Source: Eutreptiella sp. 'Long Island Sound 2002' (taxonomy: Eukaryota; Protista; Euglenida). From it: a stretch of 64,000 bases of DNA. The translations under genes were made by a program, and so were the position numbers. Below are positions 1 through 64,000 of the stretch, piece by piece (within the stretch, counting starts at the first letter, position 1; each line of letters begins with the position of its first letter). Where the stretch lies: assembly GCA_964036045.1 (NCBI GenBank), contig OZ038378.1:141174001-141238000 (forward strand), written 5' to 3'. A model generated the notes under the pieces. The model was not told the origin of the DNA and ran no database searches. It saw only the letters and a list, made by a program, of their open reading frames with translations.

Positions 1-463
1 CACTGTGAAGTTGATGCCCTCCCCGATGATGAACACCTCCGGCTCCCAACGTCTCACCTCCGGCACCCATACCGTTGAGGCTAGCACTCGCACTTTGTAC
101 ACCTGGTCTGGTGCCAATAAGTACATGTTGCTTCCTGCCTCGGGGTAGTCGGAGAACCACCCTCTCCTCCTTTTCTCAGCGAGGATCCGGTCCGCTTGGA
201 TGGCACGGACGTGGTGCGTGTGCCACCGGAACTTCTCATGGAACAAGAGGCGGCGGGTCCGTTGCGGTCCCGACCCCGGTGGCGGTGCGCCCTTCGGTGT
301 ACCCTCACCGTGGCTAGCCCCCATTCCACTCGCATGTTCGGAACGACCGGGCCTTTTGCTTCCCCACAAGAAAGACCAAAAACCCTCTCCATCGCCCTCC
401 GTTTCTGGGTTTTTGGCACTTGGTGGCGCTTCCTCCGGGGCTGTTTGCCCCGCCGAACTTGTG
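1..463 (-). CDS. Stop-free reading frame running off the left edge; unassigned exon or TE-derived coding sequence
   Basis: Manual translation gives TSSAGQTAPEEAPPSAKNPETEGDGEGFWSFLWGSKRPG...RRLLFHEKFRWHTHHVRAIQADRILAEKRRRGWFSDYPEAGSNMYLLAPDQVYKVRVLASTVWVPEVRRWEPEVFIIGEGINFTV with no stop. It is preceded by a TTTCTGCAACAG acceptor-like site. Not in the ORF track, presumably because it lacks a stop inside the window. Confidence 0.35.
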
Positions 464-836
464 CTGTTGCAGAAATTGGGGGGTGGGGGGGGGTGGGGGG
501 GTGGGCACAGAGCAAAGCAGAGCTGCACACACACGGCGGCGGCGCACGCCTGACAACACCCGGGGGACGGGGAGCGTGGGTTGCAGGCCCCCCCAAAAGG
601 GGGCCTCCCCCGGTCGTGCGTCCTGTAGCGCTCGAGGGGACCGGGAGGCGCCGGCAGTAAAACGGCATGAAAGGCCCCGCTGCTTCGCGTCCGCCTGCGC
701 ACTGCCTACCCCCCTCTGTGGGGGGCGGGGGGGGGGGGGGCGGGGGTGCCCCATTTCCATCAAACGTCAGGCAGCCCAAAAGGGTCTGGGAGGGCCTCGG
801 CACGGGGGCCCGTGCGGTTACGCCAACATACGTCAC

Positions 837-866
837 CTCAAAACGATCCACAGGACGCGCCGATCG
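837..866 (-). CDS. Candidate 30-nt phase-0 micro-exon (RSARPVDRFE) of the EF-hand/WD40 gene
   Basis: Flanked by AAG| and GAG|GTGACG. Length is a multiple of 3 and it continues in frame after ...VINVYE. The acceptor is weak. Confidence 0.3.
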
Positions 867-1282
867 CTTGAAGGGGGGGCTGGGGGACCCCCCCCCCCCG
901 ACACTACGGCCCTGACTCTACCCCAAAGGCATTCCCCTACCCCAACACCATCCCCATCCGCATTTCCAACCGTCAGTAACCGCCCCCCAACCGCTTTTAT
1001 ATCCCCCTGTCGCCACTCTGCACTCGCCCTGGAATTGCCCTGATTGCCCCTCTCCCCTTCACACAAAGCCCCGCCCCCCGCCCACCTCCTTTTGGGGCTC
1101 CACCCCCCCCCCCCCGCGAGGCATCGGCTGCGGAGCAACAACAGTCAGAACGAAAAGCCCTTCAGTGACACTGCCAGACGCGCCTTGCGCAGAAAAAACC
1201 AACAAGTAGACACTCAGCAAGGCCTCCCCCTCCACCGCCCCCCCCCCTCTCTGCGCTGCTGCCGTGCAAAAACGCATTTTTC

Positions 1283-1497
1283 CAAAAGTGCTCCCGGACC
1301 ATTTGGGATGGGATGCTCAAACAAGTTTTTTTAGCCCGTTTTGAGCCCGAGGTCACGCGGTTTGGCCCATGGAAAATGCCAAAATGCCTTGAAAATGGTC
1401 CGTTTTTTGGACCAAACATGGGTCAAAAATGGTGAAAAATGTGTTTTCAAAAAGTGATCCTGCACCGTTCGGGAAGCTCAAACAAGTGTTTTTAGTC
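1283..1497. repeat. Dispersed MITE-like repeat with internal duplication; related inverted copy at ~23495-23600
   Basis: aaaagtg..cc...acc.tt.gg...gctcaaacaagt.ttt occurs twice. ttgaaaatggtccgttttttggaccaaacatgggtcaaaaa resembles the reverse complement of ~23530-23570. Confidence 0.55.
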
Positions 1498-1539
1498 CTT
1501 CGCACTCCGACCCCCTCCACCCCCGCGGGGGGAGCACAC

Positions 1540-1731
1540 CTCGTACACATTGATGACCCGGTCCATCGAGGCCACGGCCAAGGCATTGCCCTTGTTGAGC
1601 CAGCACATGCCGGCGATGACGGACCGGCCGTTCTCCACGGTCTTCCAGTGGGCCGTCGACTCGCCCTTCCACGTCTTCACGCACCCGTCCGACGCGGCGG
1701 TGCAGTAGAAGTCGTCATCGTGACGCAGCAC
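1540..1731 (-). CDS. EF-hand + WD40 repeat protein, exon 3 (WD40 repeats)
   Basis: CAG|GTG...GAG|GTGTGC, 192 nt. VLRHDDDFYCTAASDGCVKTWKGESTAHWKTVENGRSVIAGMCWLNKGNALAVASMDRVINVYE contains two WD40-type S-x-D-x-x-V/I-x-x-W/Y motifs. Confidence 0.9.
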
Positions 1732-2204
1732 CTGCGGGAGAGGGCAGGGGGAGGGGGCCCGGGGGGAACAAGGGGGAGGTAGCGGGGGAATGCGGGCCCG
1801 CCCAGTGACGCCCTGTCGATGGCCAGGCCACTGGAGCAGGGCATTGCTCAGCCCCACAAAGCCCAGCGGGTCATCGGGGATGCGACCCACCATTACGCTA
1901 TTGCCGGGGAGGGGGGCGTTGTGCGGGGATTGTTTCGCCGGGGACGTTCCGTAGGGGGAACATTCCACCGCCCTTGGGAAACCCAAAGCGCCACCCGCAC
2001 GTGCAATCCCATGCTCCGTTCGGAGTGAGAAATACTGGCAAATCAAGTTGCCACTGAAAGCAGCATTAGAGGACCCGCTGTTCCAAACACTTGCCCAACA
2101 ACTATGGACCCACAGTATGCAGTGCTATCGGCATCCTCACTGCCCTGGCGACACCCCTAAATATCGCCGAGGGCAAGCACAAATGCAGGAAGAAGAAATG
2201 GTCA

Positions 2205-2600
2205 CAACAACAACAACAACAACAACAGAAAAACGACAAAAAGAAGACGAACAACACTGGACAATGGCAACCACAAGAAGAACGACAAAAGCAGCAGCAG
2301 CAGCATGAGCAGCAACACTAAATCAACAACAACAACAACCACAACAACAACAACAACCACAACAACAACAACAACCACAACAACAACAACAACAACCACC
2401 ACCACAACAACAACAACAACAACAACAACCACAACAACAACAACAACAACAATGAAAGCGGCAGCAACCCCTACCAAAACAACAATGGCACCAGCATCGA
2501 GGCAACAACAGAAAAAACGACAACAGCGGGAACATAGACAACAACATAAGCAACATCAATGACAACCGCCATCGCACCATTGTCAACAACAACAGTGCTC
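2205..2600. repeat. (ACA)n / (CAG)n microsatellite in intron 2 of the WD40 gene
   Basis: Long acaacaacc runs seen directly. Confidence 0.95.
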
Positions 2601-3187
2601 AAGTCTCTGGGGAAGGGTAAAGATTTTTCTCTGCTAAAAGGAACTACCCCAACATGCATGAATCAAAATGATCCGCGCGGCGCTCATGGATTTGACATAT
2701 CAACCCGCACCCCGAGTCGGCAAACCTGGCGGTCAACGAGTCGGCGAGCGAGTGGCGACGCGTTGCACCCGACTTGGAGGGCGGGATCAAAATTTTGGTG
2801 GCTGGCACAAAACAAGGTCTGCTACGCGGTGTTAGCCGCGCAGTTATCATTCCATTTTGCAGGGCACTCCTCAATCAGTGCTGCACCCACACTTTCGGTT
2901 TTTGGCAACTTCAACGAATTTCGCCGACTCGTTGGGCCCCTTGCCGACTCGGGGGGGGGGGGGTGACATATGTACACGGTATCCCGGACCCCGGCCGGTG
3001 GAATCCCTCGCAGCCGGCGGCCGGACCTGCCCTGCCCGCCCAACCCCCTCCCCCACAGGGCCCAAAAAATTCGGACAGTAGTGGGTGCGGGTTCTGCGTC
3101 TAAGTGCCCCTGTGGGAACGGCAAGGGGGAAGACGCGGGTTGACGAGAACCAAAAAACGGCGGTCATGGACCACAGGTCACGAATAC

Positions 3188-3430
3188 CTGCAGCACTTCG
3201 CCACGATGGTGCAGCAGGGGGCCCTCACGCTTGAACTTCACCTTCGTGTACTCTTTGCGCGTGATGTTTTCGGTTGGGTGCCGTGTCTCCTGATGCACCA
3301 CGATGTAGTCCGAGAACTCGTCCCAGCTCATGATGCCGTTGTTGTTGTAATCCATGCGACGGAACCACATGCGAATCTTGTCCGCTGCGATTGTGCCACT
3401 CATAATAGTGGAGATCAAGTCCACAAAATC
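3188..3430 (-). CDS. EF-hand + WD40 repeat protein, exon 2 (EF-hand)
   Basis: TAG|GAT...CAG|GTATTC, 243 nt. DFVDLISTIMSGTIAADKIRMWFRRMDYNNNGIMSWDEFSDYIVV contains an EF-hand loop DYNNNGIMSWDE. Confidence 0.9.
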
Positions 3431-3549
3431 CTAGGAGAAGCGAAAATTGCACAAAACGCAAGTCGTGAAGATGACGTGCGTGAAAGGGGATACGAATTGC
3501 AGTATACACGACGTCACGTCGACACTTGATGAAAATGTGTGGCACGTGG

Positions 3550-3692
3550 TGTAATGTGTTGTGTTGTGTTGTGTGGTGTGGTGTTGTGTGATGTGGTGTG
3601 GTGTTGTGTTGTGTTGTGTTGTGTTGTGTTGTGTTGTGTTGTGTTGTGTTGTGCTGTGTTGTGTTGTGTTGTGTTGTGTTGTGTTGTGTTGT
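3550..3692. repeat. (GTGTT/GTGTG)n pentamer microsatellite
   Basis: Direct reading. Confidence 0.95.
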
Positions 3693-3994
3693 GCCGAAGG
3701 CGCTATTACCAAATGGCAAAGGCCGGGATGTCTACCCACGGGTACAGGTAAACGGGCTGGGCTGTGTGTGTTGTGTGCGCGCTGTGTGTAAGTGTGTTGT
3801 GGCATAGCCGGACCAGTGCACTCTCGCACTTGGCCGACACTGCCTTGCCGACGCCTGCGCGCAGTCACACAGGGTCTCATGGGCCCACTGCACCCTGCGT
3901 GCCGCGCTGCACCATCAGTGCTTTTTGTGTGGTGCCGCACTGCTTGGTGCTGTGCACTACACTGCACTGTGTGTGCCCTGCTGCACGGTTGTTG

Positions 3995-6275
3995 TGGGCA
4001 GAGGGCAGTGGGCAGTGTAACGCACTGCCACGCCGCCTGGGGGCTGTGGGCAGTGGAAATCCTGCTTCACACTGCCGCATTGCCTGAGGGCAGTGGGGAG
4101 TGGTACTCCTGCCATTCTCTGCCTCCCTGCCTTGGGGCAGTGGGCCGGGCATCTCCTGCAATACACTGCCGCCGTGCCTGGGGCAGTGGTCAGTGGAACT
4201 CCTGCGACACACTGCGCCACGGCCCGGGGGCAGGGGGCAGTGGATCTCCTGCAATGCACTGCCATCACTGCCTAGGGGCAGTGGACAGTGCAACTCCCGC
4301 AATACACTGCCCCACTGCCTGGGGGCGGTGGGCAGTGGAACTCCTGCAATACACTACCGCACTGCCTGGGGGCAGTGGACAGTGGACCTTCTGCAACGCA
4401 CTGCCCCACTGCCTGGGGGCAGTGGGCAGTGGACCTCCTGCAATGCACTGCCTCACTGCCTGGGGGGCAGTGGGCAGTGCTACTCCTGCAACACACTGCC
4501 CCACTGCCTGGGGGCAGTGGGCAGTGGAACTCCTGCAATGCACTGCCTCACTGCCTAGGGGCAGTGGACAGTGCAACTCCCGCAATACACTGCCCCACTG
4601 CCTGGGGGCAGTGGGCAGTGGAACTCCTGCAATACACCGCCGCACTGCCTGGGGGCAGCGGGCAGTGGAACTCCCGCAATACACTGCCTCACTGCCTGGG
4701 GGCAGTGGACAGTGGACCTTCTGCAACGCACTGCCCCACTGCCTGGGGGCAGTGGGCAGTGGACCTCCTGCAATGCACTGCCTCACTGCCTGGGGGGCAG
4801 TGGGCAGTGCTACTCCTGCAACACACTGCCCCACTGCCTGGGGGCAGTGGGCAGTGGAACTCCTGCAATACACTGCCGCACTGCCTGGGGGCAGTGGGCA
4901 GTCGAATCCCCGCAATGCACTGCCTCACTGCCCTGGGAGCAGCGGGCAGTGCAACTCCTGCAATGCACTGCCTCACTGCCTGGGGGCAGTGGGCAGTGCT
5001 ACTCCTGCAATACACTGCCGCACTGCCTGGGGGCAGTGGGCTGTGCAACTCCTGCAACGCACTGCCTCACTGCCTGGGGGCAGTGGGCAGTGGATCCCCC
5101 GCAATGCACTGCCCCACTGCCCTGGGGGCAGTGGGCAGCGGACCCCCTGCAATACACTGCCGCACTGCCCGGGGGCAGTGGGCAGTGCAACTCCTGCAAT
5201 GCACTGACTGCCTCACTGCCTGGGGCAGTGGACAGTGCAACTTCTGCAATGCACTGCCTCACTGCCCGGGGGCAGCGGGCAGTGCACCTCCTGCAATGCA
5301 CTGCCTCACTGCCCTGGGGCAGTGGGCAGTGCAAGTCCTGCAATGCACTGACTGCCTCACTGCCTGGGGGCAGTGGACAGTGCAACTCCTGCAATGCACT
5401 GCCTCACTGTCTGGGGGCAGTGGGCAGTGGAACTCCTGCAATGCACTGCCTCACTGCCCTTGGGCAGTAGGCAGTGCAACTCCTGCAATGCACTGCCTCA
5501 CTGCCTGGGGGCAGTGGACAGTGCAACTCCTGCAATGCACTGCCTCACTGCCCTTGGGCAGTAGGCAGTGCAACTCCTGCAATGCACTGCCTCACTGCCT
5601 GGGGGCAGTGGACAGTGCAACTCCTGCAATGCACTGCCTCACTGCCCTTGGGCAGTAGGCAGTGCAACTCCTGCAATGCACTGCCTCACTGCCTGGGGGC
5701 AGTGGACAGTGCAACTCCTGCAATGCACTGCCTCACTGCCCTGGGGCAGTGGGCAGTGGAACTCCTGCAATGCACTGCCTCACTGCCTGGGGGCAGTGGG
5801 CAGTGCAACTCCTGCAATGCACTGCCTCACTGCCCTCGGGGCAGTGGGCAGTGCAGCTCCTGCAATGCTCTGCCTCACTGGCTGGGGGCAGTGGGCAGTG
5901 CAACTTCTGCAATGCACTGCCTCACTGCCTGGGGGCAGTGGACAGTGGAACCCCTGCAATGCACTGCCTCACTGCCCTGGGGCAGTGGGCAGTGGAACTC
6001 CTGCAATGCACTGCCTCACTGCCTAGGGGCAGTGGGCAGTGCAACTCCTGCAATGCACTGCCTGACTGCCCTGGGGCAGTGGGCAGTGCAACTCCTGCAA
6101 TGCACTGCCCCACTGCCTGGGGGCAGTGGACAGTGCAACTCCTGCACTACACTGCCTCACTGCCCTGGGGCAGTGGGCAGTGCAACTCCTGCAATGCACT
6201 ACCTCTCTGCCTGGGGGCAGTGGGCAGTGGAACTCTTGCAATGCACTGCCTCACTGCCTGGGGGCAGTGGGCAGC
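3995..6275. repeat. 47-bp tandem satellite (~48 units), each unit an imperfect hairpin
   Basis: Consensus gggggcagtgggcagtgcaactcctgcaatgcactgcctcactgcct. The Cys/Ala-rich ORFs here are repeat artefacts. Confidence 0.95.
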
Positions 6276-6282
6276 GGTCAGT

Positions 6283-9115
6283 GGTCGGAGTGTCCTGCAG
6301 GGCCTGTGGGGATGTAGAACCGGGTACACCAGCCTGGGGGGACGGGGAGTCCTGCCCAGGGGGCGGTCGGAGTGTCCTGTAGGGCCTGCGGGGAGGTAGA
6401 ATCGGGCACACCGGCCTGGGGGGATGGGGAGTCCTACCCAGGGGGTGGTCGGAGTGTCTTGCTGGGCCTGTGGGGACGTAGAACCGGGCACACCGGCCTG
6501 GGGGGACGGGGAGTCCAGCCCAGGGGGTGGTCGGAGTGTCTTGCTGGGCCCGTGGGGAGGTAGATTCGGGCACACCGCCCCGGGGGGACGGGGAGTCCTG
6601 CCCAGGGGGTGGTCGGAGCGTCCTGTAGGGCCGGTGGGGACGTAGAACCGGGCACACCGGCCTGGGGGGATGGGGAGTCCAGCCCAGGGGGTGGTCGGAG
6701 TTTCCTGCAGGGCCTGCGGGGATGGACAACCGGGCCCACCGGCCTGGGGGGATGGGGAGTCCTGCCCAGGGGGTGGTCGGAGCGTGCTGCAGGGCCTGTG
6801 GGGACGTAGAACCGGGCACACCGGCCTGGGGGGATGGGGAGTCCCGCCCAGGGGGTGGTCGGAGTTTCCTGCAGGGCCTGCGGGGATGGACAACCGGGCG
6901 CACCGGCCTGGGGGGATGGGAAGTCCTGCCCAGGGGGTGGGCGGAGCGTCCTGCAGGGCCTGTGGGGGCGTAGAACCGGGCACACCGGCCTGGGGGGATG
7001 GGGAGTCCCGCCCAGGGGGTGGTCGGAGTTTCCCGCAGGGCCTGCGGGGATGGACAACCGGGCCCACCGGCCTGGGGGGATGGGGAGTTCTGCCCAGGGG
7101 GTGGTCGGAGCGTCCTGCAGGGCCTGTGGGGGCGTAGAACCGGGCACACCGGCCTGGGGGGGTGGGGAGTCCCGCCCAGGGGGTGGTCGGAGTTTCCCGC
7201 AGGGCCTGCGGGGATGGACAACCGGGCCCACCGGCCTGGGGGGATGGGGAGTCCTGCCCAGGGGGTGGTCGGAGTGTCCTGCAGGGCCTGTGGGGACGTA
7301 GAAACGGTCACACCGGCCTGGGGGGATGGGGAGTCCCGCCTAGGGGGTGGTCGGAGTTTCCTGCAGGGCCTGCGGGGATGGACAACCGGGCGCACCGGCC
7401 TGGGGGGATGGGGAGTCCTGCCCAGGGGGTGGTCGGAGCGTCCTGCAGGGCCTGTGGGGACGTAGAACCGGGCACACCGGCCTTGGGGGATGGGGAGTCC
7501 AGCCCAGGGGGTGGTCGGAGTTTCCTGCAGGGCCTGCGGGGACGTAGAACCGGGCACACCGGCCTGGGGGGATGGGGAGTCCTGCCCAGGGGGTGGTCGG
7601 AGTTTCCTGCAGGGCCTGCGGGGATGGACAACCGGGCGCAGCGGCCCAGGGGGATGTGGAGTCCTGCCCAGGGGTGGTCGGAGCGTCCTGTAGGGCCGGT
7701 GGGGACGTAGAACCGGGCACACCGGCCTGGGGGGATGGGGAGTCCAGCCCAGGGGGTGGTCGGAGTTTCCTGCAGGGCCTGCGGGGATGGACAACCGGGC
7801 CCACCGGCCTGGGGGGACGGGGAGTCCTGCCCAGGGGGTGGGCGGATCGTCCTGCAGGGCCTGTGGGGATGTAGAACCGGGCACGCCGGCCTGGGGGGAC
7901 GGGGAGTCCAGCCCAGCGGGTGGTCGGAGTTTCCCGCAGGGCCTGCGGGGATGGACAACCAGGCCCACCGGCCTTGGGGGATGGGGAGTCCTGCCCAGGG
8001 GGTGGTCGGAGCGTCCTGCAGGGCCTGTGGGGACGTAGAACCGGGCACACCGGCCTGGGGGGATGGGGAGTCCCGCCCAGGGGGGTGGTCGGAGTTTCCT
8101 GCAGGGCCTGCGGGGATGGACAACCGGGCGCACCGGCCCGGGGGGATGGGGAGTCCTGCCCAGGGGGTGGTCGGAGTTTCCTGCAGGGCCTGCGGGGATG
8201 GACAACCGGGCACACCGGCCTGGGGGGATGGGGGGTCCTGCCCAGGGGGTGGTCGGAGCGTCCTGCAGGGCCTGTGGGGATGTAGAACCGGGCACGCCGG
8301 CCTGGGGGGATGGGGAGTCCCGCCTAGGGGGTGGTCGGAGTTTCCTGCAGGGCCTGCGGGGATGGACAACCGGGCGCTTCGGCCTGGGGGGATGGGGAGT
8401 CCTGCCCAGGGGGTGGTCGGAGCGTCCTGCAGGGCCTGTGGGGACGTAGAACCGGGCACACCGGCCTTGGGGGATGGGGAGTCCAGCCCAGGGGGTGCCC
8501 GGAGTTTCCTGCAGGGCCTGCGGGGACGTAGAACCGGGCACACCGGCCTGGGGGGATGGGGAGTCCTGCCCAGGGGGTGGTCGGAGTTTCCTGCAGGGCC
8601 TGCGGGGATGGACAACCGGGCGCAGCGGCCCGGGGGGATGGGGAGTCCTGCCCAGGGGGTGGGCGGAGCGTCCTGTAGGGCCGGTGGGGACGTAGAACCG
8701 GGCACACCGGCCTGGGGGGATGGGGAGTCCAGCCCAGGGGGTGGTCGGAGTTTTCTGCAGGGCCTGCGGGGATGGACAACCGGGCCCACCGGCCTGGGGG
8801 GATGGGGAGTCCTGCCCAGGGGGTGGTCGGAGCGTGCTGCAGGGCCTGTGGGGACGTAGAACCGGGCACACCGGCCTGGGGGGATGGGGAGTCCAGCCCA
8901 GGGGGTGGTCGGAGTTTCCTGCAGGGCCTGCGGGGATGGACAACCGGGCCCACCGGCCTGGGGGGATGGGGAGTCCTGCCCAGGGGGTGGTCGGAGCGTC
9001 CTGCAGGGCCTGTGGGGGCGTAGAACCGGGCACACCGGCCTGGGGGGATGGGGAGTCCAGCCCAGGGGGTGGTCGGAGTTTCCTGCAGGGCCTGCGGGGA
9101 TGGACAACCGGGCCC
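6283..9115. repeat. 82-bp G-rich tandem satellite (~34 units) with A/B 164-bp higher-order pattern
   Basis: Units alternate between gtcggagcgtcctgcagggcctgtggggacgtagaacc... and gtcggagtttcctgcagggcctgcggggatggacaacc..., sharing accggcctggggggatggggagtcc.gcccagggggtg. Confidence 0.95.
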
Positions 9116-9121
9116 TGGCAC

Positions 9122-9865
9122 TGTGTTGTGTTGTGTTGTGTTGTGTTGTGTTGTGTTGTGTTGTGTTGTGTTGTGTTGTGTTGTGTTGTGTTGTGTTGTG
9201 TTGTGTTGTGTTGTGTGGTGTTGTGTTGTGTTGTGGTGTGTTGTGTTGTGTTGTGTTGTGCTGTGTTGTGTGGTGTGGTGTTGTGTTGTGTTGTGTGGTG
9301 TTGTGTTGTGTTGTGTTGTGTTGTGTTGTGCTGTGTTGTGTTGTGTTGTGTTGTGTTGTGTTGTGTTGTGTTGTGTTGTGTGGTGTTGTGTGGTGTTGTG
9401 TGGTGTGTGGTGTGGTGTGGTGTGGTGTGGTGTGGTGTTGTGTTGTGTTGTGTTGTGTTGCGTTGTGTGGTGTGGTGTGGTGTGTGGTGTGGTGTGGTGT
9501 GGTGTTGTGTTGTGTTGTGTTGTGTTGTGTTGTGTTGTGTTGTGTTGTGTTGTGTTGTGTGGTGTGGTGTGGTGTGGTGTGGTGTGGTGTGGTGTGGTGT
9601 GGTGTTGTGTTGTGTTGTGTTGTGTTGTGTTGTGTTGTGTTGTGTTGTGTTGTGTTGTGTTGTGTTGTGTTGTGTTGTGTTGTGTTGTGTTGTGTTGTGT
9701 TGTGTTGTGTTGTGTTGTGTTGTGTTGTGTTGTGTTGTGTTGTGTTGTGTTGTGTTGTGTTGTGTTGTGTTGTGTTGTGTCGCGTTGTGTTGCGTTGTGT
9801 TGCGTTGTGTTGTGTTGTGTTGTGTTGTGTTGTGTTGTGTTGTGTTGTGTTGTGTTGTGTTGTGT
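9122..9865. repeat. (GTGTT/GTGTG)n pentamer microsatellite, ~745 bp
   Basis: Direct reading. Confidence 0.97.
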
Positions 9866-10130
9866 GCATTCCGTTTTGTTCAAACCAAAATGTGTGGCAG
9901 GTGTTGCAAAAAGTATGGCGCAATAAATGACCAGCAGCAACAGCAACAGCAACAGCAACAAGGACCACAGTAGCAACCACCACCACGACATCATCAACAA
10001 CAAAAGGAAACACCAAAAATGTGTGACATGTGATACAGAGCTATGAAAAGGGGTGGCACATGATGTGAAATGCGTGGCACGTGATGTGATTTGCTTGGGA
10101 CGCAGTGGGGGCGCCATATCAGGCTAGTAC

Positions 10131-10301
10131 CTCTTCATTCATCTGCTTGTCGGGCTGCTGCATCACTGGATTATCAAACCCCTCTTTGATTTCAGGTAAG
10201 TGCGTCATGACCCTCCACATTTCCTCCATGGTGATTTCTCTGGACTCGTGCTCCACCAAGCCTGCCTCCTCTTCACCTGCTTTGCCAGCCTCATCTCCCA
10301 T
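10131..10301 (-). CDS. EF-hand + WD40 repeat protein, probable first coding exon
   Basis: ATG at 10301, donor GAG|GTACTA, 171 nt: MGDEAGKAGEEEAGLVEHESREITMEEMWRVMTHLPEIKEGFDNPVMQQPDKQMNEE. It joins in frame to DFVDL, giving a first EF-hand-like helix pair. N-terminal EF-hands followed by WD40 resembles the WDR49/EFCAB8-type architecture (recognition only). Confidence 0.8.
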
Positions 10302-11599
10302 TTCGGCGATGCTTCGTTTCGCCGCGCCCGTCCTGCCCTCAGCAGCTATCACGGGACCGTTTACCGGGCAAACAAATCACCAGTGGAGCCGGTATGCCAG
10401 CGAGAAGAGACGATGTTGTCGACTCTTAGCACTCTTAGCGCAGCGCAAATATCCATGTACCCAACAGCCATGCGCATAACTAAAAACCAGGGAAATGCAG
10501 AGAGGGCGTTGCATTGCACTCTCAGTGTGCACGTAACCTCTGCAAGACTGACTTGATTAGTACGAGGAGGTGGTGGAGGAGTGGCTTGGCAGACGGCCGT
10601 GCAACCACCGCGTACACGCCCACGAAACGGCGAGGCCACAATAGCACATGGCGTACAAAGACCCACACAGTGCTGCGTGCAAGACGGTTCTCTGGACCAC
10701 AGGTGTCAGCATCTGGAATAGTCTGAAGCACTCTTGACACTGGCACTTGCCAACGTCCCTTCTTTCACTGCTGTGAACTTTCCGTGAAGAGCTCGCGAGG
10801 ACCTTTGAAAAGACCGAGAACAAGAAGCAAAGACCCCCAAAACACTCGAAACCATCCTCCCATAGTACACACCGTCAGGATTCTTGATAGAAAGGTAGGA
10901 CACTGGGCGAGCGCCGGGCAAACGCTCCTTCAGTACTACAATGTTCTCTATGCCAAAATCATTGAACCCACCCCTCATCGCTAAAAGACCCGCTGGGCTC
11001 TTCTGTGATGAGATCCCCCACCCCCAGAAACCTCCATACCGCGCACACTTGCTACCCCTACTCATAACCCCCATCTTCCGGTCCCAACTCTCACAGAACG
11101 TACTTCCTGACCCCCCCCCAAAAAAAACCCGCACCTTATGCGGGCGCTGTGTGTGGTGTGCACACGCTATGTGGGAGCATAGGGTGCGCCATAAGTGCGT
11201 GGTGGTGCATCAGTCTCCCAGCTTTACCCTCCCTTCGAGAATTCCCCCAAGCGGACCAAGATCAACCCCAAACCCTTCCCTGTAGAGCACGCAACATGAG
11301 ATCAAATCTGTGAATTCCACTTGCACATGTGACATGTATTACAGTTTTGGATCACAGTTTTGGATATTCTGAATACTTTCTAGCAGCTCTCTGTTCTCGA
11401 CTTGTCCACCATCACGCAAGAGCCATCTCCGTCTGCAAATCCCTGCACCATAGCTGCGTTTGCTTCTACCGCCTGTGCATTTGAACATAAGACTTGCAGA
11501 AAGACATCCCTTGGAGGGCAGTTGAGAGCATGCAAAACGACTTACTTGATATTCGCCCTTACACAGCGATGTCAAAAAGTGCTGGACCAGATTAGAGGG

Positions 11600-12800
11600 A
11601 TGGTGTCCAGCAAAAAGGCCATGATGCCATTAAGGGCGCCTGCATCTCTTGCTCCTACCCATGCTTCCACCAACTCAAGTGTGGTGTGTTTGATGCTGCT
11701 GGGGCCCAATTGGGCCGCTTCTTGCCGTGCTTTGGTGGAGTGATACAGAATCCTCCCCAACAGCACCCACTAGAGGCTCGCGCCGGCATGCCCCTATACA
11801 ACCGTTCGTGGATCACGGAATGCCCCCATACGGTGACCGGTTGGATTCTGGGGTCAAGGGGACTTACCCGTACTCCTCTTGTAATCATCGTCTAGCAACC
11901 GGCCATCGCTTCCCTGAGGGTTGCCGTGGCCCTTGCCTCTCCCTTACGAGATGAACCGCCACTCGTCCTCGGCAAGCTGCACAACGCCTCATGGCTTTGA
12001 GCATGGGGATAGAGTTGGTGAGATAAGTTCGACTGAATATAAGTGTAGCACCAATGGCGGAGTATCCCGCCGGTCCCACACTGCTAGCTCACGGTAGCCA
12101 TGCTGCCACTCAGACCCCCGGCCGAGGGAATAACCTTCAGGGGGTTTGAGCCCTGTTGCCCTGATCGGGACGCCCCGTGGGACCTGGTTATTGTACGTGG
12201 TAGCCCGGGGCGGGAGCGCACAACGCCGTGCGCGGTGCCAGGTGTGCTACCCAGAAAGCAGCAGTTACAACGGCAACGGGCTCACAGTATGTGTCCCGTC
12301 ACCTTGGCCGTCATTTTATACCCGCTCATGCCGTAAGAGCGGCCCATTGCAGCCCAGTTCACGCACACATCTCTGGCATGTGCAATGTGTCCCCCGCCCT
12401 TCCTATGGTGTCGTTATTCAACAGGACCCCAAGTACCGCATTTGCCACCCATGAGCCGTGCCCCCGGATGCCACCACCTGTCACCCCCCATTGTAAACAG
12501 CTGTACGCTCATTTGGGCCCCCTGCAAAGTCGGAGGACCGGCAAACCAGAGCTCAAGGCCGCCTTGCACAAACAAATGTCTGGCTCAACCGTGGGGCGTG
12601 ATGGCCAGTGCATGCACACAGGTCCCGCTTTAGCGAACTCTAGCCACTCTATGTGAAATGTCGTGACATGGCATGGTGGGCAGTAGGCTAGCCATGCAGT
12701 ATGCGGGAGTGACAGGACTCACATAGGGGCTTGGAGTACAGGACTCACATAGGGGCTTGGAGTCACATTGGCGAACCAACACAAGCTCAAGAATGGCACA
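11600..12800 (+). mobile_element. Dispersed ~1.2-kb repeat; rearranged copy at 35545-37020
   Basis: 11760-12560 matches the reverse complement of 36215-37015 (e.g. gctacccagaaagcagc.gttacaacggcaacgggctcaca). 12560-12800 matches 35545-35760 in direct orientation. Confidence 0.8.
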
Positions 12801-13260
12801 ACCTTGGCACGTGCGGCAGCACCGAGAGCGCCAACCGGCACATGTTAGAGTAGTCTTGCAACCAAAGGTCTCTCCATACAGTCCAGGAAGCATCGTGGTG
12901 CGACCAAAGTGCCGGCTTCAGGGCACATGCCGTGGCTCTATAGAGCAACTTCCACCCGGCATGCACCCGCGACACTGTGGGCATGAAAAGCGCCGCCTAC
13001 GCGTCACCCCGAGGAGACAGTTGGTGAGCCGGACCCAGCAAACCGTCATCGTCATGAAGGGTTCTTGGCATAGAGCCTCACATGTCACCGTAGTGCGCGT
13101 CCTACATAAGTTTTGTAACATGTATTCTTGCCTCTGTAGGTTTGGAAATAACCTGTAGACCCCGCCTGCATCTACCCGCGTAAAGAGCCCGGAAACATGC
13201 ATGGTGGCGGATAGGAACCTGCACCCGTAGTTTTGGGGATCTTGCCGGCCAAAAAGCCTC

Positions 13261-13445
13261 TAATTTTACTAGCAGTTCGTGTAGGTGCGGCCTTCAAGAC
13301 GACCCGTCATAAGTGCCCGTAACTTTACCCGCAGTTCGTGTAGGTGTTGCCTCCAAGATGACCCGTCATAACTGCCTGTAATTTTACCCGCAATTCATGT
13401 GGGTGTTGCCTTCCAATCGACGCGTCATAAATGCCCGTAATTTCA
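13261..13445. repeat. Three tandem 59-bp units
   Basis: taa.tttac..gca.ttc.tgt.ggtg..gcct..aa...gac.cgtcataa.tgcc.g at 13261, 13320 and 13379. Confidence 0.85.
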
Positions 13446-14723
13446 TCCACACTTTCTGTACATCCCTTGGAATCTTCTAAAACGAGTTTTCAACCCACGA
13501 CCTGTACCAACCACATTGTCTGCTTTTTTGCCCCATTTTCGGCAACAAATTGTGCCACCACAGCTCACGCATGACTGTTTGCCTCTCTTGCCTGGGCTTA
13601 AAACTATTCATGGACAAACAAATGCCGATATCCCCCTCCCCCAACCCCCAATCCCCCAACCCCACAATTGGCGGCGTTGTTTTTCTTTTTTTTGGTGTGC
13701 CGCCGCCCCACCCCCGCCCCCCTGAAAGTCGGATCCGTTGAGTCCTGGAGGCGCGGCTAACCCCAAGGATGTCAATGGGGATGAGCGATGCATGGATTCA
13801 GGTGGCATGTCTAGGGCACGGAGGACAGCCACTTTTGTGTTTTGTAACAACATTTTTTCCGCCCACTATTATGTTCACCCCGTATTGTTTTCCCTTCAAC
13901 ATATTAGCATGAAAATGTGTCCTTGTGATGGCCTCCCCTCATTTCCTTGGGTTGTTTGCAGTGATCTATTCAATGTCTGCCACGCACGCCAGCAAAACGG
14001 TGACCGCCGCTGAGGACCAGTGAGTGTAAGCTGACATAATAGGTCTACTGCCAGGCTGACGTATCTTTACAGTTTTCCAAGCCCTACACCCTGATGCCAA
14101 TGCCAAGGGATGCTTAGGGTGAGTGTGAGCGTTGCCCTGATGTAGCGCTCTAGAATTGATAGGTTGGGAATATGAAGCCGTACCGTACATTCATTTTGCC
14201 TGTTTTCTTTAAATTGAGTAGTGGTTTGGATTAGGCCATGAACGGTGGTTAATGGGCTTGGCCACTGATGACAATTTGCCTATTGGCTTGGCCATGATGC
14301 CATGTGCCGGGGAAGTGGATGTGGTGGGTAGTGGTTATAGACTGTGGTTGTGGGCCTATTGGGGTCGGCCACTATTAGTGGTTATGTGCCTTTCAGGCTT
14401 GGCCCCAAGTTAAGGAAGGTTGTGTCTGTATTGAGCTTGGCCACTGATGCTGGTTTTGCAACGTTGGTTTCGAGTATGGGATGGACTATAGAAAGTGGTT
14501 TGATTCTATTGGGTTCAGCAATCGGTAGTTTTACATATTATGCTTAGCAATTGACACTGGTTTTGTGCAATTGGGCTTGGCCATTTTTGGGAATCATGTG
14601 CCAGAACCATTAGTGGAAATGGCTATGGATGTGCTGTGACTATGAATAGTGGTTCTGGGCCCGTTGGACGGGGCCACTGACTTTGACTGTTGGGTTGCGT
14701 CACTCTTACTGGTGATGTGCTCA

Positions 14724-15046
14724 GGGGGGGCGTTTTTGCACAGCGCGCGCACGGCGCCAATTCTTACGCCAATTATTACGTTGTTTATCCCGGGAACACC
14801 CCTGAAAACCACCCACCTACAGAAGCGTGCATGATCCATTCAAAACAGCATCGGGGGTGCAAAATTCAGGACCCTGGGACCCGTGGCAAGCATCAGACTA
14901 AAACAGAAAATCCCTGGTGTACCAGCAGGGGGGCTGTAGGGTGCAGAATTCAGGACCCCGGGACCCGTGGCTACCGGTGGTGAAAACCAGCCAACTTTTC
15001 GCACAGCGCACGCACAGTGCGGGCACAGTGCATGGTGCACCCCCTA
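14724..15046. mobile_element. MITE-like repeat, family shared with 53851-54060
   Basis: cccgggaacacccctgaaaaccacccacctacagaagcgtgcatgatccattcaaaacagcatc is identical in both copies. This copy has an internal duplication of aattcaggaccc.gggacccgtggc. Confidence 0.8.
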
Positions 15047-18000
15047 AGGGACCTTGAGACCACAAGGTTATGTCACTTCTGTGATGCCTCCTTGCTTTCG
15101 GGACCCCAGCACTCTGATGGATTGAGGTTGAGAATGAGATTGATGATGACCATTAATGTGAAAGCAGGATGATGGGGGCAAATGCCAATCTCACATGGTG
15201 ACTAAGATATGACAGGCAATTCAAGCATGAATGCAACAATTGAGCATCATTGATGGTAGGTTTATGTCACTTGTCTGAATTGAGCATAATCATAATGATG
15301 GTCATGCTGGTGGCATCATGGGTCATCATGTGATTTTGACATTCTGACCTAAAATGGCCGAATCAACCAAAATCCATCCAAAGGTGACCAGAGACCGTGC
15401 AATGCTGTACAGCACCAAACAGACTGGGTGTGGTCTGGTCCGACTTGTCGGGGCAATGCTGGAGGAGCAAGAGGGTTTTGCTTAACCTCGGGCGGGGGGC
15501 GAGGGGGGTCTGGGGGACCCACCCACCCAGGCCAGGCCACCCAAATGTACTGGAGGAAAAAAGTAAAGTTTTGAATAGAGAGCTAAAAAATGAAGACCCA
15601 TTTGACGTACATAAACGCTTGTTCCGCTCATATCCCCCCTCCCCCTCCCTTGTTGGGTAGGCCACAGTAACCAAAACCATCAGCAGAGTAACCAAAAGCA
15701 TCAGCACGGCTTCGATGGATACAACAAGGGAAAACAGCAAAATGTGGATGCACAACGATTGGGACCCGCAGTTGGGGGAATGTTTGCCCGGCGCGCGCCC
15801 AGTGCGCTACCTTTGTATTAAGTATCCCATTTCTAGCCCCTAGTTTATCCCCACCTAGGGAAGTCCCCCAAGTAGACCGCACCAGACCGCAAACCTTCCG
15901 TGCCAAGCACGTTGCATAAGCCGAAATATGAGAATTCAACAACACGAAGTGGCACTCCCACCACTTCCAGCCACCACCCTTGTCATCATCATAAACTGGG
16001 TGCCAAGGATGGGCCAGATTCTTAGACACTGCGAGAAGGTAATCCAGATTGTTTGGTGAGGGGGGGGGCAAAAACAGGCACGGGTGGAGAATGGTCAAAA
16101 AAAGATGCCCGGCGCGAGCTACTACTGCCCCATCAGCACAGCATGTGCCCTTCAGTGAATGTGGGAGCATAGCGGAGACAATTAATGTCAGACATGTAAC
16201 ATGGGACAGACACCTGAGGCGAGTGTCTGTAGTTGCCCAGGGTCCACTGCTATGCCCTGCCACAGTGGAGTGAGCCAGTCAAGTGGACGTCCCACAGTCC
16301 ACCTCCCTCCTAGTAGCCAGTAAACTGCACGATACAGGGTGCCTTTGGGCCCCTCATTGGGAAAATTTGGAACTGAGCAGCTGAGTCAGTCAGCTGATTC
16401 AGTTGGGGAGCGCGCCCCTTTTCGGCTCAAACAAGAAAAAGTCGGCACCCATTCGTACCGCAATGACCAGAGATAGGCGTCATGAGATGAATGTGCATAT
16501 CTCTTCAATAGCCCCGCTTTGGCAATGCCTCATGATCCGATGCGTGCTCACATGGCACATGGCAGACCTCAGCCACCAGCCCTTGTCTTGCATGTCTACC
16601 ATTGACATCCACGTGGGGGATCGCTGGTGGGGCAGTTGAAGGTGGTGTACAAATGCACATGGGTCATATCAGGTTAGGTCGGGCCGCACCAACATCCACT
16701 GGCCGTAGGTCCACCCGGGTGGACAGGGGATGCGTAGTCGGCACCACTTTGCGTACCCAAGGAGGGGTAGGCTCAAAACGGACGTGGGTACAAACCAGCG
16801 AAACAGACAAAATGCAGCTCAGTAGTGCGCAGGGCTTTGCTGCAACCTGAAATCACCCAGAGTATCGCTCTCCATCGGCGAGCATCCCCTCAACACACAA
16901 CACAAACACGCACACACACACACACACACACATAGTCAGCGGGTTAGTTAGCGGGGGGGCGGGGCTTGCCCGCTGCCCGAAAGTGCAATTGGCCAACTCT
17001 CAAGTCACGACATGGTTACAAATCGCAAGGTTTCAAAAAATACAAATGCCAAAAGCAAACCCTGGGGGATGCGGAGGCATGCTGCAGCATGTTAGAGCTG
17101 AGGAAGCAGGAGTCGATCTCCTGTTCCCCGGCGACGAGCCTGCTGACGAGAGCCCGCCTGTGCTGCCTGCGCAGGAAGTACGTTCGAGTTTGCGGTGGGA
17201 CTTAGAGTGGGCGTCAGGGCAGCGGACGTTGTGAGGGCAACGAAAGGTAACCCAGAGCGTGGACTACTTTTCTGTGGAGACACAGATCGCTGAGTCTCGG
17301 AGAACTGCACAACACGGCGGCAAAATGGGTGGCCTCGGGCTGTGTGACAACGTCGCAGCACCACCTTCCCTCTGTGCGCCTCCCTCACACACTTCATAAC
17401 ACATTCCCCCGAACGAAACATCACCCCACGCACGACATTCCCTCACTTCTGCGGATGAGGGACCCAACCGCCGTCGTCGGCAACCAGGCGGCATGTGGGG
17501 GGAGGCCAGGATGGAATAGAGCGACTGCATTCCATCCGGCCCACCCCAAGCTCTGGGAGAACACGGCGGGTGGCAGGTTGGTTTGTGAAAAAGTGTCGTT
17601 TTTTTTGGGTTTTTTTGTGTTTTTTGGTATTTTCTGCGGTGCTTTCCACCCAAAATGGGTTTGTTTTAGCATGCTTCGTGGCGGAAGGTGGGGGGCACAA
17701 CCAATGGATACTGCCAGATCCCCCGCCCGTCCCTCCTGACCACCCGCCGCACCCGTCCGTCTGTCCGTCCCGCCCGTCCGTCTGTGTCTGTCCCGTCCGC
17801 CCGTCCCGCCCGTCTGTCCGTCCAGCACGTCCGTCCGTCCAGCCTGTCCCATGGGGTGTGCCCAGGCATACGCCGACGCCGACCCCCACCGATTGTGGAG
17901 CCCCTGCACCCACTGGCCTACTGGCAGACACATGCCCAAGAGCATGCTGGCATCCATCCTCCCAATGGCGTCGCCACCAGCAGGTTCGCTACGTCAACCA

Positions 18001-20660
18001 AAGACGTTGTTCGGTCCCACGGCATCCCCATGACGCCGACTGCGAGCGGTTGACCACCAACAGCCACATGGCACACGTACCAGAGGCACCGGGAACAACC
18101 AAAGCTCAGAAAGAAACCCAACACGGGCGTGGGAAACCCCCTTACTTACCGGGGGGGGGGGGGGGGGGCGACCCCTCGGGTTTGGAGACCAACCCTTTGG
18201 GGGGGGGGGGGCTCCGGGAGGGGCGATTTGGGGGGGGGGTTACATGCCCCCAAGGCCAAGCGCTCGTTAACCACAGGCTCCCCTAACCTCCCCTTGCCCT
18301 CTCTCTCCCCATACCATCCCCTACCCCTACCCCAAACAAGCTGCTTCGGCCATGCCAGCCACGGTGGTGGCGTGGAAAAAGCCCCCCCCCCCGCAAACCC
18401 CCCGTGTCCTCCACCCGCGACCCCAGGAAGCCATGCCCCCGGCAATGTGCCTCATGCCGTTCCATTCTGGACCACTGTCCTGAACCCAAAAAAACTTGCA
18501 TTCGCATTGGCTAGGGCTTCGAGCTACGCCGAGGCTCCGGCGCCTGTTGGAACTTGCGGGGGCCAGGGCATGTCAGACCCCCTTCTGTCCCGTTGGCTGC
18601 CCGAGCTACTGCATTGCCTCGGCTTCAGTGCCGAGCGGGCGTCCGTGACGTCACGTCGGGTGCCCAACTCCACTGGACCCCCACAAACGCAAAATGTCAC
18701 CCGCCCTGCGTCTACGTGTGGGAGCGGCGCTGCACGCCTCCTGCGCTCCTTCTCATGTGTACCCGCTGGCGTCGAAGCGTGAACCGAGGGCACTCGGCGC
18801 TCAGACGCCCCTTCCTGCTCCTTTCTGCCGCGGGACAAGGGGGTTGGTCCCTGTTGCATTGTGCAGGTCTGGGCAGTGCAAAGGAAGGCCTCGGGATGAA
18901 AAGGTTGGTGCGCAGTGCAGGGCGCCCCACAGCGGATGGCAATGCGGATGCCACGCAGTCCCTCGGTATCGCCCACCGCGACGCTGTGTCGAACCCCTCA
19001 GCCCTTTGACTGGTACGCAGTCTGCCGCTCTGCTGTCCGCTATCGGTTCCCAAGCCCCAAGGCGCGTCCCTCCATGGGCCAGAGCACACCTGTTGTGCCA
19101 CGGCATAGGCACCCCCGAGGCTCCAAAGCGGGAGGACCCTGCAACGCATGCAGGAAGGGGACAGCGGTTCCGGGCTCTGGGCTGTGCAGAGGGGTCAGAG
19201 CTGCGTGCGAGCGCCCGGACTGCACGACCGCCACAAACACAGTGTATGCGTTCCCTAATTGTTGCGGGTGGGGGGGGGGGGGCGGCTTCCAGCGGGCGCC
19301 GGATTCGTGGGGTTGTTGGGCCCTGGTGAGGGGTGGGGTGGTTGGCGGGCGGTTGATGTTAGTGAAGGGCTGTGGCGGGTGTTGAGGTGTCGCGGGATGT
19401 AGAGGAGCGGAGAAGGTCGTTGTAGGTGGTGAGGGATTGCATGGATTGATGGATGGATGGATGGCGCATGTGGGCGCCTCATTTGCTCAGCAGCACCCCG
19501 GGCTACTTCCCGAAGGCTGCACCCATGGGGGCAACTTAACTTGGGGCAATGCACTATCAGTGCCGCAGGGCAAACCGGGCACCAGGGTGCAGTGAAGAGA
19601 GGGGCGTGGATGAGGAGGAGAGGACGAGGGGATGCACCCTCTGTCGGGCAACTTGAGACGGCCAGCCCCCCACCCTCCCGGGCGCCGTCTATCGGGCAAC
19701 TCTGAGCAGACAGAGCCCCCTCCGGCCGCCGGAAACCCCTTCTCCGGTCTGTTCGCGATGGCGAGGCACCTTTCGACCCCCGCACCACAGCACTTGGGTG
19801 TGGGAGTGCTGAGGTGTTGCAGGGCTGGTGGGGGCGGGGGTGAAGGCTGGGCGTGCATTGGGAACCGGATGCGTGTCCAAGACACCCCCATCCGCTGTGC
19901 GGGCGTGCCTGCCCTACACCCTGTCTCTGGGCAGAAATGCGGCACGTACAATAGGGCCCCATCGGAGTTGGGCCAGAGGCACGTCTAGTGTCAAACACAT
20001 TGATTGCAGGCAGAACTTCCATCGTGTGGGGGGCGTGTCCAACAGCGCCCATTGCAGGGGCCATTGTACATGAGGGGGCACTGCACACGAGGGGGAGGGC
20101 GGTGCCAGCGGCTATGGAGGACGGTCCATGCAAAAAGCGGTACTACGCTCCCCCAGTACGACCAGTACAACCAGTGGGAAAGAGCTCCTAGGCCTGGCCG
20201 TCTCTGGGTTGGTGGCCCCGCTCTGGTCTCTGTGTTCCTCTGCCTTGCTGTGTTGCACTGCTAGGCCCGATCGAGCACAAGCACTCGCGCAAAAGCCTGC
20301 AGCGATGTTGGGGATGGTTCCTGCCCGTGGCCGGCCGGGAGGCGGGCACCGCTGTGATCAGTTGAGTCAACCTGCCAGGGTCCTCGTGATAGGGTTGAGC
20401 AGACCCTCGCGGTGAGGGCCACATTTGGCATGAGCAAACTGGCAGGGGTGATTGCCGCGACCACCACCCGGGGGTCTACGGCACGGGTGCCGCACCACGG
20501 TCGGGGGACTGAGCGAAGGTTGATGCCGTATGGATCCTTAATGTCTTGCCCACCACGACCCGCCGCCGATGGAGAAACAGAAATGGTGGGGTCAAGCGGC
20601 TGCAGTACCCCCCCCCCCCCCCTTGCACCAGCATGGCCTTGCCGAAGTACATTGACCACC

Positions 20661-20678
20661 TAACCCTAACCCTAACCC
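20661..20678. repeat. Interstitial telomere-like (TAACCC)3
   Basis: taaccctaaccctaaccc. Confidence 0.6.
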
Positions 20679-22205
20679 GTGCTACTATCGTTTCTCTGTC
20701 CATAGTTTTTGCAGTCAAGAACTCAACATGACGTGGTTGTGTGTGCCAGTTTGTGGAGGGAAAGAAGGGCTGCGTCATGCCTTTGGCGGACCTTCAGGAG
20801 AAGATTGACACCACATCATGCGGTGAAGAATAAACGGGTGACTGCCCAGGGCCCCGTTAAAAAACCACAGATGGACTATATGTCACACCGGGGCACACAG
20901 TAAGGGCAGTTAAAGGTCCCAAGCACTCGGGTGAAGCTGGCGAAGCGGCGGGAGCGGAGGTAGTGGGCAGCGGCTGGCCTGGAGCCCAGTCCACCCCCTC
21001 ACAGGGGGACACTGTACGCGCGGGGGTGTCCACACAATGGGCCGGCTTAACACAAAAGGGGAGGGAGGGCTGGAGCCAACAGCCCGCGGCCACAAAACTA
21101 AAACAAAACAGAATCGTGATGACCTCACAACGCTGCAAAGCGCAGACGGCTGAAGGATAGGCCGTCCGTGTGCACAGACCGGGAGGGGGCTCCTCCTGCA
21201 ACGGCATTCCTGGGCTTCGTGCTGGACCCAGTCATCCCCATCATCGTCACGACTGTTGTACTCCAGGACATGCAAAAACAGCGCAGCACATGTGCCTCAA
21301 GCGGGCTGCTTTGGGCAGGGCGGCGTGCGTCGAGCTCCACTCCAATCACATGAGGCCCTGTCCTGGGGCCCTGTGCGGGACGCGCCCTGCGGGCCCCGGC
21401 CCCACAATCGGTAGGAGGTCCGCCGCCCCCTTGCTACAGGGCGCTCTTCAATCGCAGGCTGACCCCAGGGCATAAGCGGAACTCAGATTCCCATGTCACG
21501 TCAGGGGGCGGGATCAGGGGGTGCGTGACCTCCCGCGCCTCCTCCCCCCAGGACCGTACACTGCAGCGCGCTTACTGGCACCGCTGAGCCACAGGCCGGA
21601 ACACTGCGTCAACGACAGCCTGAAAAGCAGTGCCCGTCCGTGCCCCTCCCCCCCCCGATGCGGTCCCAGGGTGTTGATGGTGTGTGGTTTGCGTGTGCCT
21701 CGCCCTCCGGGCCTCATCCCAAGCCCTTTCTCCGCCGGTGGGGGGGGCTTTGGGACGACAAAGCGGTTGGACGAGGGCACAGACGATCTCCAGGTGCCCG
21801 TACGCCATCACCCGCCGTTCCTGTCGGTACGTCGCTTCCGGATCCCGTTTGACCAGCCAACACTTCATGCCCCACTTAAACTTCGAACCAAGACAACCGA
21901 TCAAACGGAAGCTCCATGACCACTTCCCAGAGGCTTGTTTCAGAAGAGGCGAAGGGGGAGGGGCTGAGATCCGAAGGTTTGTGCACCAAAGATGGCCCAA
22001 CAAGCTTTTCCCTTTACAAAAATTCATTGTTCCCCCGAGGAATTGTTAGACGAACCCGCTGGAGTGGGGGAAGGCTGGGCTGAGCGGGGGGGGGGGGGGG
22101 GGGATCCTCCTCCTCACCTTCTTCGGTGTCCAGCACAAGCCTGCTACATGCATAGCCGCAGCTCATCCCTCCACCTGCGGTGAAACTCCTCAAGCCAGAC
22201 GCCGT

Positions 22206-22553
22206 TCAGAGCTCGGGACAGACACCCTCTACTCCTGCCGCCCCTGCCTCGGCTGCCGATCTGACCTTGACCCGGGTCCTGCACCCCTGACAGCGCACAC
22301 ACCGTTTCTGGGAGCGGGGGCACGGCCGCTTCAACGGGCCAGGGCGACCCGCGATGCTGCTCTCCCGCTCCCGCTCGTACCTGGGGTACGTCTGCGACAG
22401 CGGGTTCTTGCGGAACGACCCCACGTTGTGCGAGTTGAGGCGGGACAAGGGGGTCTCGGCCCGCGGCACAGCGCCGTGGCCGGAGATCATGGAGAGGGTG
22501 GGCGTGGGGGGCGGGTGTCCGGAAGGCCACGGCAGCGCCAGGTCCGATGTTTG
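22206..22553 (-). CDS. Coiled-coil gene 2, probable terminal exon
   Basis: TTTGCAG|CAA phase-0 acceptor. QTSDLALPWPSGHPPPTPTLSMISGHGAVPRAETPLSRLNSHNVGSFRKNPLSQTYPRYERERESSIAG... to a stop at 22206. An internal donor cannot be excluded. Confidence 0.55.
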   Translation of the reverse strand, partial: QTSDLALPWPSGHPPPTPTLSMISGHGAVPRAETPLSRLNSHNVGSFRKNPLSQTYPRYERERESSIAGRPGPLKRPCPRSQKRCVRCQGCRTRVKVRSAAEAGAAGVEGVCPEL

Positions 22554-23714
22554 CTGCAAAGAGGGCGCCACAGAACAGGGGCCCCGGTGGCCGAGCAGCA
22601 CGGGACTGCAGCCTCGGGCAGCACTGGCCCCCGGGACACGCTTGAGCGGGGGGGCAGGGGGTTGCAAACAACCCGGTCTAAGGGCCATGTGGGGCGGTCT
22701 GAAGAGGTTGGCAGGGCTGACCATCACCCCAGTGGGGGTGGGGGTGTGGGGGTGGGGGGGGGGGTTTAAGGGCAAGCTGCCTGGCCCTGTGGCACCGCAG
22801 TCCATTTCAGGACCCGGTCCTGCTGTTTGTCGGTCGCCAGCTCCACAGACACACATTGTCATGGCCTATCTGGAGGCCAACGGCGGACGTGTTGAGCCAT
22901 CGGTCGGCAGTTGTCAGGCAACCGCAATACCGCAGCAGACGGCGATACCAACTGCTGTTGTGGGCTGACGGACGTCGGTTGCGCTGGATGATTTCTAACC
23001 AAAATAAACAAAAAGGAAATGCATTGTGTAGGACACGGGTCCAACAACACAAGGACAATTGGAGCAAGGGACTTCTACTGGAACTCAAAGGATGGATGGT
23101 ACCCGCGCCATAACACAATGGCCGGAGCCCAAAACCTGATGGAAACCACGCCTCAAGTGTTGTTTGAACAGGGGTATTGCCTCTGCACTGCGGTCCACAA
23201 TCACGTGCAATAGGATGGCCGGCAGCCAAAGCGTTGGCACGGAGAAATATAGGCAAAACGGAAACATGAAGTGTTTATTGCTGCCTGGTGCTGTTGTTGT
23301 TGTTGTTGTTGTTGTTGTTGCCAGCTGTAGGGGGAGAGGTGTGCAGGAATACATTTTTCCTCCGTTCTACACCCCTCTTCCGGCCACGCATCTTGGTCTT
23401 CTCTTTCCACGTGTGTTGTCCCTGTGACAAGGCTTATGGGTCGCCATGGGCTGAATCTGGGCTAAACCACTTGTGGCGGCATCTCAAGTGGCCCACAATC
23501 ACTTTTGGCAACAAAATGCCTGTGGCCCCTTTTTTGACCCTATTCGGGTCACAAAATGGCCTATTTTCAAGGCTTGGGCAAAGCGGGCGATAAGCACTTT
23601 CCCAAATCCAAAGGTTGGGCCCAGAGCTCCACGATGGCGGCCTAGGGACCAGCAGTTTTGGGCATTCGTCGATGAACTTCCACTAGCCTATGTATAGAGG
23701 TCGGGGAGCTGGGA

Positions 23715-24345
23715 GGTGTCGCCAAAATCGCGAATGTTGCCAAAGTGTCGCGAAAGTGTCGCGAATGTCGCGAAAGTGTCACGAAAGTGTCGCGAGAGTC
23801 GCGGAAGTTGGAAAAGTCGCGGAAGTCGCGAAAGGGTCGCGACGGTGTCGCGCGAATGTTGCAAAAGTGTTGCGAAAGTGTTGCAAAAGTGACGCGAAAG
23901 TGTCGCGAAACGCGACTTTCGCGACTTTTGCGATACTTTGGCGACACTTTTGCGCCTTTCGCGACACTTTCGCGACACTTTCGCCACACTTTCGCGACAC
24001 TTTGGCGACAATTTCACGACATTTGCGACAGATACTTTGGCAGTGTTCGCGACACTTTCGCGACACTTTTGCGACACTTTCGCGACACTTTCACGACATT
24101 TGCAACTTTTGCGACACTTTCGCGACATTCGCGACACTTTCGCAACTTTCGCAACTTTTGCGACACTTTCGCGACACTTTGCGACATTCGGGACACTTTT
24201 GCGACACTTTCGCAACTTTCGAGACTTTCGCGACACTTTCGTGACACTTTTGCGACTTTCGTGACACTTTCGCCACATTCGCGACACTTTCGCGACTTTT
24301 GCAACACTTTCGCGACACTTTTGCGACATTCGCGACACTTCTGCC
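23715..24345. mobile_element. Foldback-like element: inverted arms of an 11-bp AAAGTGTCGCG minisatellite
   Basis: Left arm reads aaagtgtcgcg and right arm reads cgcgacacttt, switching at ~23910. Confidence 0.8.
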
Positions 24346-24360
24346 CCCCCACCCCCCCCG

Positions 24361-24590
24361 GCCCCCCCCCTCAAAAAAGTGTTGTCCAGTTTTGGGGGAT
24401 AGAGGCCTCAGAATGAAAAAATCCATTGGGGGATTGTCTTATTGGGCAAAATAATGATTTTACAAGGGGTTGGACATCAAATATCATGCCTTGGGGTATG
24501 CTACGCGAATGACCCCAAAAAAGGGGGGTATACGACGCCCGCGCCTGCGCTTGATCTAACAACCTCTCTTCGAGGTGATTTTGGGTTGAC
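24361..24590. mobile_element. Dispersed repeat; second copy at 28835-29270 contains an extra 219 bp
   Basis: Shared gaggcctcagaat.aaaaaatccatt...atcatgccttggggtatgcta and cgcttgatctaacaacctctcttcgaggtgattt. Confidence 0.85.
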
Positions 24591-24727
24591 CAAGTGACGC
24601 CCCCCCCCCCCCCCCGTGGAACGACAAGGGGTGGGGAACGACGGGGGGGGGGGTACGTACTCTTGGAAGGGAGTGGGAATTACATGTACAAACCACAGCA
24701 CACACACAAACACACACAAAGACACAC

Positions 24728-24862
24728 CAGGGGAGAACTGAGCGATAGTTCCTGGTCAAGTTGATTGATGATGTCCTGCAGCCGGCATTTGTGCTTCATT
24801 CTTGTGGCCTCCTGTTCCGCAGAAATCATACCTTTGGTGATATTTTGCCATCTCGAGCCCTC
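24728..24862 (-). CDS. Coiled-coil gene 2, exon
   Basis: CATGCAG|GAG...CTG|GTGTGT, 135 nt: EGSRWQNITKGMISAEQEATRMKHKCRLQDIINQLDQELSLSSPL. In frame with both neighbours. Confidence 0.75.
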
Positions 24863-25599
24863 CTGCATGTGGCAAGCAGGCAAAGGAGGAGATGACAGGG
24901 GGAGCAAAGATGGAGGAGGGGAGAATAGCCAATTGGATAAAGGAAGCATGAACGATGGGGTAACAGGTACGGACGAAAGGGAGGAGGTGACATTCAGGGG
25001 CTGAGGAAAGGGATGAGAAGAAGAAGCTCAGAGCGATGGGGGTGGGGGATGGGGGACAGGGAAAGGGGAGGGGGTGAGTCTCACCGATTGGATGGGTGTG
25101 AAAAGCTTCAGCGTGCACCTGGCAATGTGGGCTTTCGCTAAGGTCCCCACAATTCGAGTTCGACCCAAGAGCACACTGCTTTCATGTTTCATTCGATTTT
25201 CACCTTCGAAGTCTGTCACCATGGTCACCTGGGTCACCGTGGCCGCCTTGGTTGCCAAGGTGACCACACTCCCTCGAACCAATGCATGTCCCCTGCGACA
25301 TGCCAAACGGTACGGAGAGAAAGGGACCAACGACAGGTGACATAGGTTGGTTGACATCCAAAATCAGCATCAGGGGAGAAAGGAACATGAATCAGGGGAC
25401 AATAGTTGTGCCACACTGAGAGATGCCATCATATTTTTTTCAGATCCATTTGGCATGGACCTTACCTCGGCTCTTCAAGGCTCTTTCATTGCCTAAGCTC
25501 ACTCAAGCCCAGTCACACTGACGGGACTAGGGGCGCATCATCACGCAGACAATTTGATTCGCCGGGTCCGAGCTTGGTGATGGCCTTGAGCATCAAAAT

Positions 25600-28210
25600 G
25601 AATCGCCATTGGTGCAATTCAAGATGCAAAATCACAACCAATGGAGATGCATCTTTTCTATCAACAAGATGAGATACCAATCTTGCACGCGAAATCCGGC
25701 GCAAAATATCCACCAACAATGTGGGATGTGTGTATTGCAGTACAAAGAAACACATGCACAACACCACTCCTGAGTGGAAAGATTAACCGTTGACAGTAAT
25801 GCAAAGCGAATGAGCTTCAGCATACCAAACCGCCAAAAAAATTCAGTTTGTAAATTCTCGTCACTAGTTCGATAATATGTCAGCCCAAGCGGTTCAGAGA
25901 GCAACTTCCACAGGTGTACATATGACAATTGCAGCTCTGAAGGTTCTACGGCAATTTCAGCGACAGCTGGCTGTTTTGGGGGCATCATGGCATAATAAGA
26001 TGTATGAACAACTTTGTCGCAAGTCATTTTCATGCCTTTGTCGACCCAATTTGGCCTTATTTTGGCTCATGCTAGGGGTCATTAAGTGCGTTGATATGAC
26101 CTTCAGTAATTGCAAAGTTGGAGCCCTTAAGGACCCTGTGGAGTGACTATCAAATAGGTCCCCTCCAAAGCTTGTGCTCAAACCAATGCTTTTCGGTTGC
26201 TTTACAATTCCTTGGGCCATTTCGGCCATCAAATTGTGGCTCCAATGGCATCTAGCGGTAGGACCCAATAGGGCTCAATCTAAGGGCTTGCTAGGGCCCA
26301 CTATGCAATTGCATAGGGGTCGAGGTGTGCATTTCGGACGGGTGAAAACCACAAAATATATAAAAATTGGAAGAATGCAGTGATCTAGAGACTACCTCAT
26401 GGTATTCATGTACATCTCTATCTTGTATTTCAAGACGGCTATCAGAAGAAATCATGAGGATCCTTAATACCCGTGAATGCGTTCAAATAGCGCGATTTCT
26501 TTTCCAAAAAGATTTTTGGGGGGACACACACGGATGAGGAGTAAGGGGGGTGGGACAAGGAACAAGAGGACATGTCAGACTTCATTTTGCATCTGCTGTG
26601 GTCAAAATACTGATGAAATGGTGGCGCTCAGTTATACGAGCCGGATTGTTGTCGTCGCTGTGATTGTTGTTTTTGCAGCAGCAGCAGCTGCTGCTGTTTT
26701 TTGTTGTGGACAACGGCGACAATGTTGTTGGTGTTGTTGTTGGTGGTGGTGTTGTTGCTGCCGTTTGGTGGGCCAAGGCTTGGTTTCGCAAGACGCTGCA
26801 TGGCAATGGCTTGTTTGCACTACGCGATATACCATTAAAAGTGCCTTTCCCTTGCAATCTCACATGGAAATACTTGTGAAAGTGTGTATTTTGCCCACAC
26901 AGGGCCATGGATTCAAGCAGTCTGAGGAGCATCAATTGAGACATGTTGACATGTAAAGCGAAAGTCCTACAAATTCCTTGAAAAATGGGTATTTTGTAAA
27001 TCTTCTTGAGCAAACCTACAACATTGCTGTAAAGTCCTCCTATAAAGTCCACCTGTTACTCCTCCGCCATCCTCCTCACATAGGTTCAATATCCATCTGC
27101 ACCCCTTTCATTTCCTGATCATTGTTGAGAATGGACTGTTGTATTTGGAACTACCAGCACGAACATAATAGGCATAATAGTGTTTGTCCTCAATTCTCAT
27201 GTTGAAACTAGGCCAAAGATGGCTGCTTTTCACCCAAAAACGTTTTAAACGACTACTACGCCGAGCCGGGACTAGGAAATAGCTACTTTCCATTGCTTTT
27301 CAGTTTTCAATCATTGGAGAGTTGAATTGGCTCTTTTGGAAATACAAAACTTGGTGTAGCAGCGATCTTCGCGATGTTTCAGGACAACATTGTTCTGGAA
27401 AATGAATGTGGCTCAATTTGGAAGCACTGCCTTGGAACACCAGCACTCAGCCCTAAGTGCAGCTGCATCCCTCACCCCACAACATGCACAAATGGCGGTT
27501 GTGGCCAACTAAAACGGCTGTGGCATGGGCCCGCAGCTTGAATTATGGCTTCTGCCCTTCCCAATTTGCATCTGTCAGTGTCAGGGTCAGTTTGGATTGA
27601 CGAACAGTGGCGGCTGTAGGCGAACCAATTTTTGCCAACCACAGCACAAAACAAGCCCAAAATGGCGCTTTTGCTTCCAAAACACCTGTGCCACTGCAGG
27701 CTGTTTTCTGGGGTCCTCCTTCAACAGGTGCACTTTGTGTTCCCATGTCACCTGTGCCAAGTTCAGTGGTCGTGCTGCTGTGATGAACTCGAATCATACC
27801 AATAGTTGTGTTGACTAATAAAACTCTGCGTAACCTTAACTAGGAAATATTCCGACTTGTGGTGCATCAGCTTGGCATGTCATATGTGCAGAACACAGCA
27901 CAGATGTTGGGCATTCCTGATGACAACAAACTATGCACACAGAGGAAGCCACCACATTGAGCAAACACACTCTGTCTTTGTCATTGGTAGAGGTGTAAAT
28001 TTGGGCGTGATGTAGGCCGCGCAGTGCTGCTGAGAACTGCCTTATGTGCCACTGCTGCTCCAGGCCAAAAAGACAGTGCACATGCAGAAGGCATTGATAG
28101 ATTGTGCTGTGCATAAAGGCAGTGAGAAACGCTGCTAGGTGTGCACCAAAGGTAGAGAGATCCTGCTGTGTATGTGCACCACTTAGGGAGTGGTACCACA
28201 GCATCTGTGC
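25600..28210 (-). pseudogene. Decayed MULE-like transposase remnant (second lineage) in an intron of gene 2
   Basis: 27836-28204: DLSTFG...NDKD...VLCSAHM resembles MULE D...D-(C-x2-H). 25632-26033: ENLQTEFFWR (E-type motif) followed by VNLSTQEWCCAC (SWIM-like). Fragmented, in several frames. Confidence 0.45.
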
Positions 28211-28698
28211 ATAATGCTGCTCTGCGTGTATGGGCGTGCATGCGTGTGTGCCTCAGGCATGGCACGGAAGATCACTAAATCCTTTGTTGGGACTCCACAT
28301 AAACAGCCAGCTTATGAAAAAGTACCACTGGGTACTCATTACATCTCCTGTGCAAATACAGGGTCTGAGGTACCGTAGGGGGACATAACAAAGTAAAAGC
28401 CAAATGCTTGGGGAAATAGTTCATTTTCATTTTCAAACTCTTCTGGTCTAGGACCTTTATTCAGTATTCGCCATGAACCATCCGGATTCAGTATCAATGG
28501 GATAAATTGTATTGCCTTCGGCAGTGCACCTCGAAGAGAGGCAAACAGTCAGTCAATCAGTCAGTGAGTCAGGCAAGCCGTCATTCAGGCAGTCAGTGGG
28601 CAAGCAGGCAGGCAGACAGACAGACAGAACACACAGTTTGGGTTTTTCAGTGGCGGACTTGGCTACAAACAGTGGGGAGCCCTATATATAGCAGGACA

Positions 28699-28770
28699 AT
28701 CGGCGGTCCAGTGGTAATGCACTTGACCGCCAACAATCAAGTCGGCGGTTTGATTCCTGGCCGGCCGACA
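28699..28770 (+). pseudogene. Degenerate tRNA-like sequence / SINE head
   Basis: tcggc/gccga acceptor stem, A-box-like ccagtggtaatg, cttga/tcaag stem with an abnormal 10-nt loop, B-box-like ggtttgattcc. Confidence 0.5.
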
Positions 28771-30039
28771 ATAAACTTGATTGCACCTGACCCTTGTTCA
28801 AAACCCTCTGAGGACCCCCCCCCCCCCCCCCGCAACCCCCCCAAAACAATCTGATATCCAGTTTCAGGGGATGGAGGCCTCAGAATCAAAAAATCCATTA
28901 GGGAATCGCTTTATTGGGCAAAATCATGATTTTACAAGGGGTTGCACATCCAATATCATGCCTTGGGGTATGCTAGTTTGGGAGGACTGGGGTGGCAAGC
29001 AAACCGTCATGCATTGTTCGCTTGTTTCTCTGGACACCATTGCGTTCTGCTGGTGCACGCGTTCGTCAGCTGCATCATGGCAAGTGCCAGGGCCAAGGCA
29101 AGGTGTTTTTCTTGGGCTGGTGTTGAAACTGAGGCTGGAGGGTGGAGGGTGGAGTTGCAATGTCATAGCCACAGGATTGACGCTGTGTTGTGGATACACA
29201 AACGACCCCCAAAAAGGGGATTATACGATGCGCTTGATCTAACAACCTCTCTTCGAGGTGATTTCTGAACAATAGGGATCGAATGCGGCCTTGGCAAAAA
29301 TGTGTCACAACCAAGTGCACGTACCCGACAGCCCGCTGATGACCCCCAAAGTTCTGTTCAAAGGTGTGAGCGTCCCCACTTCACATCTCTGCCCAGGGCG
29401 CCCAAACATGGGAGTGTGCCAATGCTGTGTCAGCGAGGGTCGGTATGGCCCCATTGAAGCGCTTTGCGTTGTTTGCATTTATACCCTCATCACATATTCA
29501 CTTCAGCACTGAAGGTTGCGGGTCAAGGTGAGGTGCGGAGGTGGGGGGGGAATAAGGGCTGAGTGAGGATGCCGGGTGGTACTTCCGGGTGTCCCTACGG
29601 GTCCGCCTTTTGAGGAGGGAATCCTCCACGCATGGATCGGGGGGTTGGGTGCTCATGCACTGGGTTGGGGTTCAAGGGGGCGGGTTCGAAAACTGTGACA
29701 ATGTCCCCATTCAGGAACTGCCTCACCCGCTGGCACCACAACTTTCGGGGCTGGCGCCCAGCATAATGCCCCCGCCGGGTGGGGGCGGCGGCGGGGGGCA
29801 TGGGCATCAACTGTCCCACTGTCCCACTCATCCGTGACTCTCTGTCTCCTCTTCTGCCGCTTGACCAGGATGAGAATTCCGGGTCTTACCGCTGGGATCG
29901 GTTAGCAGTGACGAGGGTTGGGGGGGGGATTGCGTCGGCTACTGCCAAGAGACAGCACATCTGCCAGCGAAGCACGGGCCTGGGTGGGTGCGTGGGTGGG
30001 CGGTTGGGAAAGTAAGAACCGGATCAACGTGGGGCAGAC

Positions 30040-30138
30040 CTCGTGCGTGTGCAGCTGCCAATTGCGCGACTCCTGATCCGCGATGGCCAGACGCTCCTGC
30101 TCCTCTTTGAACTCCAGCTGCCGTACGACCAGGCAGTC
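30040..30138 (-). CDS. Coiled-coil gene 2, exon
   Basis: CAG|GAC...GAG|GTCTGC, 99 nt: DCLVVRQLEFKEEQERLAIADQESRNWQLHTHE. Confidence 0.85.
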
Positions 30139-30311
30139 CTGTGAGACGACACGCATGCCCAGAAGGGGCGAGGGAGGGACACAACGGTGTCTGACTCCGC
30201 ACAATCACCCACCAACTGCCACCAGAGCTTCTCCACAAGAAGTGTGTATGTCTGCCTGCCAATGCGGCTGCCACGAGTCCTCAGCGACCCACCGGTCGTC
30301 CGCCCTGACAC

Positions 30312-30482
30312 CTGCAGCCGTGTCTGCATTTCCTGCCGCGCAGTGGCTTCCTGAAGGTACATCAGCAGTTGCTCCCAGGCCTTCGCCTCAACGCCTGCAA
30401 TGCGATGGAACTGACGCACGACTGCAGTGAGCATTTCCTGCCGCTTCTGGGAGTCAGCCCGCCGCCGCATTTCCACAGTCTC
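30312..30482 (-). CDS. Coiled-coil gene 2, exon
   Basis: CAG|GAG...CAG|GTGTCA, 171 nt: ETVEMRRRADSQKRQEMLTAVVRQFHRIAGVEAKAWEQLLMYLQEATARQEMQTRLQ. Confidence 0.85.
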
Positions 30483-31109
30483 CTGGACAGCATCAACGCA
30501 AGGGGGCCACCGGGCGCAATCATCCGGAAGACAAGGACAGACACCCCGAAACACAAAACGAACGCAGGAGGCTCATGAGCGACGGCATTGACTTGAGTGC
30601 ATGTCACGGGTTGGCTGTTCAAGGCTTCAGAGATCGATGAGAAGACAAAATCTTGCGAGGCAGGGGGCAGGGGGTTATGGACAACCAGAAATGCCAGTCC
30701 GGAGCACTGAGTTGTGGTGCGTTGTGGCGTGTTAGGCTGTGCTGCAGTTGCAGTGCGTAGCAGTCCCCTGTAGTATGCCCTGCAGGGCGTGCATTGCCAT
30801 GTGCTGCAGTGTGCTACAGCCTGTTGCACCGCAGCAATGCGATGCAGTGCACTGCAGTACGCTGAGATGTGCCGCAGTGTGCGTGCGTTTGCTGCGGCTG
30901 CGGGGTGTGTGCCCCCGGACGTGGTGTGGTGGGAGTGCTCTGCGGCGTGCGGCATGGGGGTGCCGCCGTCATGCCGCGAAGCGCCGCTGGGGGGCTGCAG
31001 GATCCGCGCCCCGTGTACGTTGCATTCTGCCGGGCTCATCCCTGCAAAGCCTGGGCAGCAGCAGCCGCAGGGGCTGCTCCAGTGGCCGTGGGGTCTCGAG
31101 GGGGCACAC

Positions 31110-31208
31110 CATAAAACACGTCGTGGGGTCTCGATGGCGGAAGTGCAGCTGCTTGAAAAACTGCTGGTCGCTTTCTGCGTCCAAACGGTCCTCGTACTCC
31201 TTGAAGCT
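31110..31208 (-). CDS. Coiled-coil gene 2, exon
   Basis: TTTCCCTGCAG|AGC...ATG|GTGTGC, 99 nt: SFKEYEDRLDAESDQQFFKQLHFRHRDPTTCFM. Confidence 0.8.
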
Positions 31209-31439
31209 CTGCAGGGAAACGGGAGGTCATCCGCAAAAGTGGGCAGCTCCGTCCGCTGGCACTTCCGCCTCAAGGCACCGAATTGTGTTCAGTCGACGCG
31301 TGCCTTCAGGCCCTGGACGGTCAACGCTTTTTGGTGGTGCGGCCTTTCCGGACGGTTGTTCATCGAGATTCGGTCTGCGTCTGTGCTGACGGGACTCGCG
31401 GGCACACTTTGCTGCCGGTGGCATGCGTCCGCCCGCTCT

Positions 31440-32520
31440 AGGGACGCTCAGGAACGCTCTGGGGACGCTCTGGGGACGGTTCAGGGACACCCTGGGGACC
31501 CTCCGGGGACACCCCAGGGGCGCTCCGGGGGGCGCTCCGGGGACACTCTACGGATGCACCGAGCCTGCTCTGGGGACGCTGTAGGGACGCTCTGGGGACC
31601 AGGCCATTGCTTAGTGACTTACTGGGGGGGGGGTGGGGGTGAAATGGGCCCTCCCAGGATGTTGGCTGACCCACCCAGCCACCCTCAGACCCACCCACCC
31701 ACCTGCCGGATACCCTGAGGAGGAGGTCACAGAGCAATTTTGGATGAAACAAATTCAGGTTAACCACTCCATAGCAGGTGCTACTAGTGTGCACAACAGG
31801 GTTTGAAACCGCACCCATGATTTGTGACACTTGCGCTATAACTACTGGGTCATTTGCAGTCCCTGATGTCACTTGCTCGAGGACCCTATACGAACTGAAG
31901 TGAAAACAGGTTTGCACAAAGTGGCAGCACCCCCATGTGTCACAATGTGCCTCGGCCCATGAACAACATTGGCGGTCCACCAAGCTCAGCAACCCACCCA
32001 CCCACGCAACAAAGCGGACACCCCCCCCCCCTGGGAGGGTACGTGCATTTTTCCCAAGATCGGGGAAACCTCAGACAAACCCACCCACCCATCCTCAGAT
32101 CCCCCCCCCCCCCTGGTACAGTATCAACCAGCCACTAAGCAAAGACCTGCTGGGGACGCTGGCACCCCCAAAGCAACCCATAGAGTGTCCCTTGAGCGTC
32201 CCTAGCGCGGCCCCGGCGCATCCCCAGGGCATCCTTAGCACGTGCCTGGGGCGTTCCCAGAGGGTTCATAGCGTGTCCCTAGTGCGTCTCAAGAGCACCC
32301 CTTGTGTTTCCGAGGCACGTCCCGGCAGTGGAGTGTCTGGAGTGTGCCCCCGGCGCGCCCAGAGCCCAGGCCTAGCATGTCCCTGGCGCGTCCCTAGCGT
32401 GCCCCTTGCGTGCCCCTTGCGTGCCCCTTGCGTGGCCCTATAGCGTCCCTAGCTCGTCCCTGGGATGCCGCTTGCACGCGCCCAGCGCGTCCGTGGAGTG
32501 TCCCTCGAGCATCCCGAGGG
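31440..32520. repeat. Inverted GGGACGCT / GCGTCCC minisatellite arms with a nested ccacccaccc-type insert
   Basis: ggggacgctct repeats at 31440-31600 and gcgtccct/gcgtgcccctt repeats at 32190-32520. Confidence 0.55.
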
Positions 32521-32756
32521 GACATGGCTGCGTGCGTCAGCAGCTGAACGGCCACCAGGTGCCACCAGCAGAACATGCACCCAAGCGAAGATGACCACTG
32601 CTGGCTGGGCCGTCCCAGTCTAGTCAAGACTCAGCCAGAATGTGAGTCATGCATCAGGCTAAGAGTACTTCTGTATCAGGAGAAGGATGATCTGGCTGGG
32701 GGACACACTCACTCACTCACTCACCCAGGTTTGCCTCTAGGGAAGGCTCTTTGTAC

Positions 32757-33062
32757 CTGCAGTTTTAGCACCTCCAAGAAATCTGTGTACAAAATCGGAA
32801 GGACCTCCGATGAGGTGTCACGCAACTCCTCCAGCCACTGGCGGCCCAGCAGCTCTCTCTCTTCCAGCTCGTTGCGTTCCGTGGAGCTGATCTGTGACTC
32901 CAGCCACTGCAGGTGCTCCAGGCGCTCTCGCTCCGCTTTGAGTTGGCGCTCGCGCTCTGCCATTTCCAGTTCCCGCTGCTTCACGTAAGCCTCATCGTAG
33001 ATAATCCAAAGACTGAAGGGGTACGGCACCAACAGCTCCATCAGCTTCTCCTTCAGATTGTC
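32757..33062 (-). CDS. Coiled-coil gene 2, exon
   Basis: GCGCAG|GAC...CAG|GTACAA, 306 nt: DNLKEKLMELLVPYPFSLWIIYDEAYVKQRELEMAERERQLKAERERLEHLQWLESQISSTERNELEERELLGRQWLEELRD...LKLQ. Confidence 0.9.
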
Positions 33063-34090
33063 CTGCGCCGCACCAACACGAATGCACAAACGGAGTTGTA
33101 CCTTATGCAGGCACTGTGGAACTGCTTTGCTGCGCCCCTCGAGGAGGGGGGGCTGATGCAATCATGCACTGGAGGAACTGGCACACCATGCAATGCAGTG
33201 TGGAAGATGACAAGCCAGGCCTGCCTTCAGCAGACCGAGCTAGACAGTACATGTGAACCAACTGGGTAGACCTCTGAGAAGTTGGCGGAAACTGCCCCGT
33301 TACAGAGGCATATGGTGGGGAAAGGGTTCCCGTGGTGGGTATGCCATGAAGGGGAGGGCACGGGGCGTTGGGGGAAAAGGGCTCGGATGTTATTGGCTGT
33401 CGCGACCTCTATGAAACGGTCAACTTCATGAAACTGGTGATGGCTGAGCAATCCCTGCTCCCTTCCCTGTGTTGTGGGGGTTGTCAAGGTAAGGGTATGC
33501 TTTCACCCGGTGGGCAAGATGGAAGATAGACTGAGTGAGAGCGAGTGGGAAGAATGAGGGTGAGGAAGATACTGAAGGGAGGAGGGAGGGAACAAAATAG
33601 GTGACAGAGAATGAAAGGGTGGGGGCCCAAGAACCCGGGGGACGTGACCCCATGGAATCCCCGAGCCAAGGGGGTCCCACACATGCCTAGGTGGTGCCAT
33701 AGCATGAATGGGTGGGTGGGGGACCCGAGAACCCTGGGTACTTGGCCCCGTGGAACAGCAGGCCAGCCAAAGGGGTCTCAGGGGGTTCAAGCTGTGCTGC
33801 CATTTATCCGGGAGAGTACAGTCCGCGAGGGAGGCGGAAGGGCACCGCACCACCCAAGCAGGGGGTTCCCTAACAAAAAAAAATTGTGAGCGTCCGATAC
33901 AGCCTGCTTTGCCAAAGCCCATCATGCCCTGCCCTGTGCACCCGTACACAAAGACACACCCACAACACTGTGTGAGCGTTGCTGCACAACCCGGCTCTTG
34001 AAATGTCTTGAACCACACAACAAACGTTGTAGGACATTAGGGTTGTCATAACACAAACACAATGTCACAGTCACAGACATGCAAAACTTT

Positions 34091-34163
34091 GTATTTGCCA
34101 GGAATTGAACCAGCGACATCTTATCCTGAAGCACAGCACAATGTCCAACTCAGCTATGACCAT
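34091..34163 (-). pseudogene. Degenerate tRNA-like sequence / SINE head
   Basis: The minus strand has A-box tagctgagttgg and B-box ggttcaattcc at tRNA spacing. Stems are poor. Confidence 0.5.
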
Positions 34164-34749
34164 TTCCTGATGATACTGTGCATCAAAAGTCACCATAGCT
34201 CGAACATGCCCAGGACCAAAAAAGAAAGTGGCTCCCTGAACAAAAAATTGTGACCGTCCTTATGGGACCCCCTGCGCAGCCACCCCCTCGCTAGTAGGGC
34301 ACCACCCCCTCGCTAGTAGGGCACCAGTGGCCACACGCGCTAGGTGGGTCAGTGTGTAGGAGGGGATGAGGCGAAGTGCCGCATTGTAGCCGCCCCCAAC
34401 GGGGTTGTGCTCCCCAGGCACCGGAAGCAGAACCCCATTATAGTGAGGGCACCCTTGCACCTGGGGGAGCGAAGGCGTGTTCCTCATCCTTTCCAGCCTT
34501 CACACAAGGTTGTTCAGCCTGTGACCAAGGGCTTACCAACCACAGAGATCGATGGCCGGGAGGTGGGGGTTGTAAATGAAGAGGATTAAAGGTGGGCCAT
34601 GTTGGCCCCTTACCTCAACCCGGGGAGGCCATTGCCAAGTAATATTCCCTCTACTCAACCTGTTGTGTTCCCACCAAATAACCTACCGCCACCGGCACAC
34701 TCCCCAGGCACTTCCTCCCCCCCCCCCCCCCCCCCGAAGCGACTCCCTC

Positions 34750-35545
34750 ACCACACGGACAGATGGGCACGATGGATGGACGCCCGCAACGGGCGAATGC
34801 CTGCAACGGACGGGCGGGCGCAATGAATGGACGGGCGTGACGGAAGGACGGGTGTGACAGCTGCTACGGACGGATGGGCAGTAACGGTCGAATAAGAGCA
34901 ATGAGGGAGAGGCATGACTGACGGACGGACACTAACGATGGACGTCCGCAACAGACGGACCGGCGTGACGGACAGAAGAGAGCGGCAAACGCCCGCGATG
35001 GGACGAGCACGGCGGATGGACAGCAGCGACGGACAGACACCCGTGACGGACGGACAGGCATGACGGATGGACGGGTGCGACGGACAGATGGTTGCGACGG
35101 ATGGACGCCTGCGGCAGACGAACGCCCCCGATAGATGGACAGGCGCAATGGATAGACGAGCGTGACAGCGGACGGGCGCGAAGGATGGACAAGTGGGACG
35201 AACGGATGGGCAGTGATGCACGAGCAAGTGCGTAGGAGGGACATGCGTGATTTACCGACGCCTGTGACGGATGAACGGGCGCGCTATACAAATGCCCGTA
35301 GCAGACAGACATGCATGACGGACGGACAACCGCGACGGACGAAGGGGCGTGACGGACGGGCGGGCACAATGGACGGACAGGCACGACGGGCAAACGGGTG
35401 CGATGGATAAAGGACGTACACCAGCAATAGAAGGATGCCCGTGACATGTGGACGGGCGCGACAGGCGGACGGGCGCAACAGGTGGATGGGCATGACAAAT
35501 GGAAGCCCGCGAAGTTCGTCCGTCACGGATAGACGGACGGGAGCG
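34750..35545. repeat. Degenerate GACGG-based minisatellite
   Basis: Repeated gacggacgg/gatggacgg motifs. A short inverted relative lies at 17750-17830. Confidence 0.85.
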
Positions 35546-37020
35546 ACGGTCGCCTTGCACAAGAGCATGTTTCGCCCCAGCGTGGGGCGTGACCGCCAGT
35601 CCATGCTGCGCTAGGCACACAAGCTCTGCTGTAGCAAACTCTAGCCATTCTATGTGAGTTGCCGTGATTGGCACATGGCATGGCGGGCAGTAGGCTAGCC
35701 ATGCCATTCACATAGGGGCTTAGAGTCACATTGGTGAACCCACCTAGGCTCAAGAATGGATCCTGGTGCTAACTGAAGAGTGCGAGTTTTTGTGCACTTT
35801 GAATTCTCCTAAAAAAATCCGAGGATATTGAGTATAGACACATGGGGCGAAAACACATTTTCACCCTTTGCCATATCAAACAAAAATTGCTTGCGGCGCG
35901 ATGAGGCGGTCATCTTAAGCCATATATGTTGGGGTCCTGGAGCCCCCCCCCCCCCACCCCCCCGCCCTGAAAGTGGTCCGAAAGTGGGAAGGAGTTGGTG
36001 TATGGCTCGTTGCTACGCCCCCCTCCCCCCTGTGGGCAGGACGCATGGACGGGCAGGATTGATGGACGTGCGGGACGGACGGACGAACAAGACGAACGGA
36101 CTCCACCGCCTCCGTCCATCGCGGGAGTTCATCCGTGGGACCTGTTCGTCCGTTGCAACCGTCCATCCGTCGTGGGCCTTTGTCCATTGTGGGCGTCCTG
36201 TCGCGGGCGTCTGCCTTGAGCTCCGGTTTGCCGATCCTCCGACCTTGGAGGGGGCCTAAATGAGCGTGCGGCTGTTTACAATGGGGGGGGGGGGGGGGTG
36301 ACAGGTGGTGGCATCCGCGGGGACGGCTCATGGGTGCCAAGTGCGGTACTTGGGGTCCCGTTGAATAACCACACCATCCGAGGGGCGGAAGACGTGTTGC
36401 ACATGTCAGAGATGTGTGCATGCACTGGGCTGCAATGGGCCGCTCTTACGGCATGAGCGGGTGTAAAATGACGGCCAACGTGACGTGACTCATCATGTGA
36501 GCCCGTTGCCGTTGTAACCGCTGCTTTCTGGGTAGCACACGTGGCACGGCACACGGCGTTGTGCGCTCACGTCCCAAGCTACTGCGTACTACAGCGAGGT
36601 GCCACGGGGTGTCCCGATCAGGGCAACAAGGCCCAGACCCCAGAAGGTTATTCCCTTCGCCCAAAGTCTATAGTGGCAGCACGGCTCCCGTGGGCTAGCA
36701 TTGTGGGAACGGCGGGATACTGTGCCGGTGGTGCTCGACTTATATTCAGTGGACATCTCACCAATCCTGTCCCCATGCTCAAAGCCATGAGGTGTTGTGG
36801 AGCTTGCCGAGGACAAGTGGTGGTCCCTCTCCTAAGGGAGAGGCAAGGGCCAAGGCAAATCTCAGGGAAGCGATGGCCGGTTGCTAGACGGTGAATACGG
36901 AAGGAGTACCGTGATGTTCCCTTGACCACAAAATCAAACCGGTTATAGTATTAGGGCATTCTTTGATCCATGAACAGCCGGCATCGGGGAGTGAGCCTCT
37001 AGTGGGTACTGCTACAGGGG
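35545..37020. mobile_element. Split and partly inverted copy of the 11600-12800 repeat
   Basis: See the 11600-12800 feature; orientation differs between the two parts. Confidence 0.75.
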
Positions 37021-37599
37021 GTTGATAACTAAGCGACCCACCAAACCGAATCCCATCTAGCAAAATTCACGAGGTGTATCCCCCTATTGTGGGGCGATCG
37101 GCTCCTAGCCCAGTGGCATACGGGTGATACTCGATTTCCGTGTGCGCCGCACATGCATTTCTTGCATGCCCATTGGGCATGCGTGCCGAGACAACACATA
37201 CGGTGACCAAATACGATAGCGCACGTGTGCCGCCCCCTACCCTGTTTGACGCGGGTGGCCAAGGGGGTGTTGTGATCAAAGTGCAAGGGAAGGGTGAGGA
37301 AGGGCAGGGCGGCTGTGGGCGCCCTACGGCCTTGCGACGCACGCGATAGAGCTAGGAGAGCCATGAGGGTCGAGGGCCAAGGCTGGAGCTCTCTAGAAAT
37401 CTTGACTCGTTATTTGTTGAGTTCCCCGTGCAGCGACGGCTAGGCTGAGTTCCCCGTGCCGGGAATGCTGGGGTCTAGGGTGAGGATGACGGTGCATCAG
37501 GCACCCTTGACGAGCCCTTCATGCGCCCGCGGTGTGCCTATGAGACACCCTTAGTGAGCCAATGTTGCACCCATGATACAATTCTTGATTATCCCCGGC

Positions 37600-39195
37600 C
37601 TCTTGCGTCAGTGGCGCCCCACCTAGGCCAAACTATCATGCACAACAACTAGTTGGCACTCGGCCAACATAACATGATATAATTGGGATGAGGCACTCGA
37701 AACAAATGCAGGCTCAAGAAAAGAGACCTAATTGGGCCATGGCCAATATCGGAGCGGCAGCATTGGGAACAAAACCGGGTGTAGTAAAAAAAAGAGAACC
37801 CGGCAAGGCCACAATCAGCATTGGTGCCCACTACTTACAAGTAGTTACAAAAGACACCCTTGAAAACCAAGTCGGCCTTAGTATCTGTATATTCCAGGTT
37901 AGAGTTTGGTTTGCTTCCCTTTGTGGGATTCTTGATGCACATCACGAACGGATCCCCTTGCAGCTTGGTGCAAAATTCTTGGTCCACACACCGGGTAGGG
38001 TGTTCAAATCAAAAGCAACAAGAATAGCAAAAGCAACAGAGTCAGCGGGGTCCGCCGTTTTGGGTTCGTTGTACATCCGAGCCAACTCCCAATGTTGTGC
38101 TGGGGTCGTGGGGGTGGAGGCCGATGTGGAACGACTGTTGTACAGAGTTGCTTCAGCCATTTCACGCAACAACCACAATCTATCCTAGGGCACTTGCAAT
38201 AAGCCCTTGAAAACACGTCGAGACGAGGCACAATACAATGTCAAGAGACATGCCGGATGGCAACTGACACACTTAATCTGCCGGATGAATGTGGGTGCCA
38301 TTGCAAATGCAAGGGCACCGCATCCCAAAGCATCCCAAATCTTTGCCCACTCCTTCCGTGGTTGTGGTTGAATGCAATCAACAAGTGCAACACCCAATGG
38401 AAATTGCCCACATTATATACTTGTGCCACAATCAAGGGTAGTGTGAAGTACATATCAATGAACGACGCTTCCAAAGGGCAGTCTACCCACGATCCAACCA
38501 ACTGTTGTCAGCGTGGACTGGCACACCGAGGCACTCACACAATGCGTCACACACAACCCACACCACACCCATTGTGTCCCCATCCACACTGAGAGCGGTC
38601 TAGGTAACGCACCATTAATACTCCATAATCTGAGCGGAGTTTGTGGCATAGCTCTCTGTGGCCTCAAACTCATATCGTTGCGGGGCCGGACATGCAACCA
38701 TGAGATGTAGTGGCCACCCCCAATCGTCACTAAGCAGTGCCACCACCTCTTACAAGGGTGGGCGAAATGAGCCTTGGCTATTATTGAGTGTTCCACACAC
38801 ATCAGCCAACATTTTTTCTATACTAGGGCACCCATTATGAGATGTTGGGTGATCACTAGAGGGTGTAGCGACAACCATTCCGGACGGAATGGAACTGGGT
38901 GCCACAACGTCGAGTGGGGTACTAGATACCTTGGCTACAGAGGCGCTGCTTCCACCAACATGCACAGAGAGGGTTGGGTGCAAGATGGTTTCAAGCCGCA
39001 CCTCCTTCTCCCACTTCCCACTTTTGTAGCACCCATTTTACCACCCATTTTACCTCATCCCTATCCTTGAATTGTCGGGCTACCAACCAAGCAGTGAATG
39101 CACCCATCACAATAGATATACCACAAATACACGGCCCTCTTGCATTGACCGCATGTAATTGGTGGACGGCACAAGCGCATTGAATGCCACGAGGC
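37600..39195 (-). mobile_element. Partial second copy of the Ulp1-carrying MULE (protease and 3' region)
   Basis: Colinear with 57010-58920. Encodes IVAQVYNVGNFHWVLHLLI and FIRQIKCVSCHPACLL, with stops, frameshifts and an internal deletion. Confidence 0.85.
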
Positions 39196-39924
39196 ATTCC
39201 CTAATGAGGACTCCTAGGCCTCCCATGTCATCAGTGTTTTCTCCCCCCCCCCCTCTTCGGCTGGAATATTGAAGTTGTAGACACCATTGCTGAAGTGCAT
39301 AGGTATGGCCATAGCAACTTGAGGTGGAGGCCTTGGACCACACCAGCGCAAGCTACAAGCAACTTTCCCCGCTTACACCACACATTCAACATACACGTTT
39401 AACCACCGAAGTGGCATTGTTACCTTGCAATGGAGAAACATTAGCCACAACTGACCCAAAAAGAATATTCTGTTGTGTTACCAGGTGCGGCCTCATATTA
39501 GGACCCAAATTTTGTCTTTTGGAAAAATTGTTCCCCATAACCCTTTCCCCCCACCAATTACTTGGGGTCATGTCACGTGGGGCGGCCAATATAGGGATAG
39601 GGCCACCCCCCACTAGCAATGCACATGGGGTTGCCCAGCCGCCATTCCATCCCCTACATACACAGGGACATTAATACTGCAAACATTGCAAGAAAAAACA
39701 AAAACCGAATCGGGAAGTGTTGGGGGGGGGGGGGGAGGAAACTTTAGCTACGCACCCCATTGTGGCCATGCACTTTCACAAAAAGAAAACACAACATACA
39801 ACATTCAGTGGAGGGAAAAACACCAAGCCGGAGGTGTATTGTCACCCCCAAAATTTCTATTGAGCATTGCAAACATGCATGTGATTTGATGTTTATAAAG
39901 TGTCTAACGGCAATGCACTTTGAT

Positions 39925-40590
39925 TGTCGGTCCCCCACACTTGAGAGAGGGGGACAAAATCAGCAATGGCCCACAAGTGGGCGCATTGGTTACGTCACCC
40001 TTGCCGTCTAGGGGGTCGCCAACCCTTGACATCGGGGAACAAAATCGGCAGTGGCCCACAATTGGCCGGATTGGCTATATATGCCGTAGCCAATCCGCCG
40101 CCTTGTGGGCCATTGCTCATTTTGTCCCCTACTTTGAGGCATTGGGGATCTCCCCAGATGGTAGGGGGCCGTAGCCAATCCACCCACTTGTGGGCCATTG
40201 TTGAGTTTGTCCCCCGCTCTAAAGCATTGGGGACCACTGAAACGGCAAGGGTGGCATTGCCAATGCGCCCACTTGTGGGCCACTACTAATTTTGGTGCAA
40301 ACTATGAAGCATTGGGGACCCCCCACACGGCAGGGGTGACGTAGCCAATCCGCACAGTTGTGGGCCACTGCTGATTTTGTCCCCCACTTTGAAGCGTCGG
40401 GGACCCCAGATGGAAGGGGTGACGTAGCCAATCCGCCCACTTGTGGGCCACTGCTGGTTTTGTCCCAGGATGTGAAGCGTTTGGGACCCCTTAGACGGCA
40501 AGGGTATGTAACCAATCCGTTGACTTGTGGGCCACTGCTGATTTCGTCCCACGCTCTAAAGTGTTGGGGACCCCCCACACGGCGCCCGGG
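39925..40590. repeat. ~84-bp unit array in head-to-head inverted arrangement (about 2 + 6 units)
   Basis: gtagccaatccgc...cttgtgggccactgctgattttgtcccc units. Orientation flips at ggattggcta-tatatgccg-tagccaatcc (~40082). Confidence 0.85.
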
Positions 40591-41696
40591 ACACGCTCTG
40601 GATGTGCCCTTGATTTGCGCTTGTTGTGTCCATGCTGCGGCCCTAGGCGCCGTCAATGCACGAATGAAGTGCCGATGGTGCGGCTGACACGAAGTTTCCA
40701 CTTGTCTTGCACCGTCGGCTTGTTGCACTTGATGCTTGACTGCTGTAGGACACCCCGAGGACTTGAGCTTTCTTGCAGCTATGCTTCTGCCGTGTTGTGC
40801 ATTGCCCCTTTACCCCCGCCTGTCTCCTGAGTCATCGCTGGTTGCATTGCTAATGGTGCTAATGCTCCGCAGTTGCCACTGCCCCCAAAGCATGGAGGGC
40901 CGGTATCCCCGGTCCTCAGGGTTCTTGGTCAAATTGTGGACAATCTCAGGCAGCCTTGGGACCCACGGTATCACAAACGGGTGGGGACCACCCACCCGGG
41001 TGTGGTGGAAGGTAACACCAATAGACAGCATGATAAGTGATCTATGATTACAACCGATGACTATAGTGTGGCAGTGTAATGATGGATACCCACTGCCCAC
41101 GACCTCCGACAGAGCGGCAGTGTAGTGGAAGAGTCCCACTGCCCACTGCCCCTAGCATTCCAGTGGTGTATTGAAGAAGCCCCATCGCCCACTACTCACT
41201 ACCTCCTACAGCAAAGGCCGGGATGTCTTGCACGCGGGGAAAATGAAAAACAGGCGGGCCCTGAACCTTGACCTGAAACCAACCATAAGCCCTGATTGTT
41301 GGGTGTCTGCTGCTCTGCCTTGGGCAGGCAGCTGCACCCCCCCCCCCCCCAGGTCTCGGCATCGTCTGCTTGCTTGGGGTCGTCTGCCGAGTCCACTTGG
41401 GGAGGGGGGCTCGTGCATGTTGCCTGGGCCGCGCGGTGCCCCCCCTTGGGCTTCGTGCCTTTGCGCTCCGGGCCGGGCTGCGTCTGCTGGCCCACTACCG
41501 CTCTGTCGAGGCCGGGTCAGTGGGTAGTCTTCAGCTGTGCTCCTGCTTGCACACTGCCGCAGTGCAGGGGGCAGCCGGTATTGGTAACAGTGCCTTCGGC
41601 ACATCACACCACCCCACGCCACGCCACGTACACGTACACGAAACAACACCACGCCATGCCATGCCACGCCACACCACACATGAGGGCACGAAACAC

Positions 41697-41975
41697 CTTT
41701 CGATCGATTGGCAACGGAGCGGGTATGCCACGGACGCGGGCATCCACAGCGCAGTTGCTGGTGTGCACATCCACCACGACCCCCTGCTTGCGCATGATCT
41801 TCCGGTACTTCTTCAACACAGAGCTGATGAAGAAGTGCAGGCTGCAGTCCTTGACCGTAGTCTGCACTATCGGATTCTTGAGCGGTGGGTCCAAGCCAAC
41901 TGTCACCTTCACAGCACGGCGAACAGGTGGTGCATAGGGTGTATAGGCCGGTGCATCCTTCTCTTTACTGTCTGA
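41697..41975 (-). CDS. Coiled-coil gene 2, most 5' exon located
   Basis: Acceptor at 41975 (phase 0) or 41979 (phase 2), donor AAG|GTGTTT. SDSKEKDAPAYTPYAPPVRRAVKVTVGLDPPLKNPIVQTTVKDCSLHFFISSVLKKYRKIMRKQGVVVDVHTSNCAVDARVRGIPAPLPIDRK joins in frame to DNLKEKL. Confidence 0.75.
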
Positions 41976-44113
41976 CTGTCTGGTGCAGTGGGATACAGTG
42001 CAAAAACGCACCACCAGCTTTGGAAAATGCGGTCTAAGGGCGAATGTTTGCCCATGCGCACCCTGTGCAACGACATTCCCGATAGGATACAAGAAGTGGT
42101 CCAAACAGCCAACCCTCTGTCTTCACAGAGACACAGAAGTAGCATAATCACTGGGATAGTTTGCGGTGGGTACCACTGGTGGAAGTGGGGGGGGGGCTCC
42201 GTGACTGAGGCACAAAATGTCCGCCTGTGTCCCCGGGGAAAGCGGTGTTTCGGGGCATGAGTCCTATTTCTGGCGACCACAGGCCGACACGCCAGCGCAC
42301 GACTAGGCGTGTTCCCAACCATCGGTGTCAAAGTCCAGGTACGAACTCTCGGCCATCGTCTTCAGTGGCCGCAGCTGTATTGCTGGCGCTGGAACATTTA
42401 AATGTTGGGATTCGAACCCGGAGCCCAGGGTGTAGAAGTCGTGTGCTTTCCCCTCTCGAGCGACCGGATTCTCTCTTCGGTGGCAGGTGGAAAGAATCCC
42501 CGCAACACGTGTTCAACGCAGGCGCCGAAGGGATGGTGTGCGTCGGTTTCTTCTTCGCTTATCGCTGGTCCCAGTCCACTGCAGTTTGCGCCGGAACGGG
42601 GTGCACTGCGGGAGGTACCATGCCGTCATGAGCAGCAGCAACGCTTCGCTGCATGGCCCAGTCCCTCTTCCCAGATAACCCGTGTCATCAGACATTGACA
42701 ACAGGGGCGGCGGTCAGAGAGAACGAGAACGGCGGGGTCGTTGCCGTCGTTGCCGTGTTTGAGCACGTGTGCGAGGAGTCACACGCGCCTGGTCCATTAT
42801 TGTTCTTGTGGGTCCCGGGGGCTGTTGGTCACTACTGCTCATATTGCATTTAGTGTGGGCATCATATCATCGGTGCGCCGGATGAGCCCAGCTGCCGCCT
42901 TGGGAGAGCATAAAGATTACAGGCGCTGGCACAACATGCGAAGAACTTCAATGGCACCAATTCACCGCATATCACTGTGCTCTTGGTGCATGGCGAAGGG
43001 CGGAGGCTGACCTTGATGGAGTATGTGGGTGACCTTGCGACGTGCGAATACGATGCGCGGCGGTGGGATCCATCCGGATGATCGGCCGTGAGGGGATGCA
43101 TGTCCGTACCCAGTACACCAGCATGACTGGCTCTGGTCCGATCCATGGGATCGTCTGTCAGAACTCAGGACAGACGCCCAGGCTGGGGGCTCGCATGGAG
43201 TCAGCGCAGCCCCAACATGGTCAAGTCATGTGTGAGAGGCACAACTGCAATTGTCTTCGAACAGAGCACATGAGGATAGTGAGGGATCTCCCAGGTCCCA
43301 GGTCCCACTGGCTACTCTCCCCAAACTGCCCTTCCCACGACCCCAAGCGAAACAGCCTGGCCACCCCATAATCTCACAGTCCCTCACAGCCCTTAGTTGC
43401 ACAATCTCACAATGCTGCAGCCCCACAGCCCAAACCGCCTCAGCACCGAAGGCCCACAGCTAGCCCCCAATCCCCACACAAACAAAAAAGAAAAAAATTA
43501 GAACACAAGTACATTCTTTTTTCTGCGTGCCCCAGTCGCGTCTAAGCTAGAGGCTGTGGGTGTGCATAATTGATGTGGCACTGTGCAACTGTGCAGGTGT
43601 GGTCAGAGTGCTTTGCCCTGTATTAGAGGATCAAAAAAAAACGAGTATGCATACACCGTGTTTGGCTGTAGCACTCATTGTTGTGCTCGCTGTGCAACTT
43701 GTAGCCTGTACCATCTCCCAATGTTCTGTGGGATGCATCCATCAGCATTCAGCCTTCAACACTAATTCCATTTGTGTCCTTGAACTTGAACTTTGGGATG
43801 GCCGCAGGTGGGCAGCCTTTGCAACTCATCTCCCTGGCTATTTTACACGGTGGCCGCCTACACAGTGGCGGGAGGGGGAGCTCTCCACCATTGGTTCCCC
43901 TGGGTTTCCGCCTCTCGGCTGGAAACTTAACCGAGGTTTCCACGGGGTGCGGCCCGCGGTAAGCTTCCCATGGGTGCGGCCCTCACGGGACGTGCCCCCT
44001 TGAGTCCCCTTTCGAAGTATCCCCCGGCCCTCCCCTTCCCCTCGCACAGCCTTTCAGGTCCCGTAGGCGGGCTTCCTGCAGGTAGCTATGCCGAGTGAAA
44101 AATGTAAGTGTGT

Positions 44114-45131
44114 ACAAAAAAACCGTCTAGTCGTGTAATTTTTTTTTTGCTGTAAATGCGTGTAATTTTTTTTTTGCTGTAAGTCGTGAATTATAAAAAA
44201 ATTTGATTTTTTTATTTTTGCGGTAAAGGAGTGTAATCTTTTTTTTGCGGTAAGTCGTGTAAATTATAAAAAAAAATTGAAAAATTGAAAGAAATGCAAC
44301 CTATGCAATACATGCGCAATATGTACAGCTGCCGGTTCCGTACGGCACCCCATAGCGACCTTAACGATGGGACGCCGAGTCCACAAAGCACATAGTACTC
44401 TGCGTGGCCACCAATTAGTTGGGACTCGGCCAATATAACATCGTTTCACATGTTGTCATTGGCACTAGACTCAAAATCAGGCCCAAGAGAAGAGTCCTGA
44501 CAGGGCCATGGCCAACATCCACTGTGCCTGCACTGGGAACAAAATCAGGCTCAAGAAAAAGAGTCCCGACAGGGCCATGGCCAACGCTAGTGCCACCATT
44601 ATAGGCCACCAAGGCACTGGCATGGGGCCAATATTATAGCAATCGTATACGCTCCACCATTGGTACACCAAACGGTGGAGGAAAATACAGCCCACAAAAC
44701 ATGCACCCGCTACAAGTAGTTGCAGAATGCACGCTTGTAGATCAAGTCCGTTTTTGTGTCACCGGACTTGGGCTTTGCACCAGGATTGGGGTTAAGCTGA
44801 CAAGCGGTGCGCAACTCTTTCACTAGCTGCTTGCACAGGTCATCGATGAAAAGCTGGTCACACTCCAGCTGGCCAGATGCATCTGCTGGGTAGCCATCCG
44901 GCACCTTGCGCCACTCTTCACGGATGAGGACCTTGGGACGGGTGTCCTCCTCCTCTGTGGGAGTGTCCACGGAAGGTTGCGGCCTGGCCTCCGGGCTTTC
45001 CACGCTCTGCTCGGCGGAGGCGTCCTTGCCTTCGAGTGGGGTGGAGGTGGCCTTTTTTGCGGTAAGTCGTGTAAGCCGGCTTAGACGACTTACAGCAAAA
45101 AAAGAATTACACGACGTGACGGTTTTTTTGT
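44114..45131. mobile_element. Non-autonomous element with 42-bp inverted repeats carrying a fragment homologous to the MULE 3' coding region
   Basis: 44114-44155 versus the reverse complement of 45090-45131 is 39/42 identical. The internal minus frame GQLECDQLF...TKTDLIYKRAFCNYL resembles GQLRNDQAF...TKADLIFNRVFCNHL at ~57180-57350. Confidence 0.7.
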
Positions 45132-46399
45132 TACGCGCATTTAGGGGGAGTATCCGCACCGCGCGCGCACCGCGCGTGCACCGCGTCCGCACCGCGTCAG
45201 GTATTTGAACAACTTCCCTAGGAGATGGTCTACTGGGAGAGGAGTTGTAAATGGTACCTGCTGGGCTCTGAGGCGTTACCATTCCCCCTGATTGGCTCTG
45301 GATGAAAGGGTCTATGGAACAACCCCAGTACCCGCACCACGCATGCACCGCGCGCGCACCGCGCGCGCACCGCGTCTGATACTCCCCCTTACAGCGGAAA
45401 AAAAAATTACACGAATTACAACATACACCTGTGCCGACAACAGGGACCAACCATAGGGAGAGAAAACGGAACACACCATTCGTCGGAAAGCGTAAAAAGG
45501 AAAATGGGAAAACATCCCCATTGGTTGAGTGGGGAACTGCGGGCTAACCATGGGAGTCCTGGCCACAAGAAGTCTGGAAAATACCTTGCCCTAAGCAGCC
45601 GTGAGGCGCAAGGAGGGGAGGGTTGACCCCTAGGTCAATGGCCTCAAGTACACGTGGGTTAGGCGTGAGCCGATCCGGGGAACGTGGAACAACCTCGCCC
45701 CCTGGCCTCCAGCCGCACGTGGACAACAACCAAGTACACCCGGGAACCAAGTGGGCACTCCAGCCCGTCACCCATCTCACCAGGGCTTCCTACCCCCTAT
45801 ACTTGTGCCAACGAAGAGGTACTCTCCCTGGGGGGGGGGGGTCAATGGTCGGTACTGATTGACTGAATGTCCCCGCCATAGACACTTTCAGCCGTTAGTT
45901 CGAATGTTCATGTGTTCCGGGCAATTGCAAATGCAAAGTGTCCCCTTCTTGGTTGGGGTGCTCCACTATCTATGTACATAGCCGAGGTCAGCTTGCGTTG
46001 ACGACCGTTCAGTGGGCGCCGCCCAGGGCAGGTTAGTTGCTGCATTCAAACCCAATACTCAGCCCGCCAAGAGAATAAAGCGTCAATCAAGGATCGACTG
46101 CATTCTACCACTACCCATGTTCCTTAGGCTGCTGATGCATGGCACTCACTCGGCCTTACCCTTGGTCCATGGAAGATTACGGTTTCACAGGGTAAACACT
46201 GGTGGTGGAGTTGAGAGAGAGAGGCATTCAGTAAACAGGGGGGCCAGAGCCAAAAAGGCGCTGCTGGCCTAGGGGGGGAGAAAGACAGGAAAGAGAAGAG
46301 GCATGCTCGTGGCGATCGGCCAGTTGCGATTGCCATCAGTTGAGTAGGATCGCCCACCATCCGTACTGCAGCTTGATATTTGTGAGTGATCCCATGTAG

Positions 46400-49300
46400 T
46401 TGTGCCACAGCCGGAGTCTATACGCCTGCTGCCCTGGGAGCTTCCTGGCAGCGGGGAGGGGGCTCCTGAGTCGTTAGCATCAAGTTCATTTTCAGGGAGT
46501 GCAAAAAGTTGCTTAGTGCGCAGAAAAGCAGTGCTTCATCAGAGTGATTAGAAGACAAACCAAGCGTCAGACAGTGGTAGCAGCAGGGCGACCCGAGGCC
46601 CGATCGGCTGTGTCTCAGTCGTCCTGGTCAGGGTCCGCGGCAACAAAGGCCTGCACTCCCTGGAGAGCTCTAGGCTGGGCGTTCGATTCTGAAGAACGTA
46701 CCAGCTCCCTGCCACCACTGCTACCAAGGGTTTTCTGCTCCTTTCCGGTGCCCACTCCGCTCTTCCCTGCAGCTGGACCTATTCGCTTCCCCACCTGTCG
46801 TCCCGCAAATGCTCCTATCCGCTTCTTGGGGCCCCTACTCCGAGGCTGTTCCTATCCGTCCCCCTCCTCCTCGTTCCCGCGGATGGTCCTATCCGCTATC
46901 TGCACCCTCTTACCCACGGATGGTCCTATCCGCTGCCCACTCACCCGTTCCTATGGTGTTCCCGCCTGTGGCGGTTTCCTTGTCCATGTTGGTGCCTTTG
47001 TCCATGCCTGCCCCTTTGGCGTTGTCTGTGTCTCTGTCCCTATCCGTCCGTGTCGATGTCCGTGCCTGTGTCTGTGTATGTGTATCTGCCTGCTTCTGTG
47101 TTGGTGCCCGTATGTGTCCTCTCCTACGCCTGCGTTGGCGCCCCTGTGTGCACCTGCACCTGTGCCGGGTCCTGTGAAGCCTTGCGCTGCTGCCCAGTGT
47201 CCGTCGCGTTGTGCACCACAGATGCTCCTCTCCGTGTACACCCGTCACCGTGTTTGCCTGCCCAAACGTACTGCCGTTAAGGTTGTCTGGTGCCGGTCCA
47301 TGCCTTGCTTTGCCTTGATTCTTTTGTGTCTGCTTTCTATCGTGCCTTGTGTTCGCGCGCTTGTGGGTTGTTGTGTGCGGGGCTGTGGTGTGCAGGGCCC
47401 TGGTGTGTGGGCCCTGCGGCGATGTGGCTTGCGGGGCAGGGCTGCGTTGTGTGGGGCCCTGCTGCGCAGAGCCGTGTTGCGTGGCTCCATGGTGTGTGGG
47501 GCTGCAGCGTGCGGGGCTGTGGTGTGGGCCGCTGCAGGGTGGGCGGCGGTGGTGTGTGGTGCTGCCCGGGAACAGTCCTACTGCGCGCACCTGCCCATGC
47601 ACTCACCCCAACCCTGCATGAAGCACTTTGGCCCATACCTTTGCGGTAACTTTTTTTTTGGCTCAGACCAGGATGAACTGGCGTAGCCTGCTCACTTCAC
47701 AGTACTCGAGGTGACCCCTCGGGATCAAGGTTCAGAGCTGTCCAGTGCTACGATGATCCCACAAATGACTGTGGTAGCGGATCTGACACTTAGTGAGGAT
47801 GAGCTGAGTCTGAAACCAGGTTATGCAGTGGGAGACTGCCACGCCCGTAGGCTTCCCAGTGTGCATGAGGCACAATGACTGTAGGCTGAAAAAGACAGCG
47901 GAGTGAAGATTGAAGGCCGAGGTGAATCAGCAGATTGCATGTCATACACTATCAGAGTGGGTGGGGGATGGCATTCAGGCACGATTGGTCAATCAGGCAC
48001 AAAGGGTCACTATTCGCTTGGGGCAGAGCGCACTGCTGTGGAGTGATTGGTGACACACAGAAGAGGGCGAAGATGGGAGGTAGAACACTGGCAGGGTTAC
48101 GGTGCACTTGGGAGTGGCATTCCACACCTGTGGGGGAAAAAATAGACAAGGGGAGGACGCCACAGGGGGGCCAACCTGCCATGGGTTGGTGACAAAATAG
48201 TAACCGGCGCGCAGCCGACACCACCGCCAAGTGCAAGAATCCAGTGTCAGGTGTCAAGTCTGTAGAGGGGTTGGTCCCTGTCTTCAGAAATTAGGCCACA
48301 CCGACCCGGACTCGGAGGGTTGAGGGGCAGTGCGGGGCGTGTAGGTCCGTTTTGGGTTGGGGTTTGCAGTGTCATAGGGCCGGGAGCGCTTTTTGAGGTG
48401 ACGTACGGTGGCAACGGCAGCTCGGAACAGGTCCTCCGCAGCTGACCAGTTTTCCCTTAGTAGTTGAGTGGCAACGTGTGTGAGTGCCTGCATTGACCGA
48501 TGTCTCAAGGTACGTAGGGGTTGAAGCCAAAACTTTTCCTTCCCGGTGTGGCATGTTTGCATCAGTGTGTCATAGTGGTCAAGGAGAAGAGTCCCTTGGC
48601 GCCTCCAGGCGATGATACGGCGAGGTGGCAATGGAGGTGCGTGAATTGCTGTAACATCGCCACATGCGATTGTAAAATTGCTGCAGGAGGTTGGCTTCTG
48701 TGTAATGGGCATACTGTAGGAAGCGGCTGCCTAACTCCATGTCCCACCGTCGGCGTCGCATGAGGGTGTGGGCAAATTGCTTGTAATCCGCGATTGCAGT
48801 GGCCTGAAACTTTAGTGCATGGTGGGGGGGGGGGGGGGCAGGTCGGGGTGAAACACGCCTGGGAATGCACATAGTGCAAGGAGGCAAACGTTTTCAGACC
48901 AGCCGTGTAGGGTGTACCAGGGTGCTGGGTGAGGTAGCGGACGGCCTTGGACCGATTCTGGGAGGTAGGGGTTTGGGTCAGCAGCTTTTTTATCCGGTGT
49001 GTAACAAGAAGGGTGGGCGCCGGTTTTGGGGTGGGTGTGTCTGGGTCGGAGTCACTTGTCGCAGGAGAGAAGTGTACCTGTTCCCACAGGTTTTTTGTTG
49101 TCGGGTTTGGTTGGGGTTTCCTACAGTGTAGCGAACCAAACCAGGCAGAAATGGACGCAGTAGGGACAGAAGAATCAGTGCATCGGGGCGGCATGGGTAA
49201 TTCACCACGTAGGGACGTTACCGACAGAAGCAAGTGGTACTTATGGTAAGCAACACGCTCGCGCAGAGCAGGCCGCAGTGTTCGAGGCAGGCCGTCTACA

Positions 49301-49400
49301 AAAGATTGGGGGATCCGCAAGCGAGAGATATGCCCATACCTTTGCGGCAACTTTTGCGGGCATGCTAGCACGCATATTTCAATGCACCACTGCATGCAAC
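46400..49400 (-). pseudogene. Possible decayed retrotransposon gag-like region
   Basis: Fragmentary minus-strand frames with QSFVDGLPRTLRPALRE and LLDHYDTLMQ...KFWLQPLRTLRHRS. No reverse transcriptase motif recognised. Confidence 0.3.
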
Positions 49401-51300
49401 GCGCGACATTCCTTAATAAAAAAAATTCGGGTCTCCTGTACGACAGTTTGGAAAATAGATGTACACGACTGCTTGCTTGCTTGCTTGCTTGCTGCTGCTA
49501 AAATGTGTTGCTCACCCTGGACCCTAAGAAGCTTTGTGAAACCTCGACAGGGTAAACCCAGCTCGGTAATTAAATACCTAATTAATTATGGTCTGGTCCC
49601 TAAAAATACGATCCGAACGGAAGTGTTCGGTGGACACAGCATTCGTTGGACAGGGGGGGGGTGGATGTTTTTTTGACTGAAACAAAAGAAAGAAAACAAA
49701 TTCACTGAAAAACACCCTGCCTGTGACTCAGGCTGGCCAGCTGCTCCAAACGAGGGCCATGACGTCAGGTTTTGGGCTAGTCAGCATGATCCTGACCTCG
49801 CAGTTAGGGTTAGCGTAAGGAAACGAGGAGGAGGGGGGGGGGGGTTGATGGGCCATGATGTCAGGCTTTCAGATTCAGATCAGCAGCATGGCCCTGACCC
49901 CCTGCCAGGCGAGTCTTAAAACAGGCTGTGGAGGCGTAGGTTTACATTCTGGACCACAAAAGTGGCGGTCCGCAAGATGACGGTAACACGGGGTTGTCGT
50001 GCAGAGACCAGGCCGTACTTGCGCAGGGTACAGGCGACCAAAATGTGCTTCACCAAAGACTCCCACCTCGATGTGGAGCTGTGGGCGTGCCCAACCCATG
50101 CAGCATGTGCAGCACCAGGGGAGCACATGTTGTCCCAGTGTGCGCCTGTTTCGACAAATGGGGGAGGTGGGGTTGTCGGCGAGACAGGATAGAAAGCAGG
50201 GGCACTGTGTGGGGGGCCTCCTGCAACAAGTTGCGGTCTGGGGTTGTGGGTTGGGTCGTGGCGTTCTGTCTCCGGGCCCCAACCGTGCAGGGATCCGGAA
50301 AATGGCACAAAATGTTGTGGGGCACGGGGGGTGGAGATGATCAGAAGTGGTTGGAGATGGTTGTATGGGAGAGTGGGAGGTGGGAGAAATAAATGGAGAT
50401 TCGGACAGGAGCATCTCCAAAAGAACACAGCCTGTTCTGACAGACATTCAATATCATCGCTGCATTTACGCGTGCATATGCAGACACGGGGCAGGGCAGG
50501 GCAGGGCATGGGGTCAGACCACAAAGGCACGAGTCGAGGTTAGGGTTAATCACGAGGGCAAATCAGCCCAAAACATGCGGCCAAAAACAGAGGCATGGAT
50601 TTTCAGGCAGGGGCATGCGCTGTTCCACAGTCCCGGCGCCCATGGGACCCCGTGGGCCAGACAACGCTGCCGGGAACGACGGCTTTGTGTTGAAGGGAGG
50701 AGGGGAGAGGGGGGGGTCCGGGCAGGGTGCTGTGCATCCCATTTGCAATGGTAAAGCGCCTCCACACTTCTCCTGAGCCTCCTCCTGCTCCATTCTTGAC
50801 GCACACTCACCACCACCAGAAACAGCAGCACCAACAACAGCAGCACCAGTGCTATTACCACCACCAGTACCAGCACCAGCACCGGGACTATAAGCACCAC
50901 CACCATCAGTAAGCACGCGCAAGATGACGACAAGTGGTTTGCTTTCTGCCGCAAGCTTGGTGAGTGGTACGGGGACATATGAAGTTGAATTTCACAAGAA
51001 ACTTAACGCTGGATGCTGGGCACGAATCTCCTTGCACGAGACTTTTTCTACGGTACATCAACACAGCATACATGATGAGATATCTGGCGTTATGACTGTT
51101 GCTATTACTGTTGCAGCTACTGTGCTGTTGCTGTGACTGTTACTGGTATTCTTAATCTTACTGCTACTGCATCTGCTAGGGTCACCCGTACTGGTACTGT
51201 TGCTGTTGCTGATCTGTTCCTGTTGCCGTTACCGTTACTGTTGCTGCTAATGCTACCATCACTATCACCGAAAGCACTCACTGAAGATGCCGATCCAATG

Positions 51301-53382
51301 CTACGTATCCGCCAGCCGCTTCTTCGGGAGGGTACTGAGGCCATGGTACAGCCGCTTATCGGATCCCACCAAATTGGTCCTCAACTTCCGGCTGATGGTG
51401 GCCTGCCTCTCCGTCTTCGTCCCCCCTGCCACAGCAGCCCCAACAGAAGCCACGCTAGTTGATGTGGGGAGCAGCGCAAGGGTGTCCGGTGGAGGCCCAG
51501 CGCGCGGGCCCCTGGCGGCCGCCTCTTGGTCGTCCGCCCACTGGTAGTACTCCTGCAACTTGGAGCGGTAGGGCTGCACTCCATTCACGGTGCGGTCCAG
51601 CGTACTGGTCCCACTGTGCATGGAGGTCGCCTGCGTGACCTGCGAGTCGCCGATCCCAGGGCTCGGCATGACGAGCACCGAACCCGGGGCCAGGGGCGGT
51701 GCGGACATCCCGGGGGCCTGACTGCTGCGCGTGGGCTGGTGGCACGACAGGCACCGCACGGTCGCGGAAGACTCCACATCAGCCACCGGAATGGCCACGG
51801 GCTGCGTGGTCGGCTGAAGCCCCAACGATCGCCGGGCCCGCAAGCCTCGCAGTACCGTGGCCCAGTGGTCAGTCTGCTGCCGCACGTAAGTTTCATCTTT
51901 TGGTGCATCGGGTTCGAATCCTTGAAGCACGGCCCCGGGCGTGGTCAGGAGCTGGGCCAATAGTTCAGGTGCAGGGTATTGGTCCGCAAGCGGAGGCAGC
52001 TGCTCACCGGCCGGATCCCGCACCCCTTCCGGAGGATCGGTCGTCAGCGAGGCCTTCAGCCTCTGCATCGCGTCGGAGCTCATGATGCCGGACTCAAAGA
52101 GCTCCACCAGCGCCTCCCTGTCCAACGATCCATTGGCGACGCCCTCCTTCAAAGCCCCCACCGTGTCATTGAAGCGGGGCTCGTCCGCGGGGTACAGCCC
52201 GGAGCCCAGCGAGGGGTCGCCGCTGGCGGGCGACCCGGGCCGCTGCTGCCGGAACGAGTTGAACTCCGCCTTCCCGAGCTTCCGCCGATCCATCTTCTGA
52301 ACATACGTGTCCAGCTGCTCCACTCGCTCCACAAGGGCCTGCCACGCGTTGCTTTCAGGGGAGACCATGTCCTTAACCTTCCGGAACATGGTCTCCACGT
52401 CCGCCTGCAGCGTCTCCACATGGGCCTTCTCCGCCTTCTTCCCAAGGCCCAGGGACAGGCTTCGGTCCGTGCACGTCGTGACCTCCACGAGCTCCTGCAC
52501 CTTCCCCCAGTGCTCCTGCACTTGCTTCTGCAGCCCGGAGATGTCGATGGCCTTCTGCACTTTGTCCAGGTCCTCCGTCGTGGCCGTGAACAGCAGCGTC
52601 TGCTCCGCCCTCCCAATGCGCTTGTGGATGTGGTCCAGCTTCGCGCCCATGCGCTGCTTCTCGGTCTCGGCGCTGTCCGCAAGCGCTTTGAAGTGCTGTG
52701 TGCCGCTGACGTACGCTCGCTTGCGAGTCTCGGCCTCGGGCGTACACAACTCCATCAGCCTCTCCTTCTCGAAGCCCAAAGCGCACCACAGCGCGTCCGT
52801 GCACTGGGTAGTGTCGGTGAGTCGCTCGTTGTGCCTCTGCAGAGTCTCCGAGTGCTTGTCCAGCGTCGCCTCCAGCGGCTTGGGCAGGGCGTCAATCAGC
52901 GCCCGTAGGTCCTGGGACTCCCCCGTCAGTTTTGCTTCCAAGGCCTTGTCTGTTTGGGTGGAGTGCGTTTCCACGGACGTGATCCGCGCCTCGAGGCTGT
53001 TCTGCATTTCATCGGTGCGCTGTTCCAGGATCTTTATGGACTCGATGACGCGGATCGTCTTCTGGTCCTTCTGCGTCTTCATGTATTCCAGGTCCCGATA
53101 CGCGTCGTTCTGCAACTTGTCGATCTTGGCGTGGAGCTTTGTGCTGTGCTCATGCAGCTTTTGCTCAGTTTCCGTTCGCATTTGTCTGCTGTCCTGATTG
53201 AGCCCCGCGAGCTTCGTCTCGAGGGTCTCCAGGTTCCGGTTTGTCAACTGGATGGCCTTGGCCATGTTCTGCAGAACATTGTAGATCTGGATGCTGTTGA
53301 CGCTGACAGTGCACTGCACCAAATCATGGGGAGAAAAGTCCATAAAAGAGTCCGCATGGCCGGGCTCCACTGCGACCACCAT
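51301..53382 (-). CDS. Intronless 693-aa coiled-coil protein with C-terminal RCLSC and GSDKRLYHG motifs (QRICH2/DUF4795-like by motif recall); candidate retrogene
   Basis: 2082-nt uninterrupted ORF, ATG at 53382 with in-frame stops just upstream, TAG at 51301. GC3-rich codons and a heptad-like N-terminal half. Confidence 0.92.
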   Translation of the reverse strand: MVVAVEPGHADSFMDFSPHDLVQCTVSVNSIQIYNVLQNMAKAIQLTNRNLETLETKLAGLNQDSRQMRTETEQKLHEHSTKLHAKIDKLQNDAYRDLEYMKTQKDQKTIRVIESIKILEQRTDEMQNSLEARITSVETHSTQTDKALEAKLTGESQDLRALIDALPKPLEATLDKHSETLQRHNERLTDTTQCTDALWCALGFEKERLMELCTPEAETRKRAYVSGTQHFKALADSAETEKQRMGAKLDHIHKRIGRAEQTLLFTATTEDLDKVQKAIDISGLQKQVQEHWGKVQELVEVTTCTDRSLSLGLGKKAEKAHVETLQADVETMFRKVKDMVSPESNAWQALVERVEQLDTYVQKMDRRKLGKAEFNSFRQQRPGSPASGDPSLGSGLYPADEPRFNDTVGALKEGVANGSLDREALVELFESGIMSSDAMQRLKASLTTDPPEGVRDPAGEQLPPLADQYPAPELLAQLLTTPGAVLQGFEPDAPKDETYVRQQTDHWATVLRGLRARRSLGLQPTTQPVAIPVADVESSATVRCLSCHQPTRSSQAPGMSAPPLAPGSVLVMPSPGIGDSQVTQATSMHSGTSTLDRTVNGVQPYRSKLQEYYQWADDQEAAARGPRAGPPPDTLALLPTSTSVASVGAAVAGGTKTERQATISRKLRTNLVGSDKRLYHGLSTLPKKRLADT

Positions 53383-53435
53383 CGCAGAGAAGGAATCAAA
53401 GGCAGCCGAATCAGGGACAGACGCGGATGGCCATG

Positions 53436-53462
53436 CTGATAAAAAAAAAGAAACTCAGAAAG
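53436..53462 (-). other. Genomic relic of the euglenid spliced leader ending in a CAG acceptor
   Basis: The minus strand reads CTTTCTGAGTTTCTTTTTTTTTATCAG. Against the euglenid SL as I recall it, (A)CTTTCTGAGTGTCTATTTTTTTTCG, 20 of the first 22 positions are identical. It lies 53 nt upstream of the ATG. Confidence 0.75.
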
Positions 53463-53850
53463 CATGTTTGCGAGTGTTTGCTTGTACATGCGAAAACCTT
53501 CCGAAGGGACAGGACCAGGGGTCTCAGGGGGGTCAGCCCTCACACAGGACCAATGGCCATTCTGAATCTGGCAGCAAGGGTCCCTCAGACCCCGGTCTTT
53601 GGATGGATGGAGGCTTAGGTAGCCCCGTCCCAGCGGTTCCACGCAGCGCCCTGTTCGCATACATCACAACCGCTTGCCTGGGCAGTAGTGTTGAGCACTT
53701 ACGCCCATGCCGGCTCACTTGTTGGCTGCCTGCGAGGGGCCTACTGTGTTGGTAACTCTGCCACCTCCACTTGGTCACCAGTGTGCCGGCCTGGCCGGCA
53801 TGCCCCCTTGCGCAGTGTCTAACACCCTGTCCTACTGCAGCACACACCCC

Positions 53851-54060
53851 ATGGGGGCGTTTTTGCACAGTGCGCGCACAGCGCCAATTATTACATTGTT
53901 TGTCCCGGGAACACCCCTGAAAACCACCCACCTACAGAAGCGTGCATGATCCATTCAAAACAGCATCAGGGGTGCAGAATTCAGGACCCTGGGACCCGTG
54001 GCTGCCGTGGCTGGTGAAAAACAGCTGACTTATCGCACAGCGCACGGTGCGCCCCCCATG
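53851..54060. mobile_element. MITE-like repeat with short inverted ends (catgggggcg...cgccccccatg)
   Basis: Homologous to 14724-15046. A further end-like catgggggcg occurs at ~55172. Confidence 0.75.
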
Positions 54061-54273
54061 GCACTGTATCTTGGCATGTTGCTCGCACGTCCATGGGCGT
54101 ATTAGCGTACCAACCATACTCTGGCTTTCGCTATCTCTTCAGACCCGATGCTAGGGAGAAGGCCAATCGTCTCCAACAGCTCTGCAAAGCGAGTGCTGGG
54201 TTGGATGCAGGCGGGTTATGGGGTGTGGTTTGGGGACGGCAAAGGGCGCAATTTTTCTGCAAATGTGCCCGCC

Positions 54274-55056
54274 CCATACATGGCATTAGCGTCCGTTTAA
54301 ACGGACACTTACGGACGCACCCAAAAATCAAAACGGACGCAAACGGACGCACCCCAAAACTGAAACGGACGCAAACGGACGCACCCAATCTGAAAAAACA
54401 TGCTCACATTGCTCACAACACACCACGTGCCCTCACAACTTCTACAATATGCAGGGAAAGTCAAAACAAAAAAAAGCAAACAAAAAATTTCCCATGGTGT
54501 CCCTGAACCTGCCAGTATCCTGCAGAATAGCCCCACAGGGGTTAGAACCCAGGACCTTCCCATTGCAGGGCACTGCTTTACCACTAGGGCAGGGCCCATC
54601 TCTGATATACTTCTGCCCAGGGGTGGTATTCATATTTGGTCCAATTTGGTTTTCATCCACTATTGGGTTCTCCAAAAAAAAACTGAGTATTTTGAGTATA
54701 GACACATGGGGTGAAAACCCAATTTTTCACCCTCTACTCAGTCAAGCAAAATTTCCTTAGGGCGCCTTCGGTGCCCATGGTCCGGCACTTCCGGGCCAAA
54801 ACCTGGCAGGGAGGGGGGGGGAGGGGAGTCGGCGTAAAGGGTCCGGTCCCGGCGCCCCCCCCGTGGGTGTCATGCTAGTCCAAGGCACTCTATGTGGCCG
54901 GCCATCATCCCTGCACAAACACACCCAAAAAGGAAAAACGGACGCAAACGGACGCACCCAAAAATCAAAACGGACGCGAACGGACGCACTCAGAACTCAA
55001 AACGGACGCAAACGGACGAGTACCCGTATCAAAACGGACGCTAATGCCATGTATGG
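54274..55056. mobile_element. Non-autonomous DNA transposon with perfect 25-bp TIRs and a 6-bp TSD
   Basis: TIR ccatacatggcattagcgtccgttt (25/25). cccgcc is duplicated at 54268-54273 and 55057-55062. Subterminal aaacggacgc repeats. Confidence 0.85.
54529..54597 (-). pseudogene. tRNA-Cys(GCA)-like degenerate copy inside the TIR element
   Basis: GGCCCTGCCCTAGTGGTAAAGCAGTGCCCTGCAATGGGAAGGTCCTGGGTTCTAACCCCTGTGGGGCT has A/B boxes, a CTGCAAT loop and a T arm. The anticodon stem is broken. Confidence 0.55.
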
Positions 55057-56789
55057 CCCGCCCATGAGCGACAGAGTATTGGTAGGGGGGGGTTGCGAGG
55101 GATGCTGCGGGCGCTGCTCTGCCGGTCTGCAGGGGAGCACATGGTAGTAGCACTGGACTCAGAGTATGTGCATGGGGGCGTCTTGCGCGGTGTGCGCATG
55201 CTGTGCACAAAATTTGTACTGGACTGTACCCAAGCTGCATAGCAGTGCCTGGTACCAGTAACAATGAGCCTACCTCCTATTATGTAGACCTTCTTATTGG
55301 AGTCATGCCATCCCCAATGCAACCAAGGGAAAGCCAAGAGGCCTTCGTCACTGCCGCTCAGGAGGGTGTTACGATCGCCAATGCCACAGCGTCCCTCTTT
55401 CCCAGGGACAACACTACGCAGTCCAGCAAAATGAATGAACCCTGGTTCGATCGGCAACCCTGCCGATTTTACCATGTTCGCCGACCAGCACTACTACTGT
55501 CTTCAGCGTTGTTTCCGACCTTTGTGAAGTACAACGTTGGAACCGGTATGTACAACTACGCTATTGACGCTACCAATGCCCCAACTGCTGTGGTATGCAC
55601 TTACCATCCACCAGATCGCACCACATGAATACCCCACGACGATGCAATGCTGGGGAATATTGGGTCACAAAAGAATTGCAAAAAGGGACACAGTGCCAGA
55701 CCCCTAGTGCGTGTAACTCTTGCAAAGGGGGGGGGGGTTGGACCTTCTCCGAACAACTGAATACGCTTTCAAGGCTCCCTTTAGGAAAGAAGGCCGAGGC
55801 AAAGGGACGGGCATGGATGTATTAGAAGGGGGGGAGAGGGGGGGTTCTGAAGGGGGGGGGGGTTGGCTGGGACCCCCCTCCTCCTAGGGTGTCCTAGTAC
55901 TTTCAGTAGATTTATGCTGAGCTGTGAAAAATGAAGAAAATTTTTTCAAAAATCTTTTTCACTCTGTGCAGGATCCTGCCTCACTCTGTGATGACAGTGC
56001 TGGGAATTGAACCACTTCCAGAGGAACTGAATGCCCAGTGAACTAACACTGAGGTGATGACAGTCTCTGACAACGTACTGCTCACCGATGGTCTAGATAA
56101 TCTGGTCAGAAAATTCTTTTCCAAAAATTCCCCTCCTTTTGCCAACCAATCCTCATTCATAACATAATACAAGATGCTGGGTCCTCATTTAGCATCATTG
56201 CATCATTCTGGTCCGCCTCAAAACCACAAGCAGCATACAAAAACAGGTCACACACAGACACAAAGCTTTCAAGGTTGTTAACTATTCCGTTCGCTGTTCA
56301 TACCCCAATTTCAGGAAGTCAAAGCCGTGGGGGCAAACAAGGCGGGAGTGGCGAAGGCGAGGAGGGCAGGAGAGGAACTTACAGATTTTTATTGTTACAA
56401 CCCACCCTGCTCTCTCGGACCCCTTGGGTGCCTAGGCGTCCTCCCCCCCCCTTAGGGCAGAAGGTGAAGGTGAACCCTGCCTGCCCAGGCACCCAGCCAT
56501 CAGACAACACTCATTTAACAAAGAAGAGATGGTTCCAAAAGGGAAAATCTTTTTGCCAGTGGTGCTGTCCGTGGCCCCCTGTGTTGAACTAACTTTTGTT
56601 TGTTTCATTGACTGGGGCTGGTTGATGAATAGAGGTTTGGGGAAGGGGTCGAGAGCACGGGGGAGGGGTTAAAGGGGTATGATGGCCTGTGACTAACTGA
56701 TGAACCGGGTCCCCCCAATTAAGGAGGACCCCAATTCCGTGCATTCAATTACACATTAGAAGGGGAGGGGGGGGGTCAGGGGGGGGGGG

Positions 56790-56920
56790 GGGGTACGGGT
56801 ATTTGGTAAAACTTAGTACCGGACGAGGTAACACTTAGTAACATTTGGTAAAACTTAGTAGATACGAGGTAAAACCTAGTAAAAAAAATTGTTAAATTTT
56901 TTTTTACTAAGTCCACTAAG
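56790..56920. repeat. Short AT-rich ggtaaaacttagta repeats
   Basis: About four degenerate copies next to the 3' side of the MULE. Confidence 0.6.
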
Positions 56921-57009
56921 TCCCCCCCCCGGGCTGCCGTTTTAAACAGAGTAGTCAACACTTCGATGGTAGGTGGTACTTTTGTTGAAGGGCACAAGGC
57001 CCCCGAGTC

Positions 57010-60000
57010 AATTCTCGGCCACTTGTGTTAGTGGCGCCCCACCCAAGCCAAACCATCATGCACACCAATTAGTTGGCACTCGGCCAACATAACAAAATAT
57101 AATTGGGGTTGGGCAGTAGAAACAAAATTAGGCTCAAGAAAAGAGTCCTGACAGGGCCATGGCCAACATCTGTGGGAACTACTTGCAAGTGGTTACAAAA
57201 GACACGGTTGAAAATCAAGTCGGCCTTGGTATGTGCATGGCGCGGTTTGCCTCGCACTGTGGGATTATTGGTGCACATCCCAAACAGAGCCGTTTTCAAC
57301 TCCCCTTGCAGCTCAGTGCAAAATGCTTGGTCATTTCTCAGTTGACCCTCGGCATTTTGGGGATATTGAGGAGGTACTGCATACCACTTGCGACAGATCC
57401 AGCAGCAACAACAACAATAGGCACACCAGCATAGGTGTCAATAGCAGTAGCAGCAACAACAGCAGAAGCAACAACAAAAGCAACAGCAACAGCAGCAAGG
57501 TTGGCCGTCCAGAATTGGCGCAACCCAACACAAATCTCCGATTGACACAAGATGGACGCATGCAAGGCACATGAAGAACCTTACATTCGTGGCACACCAT
57601 GTGAGGTGTGCCATCACAAGAAAAGCATGTGTCAACGGGGTCCACAGATTTGGGTTCATGGTACATCCGAGCCACCTCCCAATGTACCGCTAGGTCCTTG
57701 AGGTGGAGGCCGATGTGGAACGACTGAAGAACAGAGTAGCCTCAGCCATTTCACGCGACAACCACAATCAATCTTGTGGGACTTGCAATATGCCCTTGAC
57801 AACGCGCCGAGACAAGGCACAATGCAACGTCAAGAGACATGCCGGATGGCAACTGACACCATCAATCTGCTGGATGAAGGTGGAATGCAGGGGTGCAATT
57901 GCAAATGCAAGGGCACCGAAAGCATCCAAAATCTTTGACCACTTCTTCCGCTGTTGTGGTTCAACGCCTTCTCACTCGGCAATCAAATCCACAACAGCCA
58001 ACTCCTCCTGGTCTGCCCCAACAATGTGTGGCCAGTCACACACTGGGTCAAACTTAAGGCAAAGGTATTCGCGAGTTGGGGCAATCAACAACAAGCGGAG
58101 CACCCAATGACAATTGCTCAAATTATACACCTGCGCCACAATTGGGGGTGGGGCGAAAGACATATCTATAGACGACACTTGCAAAGTGCGGTCTGCCCAT
58201 GATTTAACTAGCTGTTTGCGGTGTTGTGCAGTGGCACATGAGGCATTCCACAAAGAGTCGCGGAAAACCCACGCCACTCCCATTGTGTCCCAATCCGCAC
58301 TGAGAGCGGGTTGGGCAACCCACCAGTAACACACCACAATCTGAGCACAATCTGCGACATAGCTCTCGGTGGTGAGGTCCCTGAAATGGCGTAACTCGAA
58401 CTCAAATTGTTGCGGCGACAAACTTGGAACTGTGACATGTAGTGGCTGCCTCCAATTGTTGCCAAGCAGTGCCTCTACCTGTGACATAGATGGGCGAAAC
58501 GAGCCTTGGCTATCACTGAGTGCTTTGCACACATCAGCCAGGATTTGTTCTGCACTAGGGCACCCAGTAGGAAATGTTGGGTGATCACCAAATGGTGCAG
58601 CAACAACAATTCCGGATGGAATGGAACTGAGTGGGATGGGGTCCAGTGGGGTACTCGATGCCTCGGCCACAGAGGTGCTGCTTCCATCCACATTCATAGA
58701 GGGGGTGGGATGCAAGATGCTTTCCACGTGCACCTCCTTCCTCCACTTTTGCAGCACCCATGTCACCTCATCCCTATCCTTGAACCGTCGGGCTAGACAC
58801 ACCACTCCAACCAAGCAGTGAATGCACCCATCGCAAAAGATACACCACAAATATACGGCCCTATTGCATTGACCACAAGTAAAAGGTGGACGGTACAAGC
58901 GCATTGAATGCCACGATGCATTCACACGGGCCAACTCACACTTCACCTCTTGAGCCAAAGAAAGAGGCTCCCCATCACAGCTACCTTCACCGGAGGAGTC
59001 ATCCTCAACAACTCTTTTGGCCTTTTTTTTGCCACCTTTTTTGGAGGGGTTTGCTTGCGACTTCAACTCACGCACATGCGGCGGCTCAACCCGGGAGACG
59101 ACTGTCCGTCTCACACGGCCGTACCTAAAGGGTCAGACACCAACGTACTTCCATGAGTACCGCAAAGGCACCGTGAAACCGGGCTCCGGAACAAGGAGCC
59201 ATAGCAGAATGCCGTCGCAAATTCCAAGGGTGGAGTATGTGGCACACGTGCAGAACTCCGCCGTGACATGGTGAATGCGGAGGAAAGATAAAAAATGCAT
59301 CCATGTTACCCGGCGGCCTTCGTTGATGGCGGACAAGGTCTCCTTCCACTGGGTAACCTCACCAACCGCGATGGGGGGGTAGTCACGGATGGGCTTGCCG
59401 TTGGCCTCCCGTTTCGCGAGGTCACACCCTGGTGAACAAAAATGGCATCACCATCATCCACAAACACTTTGTTGTGTGGCATCACCTAGGCCTCCTGCCA
59501 CATCCATGGGGCAGGCTGCATGCCTCGGCCACTGAGTTGTTCAAAATAATTCGGTCACTATTACATCCATCCCTGGTCCAGATGTACGTCTCCATACAGG
59601 ACCTCAACAGGCACTGCATAGCACGACCTCTCATTGAAAAGGATAGTAAACGAGGGTGAGGCACCTGGAGACCACATCCCACGATGAAGCAAAAGGCACA
59701 TACCACGACCAGGACCTGGGACTACAGGGACAGGTAACATACACACAACGCAAGCTGGGCAGCGATACCGGCACCCCACAAATCGTGTCAAAAGACAACA
59801 TCCGGATCATGCCTCAGGATGATACCTATGATCAGATGCAGCTTGTCTTCCGCCCCACCACAGCTCGCCGTTAGCACTCGGTGACCCACCGCACCACGTG
59901 CCGACACTGACGTCTGTGCCGCCTTCTGAAATGCTCCAGGCCAAAACAGGGGCACGAACACCCCGTTGCATCCATTGGGATACGCTACGCCAATAACCCC

Positions 60001-62130
60001 CCAAACCTGGCATTTGCATTCTCTTCCGGGGCTGCAGTGATCTAACCATCTCTTCGAGGTGTTCAACAGTACCGTAAATTCGTAAAAGCATGCCTCAGGG
60101 CCCCCGAACATACTACCAAGCCCCTCACAGGCCAATGCAGAGCAAGTGTGTACCATATACCCCAGTGGAAGGGACACAAATCTGGCTGGTGTGCATGGAG
60201 CCAAACAAGAAGGCTCAAGTGCAAAAAAAAAAAAAAGGTCAAAAAGGAGGTGAAAATATGGCCAAAGCTGCACGAAACAAACTATTCTGATTGCAGAATG
60301 TGTCGACAAGCAAGTAACCTTGCTCATAAACTAAGGGTATTGTCAGGTGCCGTTGGGATGACATAAAAGCCACTGAGTTCTAGTCACTCCTGCACGCATG
60401 TAAGGGGAGAAACATCCTCCAAAATGTGAGTAAATGGCCAAAACAATAAGAAGTGCTGGCCAAGAGTCAGGAAATGGCCACAGTAACTCATGCATATGCG
60501 TGTTCAGCACGTTCGAGATTTACCTCAGCATGTGCTACCATTTGTGTGGCTCAACGTAGAATGTGCCACACAAGCAAGATACCCTCAAGGCAAAGCAATA
60601 AACAGACGACACGTAAACAAGTATACCATGGCCTCAGTATCGTGAAGGAAACACAGCATCGCACTAAAACACATTGCACATTGCGTTGCGAGAAATGCTG
60701 AAAATGGGAGAATGACGGACCACCAGCTTCCCTGTCACTCACAAAAGCATGTTGTGGTGTGGGTCCCAGTGGTTTCCTCAACCCTTTCCTCAAAAACCAC
60801 ACCAGCACACCACAAGAGCAGACCGCATGAGCAAAGACGGCAGCAAACCTGCAATGCATACCTTGCGACGCAACAAAATGACATAGCGCACGCCCTCTAT
60901 GGCTTTGTTCATGGAAGGCGGAAGTGATCCCATCGCTCTTGCTACCTGTCAAGGTGGCCCCCAGACTGATACCGCTACAACGGCGACCCGGCATCAACAT
61001 ACTTCGGACTGTTGGAGGGTGAGTATCGTTGAAACCAAGTGGACGTTATGTGCATGCAATCTGTGCTCTACAGCCTCCAAAAAATGGTACCCCGCACGCA
61101 AAACTGTCATATGCACCCATCTTGTGTCTCCAAGCAGCGAAGATTTGCTAGCACCAGGAGGCCTGGTTGAAAATCAGGTATGCGTCCATCCGAACCCGGA
61201 GAAGCAGCCATGGCACCCACGTGCCGTTGCGGGTTTTGAACGAAGTTCTGAAGTAATCACTTGCATAAAATCGAATGAAACAAATGAAGCGAATGCGAGA
61301 GGGGCTGCGCAGATTAAATGTGCCATTATCTGCGCTACGCCACCTCTCGGGTCGCCCCTAAAGTAGCATCAAGTGTTTGCAGTAGCTTGAGCCTAAGCAA
61401 ATTGACACCATCCCACGCACCAAAGACTTCCCTCGGCAATCAATGCAAATGAAGGCTGGAAAGAGGGGCGCGTGCTGCCCGCCGTGGGCCCAAATCCACC
61501 AGCAGGAAATGGCAAACGCCACCACAGGTGATACCAAACCACTTTATCCTTCGGTACCCTGCCTCAAGCGTAGACCATTTGCGGGCGACGTGCGGGCATG
61601 CGACAGGTTGCCGCCTTGCACGACCAGGTCGCAGAACTCACTGAAGCCGGTCCCCGTGCAGTCCGCCCATTCAAAGCCGCCTTGGACAAGTGAGGCAATG
61701 ATGACCGCCTCCACATGCTCCCACTTGCGCCGCATGGTGTACCCTGCAAGCCGTCCGTTGGGAAACGGACCACAGAACTTTTGGCATCTTGCCAGAGCAC
61801 TTGTGCGTGGGTAGAACCCAAGAGACACGTTGTGGAACTTCAGATGGGCCTTGAGGAGCATTTCGACGTTCATGGAACTGCCGTAGTACGTCCACAAGCG
61901 CCCGTCAAGCAACGCCGCCCAACGACCCAGGTACAGGCCTGCAAGCTTCTTGGGCATTAGGGCAAGCCTGCGTATGCACACCAACATCCACACAGCAACG
62001 GAACAAGGCAGGAAACACAGGGCAGATATTTGGTGCAGGTTATCAGCGACTCCAGGGGGTCGTTTGGGGCCCTGGCCAGCCCCGACTGACCCACCCACCC
62101 ACCCACCCACCCACCCACCCACATCAGACA
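57010..62130 (-). mobile_element. Decayed Mutator-like (MULE) transposon: DDE core, SWIM finger, Cys-rich zinc finger and Ulp1/C48-like protease
   Basis: 60551-61000: SDGIT...FAAVFA...VWFL...PQHAFVSDREAG (MULE D...D). 59133-59336: FCTCATYSTLGICDGILL (SWIM-like). 57972-59114: CGQCNRAVYLWCIFCDGCIHC and IVAQVYNLSNCHWVL...KFDP. Past the TGA at 57972: IQQIDGVSC at 57849-57872 (H-D-Q-C order). Contains stops and frameshifts; ends not defined. Confidence 0.75.
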
Positions 62131-64000
62131 ACTTTTCCTTAGCGGAAAAATGAACTTTACTAAAGAGCCTGGAAATTGGAGGATTTTAGGTACATGAACT
62201 TCTTTTTGCCCCCCAAGTCTGACATTTCATCCTGTGTTGGCTTCCTTACTGGGCCTTGAACAGTCACCTGTTTGCACCTTTGCTGCTCACGCCAGGTTAC
62301 TTTGGCTTGTTTCCTCTGCAGGCCCGTGGCAGCCTTGTCTGGTTTCGCTGTGGGATCCTGACGAGCACCGTGCTGTCCGTGTTGTGCGGCGTCTGGCGTC
62401 CAACGTACCGAGAGGGGCCCAATACTTGGTCCACAGTGGCTGCAGTGGGCACTGTGGGGTGCGCTTCTTAGTTGCAAAGGCCCATCCGCAAGGCCCCCCA
62501 CCTTTTCGCCGCGGCCCCCCTCCACTCCATGGTGTCCACCACTTCTCGGCTGGCTCTCCTGCTGTCCACTGTCGTGGCTGTCCAGTGTGTGATCTATCGC
62601 GGGTTTTGCATGCACTTTGGTTGTGGTGTCCGCAGCTGTCGCAGCTTCTGAGGTCCACCAAGAGCCATGCAGTGTGCCCCAAAGGCGGCGAGCATAGAGA
62701 CACCCCCGCCATCCTCCAGTGCCCCCCAAACGTCGCTCAGGCGGACATAGGCACTGGTTGCCACAGGTGTCGTGTGCGCGCGTGTGGTTGCCACAGGTGT
62801 CGTGTGTGCTTGTGTGGTGGGTCTGATTGGTGCTGCACCATGTTGGCGCCGGTGTCCTTGGTTCGCCCCACCCCAGTTTTGTCGCTGGTCCCTTTCCTGG
62901 GAAACCTAACCACCCCCCCTTGGGGTAGGATGTCTGCCACACTAAGCACTCAAGTTGAACATATTGAGCCAACCCCCCGCCTCAAAAAAAAAAAAACATG
63001 GTGCCTGTCACTGTGCATGCAATGTGCCCCTCTGCATGAGGCATCAAAGGACAGGGTGTCACAAGTGGCGCGTGATGCAACAACATCCTTAAAGTAGCTG
63101 CGGCTGGTTGCTGTCAATGAGAAACACAAATACGTATGTTTTTCAAACGCCTATTTGAATGCCAAGATGGATAAATATTCTTCCTAAAGCCGAGAGGGGG
63201 CACGCTTGTGGGGTGGGAGCGGGTCAATATTGCTTGGCAATATTACCATATACCACGGGTTAGTTTTGCCCCCCCCGCCCGCCCCTTGCCTCCCAAGGAG
63301 CTGCAGTGAGCTTGATAACCTTGGTATGCCTCACCAACAGGGCCAGCGGTGGTATGGAGCCCGGCCTGACAGGTGGCCTCCCATTTCACGACAAAGGTAG
63401 TGCTTTAGGACACATCAAGGCTGGTGACAGGCAAATCTTGGAGGATACCTCCGCGATTCCACAAAGCACAGGAAACTAGCTTGTCAATGGCCTAAAAAAC
63501 CATAGGTGCCTTTCGAAAACACCCCCCCCCCTAGATGTATGGCTAAAATGTGTGGCGGGAATGTCGGTGTAAGGATTTCACCACATGCTCCCCATGGGGG
63601 AGATCGTCACTTAGCAACTGCTTGGGGGCAAGAGGGGAGGGGGGAGGAGGCATAACAAAGGGAGGAGCTACACCGAGGAGAGGGTGTGCATGTGGCACTA
63701 CCAGGCCACTCATGACCCTTGACCCGCAAATCTACGTGGCGTGGCGGGAGGGACAGAATTGCCACGCGACCATCCCCAGTGAGTGTGCTATCAGCCATGA
63801 CTGTCCCCAACTACCACACTGAGGCTATCTGTACCCAACACCACACGTCATGTCATCCCATTCATGACACCTGCTGTGGACATAGGCATAGCAAAGATGT
63901 CATTAGGGCGGTGCATGAAAGATGATTGACGGCTGCGCATAGATCATGTGGCAACCATCACCGCCGCCGCCTTTTTGGTTCCCCCCCTGGTTGCCCTCGG

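Follow-up and report, generated by a model that had tools for sequence, protein, structure and literature searches.

A decayed spliced leader ahead of an intronless euglenid gene: a probable retrogene derived from a trans-spliced mRNA

Results

An intronless gene with a spliced-leader relic upstream

The window, by which the whole 64-kb stretch of DNA that was analysed is meant, carries on its minus strand a single uninterrupted open reading frame (ORF) at positions 51301..53382, with a length of 2082 nt (stop codon counted) and a coding capacity of 693 amino acids. An earlier note on this DNA had described this ORF as free of introns, and RNA-library contigs were indeed colinear with the frame, with no joints reported inside it. 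The gene is single-copy and has a GC3 of 0.82. Its product belongs to a coiled-coil family that is restricted to Euglenozoa, aligned over its full length with euglenid and kinetoplastid homologues and contains the conserved C-terminal motifs. Pfam, a PDB profile search and Atlas yielded only coiled-coil or apolipoprotein-like compositional matches, which were rejected as indications of function, as was a sub-threshold lead to DUF4795/QRICH2 (score 0.87). Pfam scans of ten other long ORFs in the window were blank, and codon usage singled out no further clear exons there.

Upstream of the start codon (ATG at 53382-53380), the minus strand at 53462-53436 reads CTTTCTGAGTTTCTTTTTTTTTATCAG, as established by direct reading of the sequence. 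This 27-nt stretch is a decayed spliced-leader (SL) relic (53436..53462, minus strand), which resembles SL-RNA genes in the SL exon and nowhere else. A gap of 53 nt (53435-53383) separates it from the ATG, in agreement with the earlier note. On the coding strand it thus occupies positions -80 to -54 relative to the ATG, within the range of about -50 to -100 that applies to dinoflagellate SL relicts (PMC6050394). The SL itself was recovered from the genome as the exact 25-mer CTTTCTGAGTGTCTATTTTTTTTCG, which is followed by GTAT in SL-RNA genes. It corresponded to the leader given in the earlier note, and the concern raised there, that the SL of the species might differ from a sequence of this type, did not materialize. 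Relic and SL are identical at 20 of their first 22 bases, the count given previously, or at 21 of the first 23, with substitutions at positions 11 (G>T) and 15 (A>T). In addition, the leading A of the SL is absent from the relic, and its 3' end reads ATCAG where the SL has CG. The point divergence of the relic is 8.7% (95% interval 1-28%). Another decayed SL-like stretch occurs in the window at 1208-1240 (minus strand), with no obvious gene behind it.

A search of the 2.28-Gb genome with the SL 23-mer, allowing up to two mismatches, returned 9,148 matches, while the reversed-letter control returned none. The match of the relic is therefore beyond chance, and a compositional look-alike is ruled out. 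Within the 64-kb window, 0.05 occurrences of the 14-mer core would be expected, and the exact variant present in the relic is unique in the genome. Alignment of the relic flanks with an SL-RNA gene gave local scores of 9 and 9, with maxima of 16 and 13 for shuffled sequence; since the flanks align no better than shuffled sequence, the relic is not an SL-RNA gene. The relic also lacks a GT, and its flanks resemble neither the SL intron nor the conserved upstream block of SL genes; its SL part is followed by ATCAGCATGG instead of the GT and conserved intron of an SL-RNA gene. By these results the relic is SL-derived without being an SL-RNA gene.

In a simulation, a neutral ORF of this length stayed open in about 0.3% of cases at a divergence of 8.7%. 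The high GC3 and the frame kept open at the point divergence of the relic suggested that the ORF is under selection, although an open frame proves little if the copy is young, which the interval of the relic divergence permits.

Transcripts, 5' untranslated region and candidate acceptors

The 53-nt 5' untranslated region (UTR; 53383..53435, minus strand), read directly from the sequence, holds an upstream ORF of 7 codons (ATG at 53434, TGA at 53413-53411) and contains no AG dinucleotide between relic and ATG. Two candidate trans-splicing acceptors lie within the relic. The first, a CAG that follows a tract of nine T residues (53436..53438, minus strand), was proposed in the earlier note. The second is the SL-internal AG of the motif CTGAG (53454..53455, minus strand), a site that is reused in direct tandem relics elsewhere in the genome and is a predicted acceptor here. 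In Euglena gracilis, ordinary outrons carry C-rich rather than T-rich tracts before the CAG (PMC11170887), so that the T-tract of the relic is no routine acceptor motif.

RNA contigs ended at 53427 and 53412, 8 nt short of the CAG site, and depth fell above about position 53440. No SL junction was seen at the locus in the low-depth contigs from two RNA libraries; one of these contigs (488 nt) contained 22 unplaced letters. Two runs were DNA-like, and a contig from these spanned 49544-53925, bounded by high-copy repeats. Patchy, low-depth RNA-library contigs also covered the stretch 3' of the ORF (49631..51300, minus strand), which may weakly indicate a 3' UTR, with library DNA carry-over as a possible source. 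At the 57 direct tandem relics in the genome, reuse was visible at the SL-internal AG (CTGAG|TGTCT) rather than where the T-tract ends; an acceptor further downstream stays compatible with these data because its use would leave no tandem trace. A cousin relic on contig C6 that ends in TTTCAG was considered as support for conversion of an SL end into an acceptor and was rejected, as it is one mutated member of a repeated family headed by the SL.

Family, paralogues and search for a parent

The nearest paralogues of the 693-aa protein are about 25-27% identical to it. A paralogue on contig C10 (13625477-13670869) consists of at least nine coding blocks spread over 45 kb and separated by gaps of 214-20,646 nt. 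The window gene therefore lacks introns that its homologues possess, as expected of a processed retrogene, with a paralogue and not the parent as the comparator. As a divergence to 25-27% identity far predates the relic, the paralogue shows that the family bears introns, and not that the gene's own ancestor had any. A six-sequence family tree lacked resolution and placed the window protein on a very long branch, and for these reasons cannot date the duplication.

When the 693-aa protein was searched against all six frames of the entire genome, its own locus was the only match, and neither a parent nor a parent remnant was found. The intron-containing parent that the earlier note had suggested seeking is thus absent from the genome. 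An exact-protein look-up found one other genomic contig and nothing else, and word searches of protein collections, run with the complete protein and with its first 250 residues, retrieved only the gene itself, with no transcript-derived protein for the gene. Look-ups yielded no contigs for three homologues of the protein, and the genome contained no locus nearly identical to a transcript-derived homologue from E. gracilis.

Hallmarks of insertion were also sought around the gene. Neither a poly(A) relic nor an A-rich 20-mer was present downstream of the ORF, and a search for direct repeats of the bases that abut the relic gave no credible target-site duplication; the sole 9-mer repeating those bases lies 2.7 kb past the stop codon, with no A-run beside it. 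No LTR- or TIR-like repeats surrounded the gene, and tRNA and Rfam scans of the 49-56 kb region returned nothing. Of the features looked for in a processed retrogene, an identifiable parent and a poly(A) remnant with a target-site duplication were thus absent at the locus.

Spliced-leader retroposition elsewhere in the genome

About 8,000 SL copies without the SL-RNA intron were counted genome-wide, which corresponds to roughly one SL relic per 280 kb. At 22 of 30 loci with an exact SL, the leader was fused to non-intron sequence, and in 16 of these 22 an ORF of at least 200 amino acids followed the SL (flank controls, 5/22 and 1/22). Copies of LINEs that encode Exo_endo_phos and RVT_1 domains (ORF2) begin with an exact SL, and these SL-headed elements provide the source of reverse transcriptase that a processed retrogene presupposes. 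Tandem SL relics numbered 90 in the genome and 0 in the control; in 57 of the 90, a full SL was joined directly to TGTCTA... For a C-type lectin gene, the genome holds a parent in at least 12 pieces on contig C5 and two intronless copies, of which one has its ATG 16 nt behind an exact SL and the other is broken. At loci with fresh relics, 5'-UTR lengths ranged from 3 to 80 nt. Retroposition and re-splicing of SL RNAs demonstrably occur throughout this genome.

Discussion

Origin of the gene

Euglenid cells add the SL to mature mRNAs only. The SL relic in front of the gene at 51301-53382 (minus strand) is therefore best explained if the gene is a retrogene that was formed by reverse transcription of a mature, SL-tagged mRNA, an interpretation that we consider probable. 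Much of the scheme put forward in the earlier note agrees with the present results: the relic is SL-derived, lies in sense orientation at the distance of a 5' UTR, precedes an intronless gene of an intron-rich family and occurs in a genome that retroposes trans-spliced RNAs. The part of that scheme in which the T-tract and CAG of the relic act as the new acceptor was not borne out by the RNA contigs, which stop at 53427 and 53412 without an SL junction.

The template would have been the gene's own mRNA, trans-spliced and freed of introns, which was reverse-transcribed and inserted at this site, presumably by the LINE endonuclease and reverse transcriptase of the same genome. The copy would have retained the SL ahead of a 53-nt 5' UTR and remained under selection, and the original, intron-containing locus would later have been lost, so that the retrocopy is now the sole copy. 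Subsequent decay of the relic would have comprised the two substitutions, loss of the first base and alteration of the 3' end. The locus would now be transcribed from upstream and its transcripts would receive a fresh SL, either after the CAG, so that the exon would begin at 53435, or at the SL-internal AG, with a beginning at 53453.

A different route to the same arrangement is replacement in place, in which the original intron-containing locus recombined with a cDNA made from its own trans-spliced message and so lost all introns in one step. The SL would then have entered through a non-homologous 5' junction, and the gene would never have moved or had a separate parent. This proposal fits a single-copy gene with no parent or debris in the genome and with neither poly(A) relic nor target-site duplication, and intron loss through reverse transcriptase has been documented for Kinetoplastea, the sister group (PMC11613528). 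It requires end-joining at the 5' junction, because a cDNA that starts with the SL offers no homology to the DNA further upstream. The unambiguous examples from this genome, moreover, namely the lectin copies and the LINEs, are insertions at dispersed sites. Replacement in place is regarded as rather unlikely.

Relic and gene might also have been brought together by chance, the relic being what is left of an unrelated retro-insertion (of a LINE or of another mRNA) immediately upstream of a gene that is intronless independently. The abundance of SL relics, the gene-less SL-like stretch at 1208-1240 and the lack of 3' hallmarks that would tie relic to ORF are compatible with this explanation, but only about 2 in 10,000 genes would be expected to have a relic in sense orientation less than 100 nt from the ATG (by arithmetic from roughly 8,000 copies in 2.28 Gb). 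LINE-type copies are truncated at their 5' end and not at their 3' end, so that a stump consisting of the SL only is not expected. Moreover, the 53-nt spacing falls within the 5'-UTR range of fresh relics, every intron of the C10 paralogue is missing from the gene, and the relic variant is found nowhere else in the genome. A chance juxtaposition therefore appears quite improbable. That the relic is a pseudogene of an SL-RNA gene (an orphon), or an ordinary pyrimidine-rich acceptor that resembles the SL, can be dismissed as exceedingly improbable: about 1,146 SL-RNA genes are present in the genome, some of them dispersed, and the T-tract and CAG at the end of the relic are 3'-splice-site-like, but there is no GT and no similarity to the SL intron or to sequence upstream of SL genes, the reversed control gave no matches, and outron tracts in E. 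gracilis are C-rich.

If the gene is an SL-tagged retrogene, the locus provides an example of an old retrogene without a parent, still intact and apparently functional. It is tempting, if speculative, to place it in a continuous, genome-wide euglenid cycle, similar to that of dinoflagellates, that leads from trans-spliced mRNA through cDNA to new genes, is driven by SL-capped LINEs and uses the leader as a ready-made acceptor or promoter-like element. Should such a cycle exist, the internal AG and the T-tract of the SL would make retrocopies expressible from the moment of insertion, given read-through transcription. It would also account for high survival of retrogenes, for parent-replacing orphans such as this gene, for intron loss and for part of the 2-Gb genome. 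The observations point to gene turnover mediated by reverse transcriptase as a force in euglenid intron loss and genome expansion. They also carry a warning for annotation: an SL on a transcript may be genome-encoded, and outron mapping based on the SL can mislead.

Comparison with known systems

In dinoflagellates, retrogenes that carry a DinoSL relict have been described as 'recycled processed cDNAs' (Slamovits and Keeling 2008, as reviewed in PMC6050394; also PMC5585692, PMC12014239). As in those genes, where the distance is 50-100 nt, a genomic SL or relict precedes the start codon of a protein gene. In the DinoSL system, repeated cycles are recorded by tandem relicts, which the present genome also contains; a fresh SL is added to the transcripts of retrocopies, and survival of retrocopies is high. 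The present system differs in its lineage (Euglenozoa), in the SL itself and in the long T-tract within the SL, a possible polypyrimidine tract. In recycled relics of the euglenid, the cut lies at the SL-internal AG, 10 bases into the 26-base SL (leading A counted), and SL-headed LINEs are visible here as the likely engine.

Classical LINE-mediated retrogenes of mammals, Drosophila and plants share with this locus a dispersed intronless copy, an intron-bearing family and a genome with active APE/RT LINEs. Unlike in those retrogenes, a poly(A) tail, target-site duplications and an identifiable parent are absent here, and nothing in mammals, Drosophila or plants corresponds to the 5' SL tag. In SL-RNA genes and orphons, the same leader lies between a conserved upstream block on one side and GTAT with a conserved intron on the other; the locus has neither. 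The trypanosomatid elements SLACS, CZAR and CRE are likewise euglenozoan non-LTR elements physically tied to SL sequence. They insert in SL-RNA genes and split the SL exon, whereas complete SLs here head elements and genes elsewhere; since SL-headed elements occupy unrelated sites with varied upstream flanks, their SL was gained by RNA trans-splicing and not by target choice.

Literature searches found no publication on SL-tagged retroposition in euglenids, in line with the earlier note, whose author was not aware of a description of such recycling. In the accessible literature, tagging by SL relicts has so far been reported from dinoflagellates and Perkinsus only. SL relicts are the cleanest known tag for RNA-born genes, and those of euglenids would extend this tag to a second and independent lineage, where neither intron loss nor poly(A) tails would be needed to count retroposition events and to date them.

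Spliced-Leader Relic at the Window Locus

As the earlier note had read from the sequence, a spliced-leader (SL) relic, CTTTCTGAGTTTCTTTTTTTTTATCAG, was located on the minus strand at 53462-53436, 53 nt ahead of the ATG of an intronless ORF encoding 693 amino acids (51301..53382, minus strand; 2082 nt including the stop). Compared with the SL, the relic had two substitutions, G>T at position 11 and A>T at position 15 (2/23 bases; 95% interval of divergence 1-28%); it also lacked the A that normally precedes the SL and ended in ATCAG in place of CG. The leader given in that note proved to be the genuine SL of this genome, in which the exact 25-mer CTTTCTGAGTGTCTATTTTTTTTCG was found; this SL agrees with that of Euglena gracilis. 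With up to three mismatches, the SL 25-mer gave 8,806 genome matches, versus 0 for the control; across the 2.28-Gb genome, the 23-mer with up to two mismatches gave 4,603 + 4,545 occurrences and its reversed letters none. Only 0.05 occurrences of the 14-mer core of the SL were expected in the window, and the SL match at this locus is beyond chance.

Another SL-like stretch, CTTGCTGAGTGTCTACTTGTTGGTTTTTTCTG, in a more advanced state of decay, was present at 1208-1240 (minus strand) of the window, preceded by a G-run and with no obvious ORF behind it. In the 10-20 nt adjoining the SL on its upstream side, runs of C or G directly preceded many SL relics elsewhere (loci L011-L013, L020, L023, L028, L029, L060, L064, and L068). 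These runs may represent untemplated bases from reverse transcription at a capped 5' end, or a target-site preference. No C/G run was found immediately upstream of the window relic.

Retroposition of SL-Tagged RNAs Across the Genome

Eight of the first 30 exact SL loci had GTAT and a conserved intron behind the SL, with a likewise conserved block ahead of it, and, judged by this organization, are SL-RNA genes. A 32-nt stretch conserved within the SL-RNA intron occurred 1,146 times in the genome, clustered in arrays; versus approximately 9,150 copies of the SL, this count placed roughly 8,000 SL copies outside SL-RNA genes. Large arrays with irregular, kb-scale spacing were observed on contigs C1 (29-458 kb), C13 (25-404 kb), and C3 (164.0-164.6 Mb) of the assembly (G000), the last with mixed gene orientation and a one-base intron variant.

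At the other 22 of the 30 loci, the SL was joined to unrelated sequence, and 16 of these 22 relics had an ORF of 200 aa or more within the following 400 nt (flank controls, 5/22 and 1/22). Several SL-relic loci formed families. The two families whose sequence was extended proved to be LINEs, in which an exact SL was followed by ORF1 and by an ORF2 containing Exo_endo_phos and RVT_1 domains; full-length examples were L054:54-6224 (G000:C1:13316800-13326799), L055:69-6094 (G000:C1:11649500-11659499), and L052. Since their upstream flanks varied between copies, the SL belongs to the copied RNA and not to the target site. ORF1 of L054 and L052 carried a 2OG-Fe(II) oxygenase (AlkB-like) domain, an unusual cargo for a LINE ORF1.

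Exact tandem SL relics occurred 90 times in the genome, versus 0 in the control, with three relics in a row as the longest series (examples: L060, G000:C1:55396075-55396122; L057, C1:1042703-1042764). Of these, 57 showed a complete SL fused directly to TGTCTATTTTTTTTCG, as would be expected after re-trans-splicing of a genomic relic at the SL-internal AG (CTGAG/TGTCT) and renewed copying into DNA. Another 27 retained the AG (..TTTTCG/AGTGTCT), a feature not accounted for by a canonical 3' splice site; many of these had one downstream repeat family in common and were therefore not independent events. The remaining six had longer spacers.

A C-type lectin gene (Pfam Lectin_C) was found in three genomic forms, a parent and two intronless copies. 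The parent (G000:C5:27471844-27490565, plus strand) was split into 12 or more pieces across 18.7 kb, each 74-96% identical with the exception of a duplicate hit, which was weaker (56%). In an intact retrocopy (L009, C1:835319-836620, minus strand), an exact SL was placed 16 nt upstream of the ATG, and the second copy (C1:8185467-8186739, minus strand) was disrupted by two TGA stops as well as a break in the frame. This set is a clear and clean case of a parent with daughter copies. For the genome as a whole, retroposition of SL-tagged RNAs is strongly supported.

The Window Gene and Its Protein Family

Four relatives were returned by an exhaustive HMMER search. Two of them, a Eutreptiella gymnastica protein of 610 aa and a product of 630 aa from an E. 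gracilis transcript, were 27% and 25% identical, respectively; the others were a 504-aa protein of the prokinetoplastid Apiculatamorpha spiralis and a fragment of 181 aa. The family alignment spanned the first residues to the C-terminus and had the motifs RCLSC..P (C-terminal), NYF.W, and RTNLVGSD.R.Y.GL in common, indicating that the single exon encodes a complete protein. Searches of Pfam, PDB profiles and Atlas yielded only coiled-coil-type noise, and the window protein is a Euglenozoa-restricted helical protein with no assigned function. The small family tree was unsettled, with the window protein on by far the longest branch (approximately 2 changes per site).

Of the intron-containing parent or orthologue envisaged in the earlier note, no parent was found: a search of all six frames across the entire genome matched only the gene's own locus, so that it is single-copy. 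An intron-rich relative did come to light at G000:C10:13625477-13670869 (minus strand), matched by the Eutreptiella and E. gracilis proteins. This paralogue consisted of at least nine coding blocks of 87-189 nt separated by gaps of 214 to 20,646 nt, and the window gene was uninterrupted at every block boundary. At approximately 25-35% identity to the window protein where alignable, this relative attests to numerous introns in the family and is not evidence of parenthood. For the family member derived from an E. gracilis transcript (P0003), the assembly had no near-identical locus, the best exon match being 71% identical; its gene is either missing from the assembly or comes from a different strain or species. 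The intron-rich neighbours of the window gene described in the earlier note found no confirmation, as Pfam scans of ten other window ORFs were blank and a scan for codon usage picked up no further clear exons.

In simulations, a neutral ORF of the same length stayed open in approximately 0.3% of cases at the point divergence of the relic and in approximately 48% at 1% divergence. GC3 of the window gene was 0.82 versus a window GC of 0.565. Taken with the motif conservation and the biased codon usage, these simulations lead us to read the window copy as functional. Short interstitial telomere-like CCCTAA repeats were present downstream of the gene (49805-49822 and 50540-50552, minus strand). 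A MITE-like element of approximately 783 bp (54274-55056), bounded by terminal inverted repeats that matched perfectly over 25 nt and carrying AAACGGACGC repeats in subterminal position, lay in a very high-copy region.

Origin of the Window Gene

An origin of the window gene as an SL-tagged retrogene is well supported. A trans-spliced, fully spliced mRNA of the gene would have been reverse-transcribed and then integrated, as with the lectin copies probably by LINE endonuclease and reverse transcriptase. Because the divergence of the relic is far younger than the 25% protein identity to the paralogues, it was an already distinct gene that was copied, and its own original locus would since have been lost. 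Neither a poly(A) remnant nor a target-site duplication was found at the window locus. The absent parent would also be accounted for by a less likely course, in which the gene's own cDNA supplanted the original locus in place. Alternatively, the relic might by chance be the stump of another retro-insertion, but only about 2 in 10,000 genes should have such a stump in front of them, and truncation of LINE copies affects the opposite end. An SL-RNA gene or orphon was ruled out by local alignment, in which similarity to an SL-RNA gene was confined to the SL exon while downstream and upstream flanks scored 9 and 9 (shuffled average approximately 8, maxima 16 and 13), and by the absence of a GT after the leader; the exact relic variant occurred once in the whole genome, which excludes a variant SL-RNA gene family, and an ordinary acceptor was likewise not borne out, since the tracts ahead of CAG in typical E. 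gracilis outrons are rich in C (PMC11170887) and the T9 tract is thus inherited from the SL.

Acceptor Sites and RNA Evidence

Between the start of the relic and the ATG, only two AGs were present: one internal to the SL, with an exon start at 53453, and that of the CAG behind the T-tract, with an exon start at 53435. The old leader may now serve as an acceptor. Joining of a fresh SL at the CAG, as the earlier note had proposed, has roughly an even chance of being correct, and the resulting mRNA would open with a 7-codon upstream ORF (ATG at 53434). Use of the SL-internal AG appears unlikely. The remaining options, namely an acceptor ahead of the relic, a role of the relic resembling that of a promoter, as proposed for dinoflagellates (PMC6050394), or the lack of any fresh SL, are jointly about as unlikely.

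Two sequencing runs were DNA-like, with a single contig (49544-53925) flanked by very high-copy repeats. Two RNA libraries yielded contigs of low depth (2-8) on the ORF, colinear with it and free of joints, and patchy coverage downstream to approximately 49631; one of them also gave a depth-2 contig at 53480-53736. RNA depth, which was 6-7 in the bin 53243-53439, dropped to 1.7 and 0 in the adjoining one, and the 5'-most ORF contigs stopped at 53427 and 53412. Among the RNA contigs, none crossed the relic or displayed an SL junction. The contig ends and the drop in depth fit a mature 5' end near 53435. Some nearby bins outside repeats had coverage in the DNA runs but none in the RNA libraries, a pattern that makes plain DNA carry-over less likely. 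A 488-nt contig of RNA run X2 (52947-53412) included 22 letters without placement on the locus. Protein collections contained no transcript-derived protein of the window gene.

Comparison With Known Systems

In the literature searched, which comprised sources other than subscription journals, reports of relict SLs concerned dinoflagellates only and none described SL-tagged retrogenes in euglenids, in agreement with the earlier note; the phenomenon was also absent from the draft-genome and chromosome-level genome papers on E. gracilis. In SLACS/CZAR elements the SL is the target site, whereas in the euglenid SL-headed LINEs it lies within the copied RNA. The closest system is that of the dinoflagellate retrogenes with DinoSL relicts (PMC6050394; PMC5585692; PMC12014239), which have in common with the euglenid case the position of the relict, tandem relicts and re-trans-splicing, the last suggested here by the tandem relics across the genome. 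The window locus would thus represent an SL-relict retrogene of the dinoflagellate type in a new lineage.
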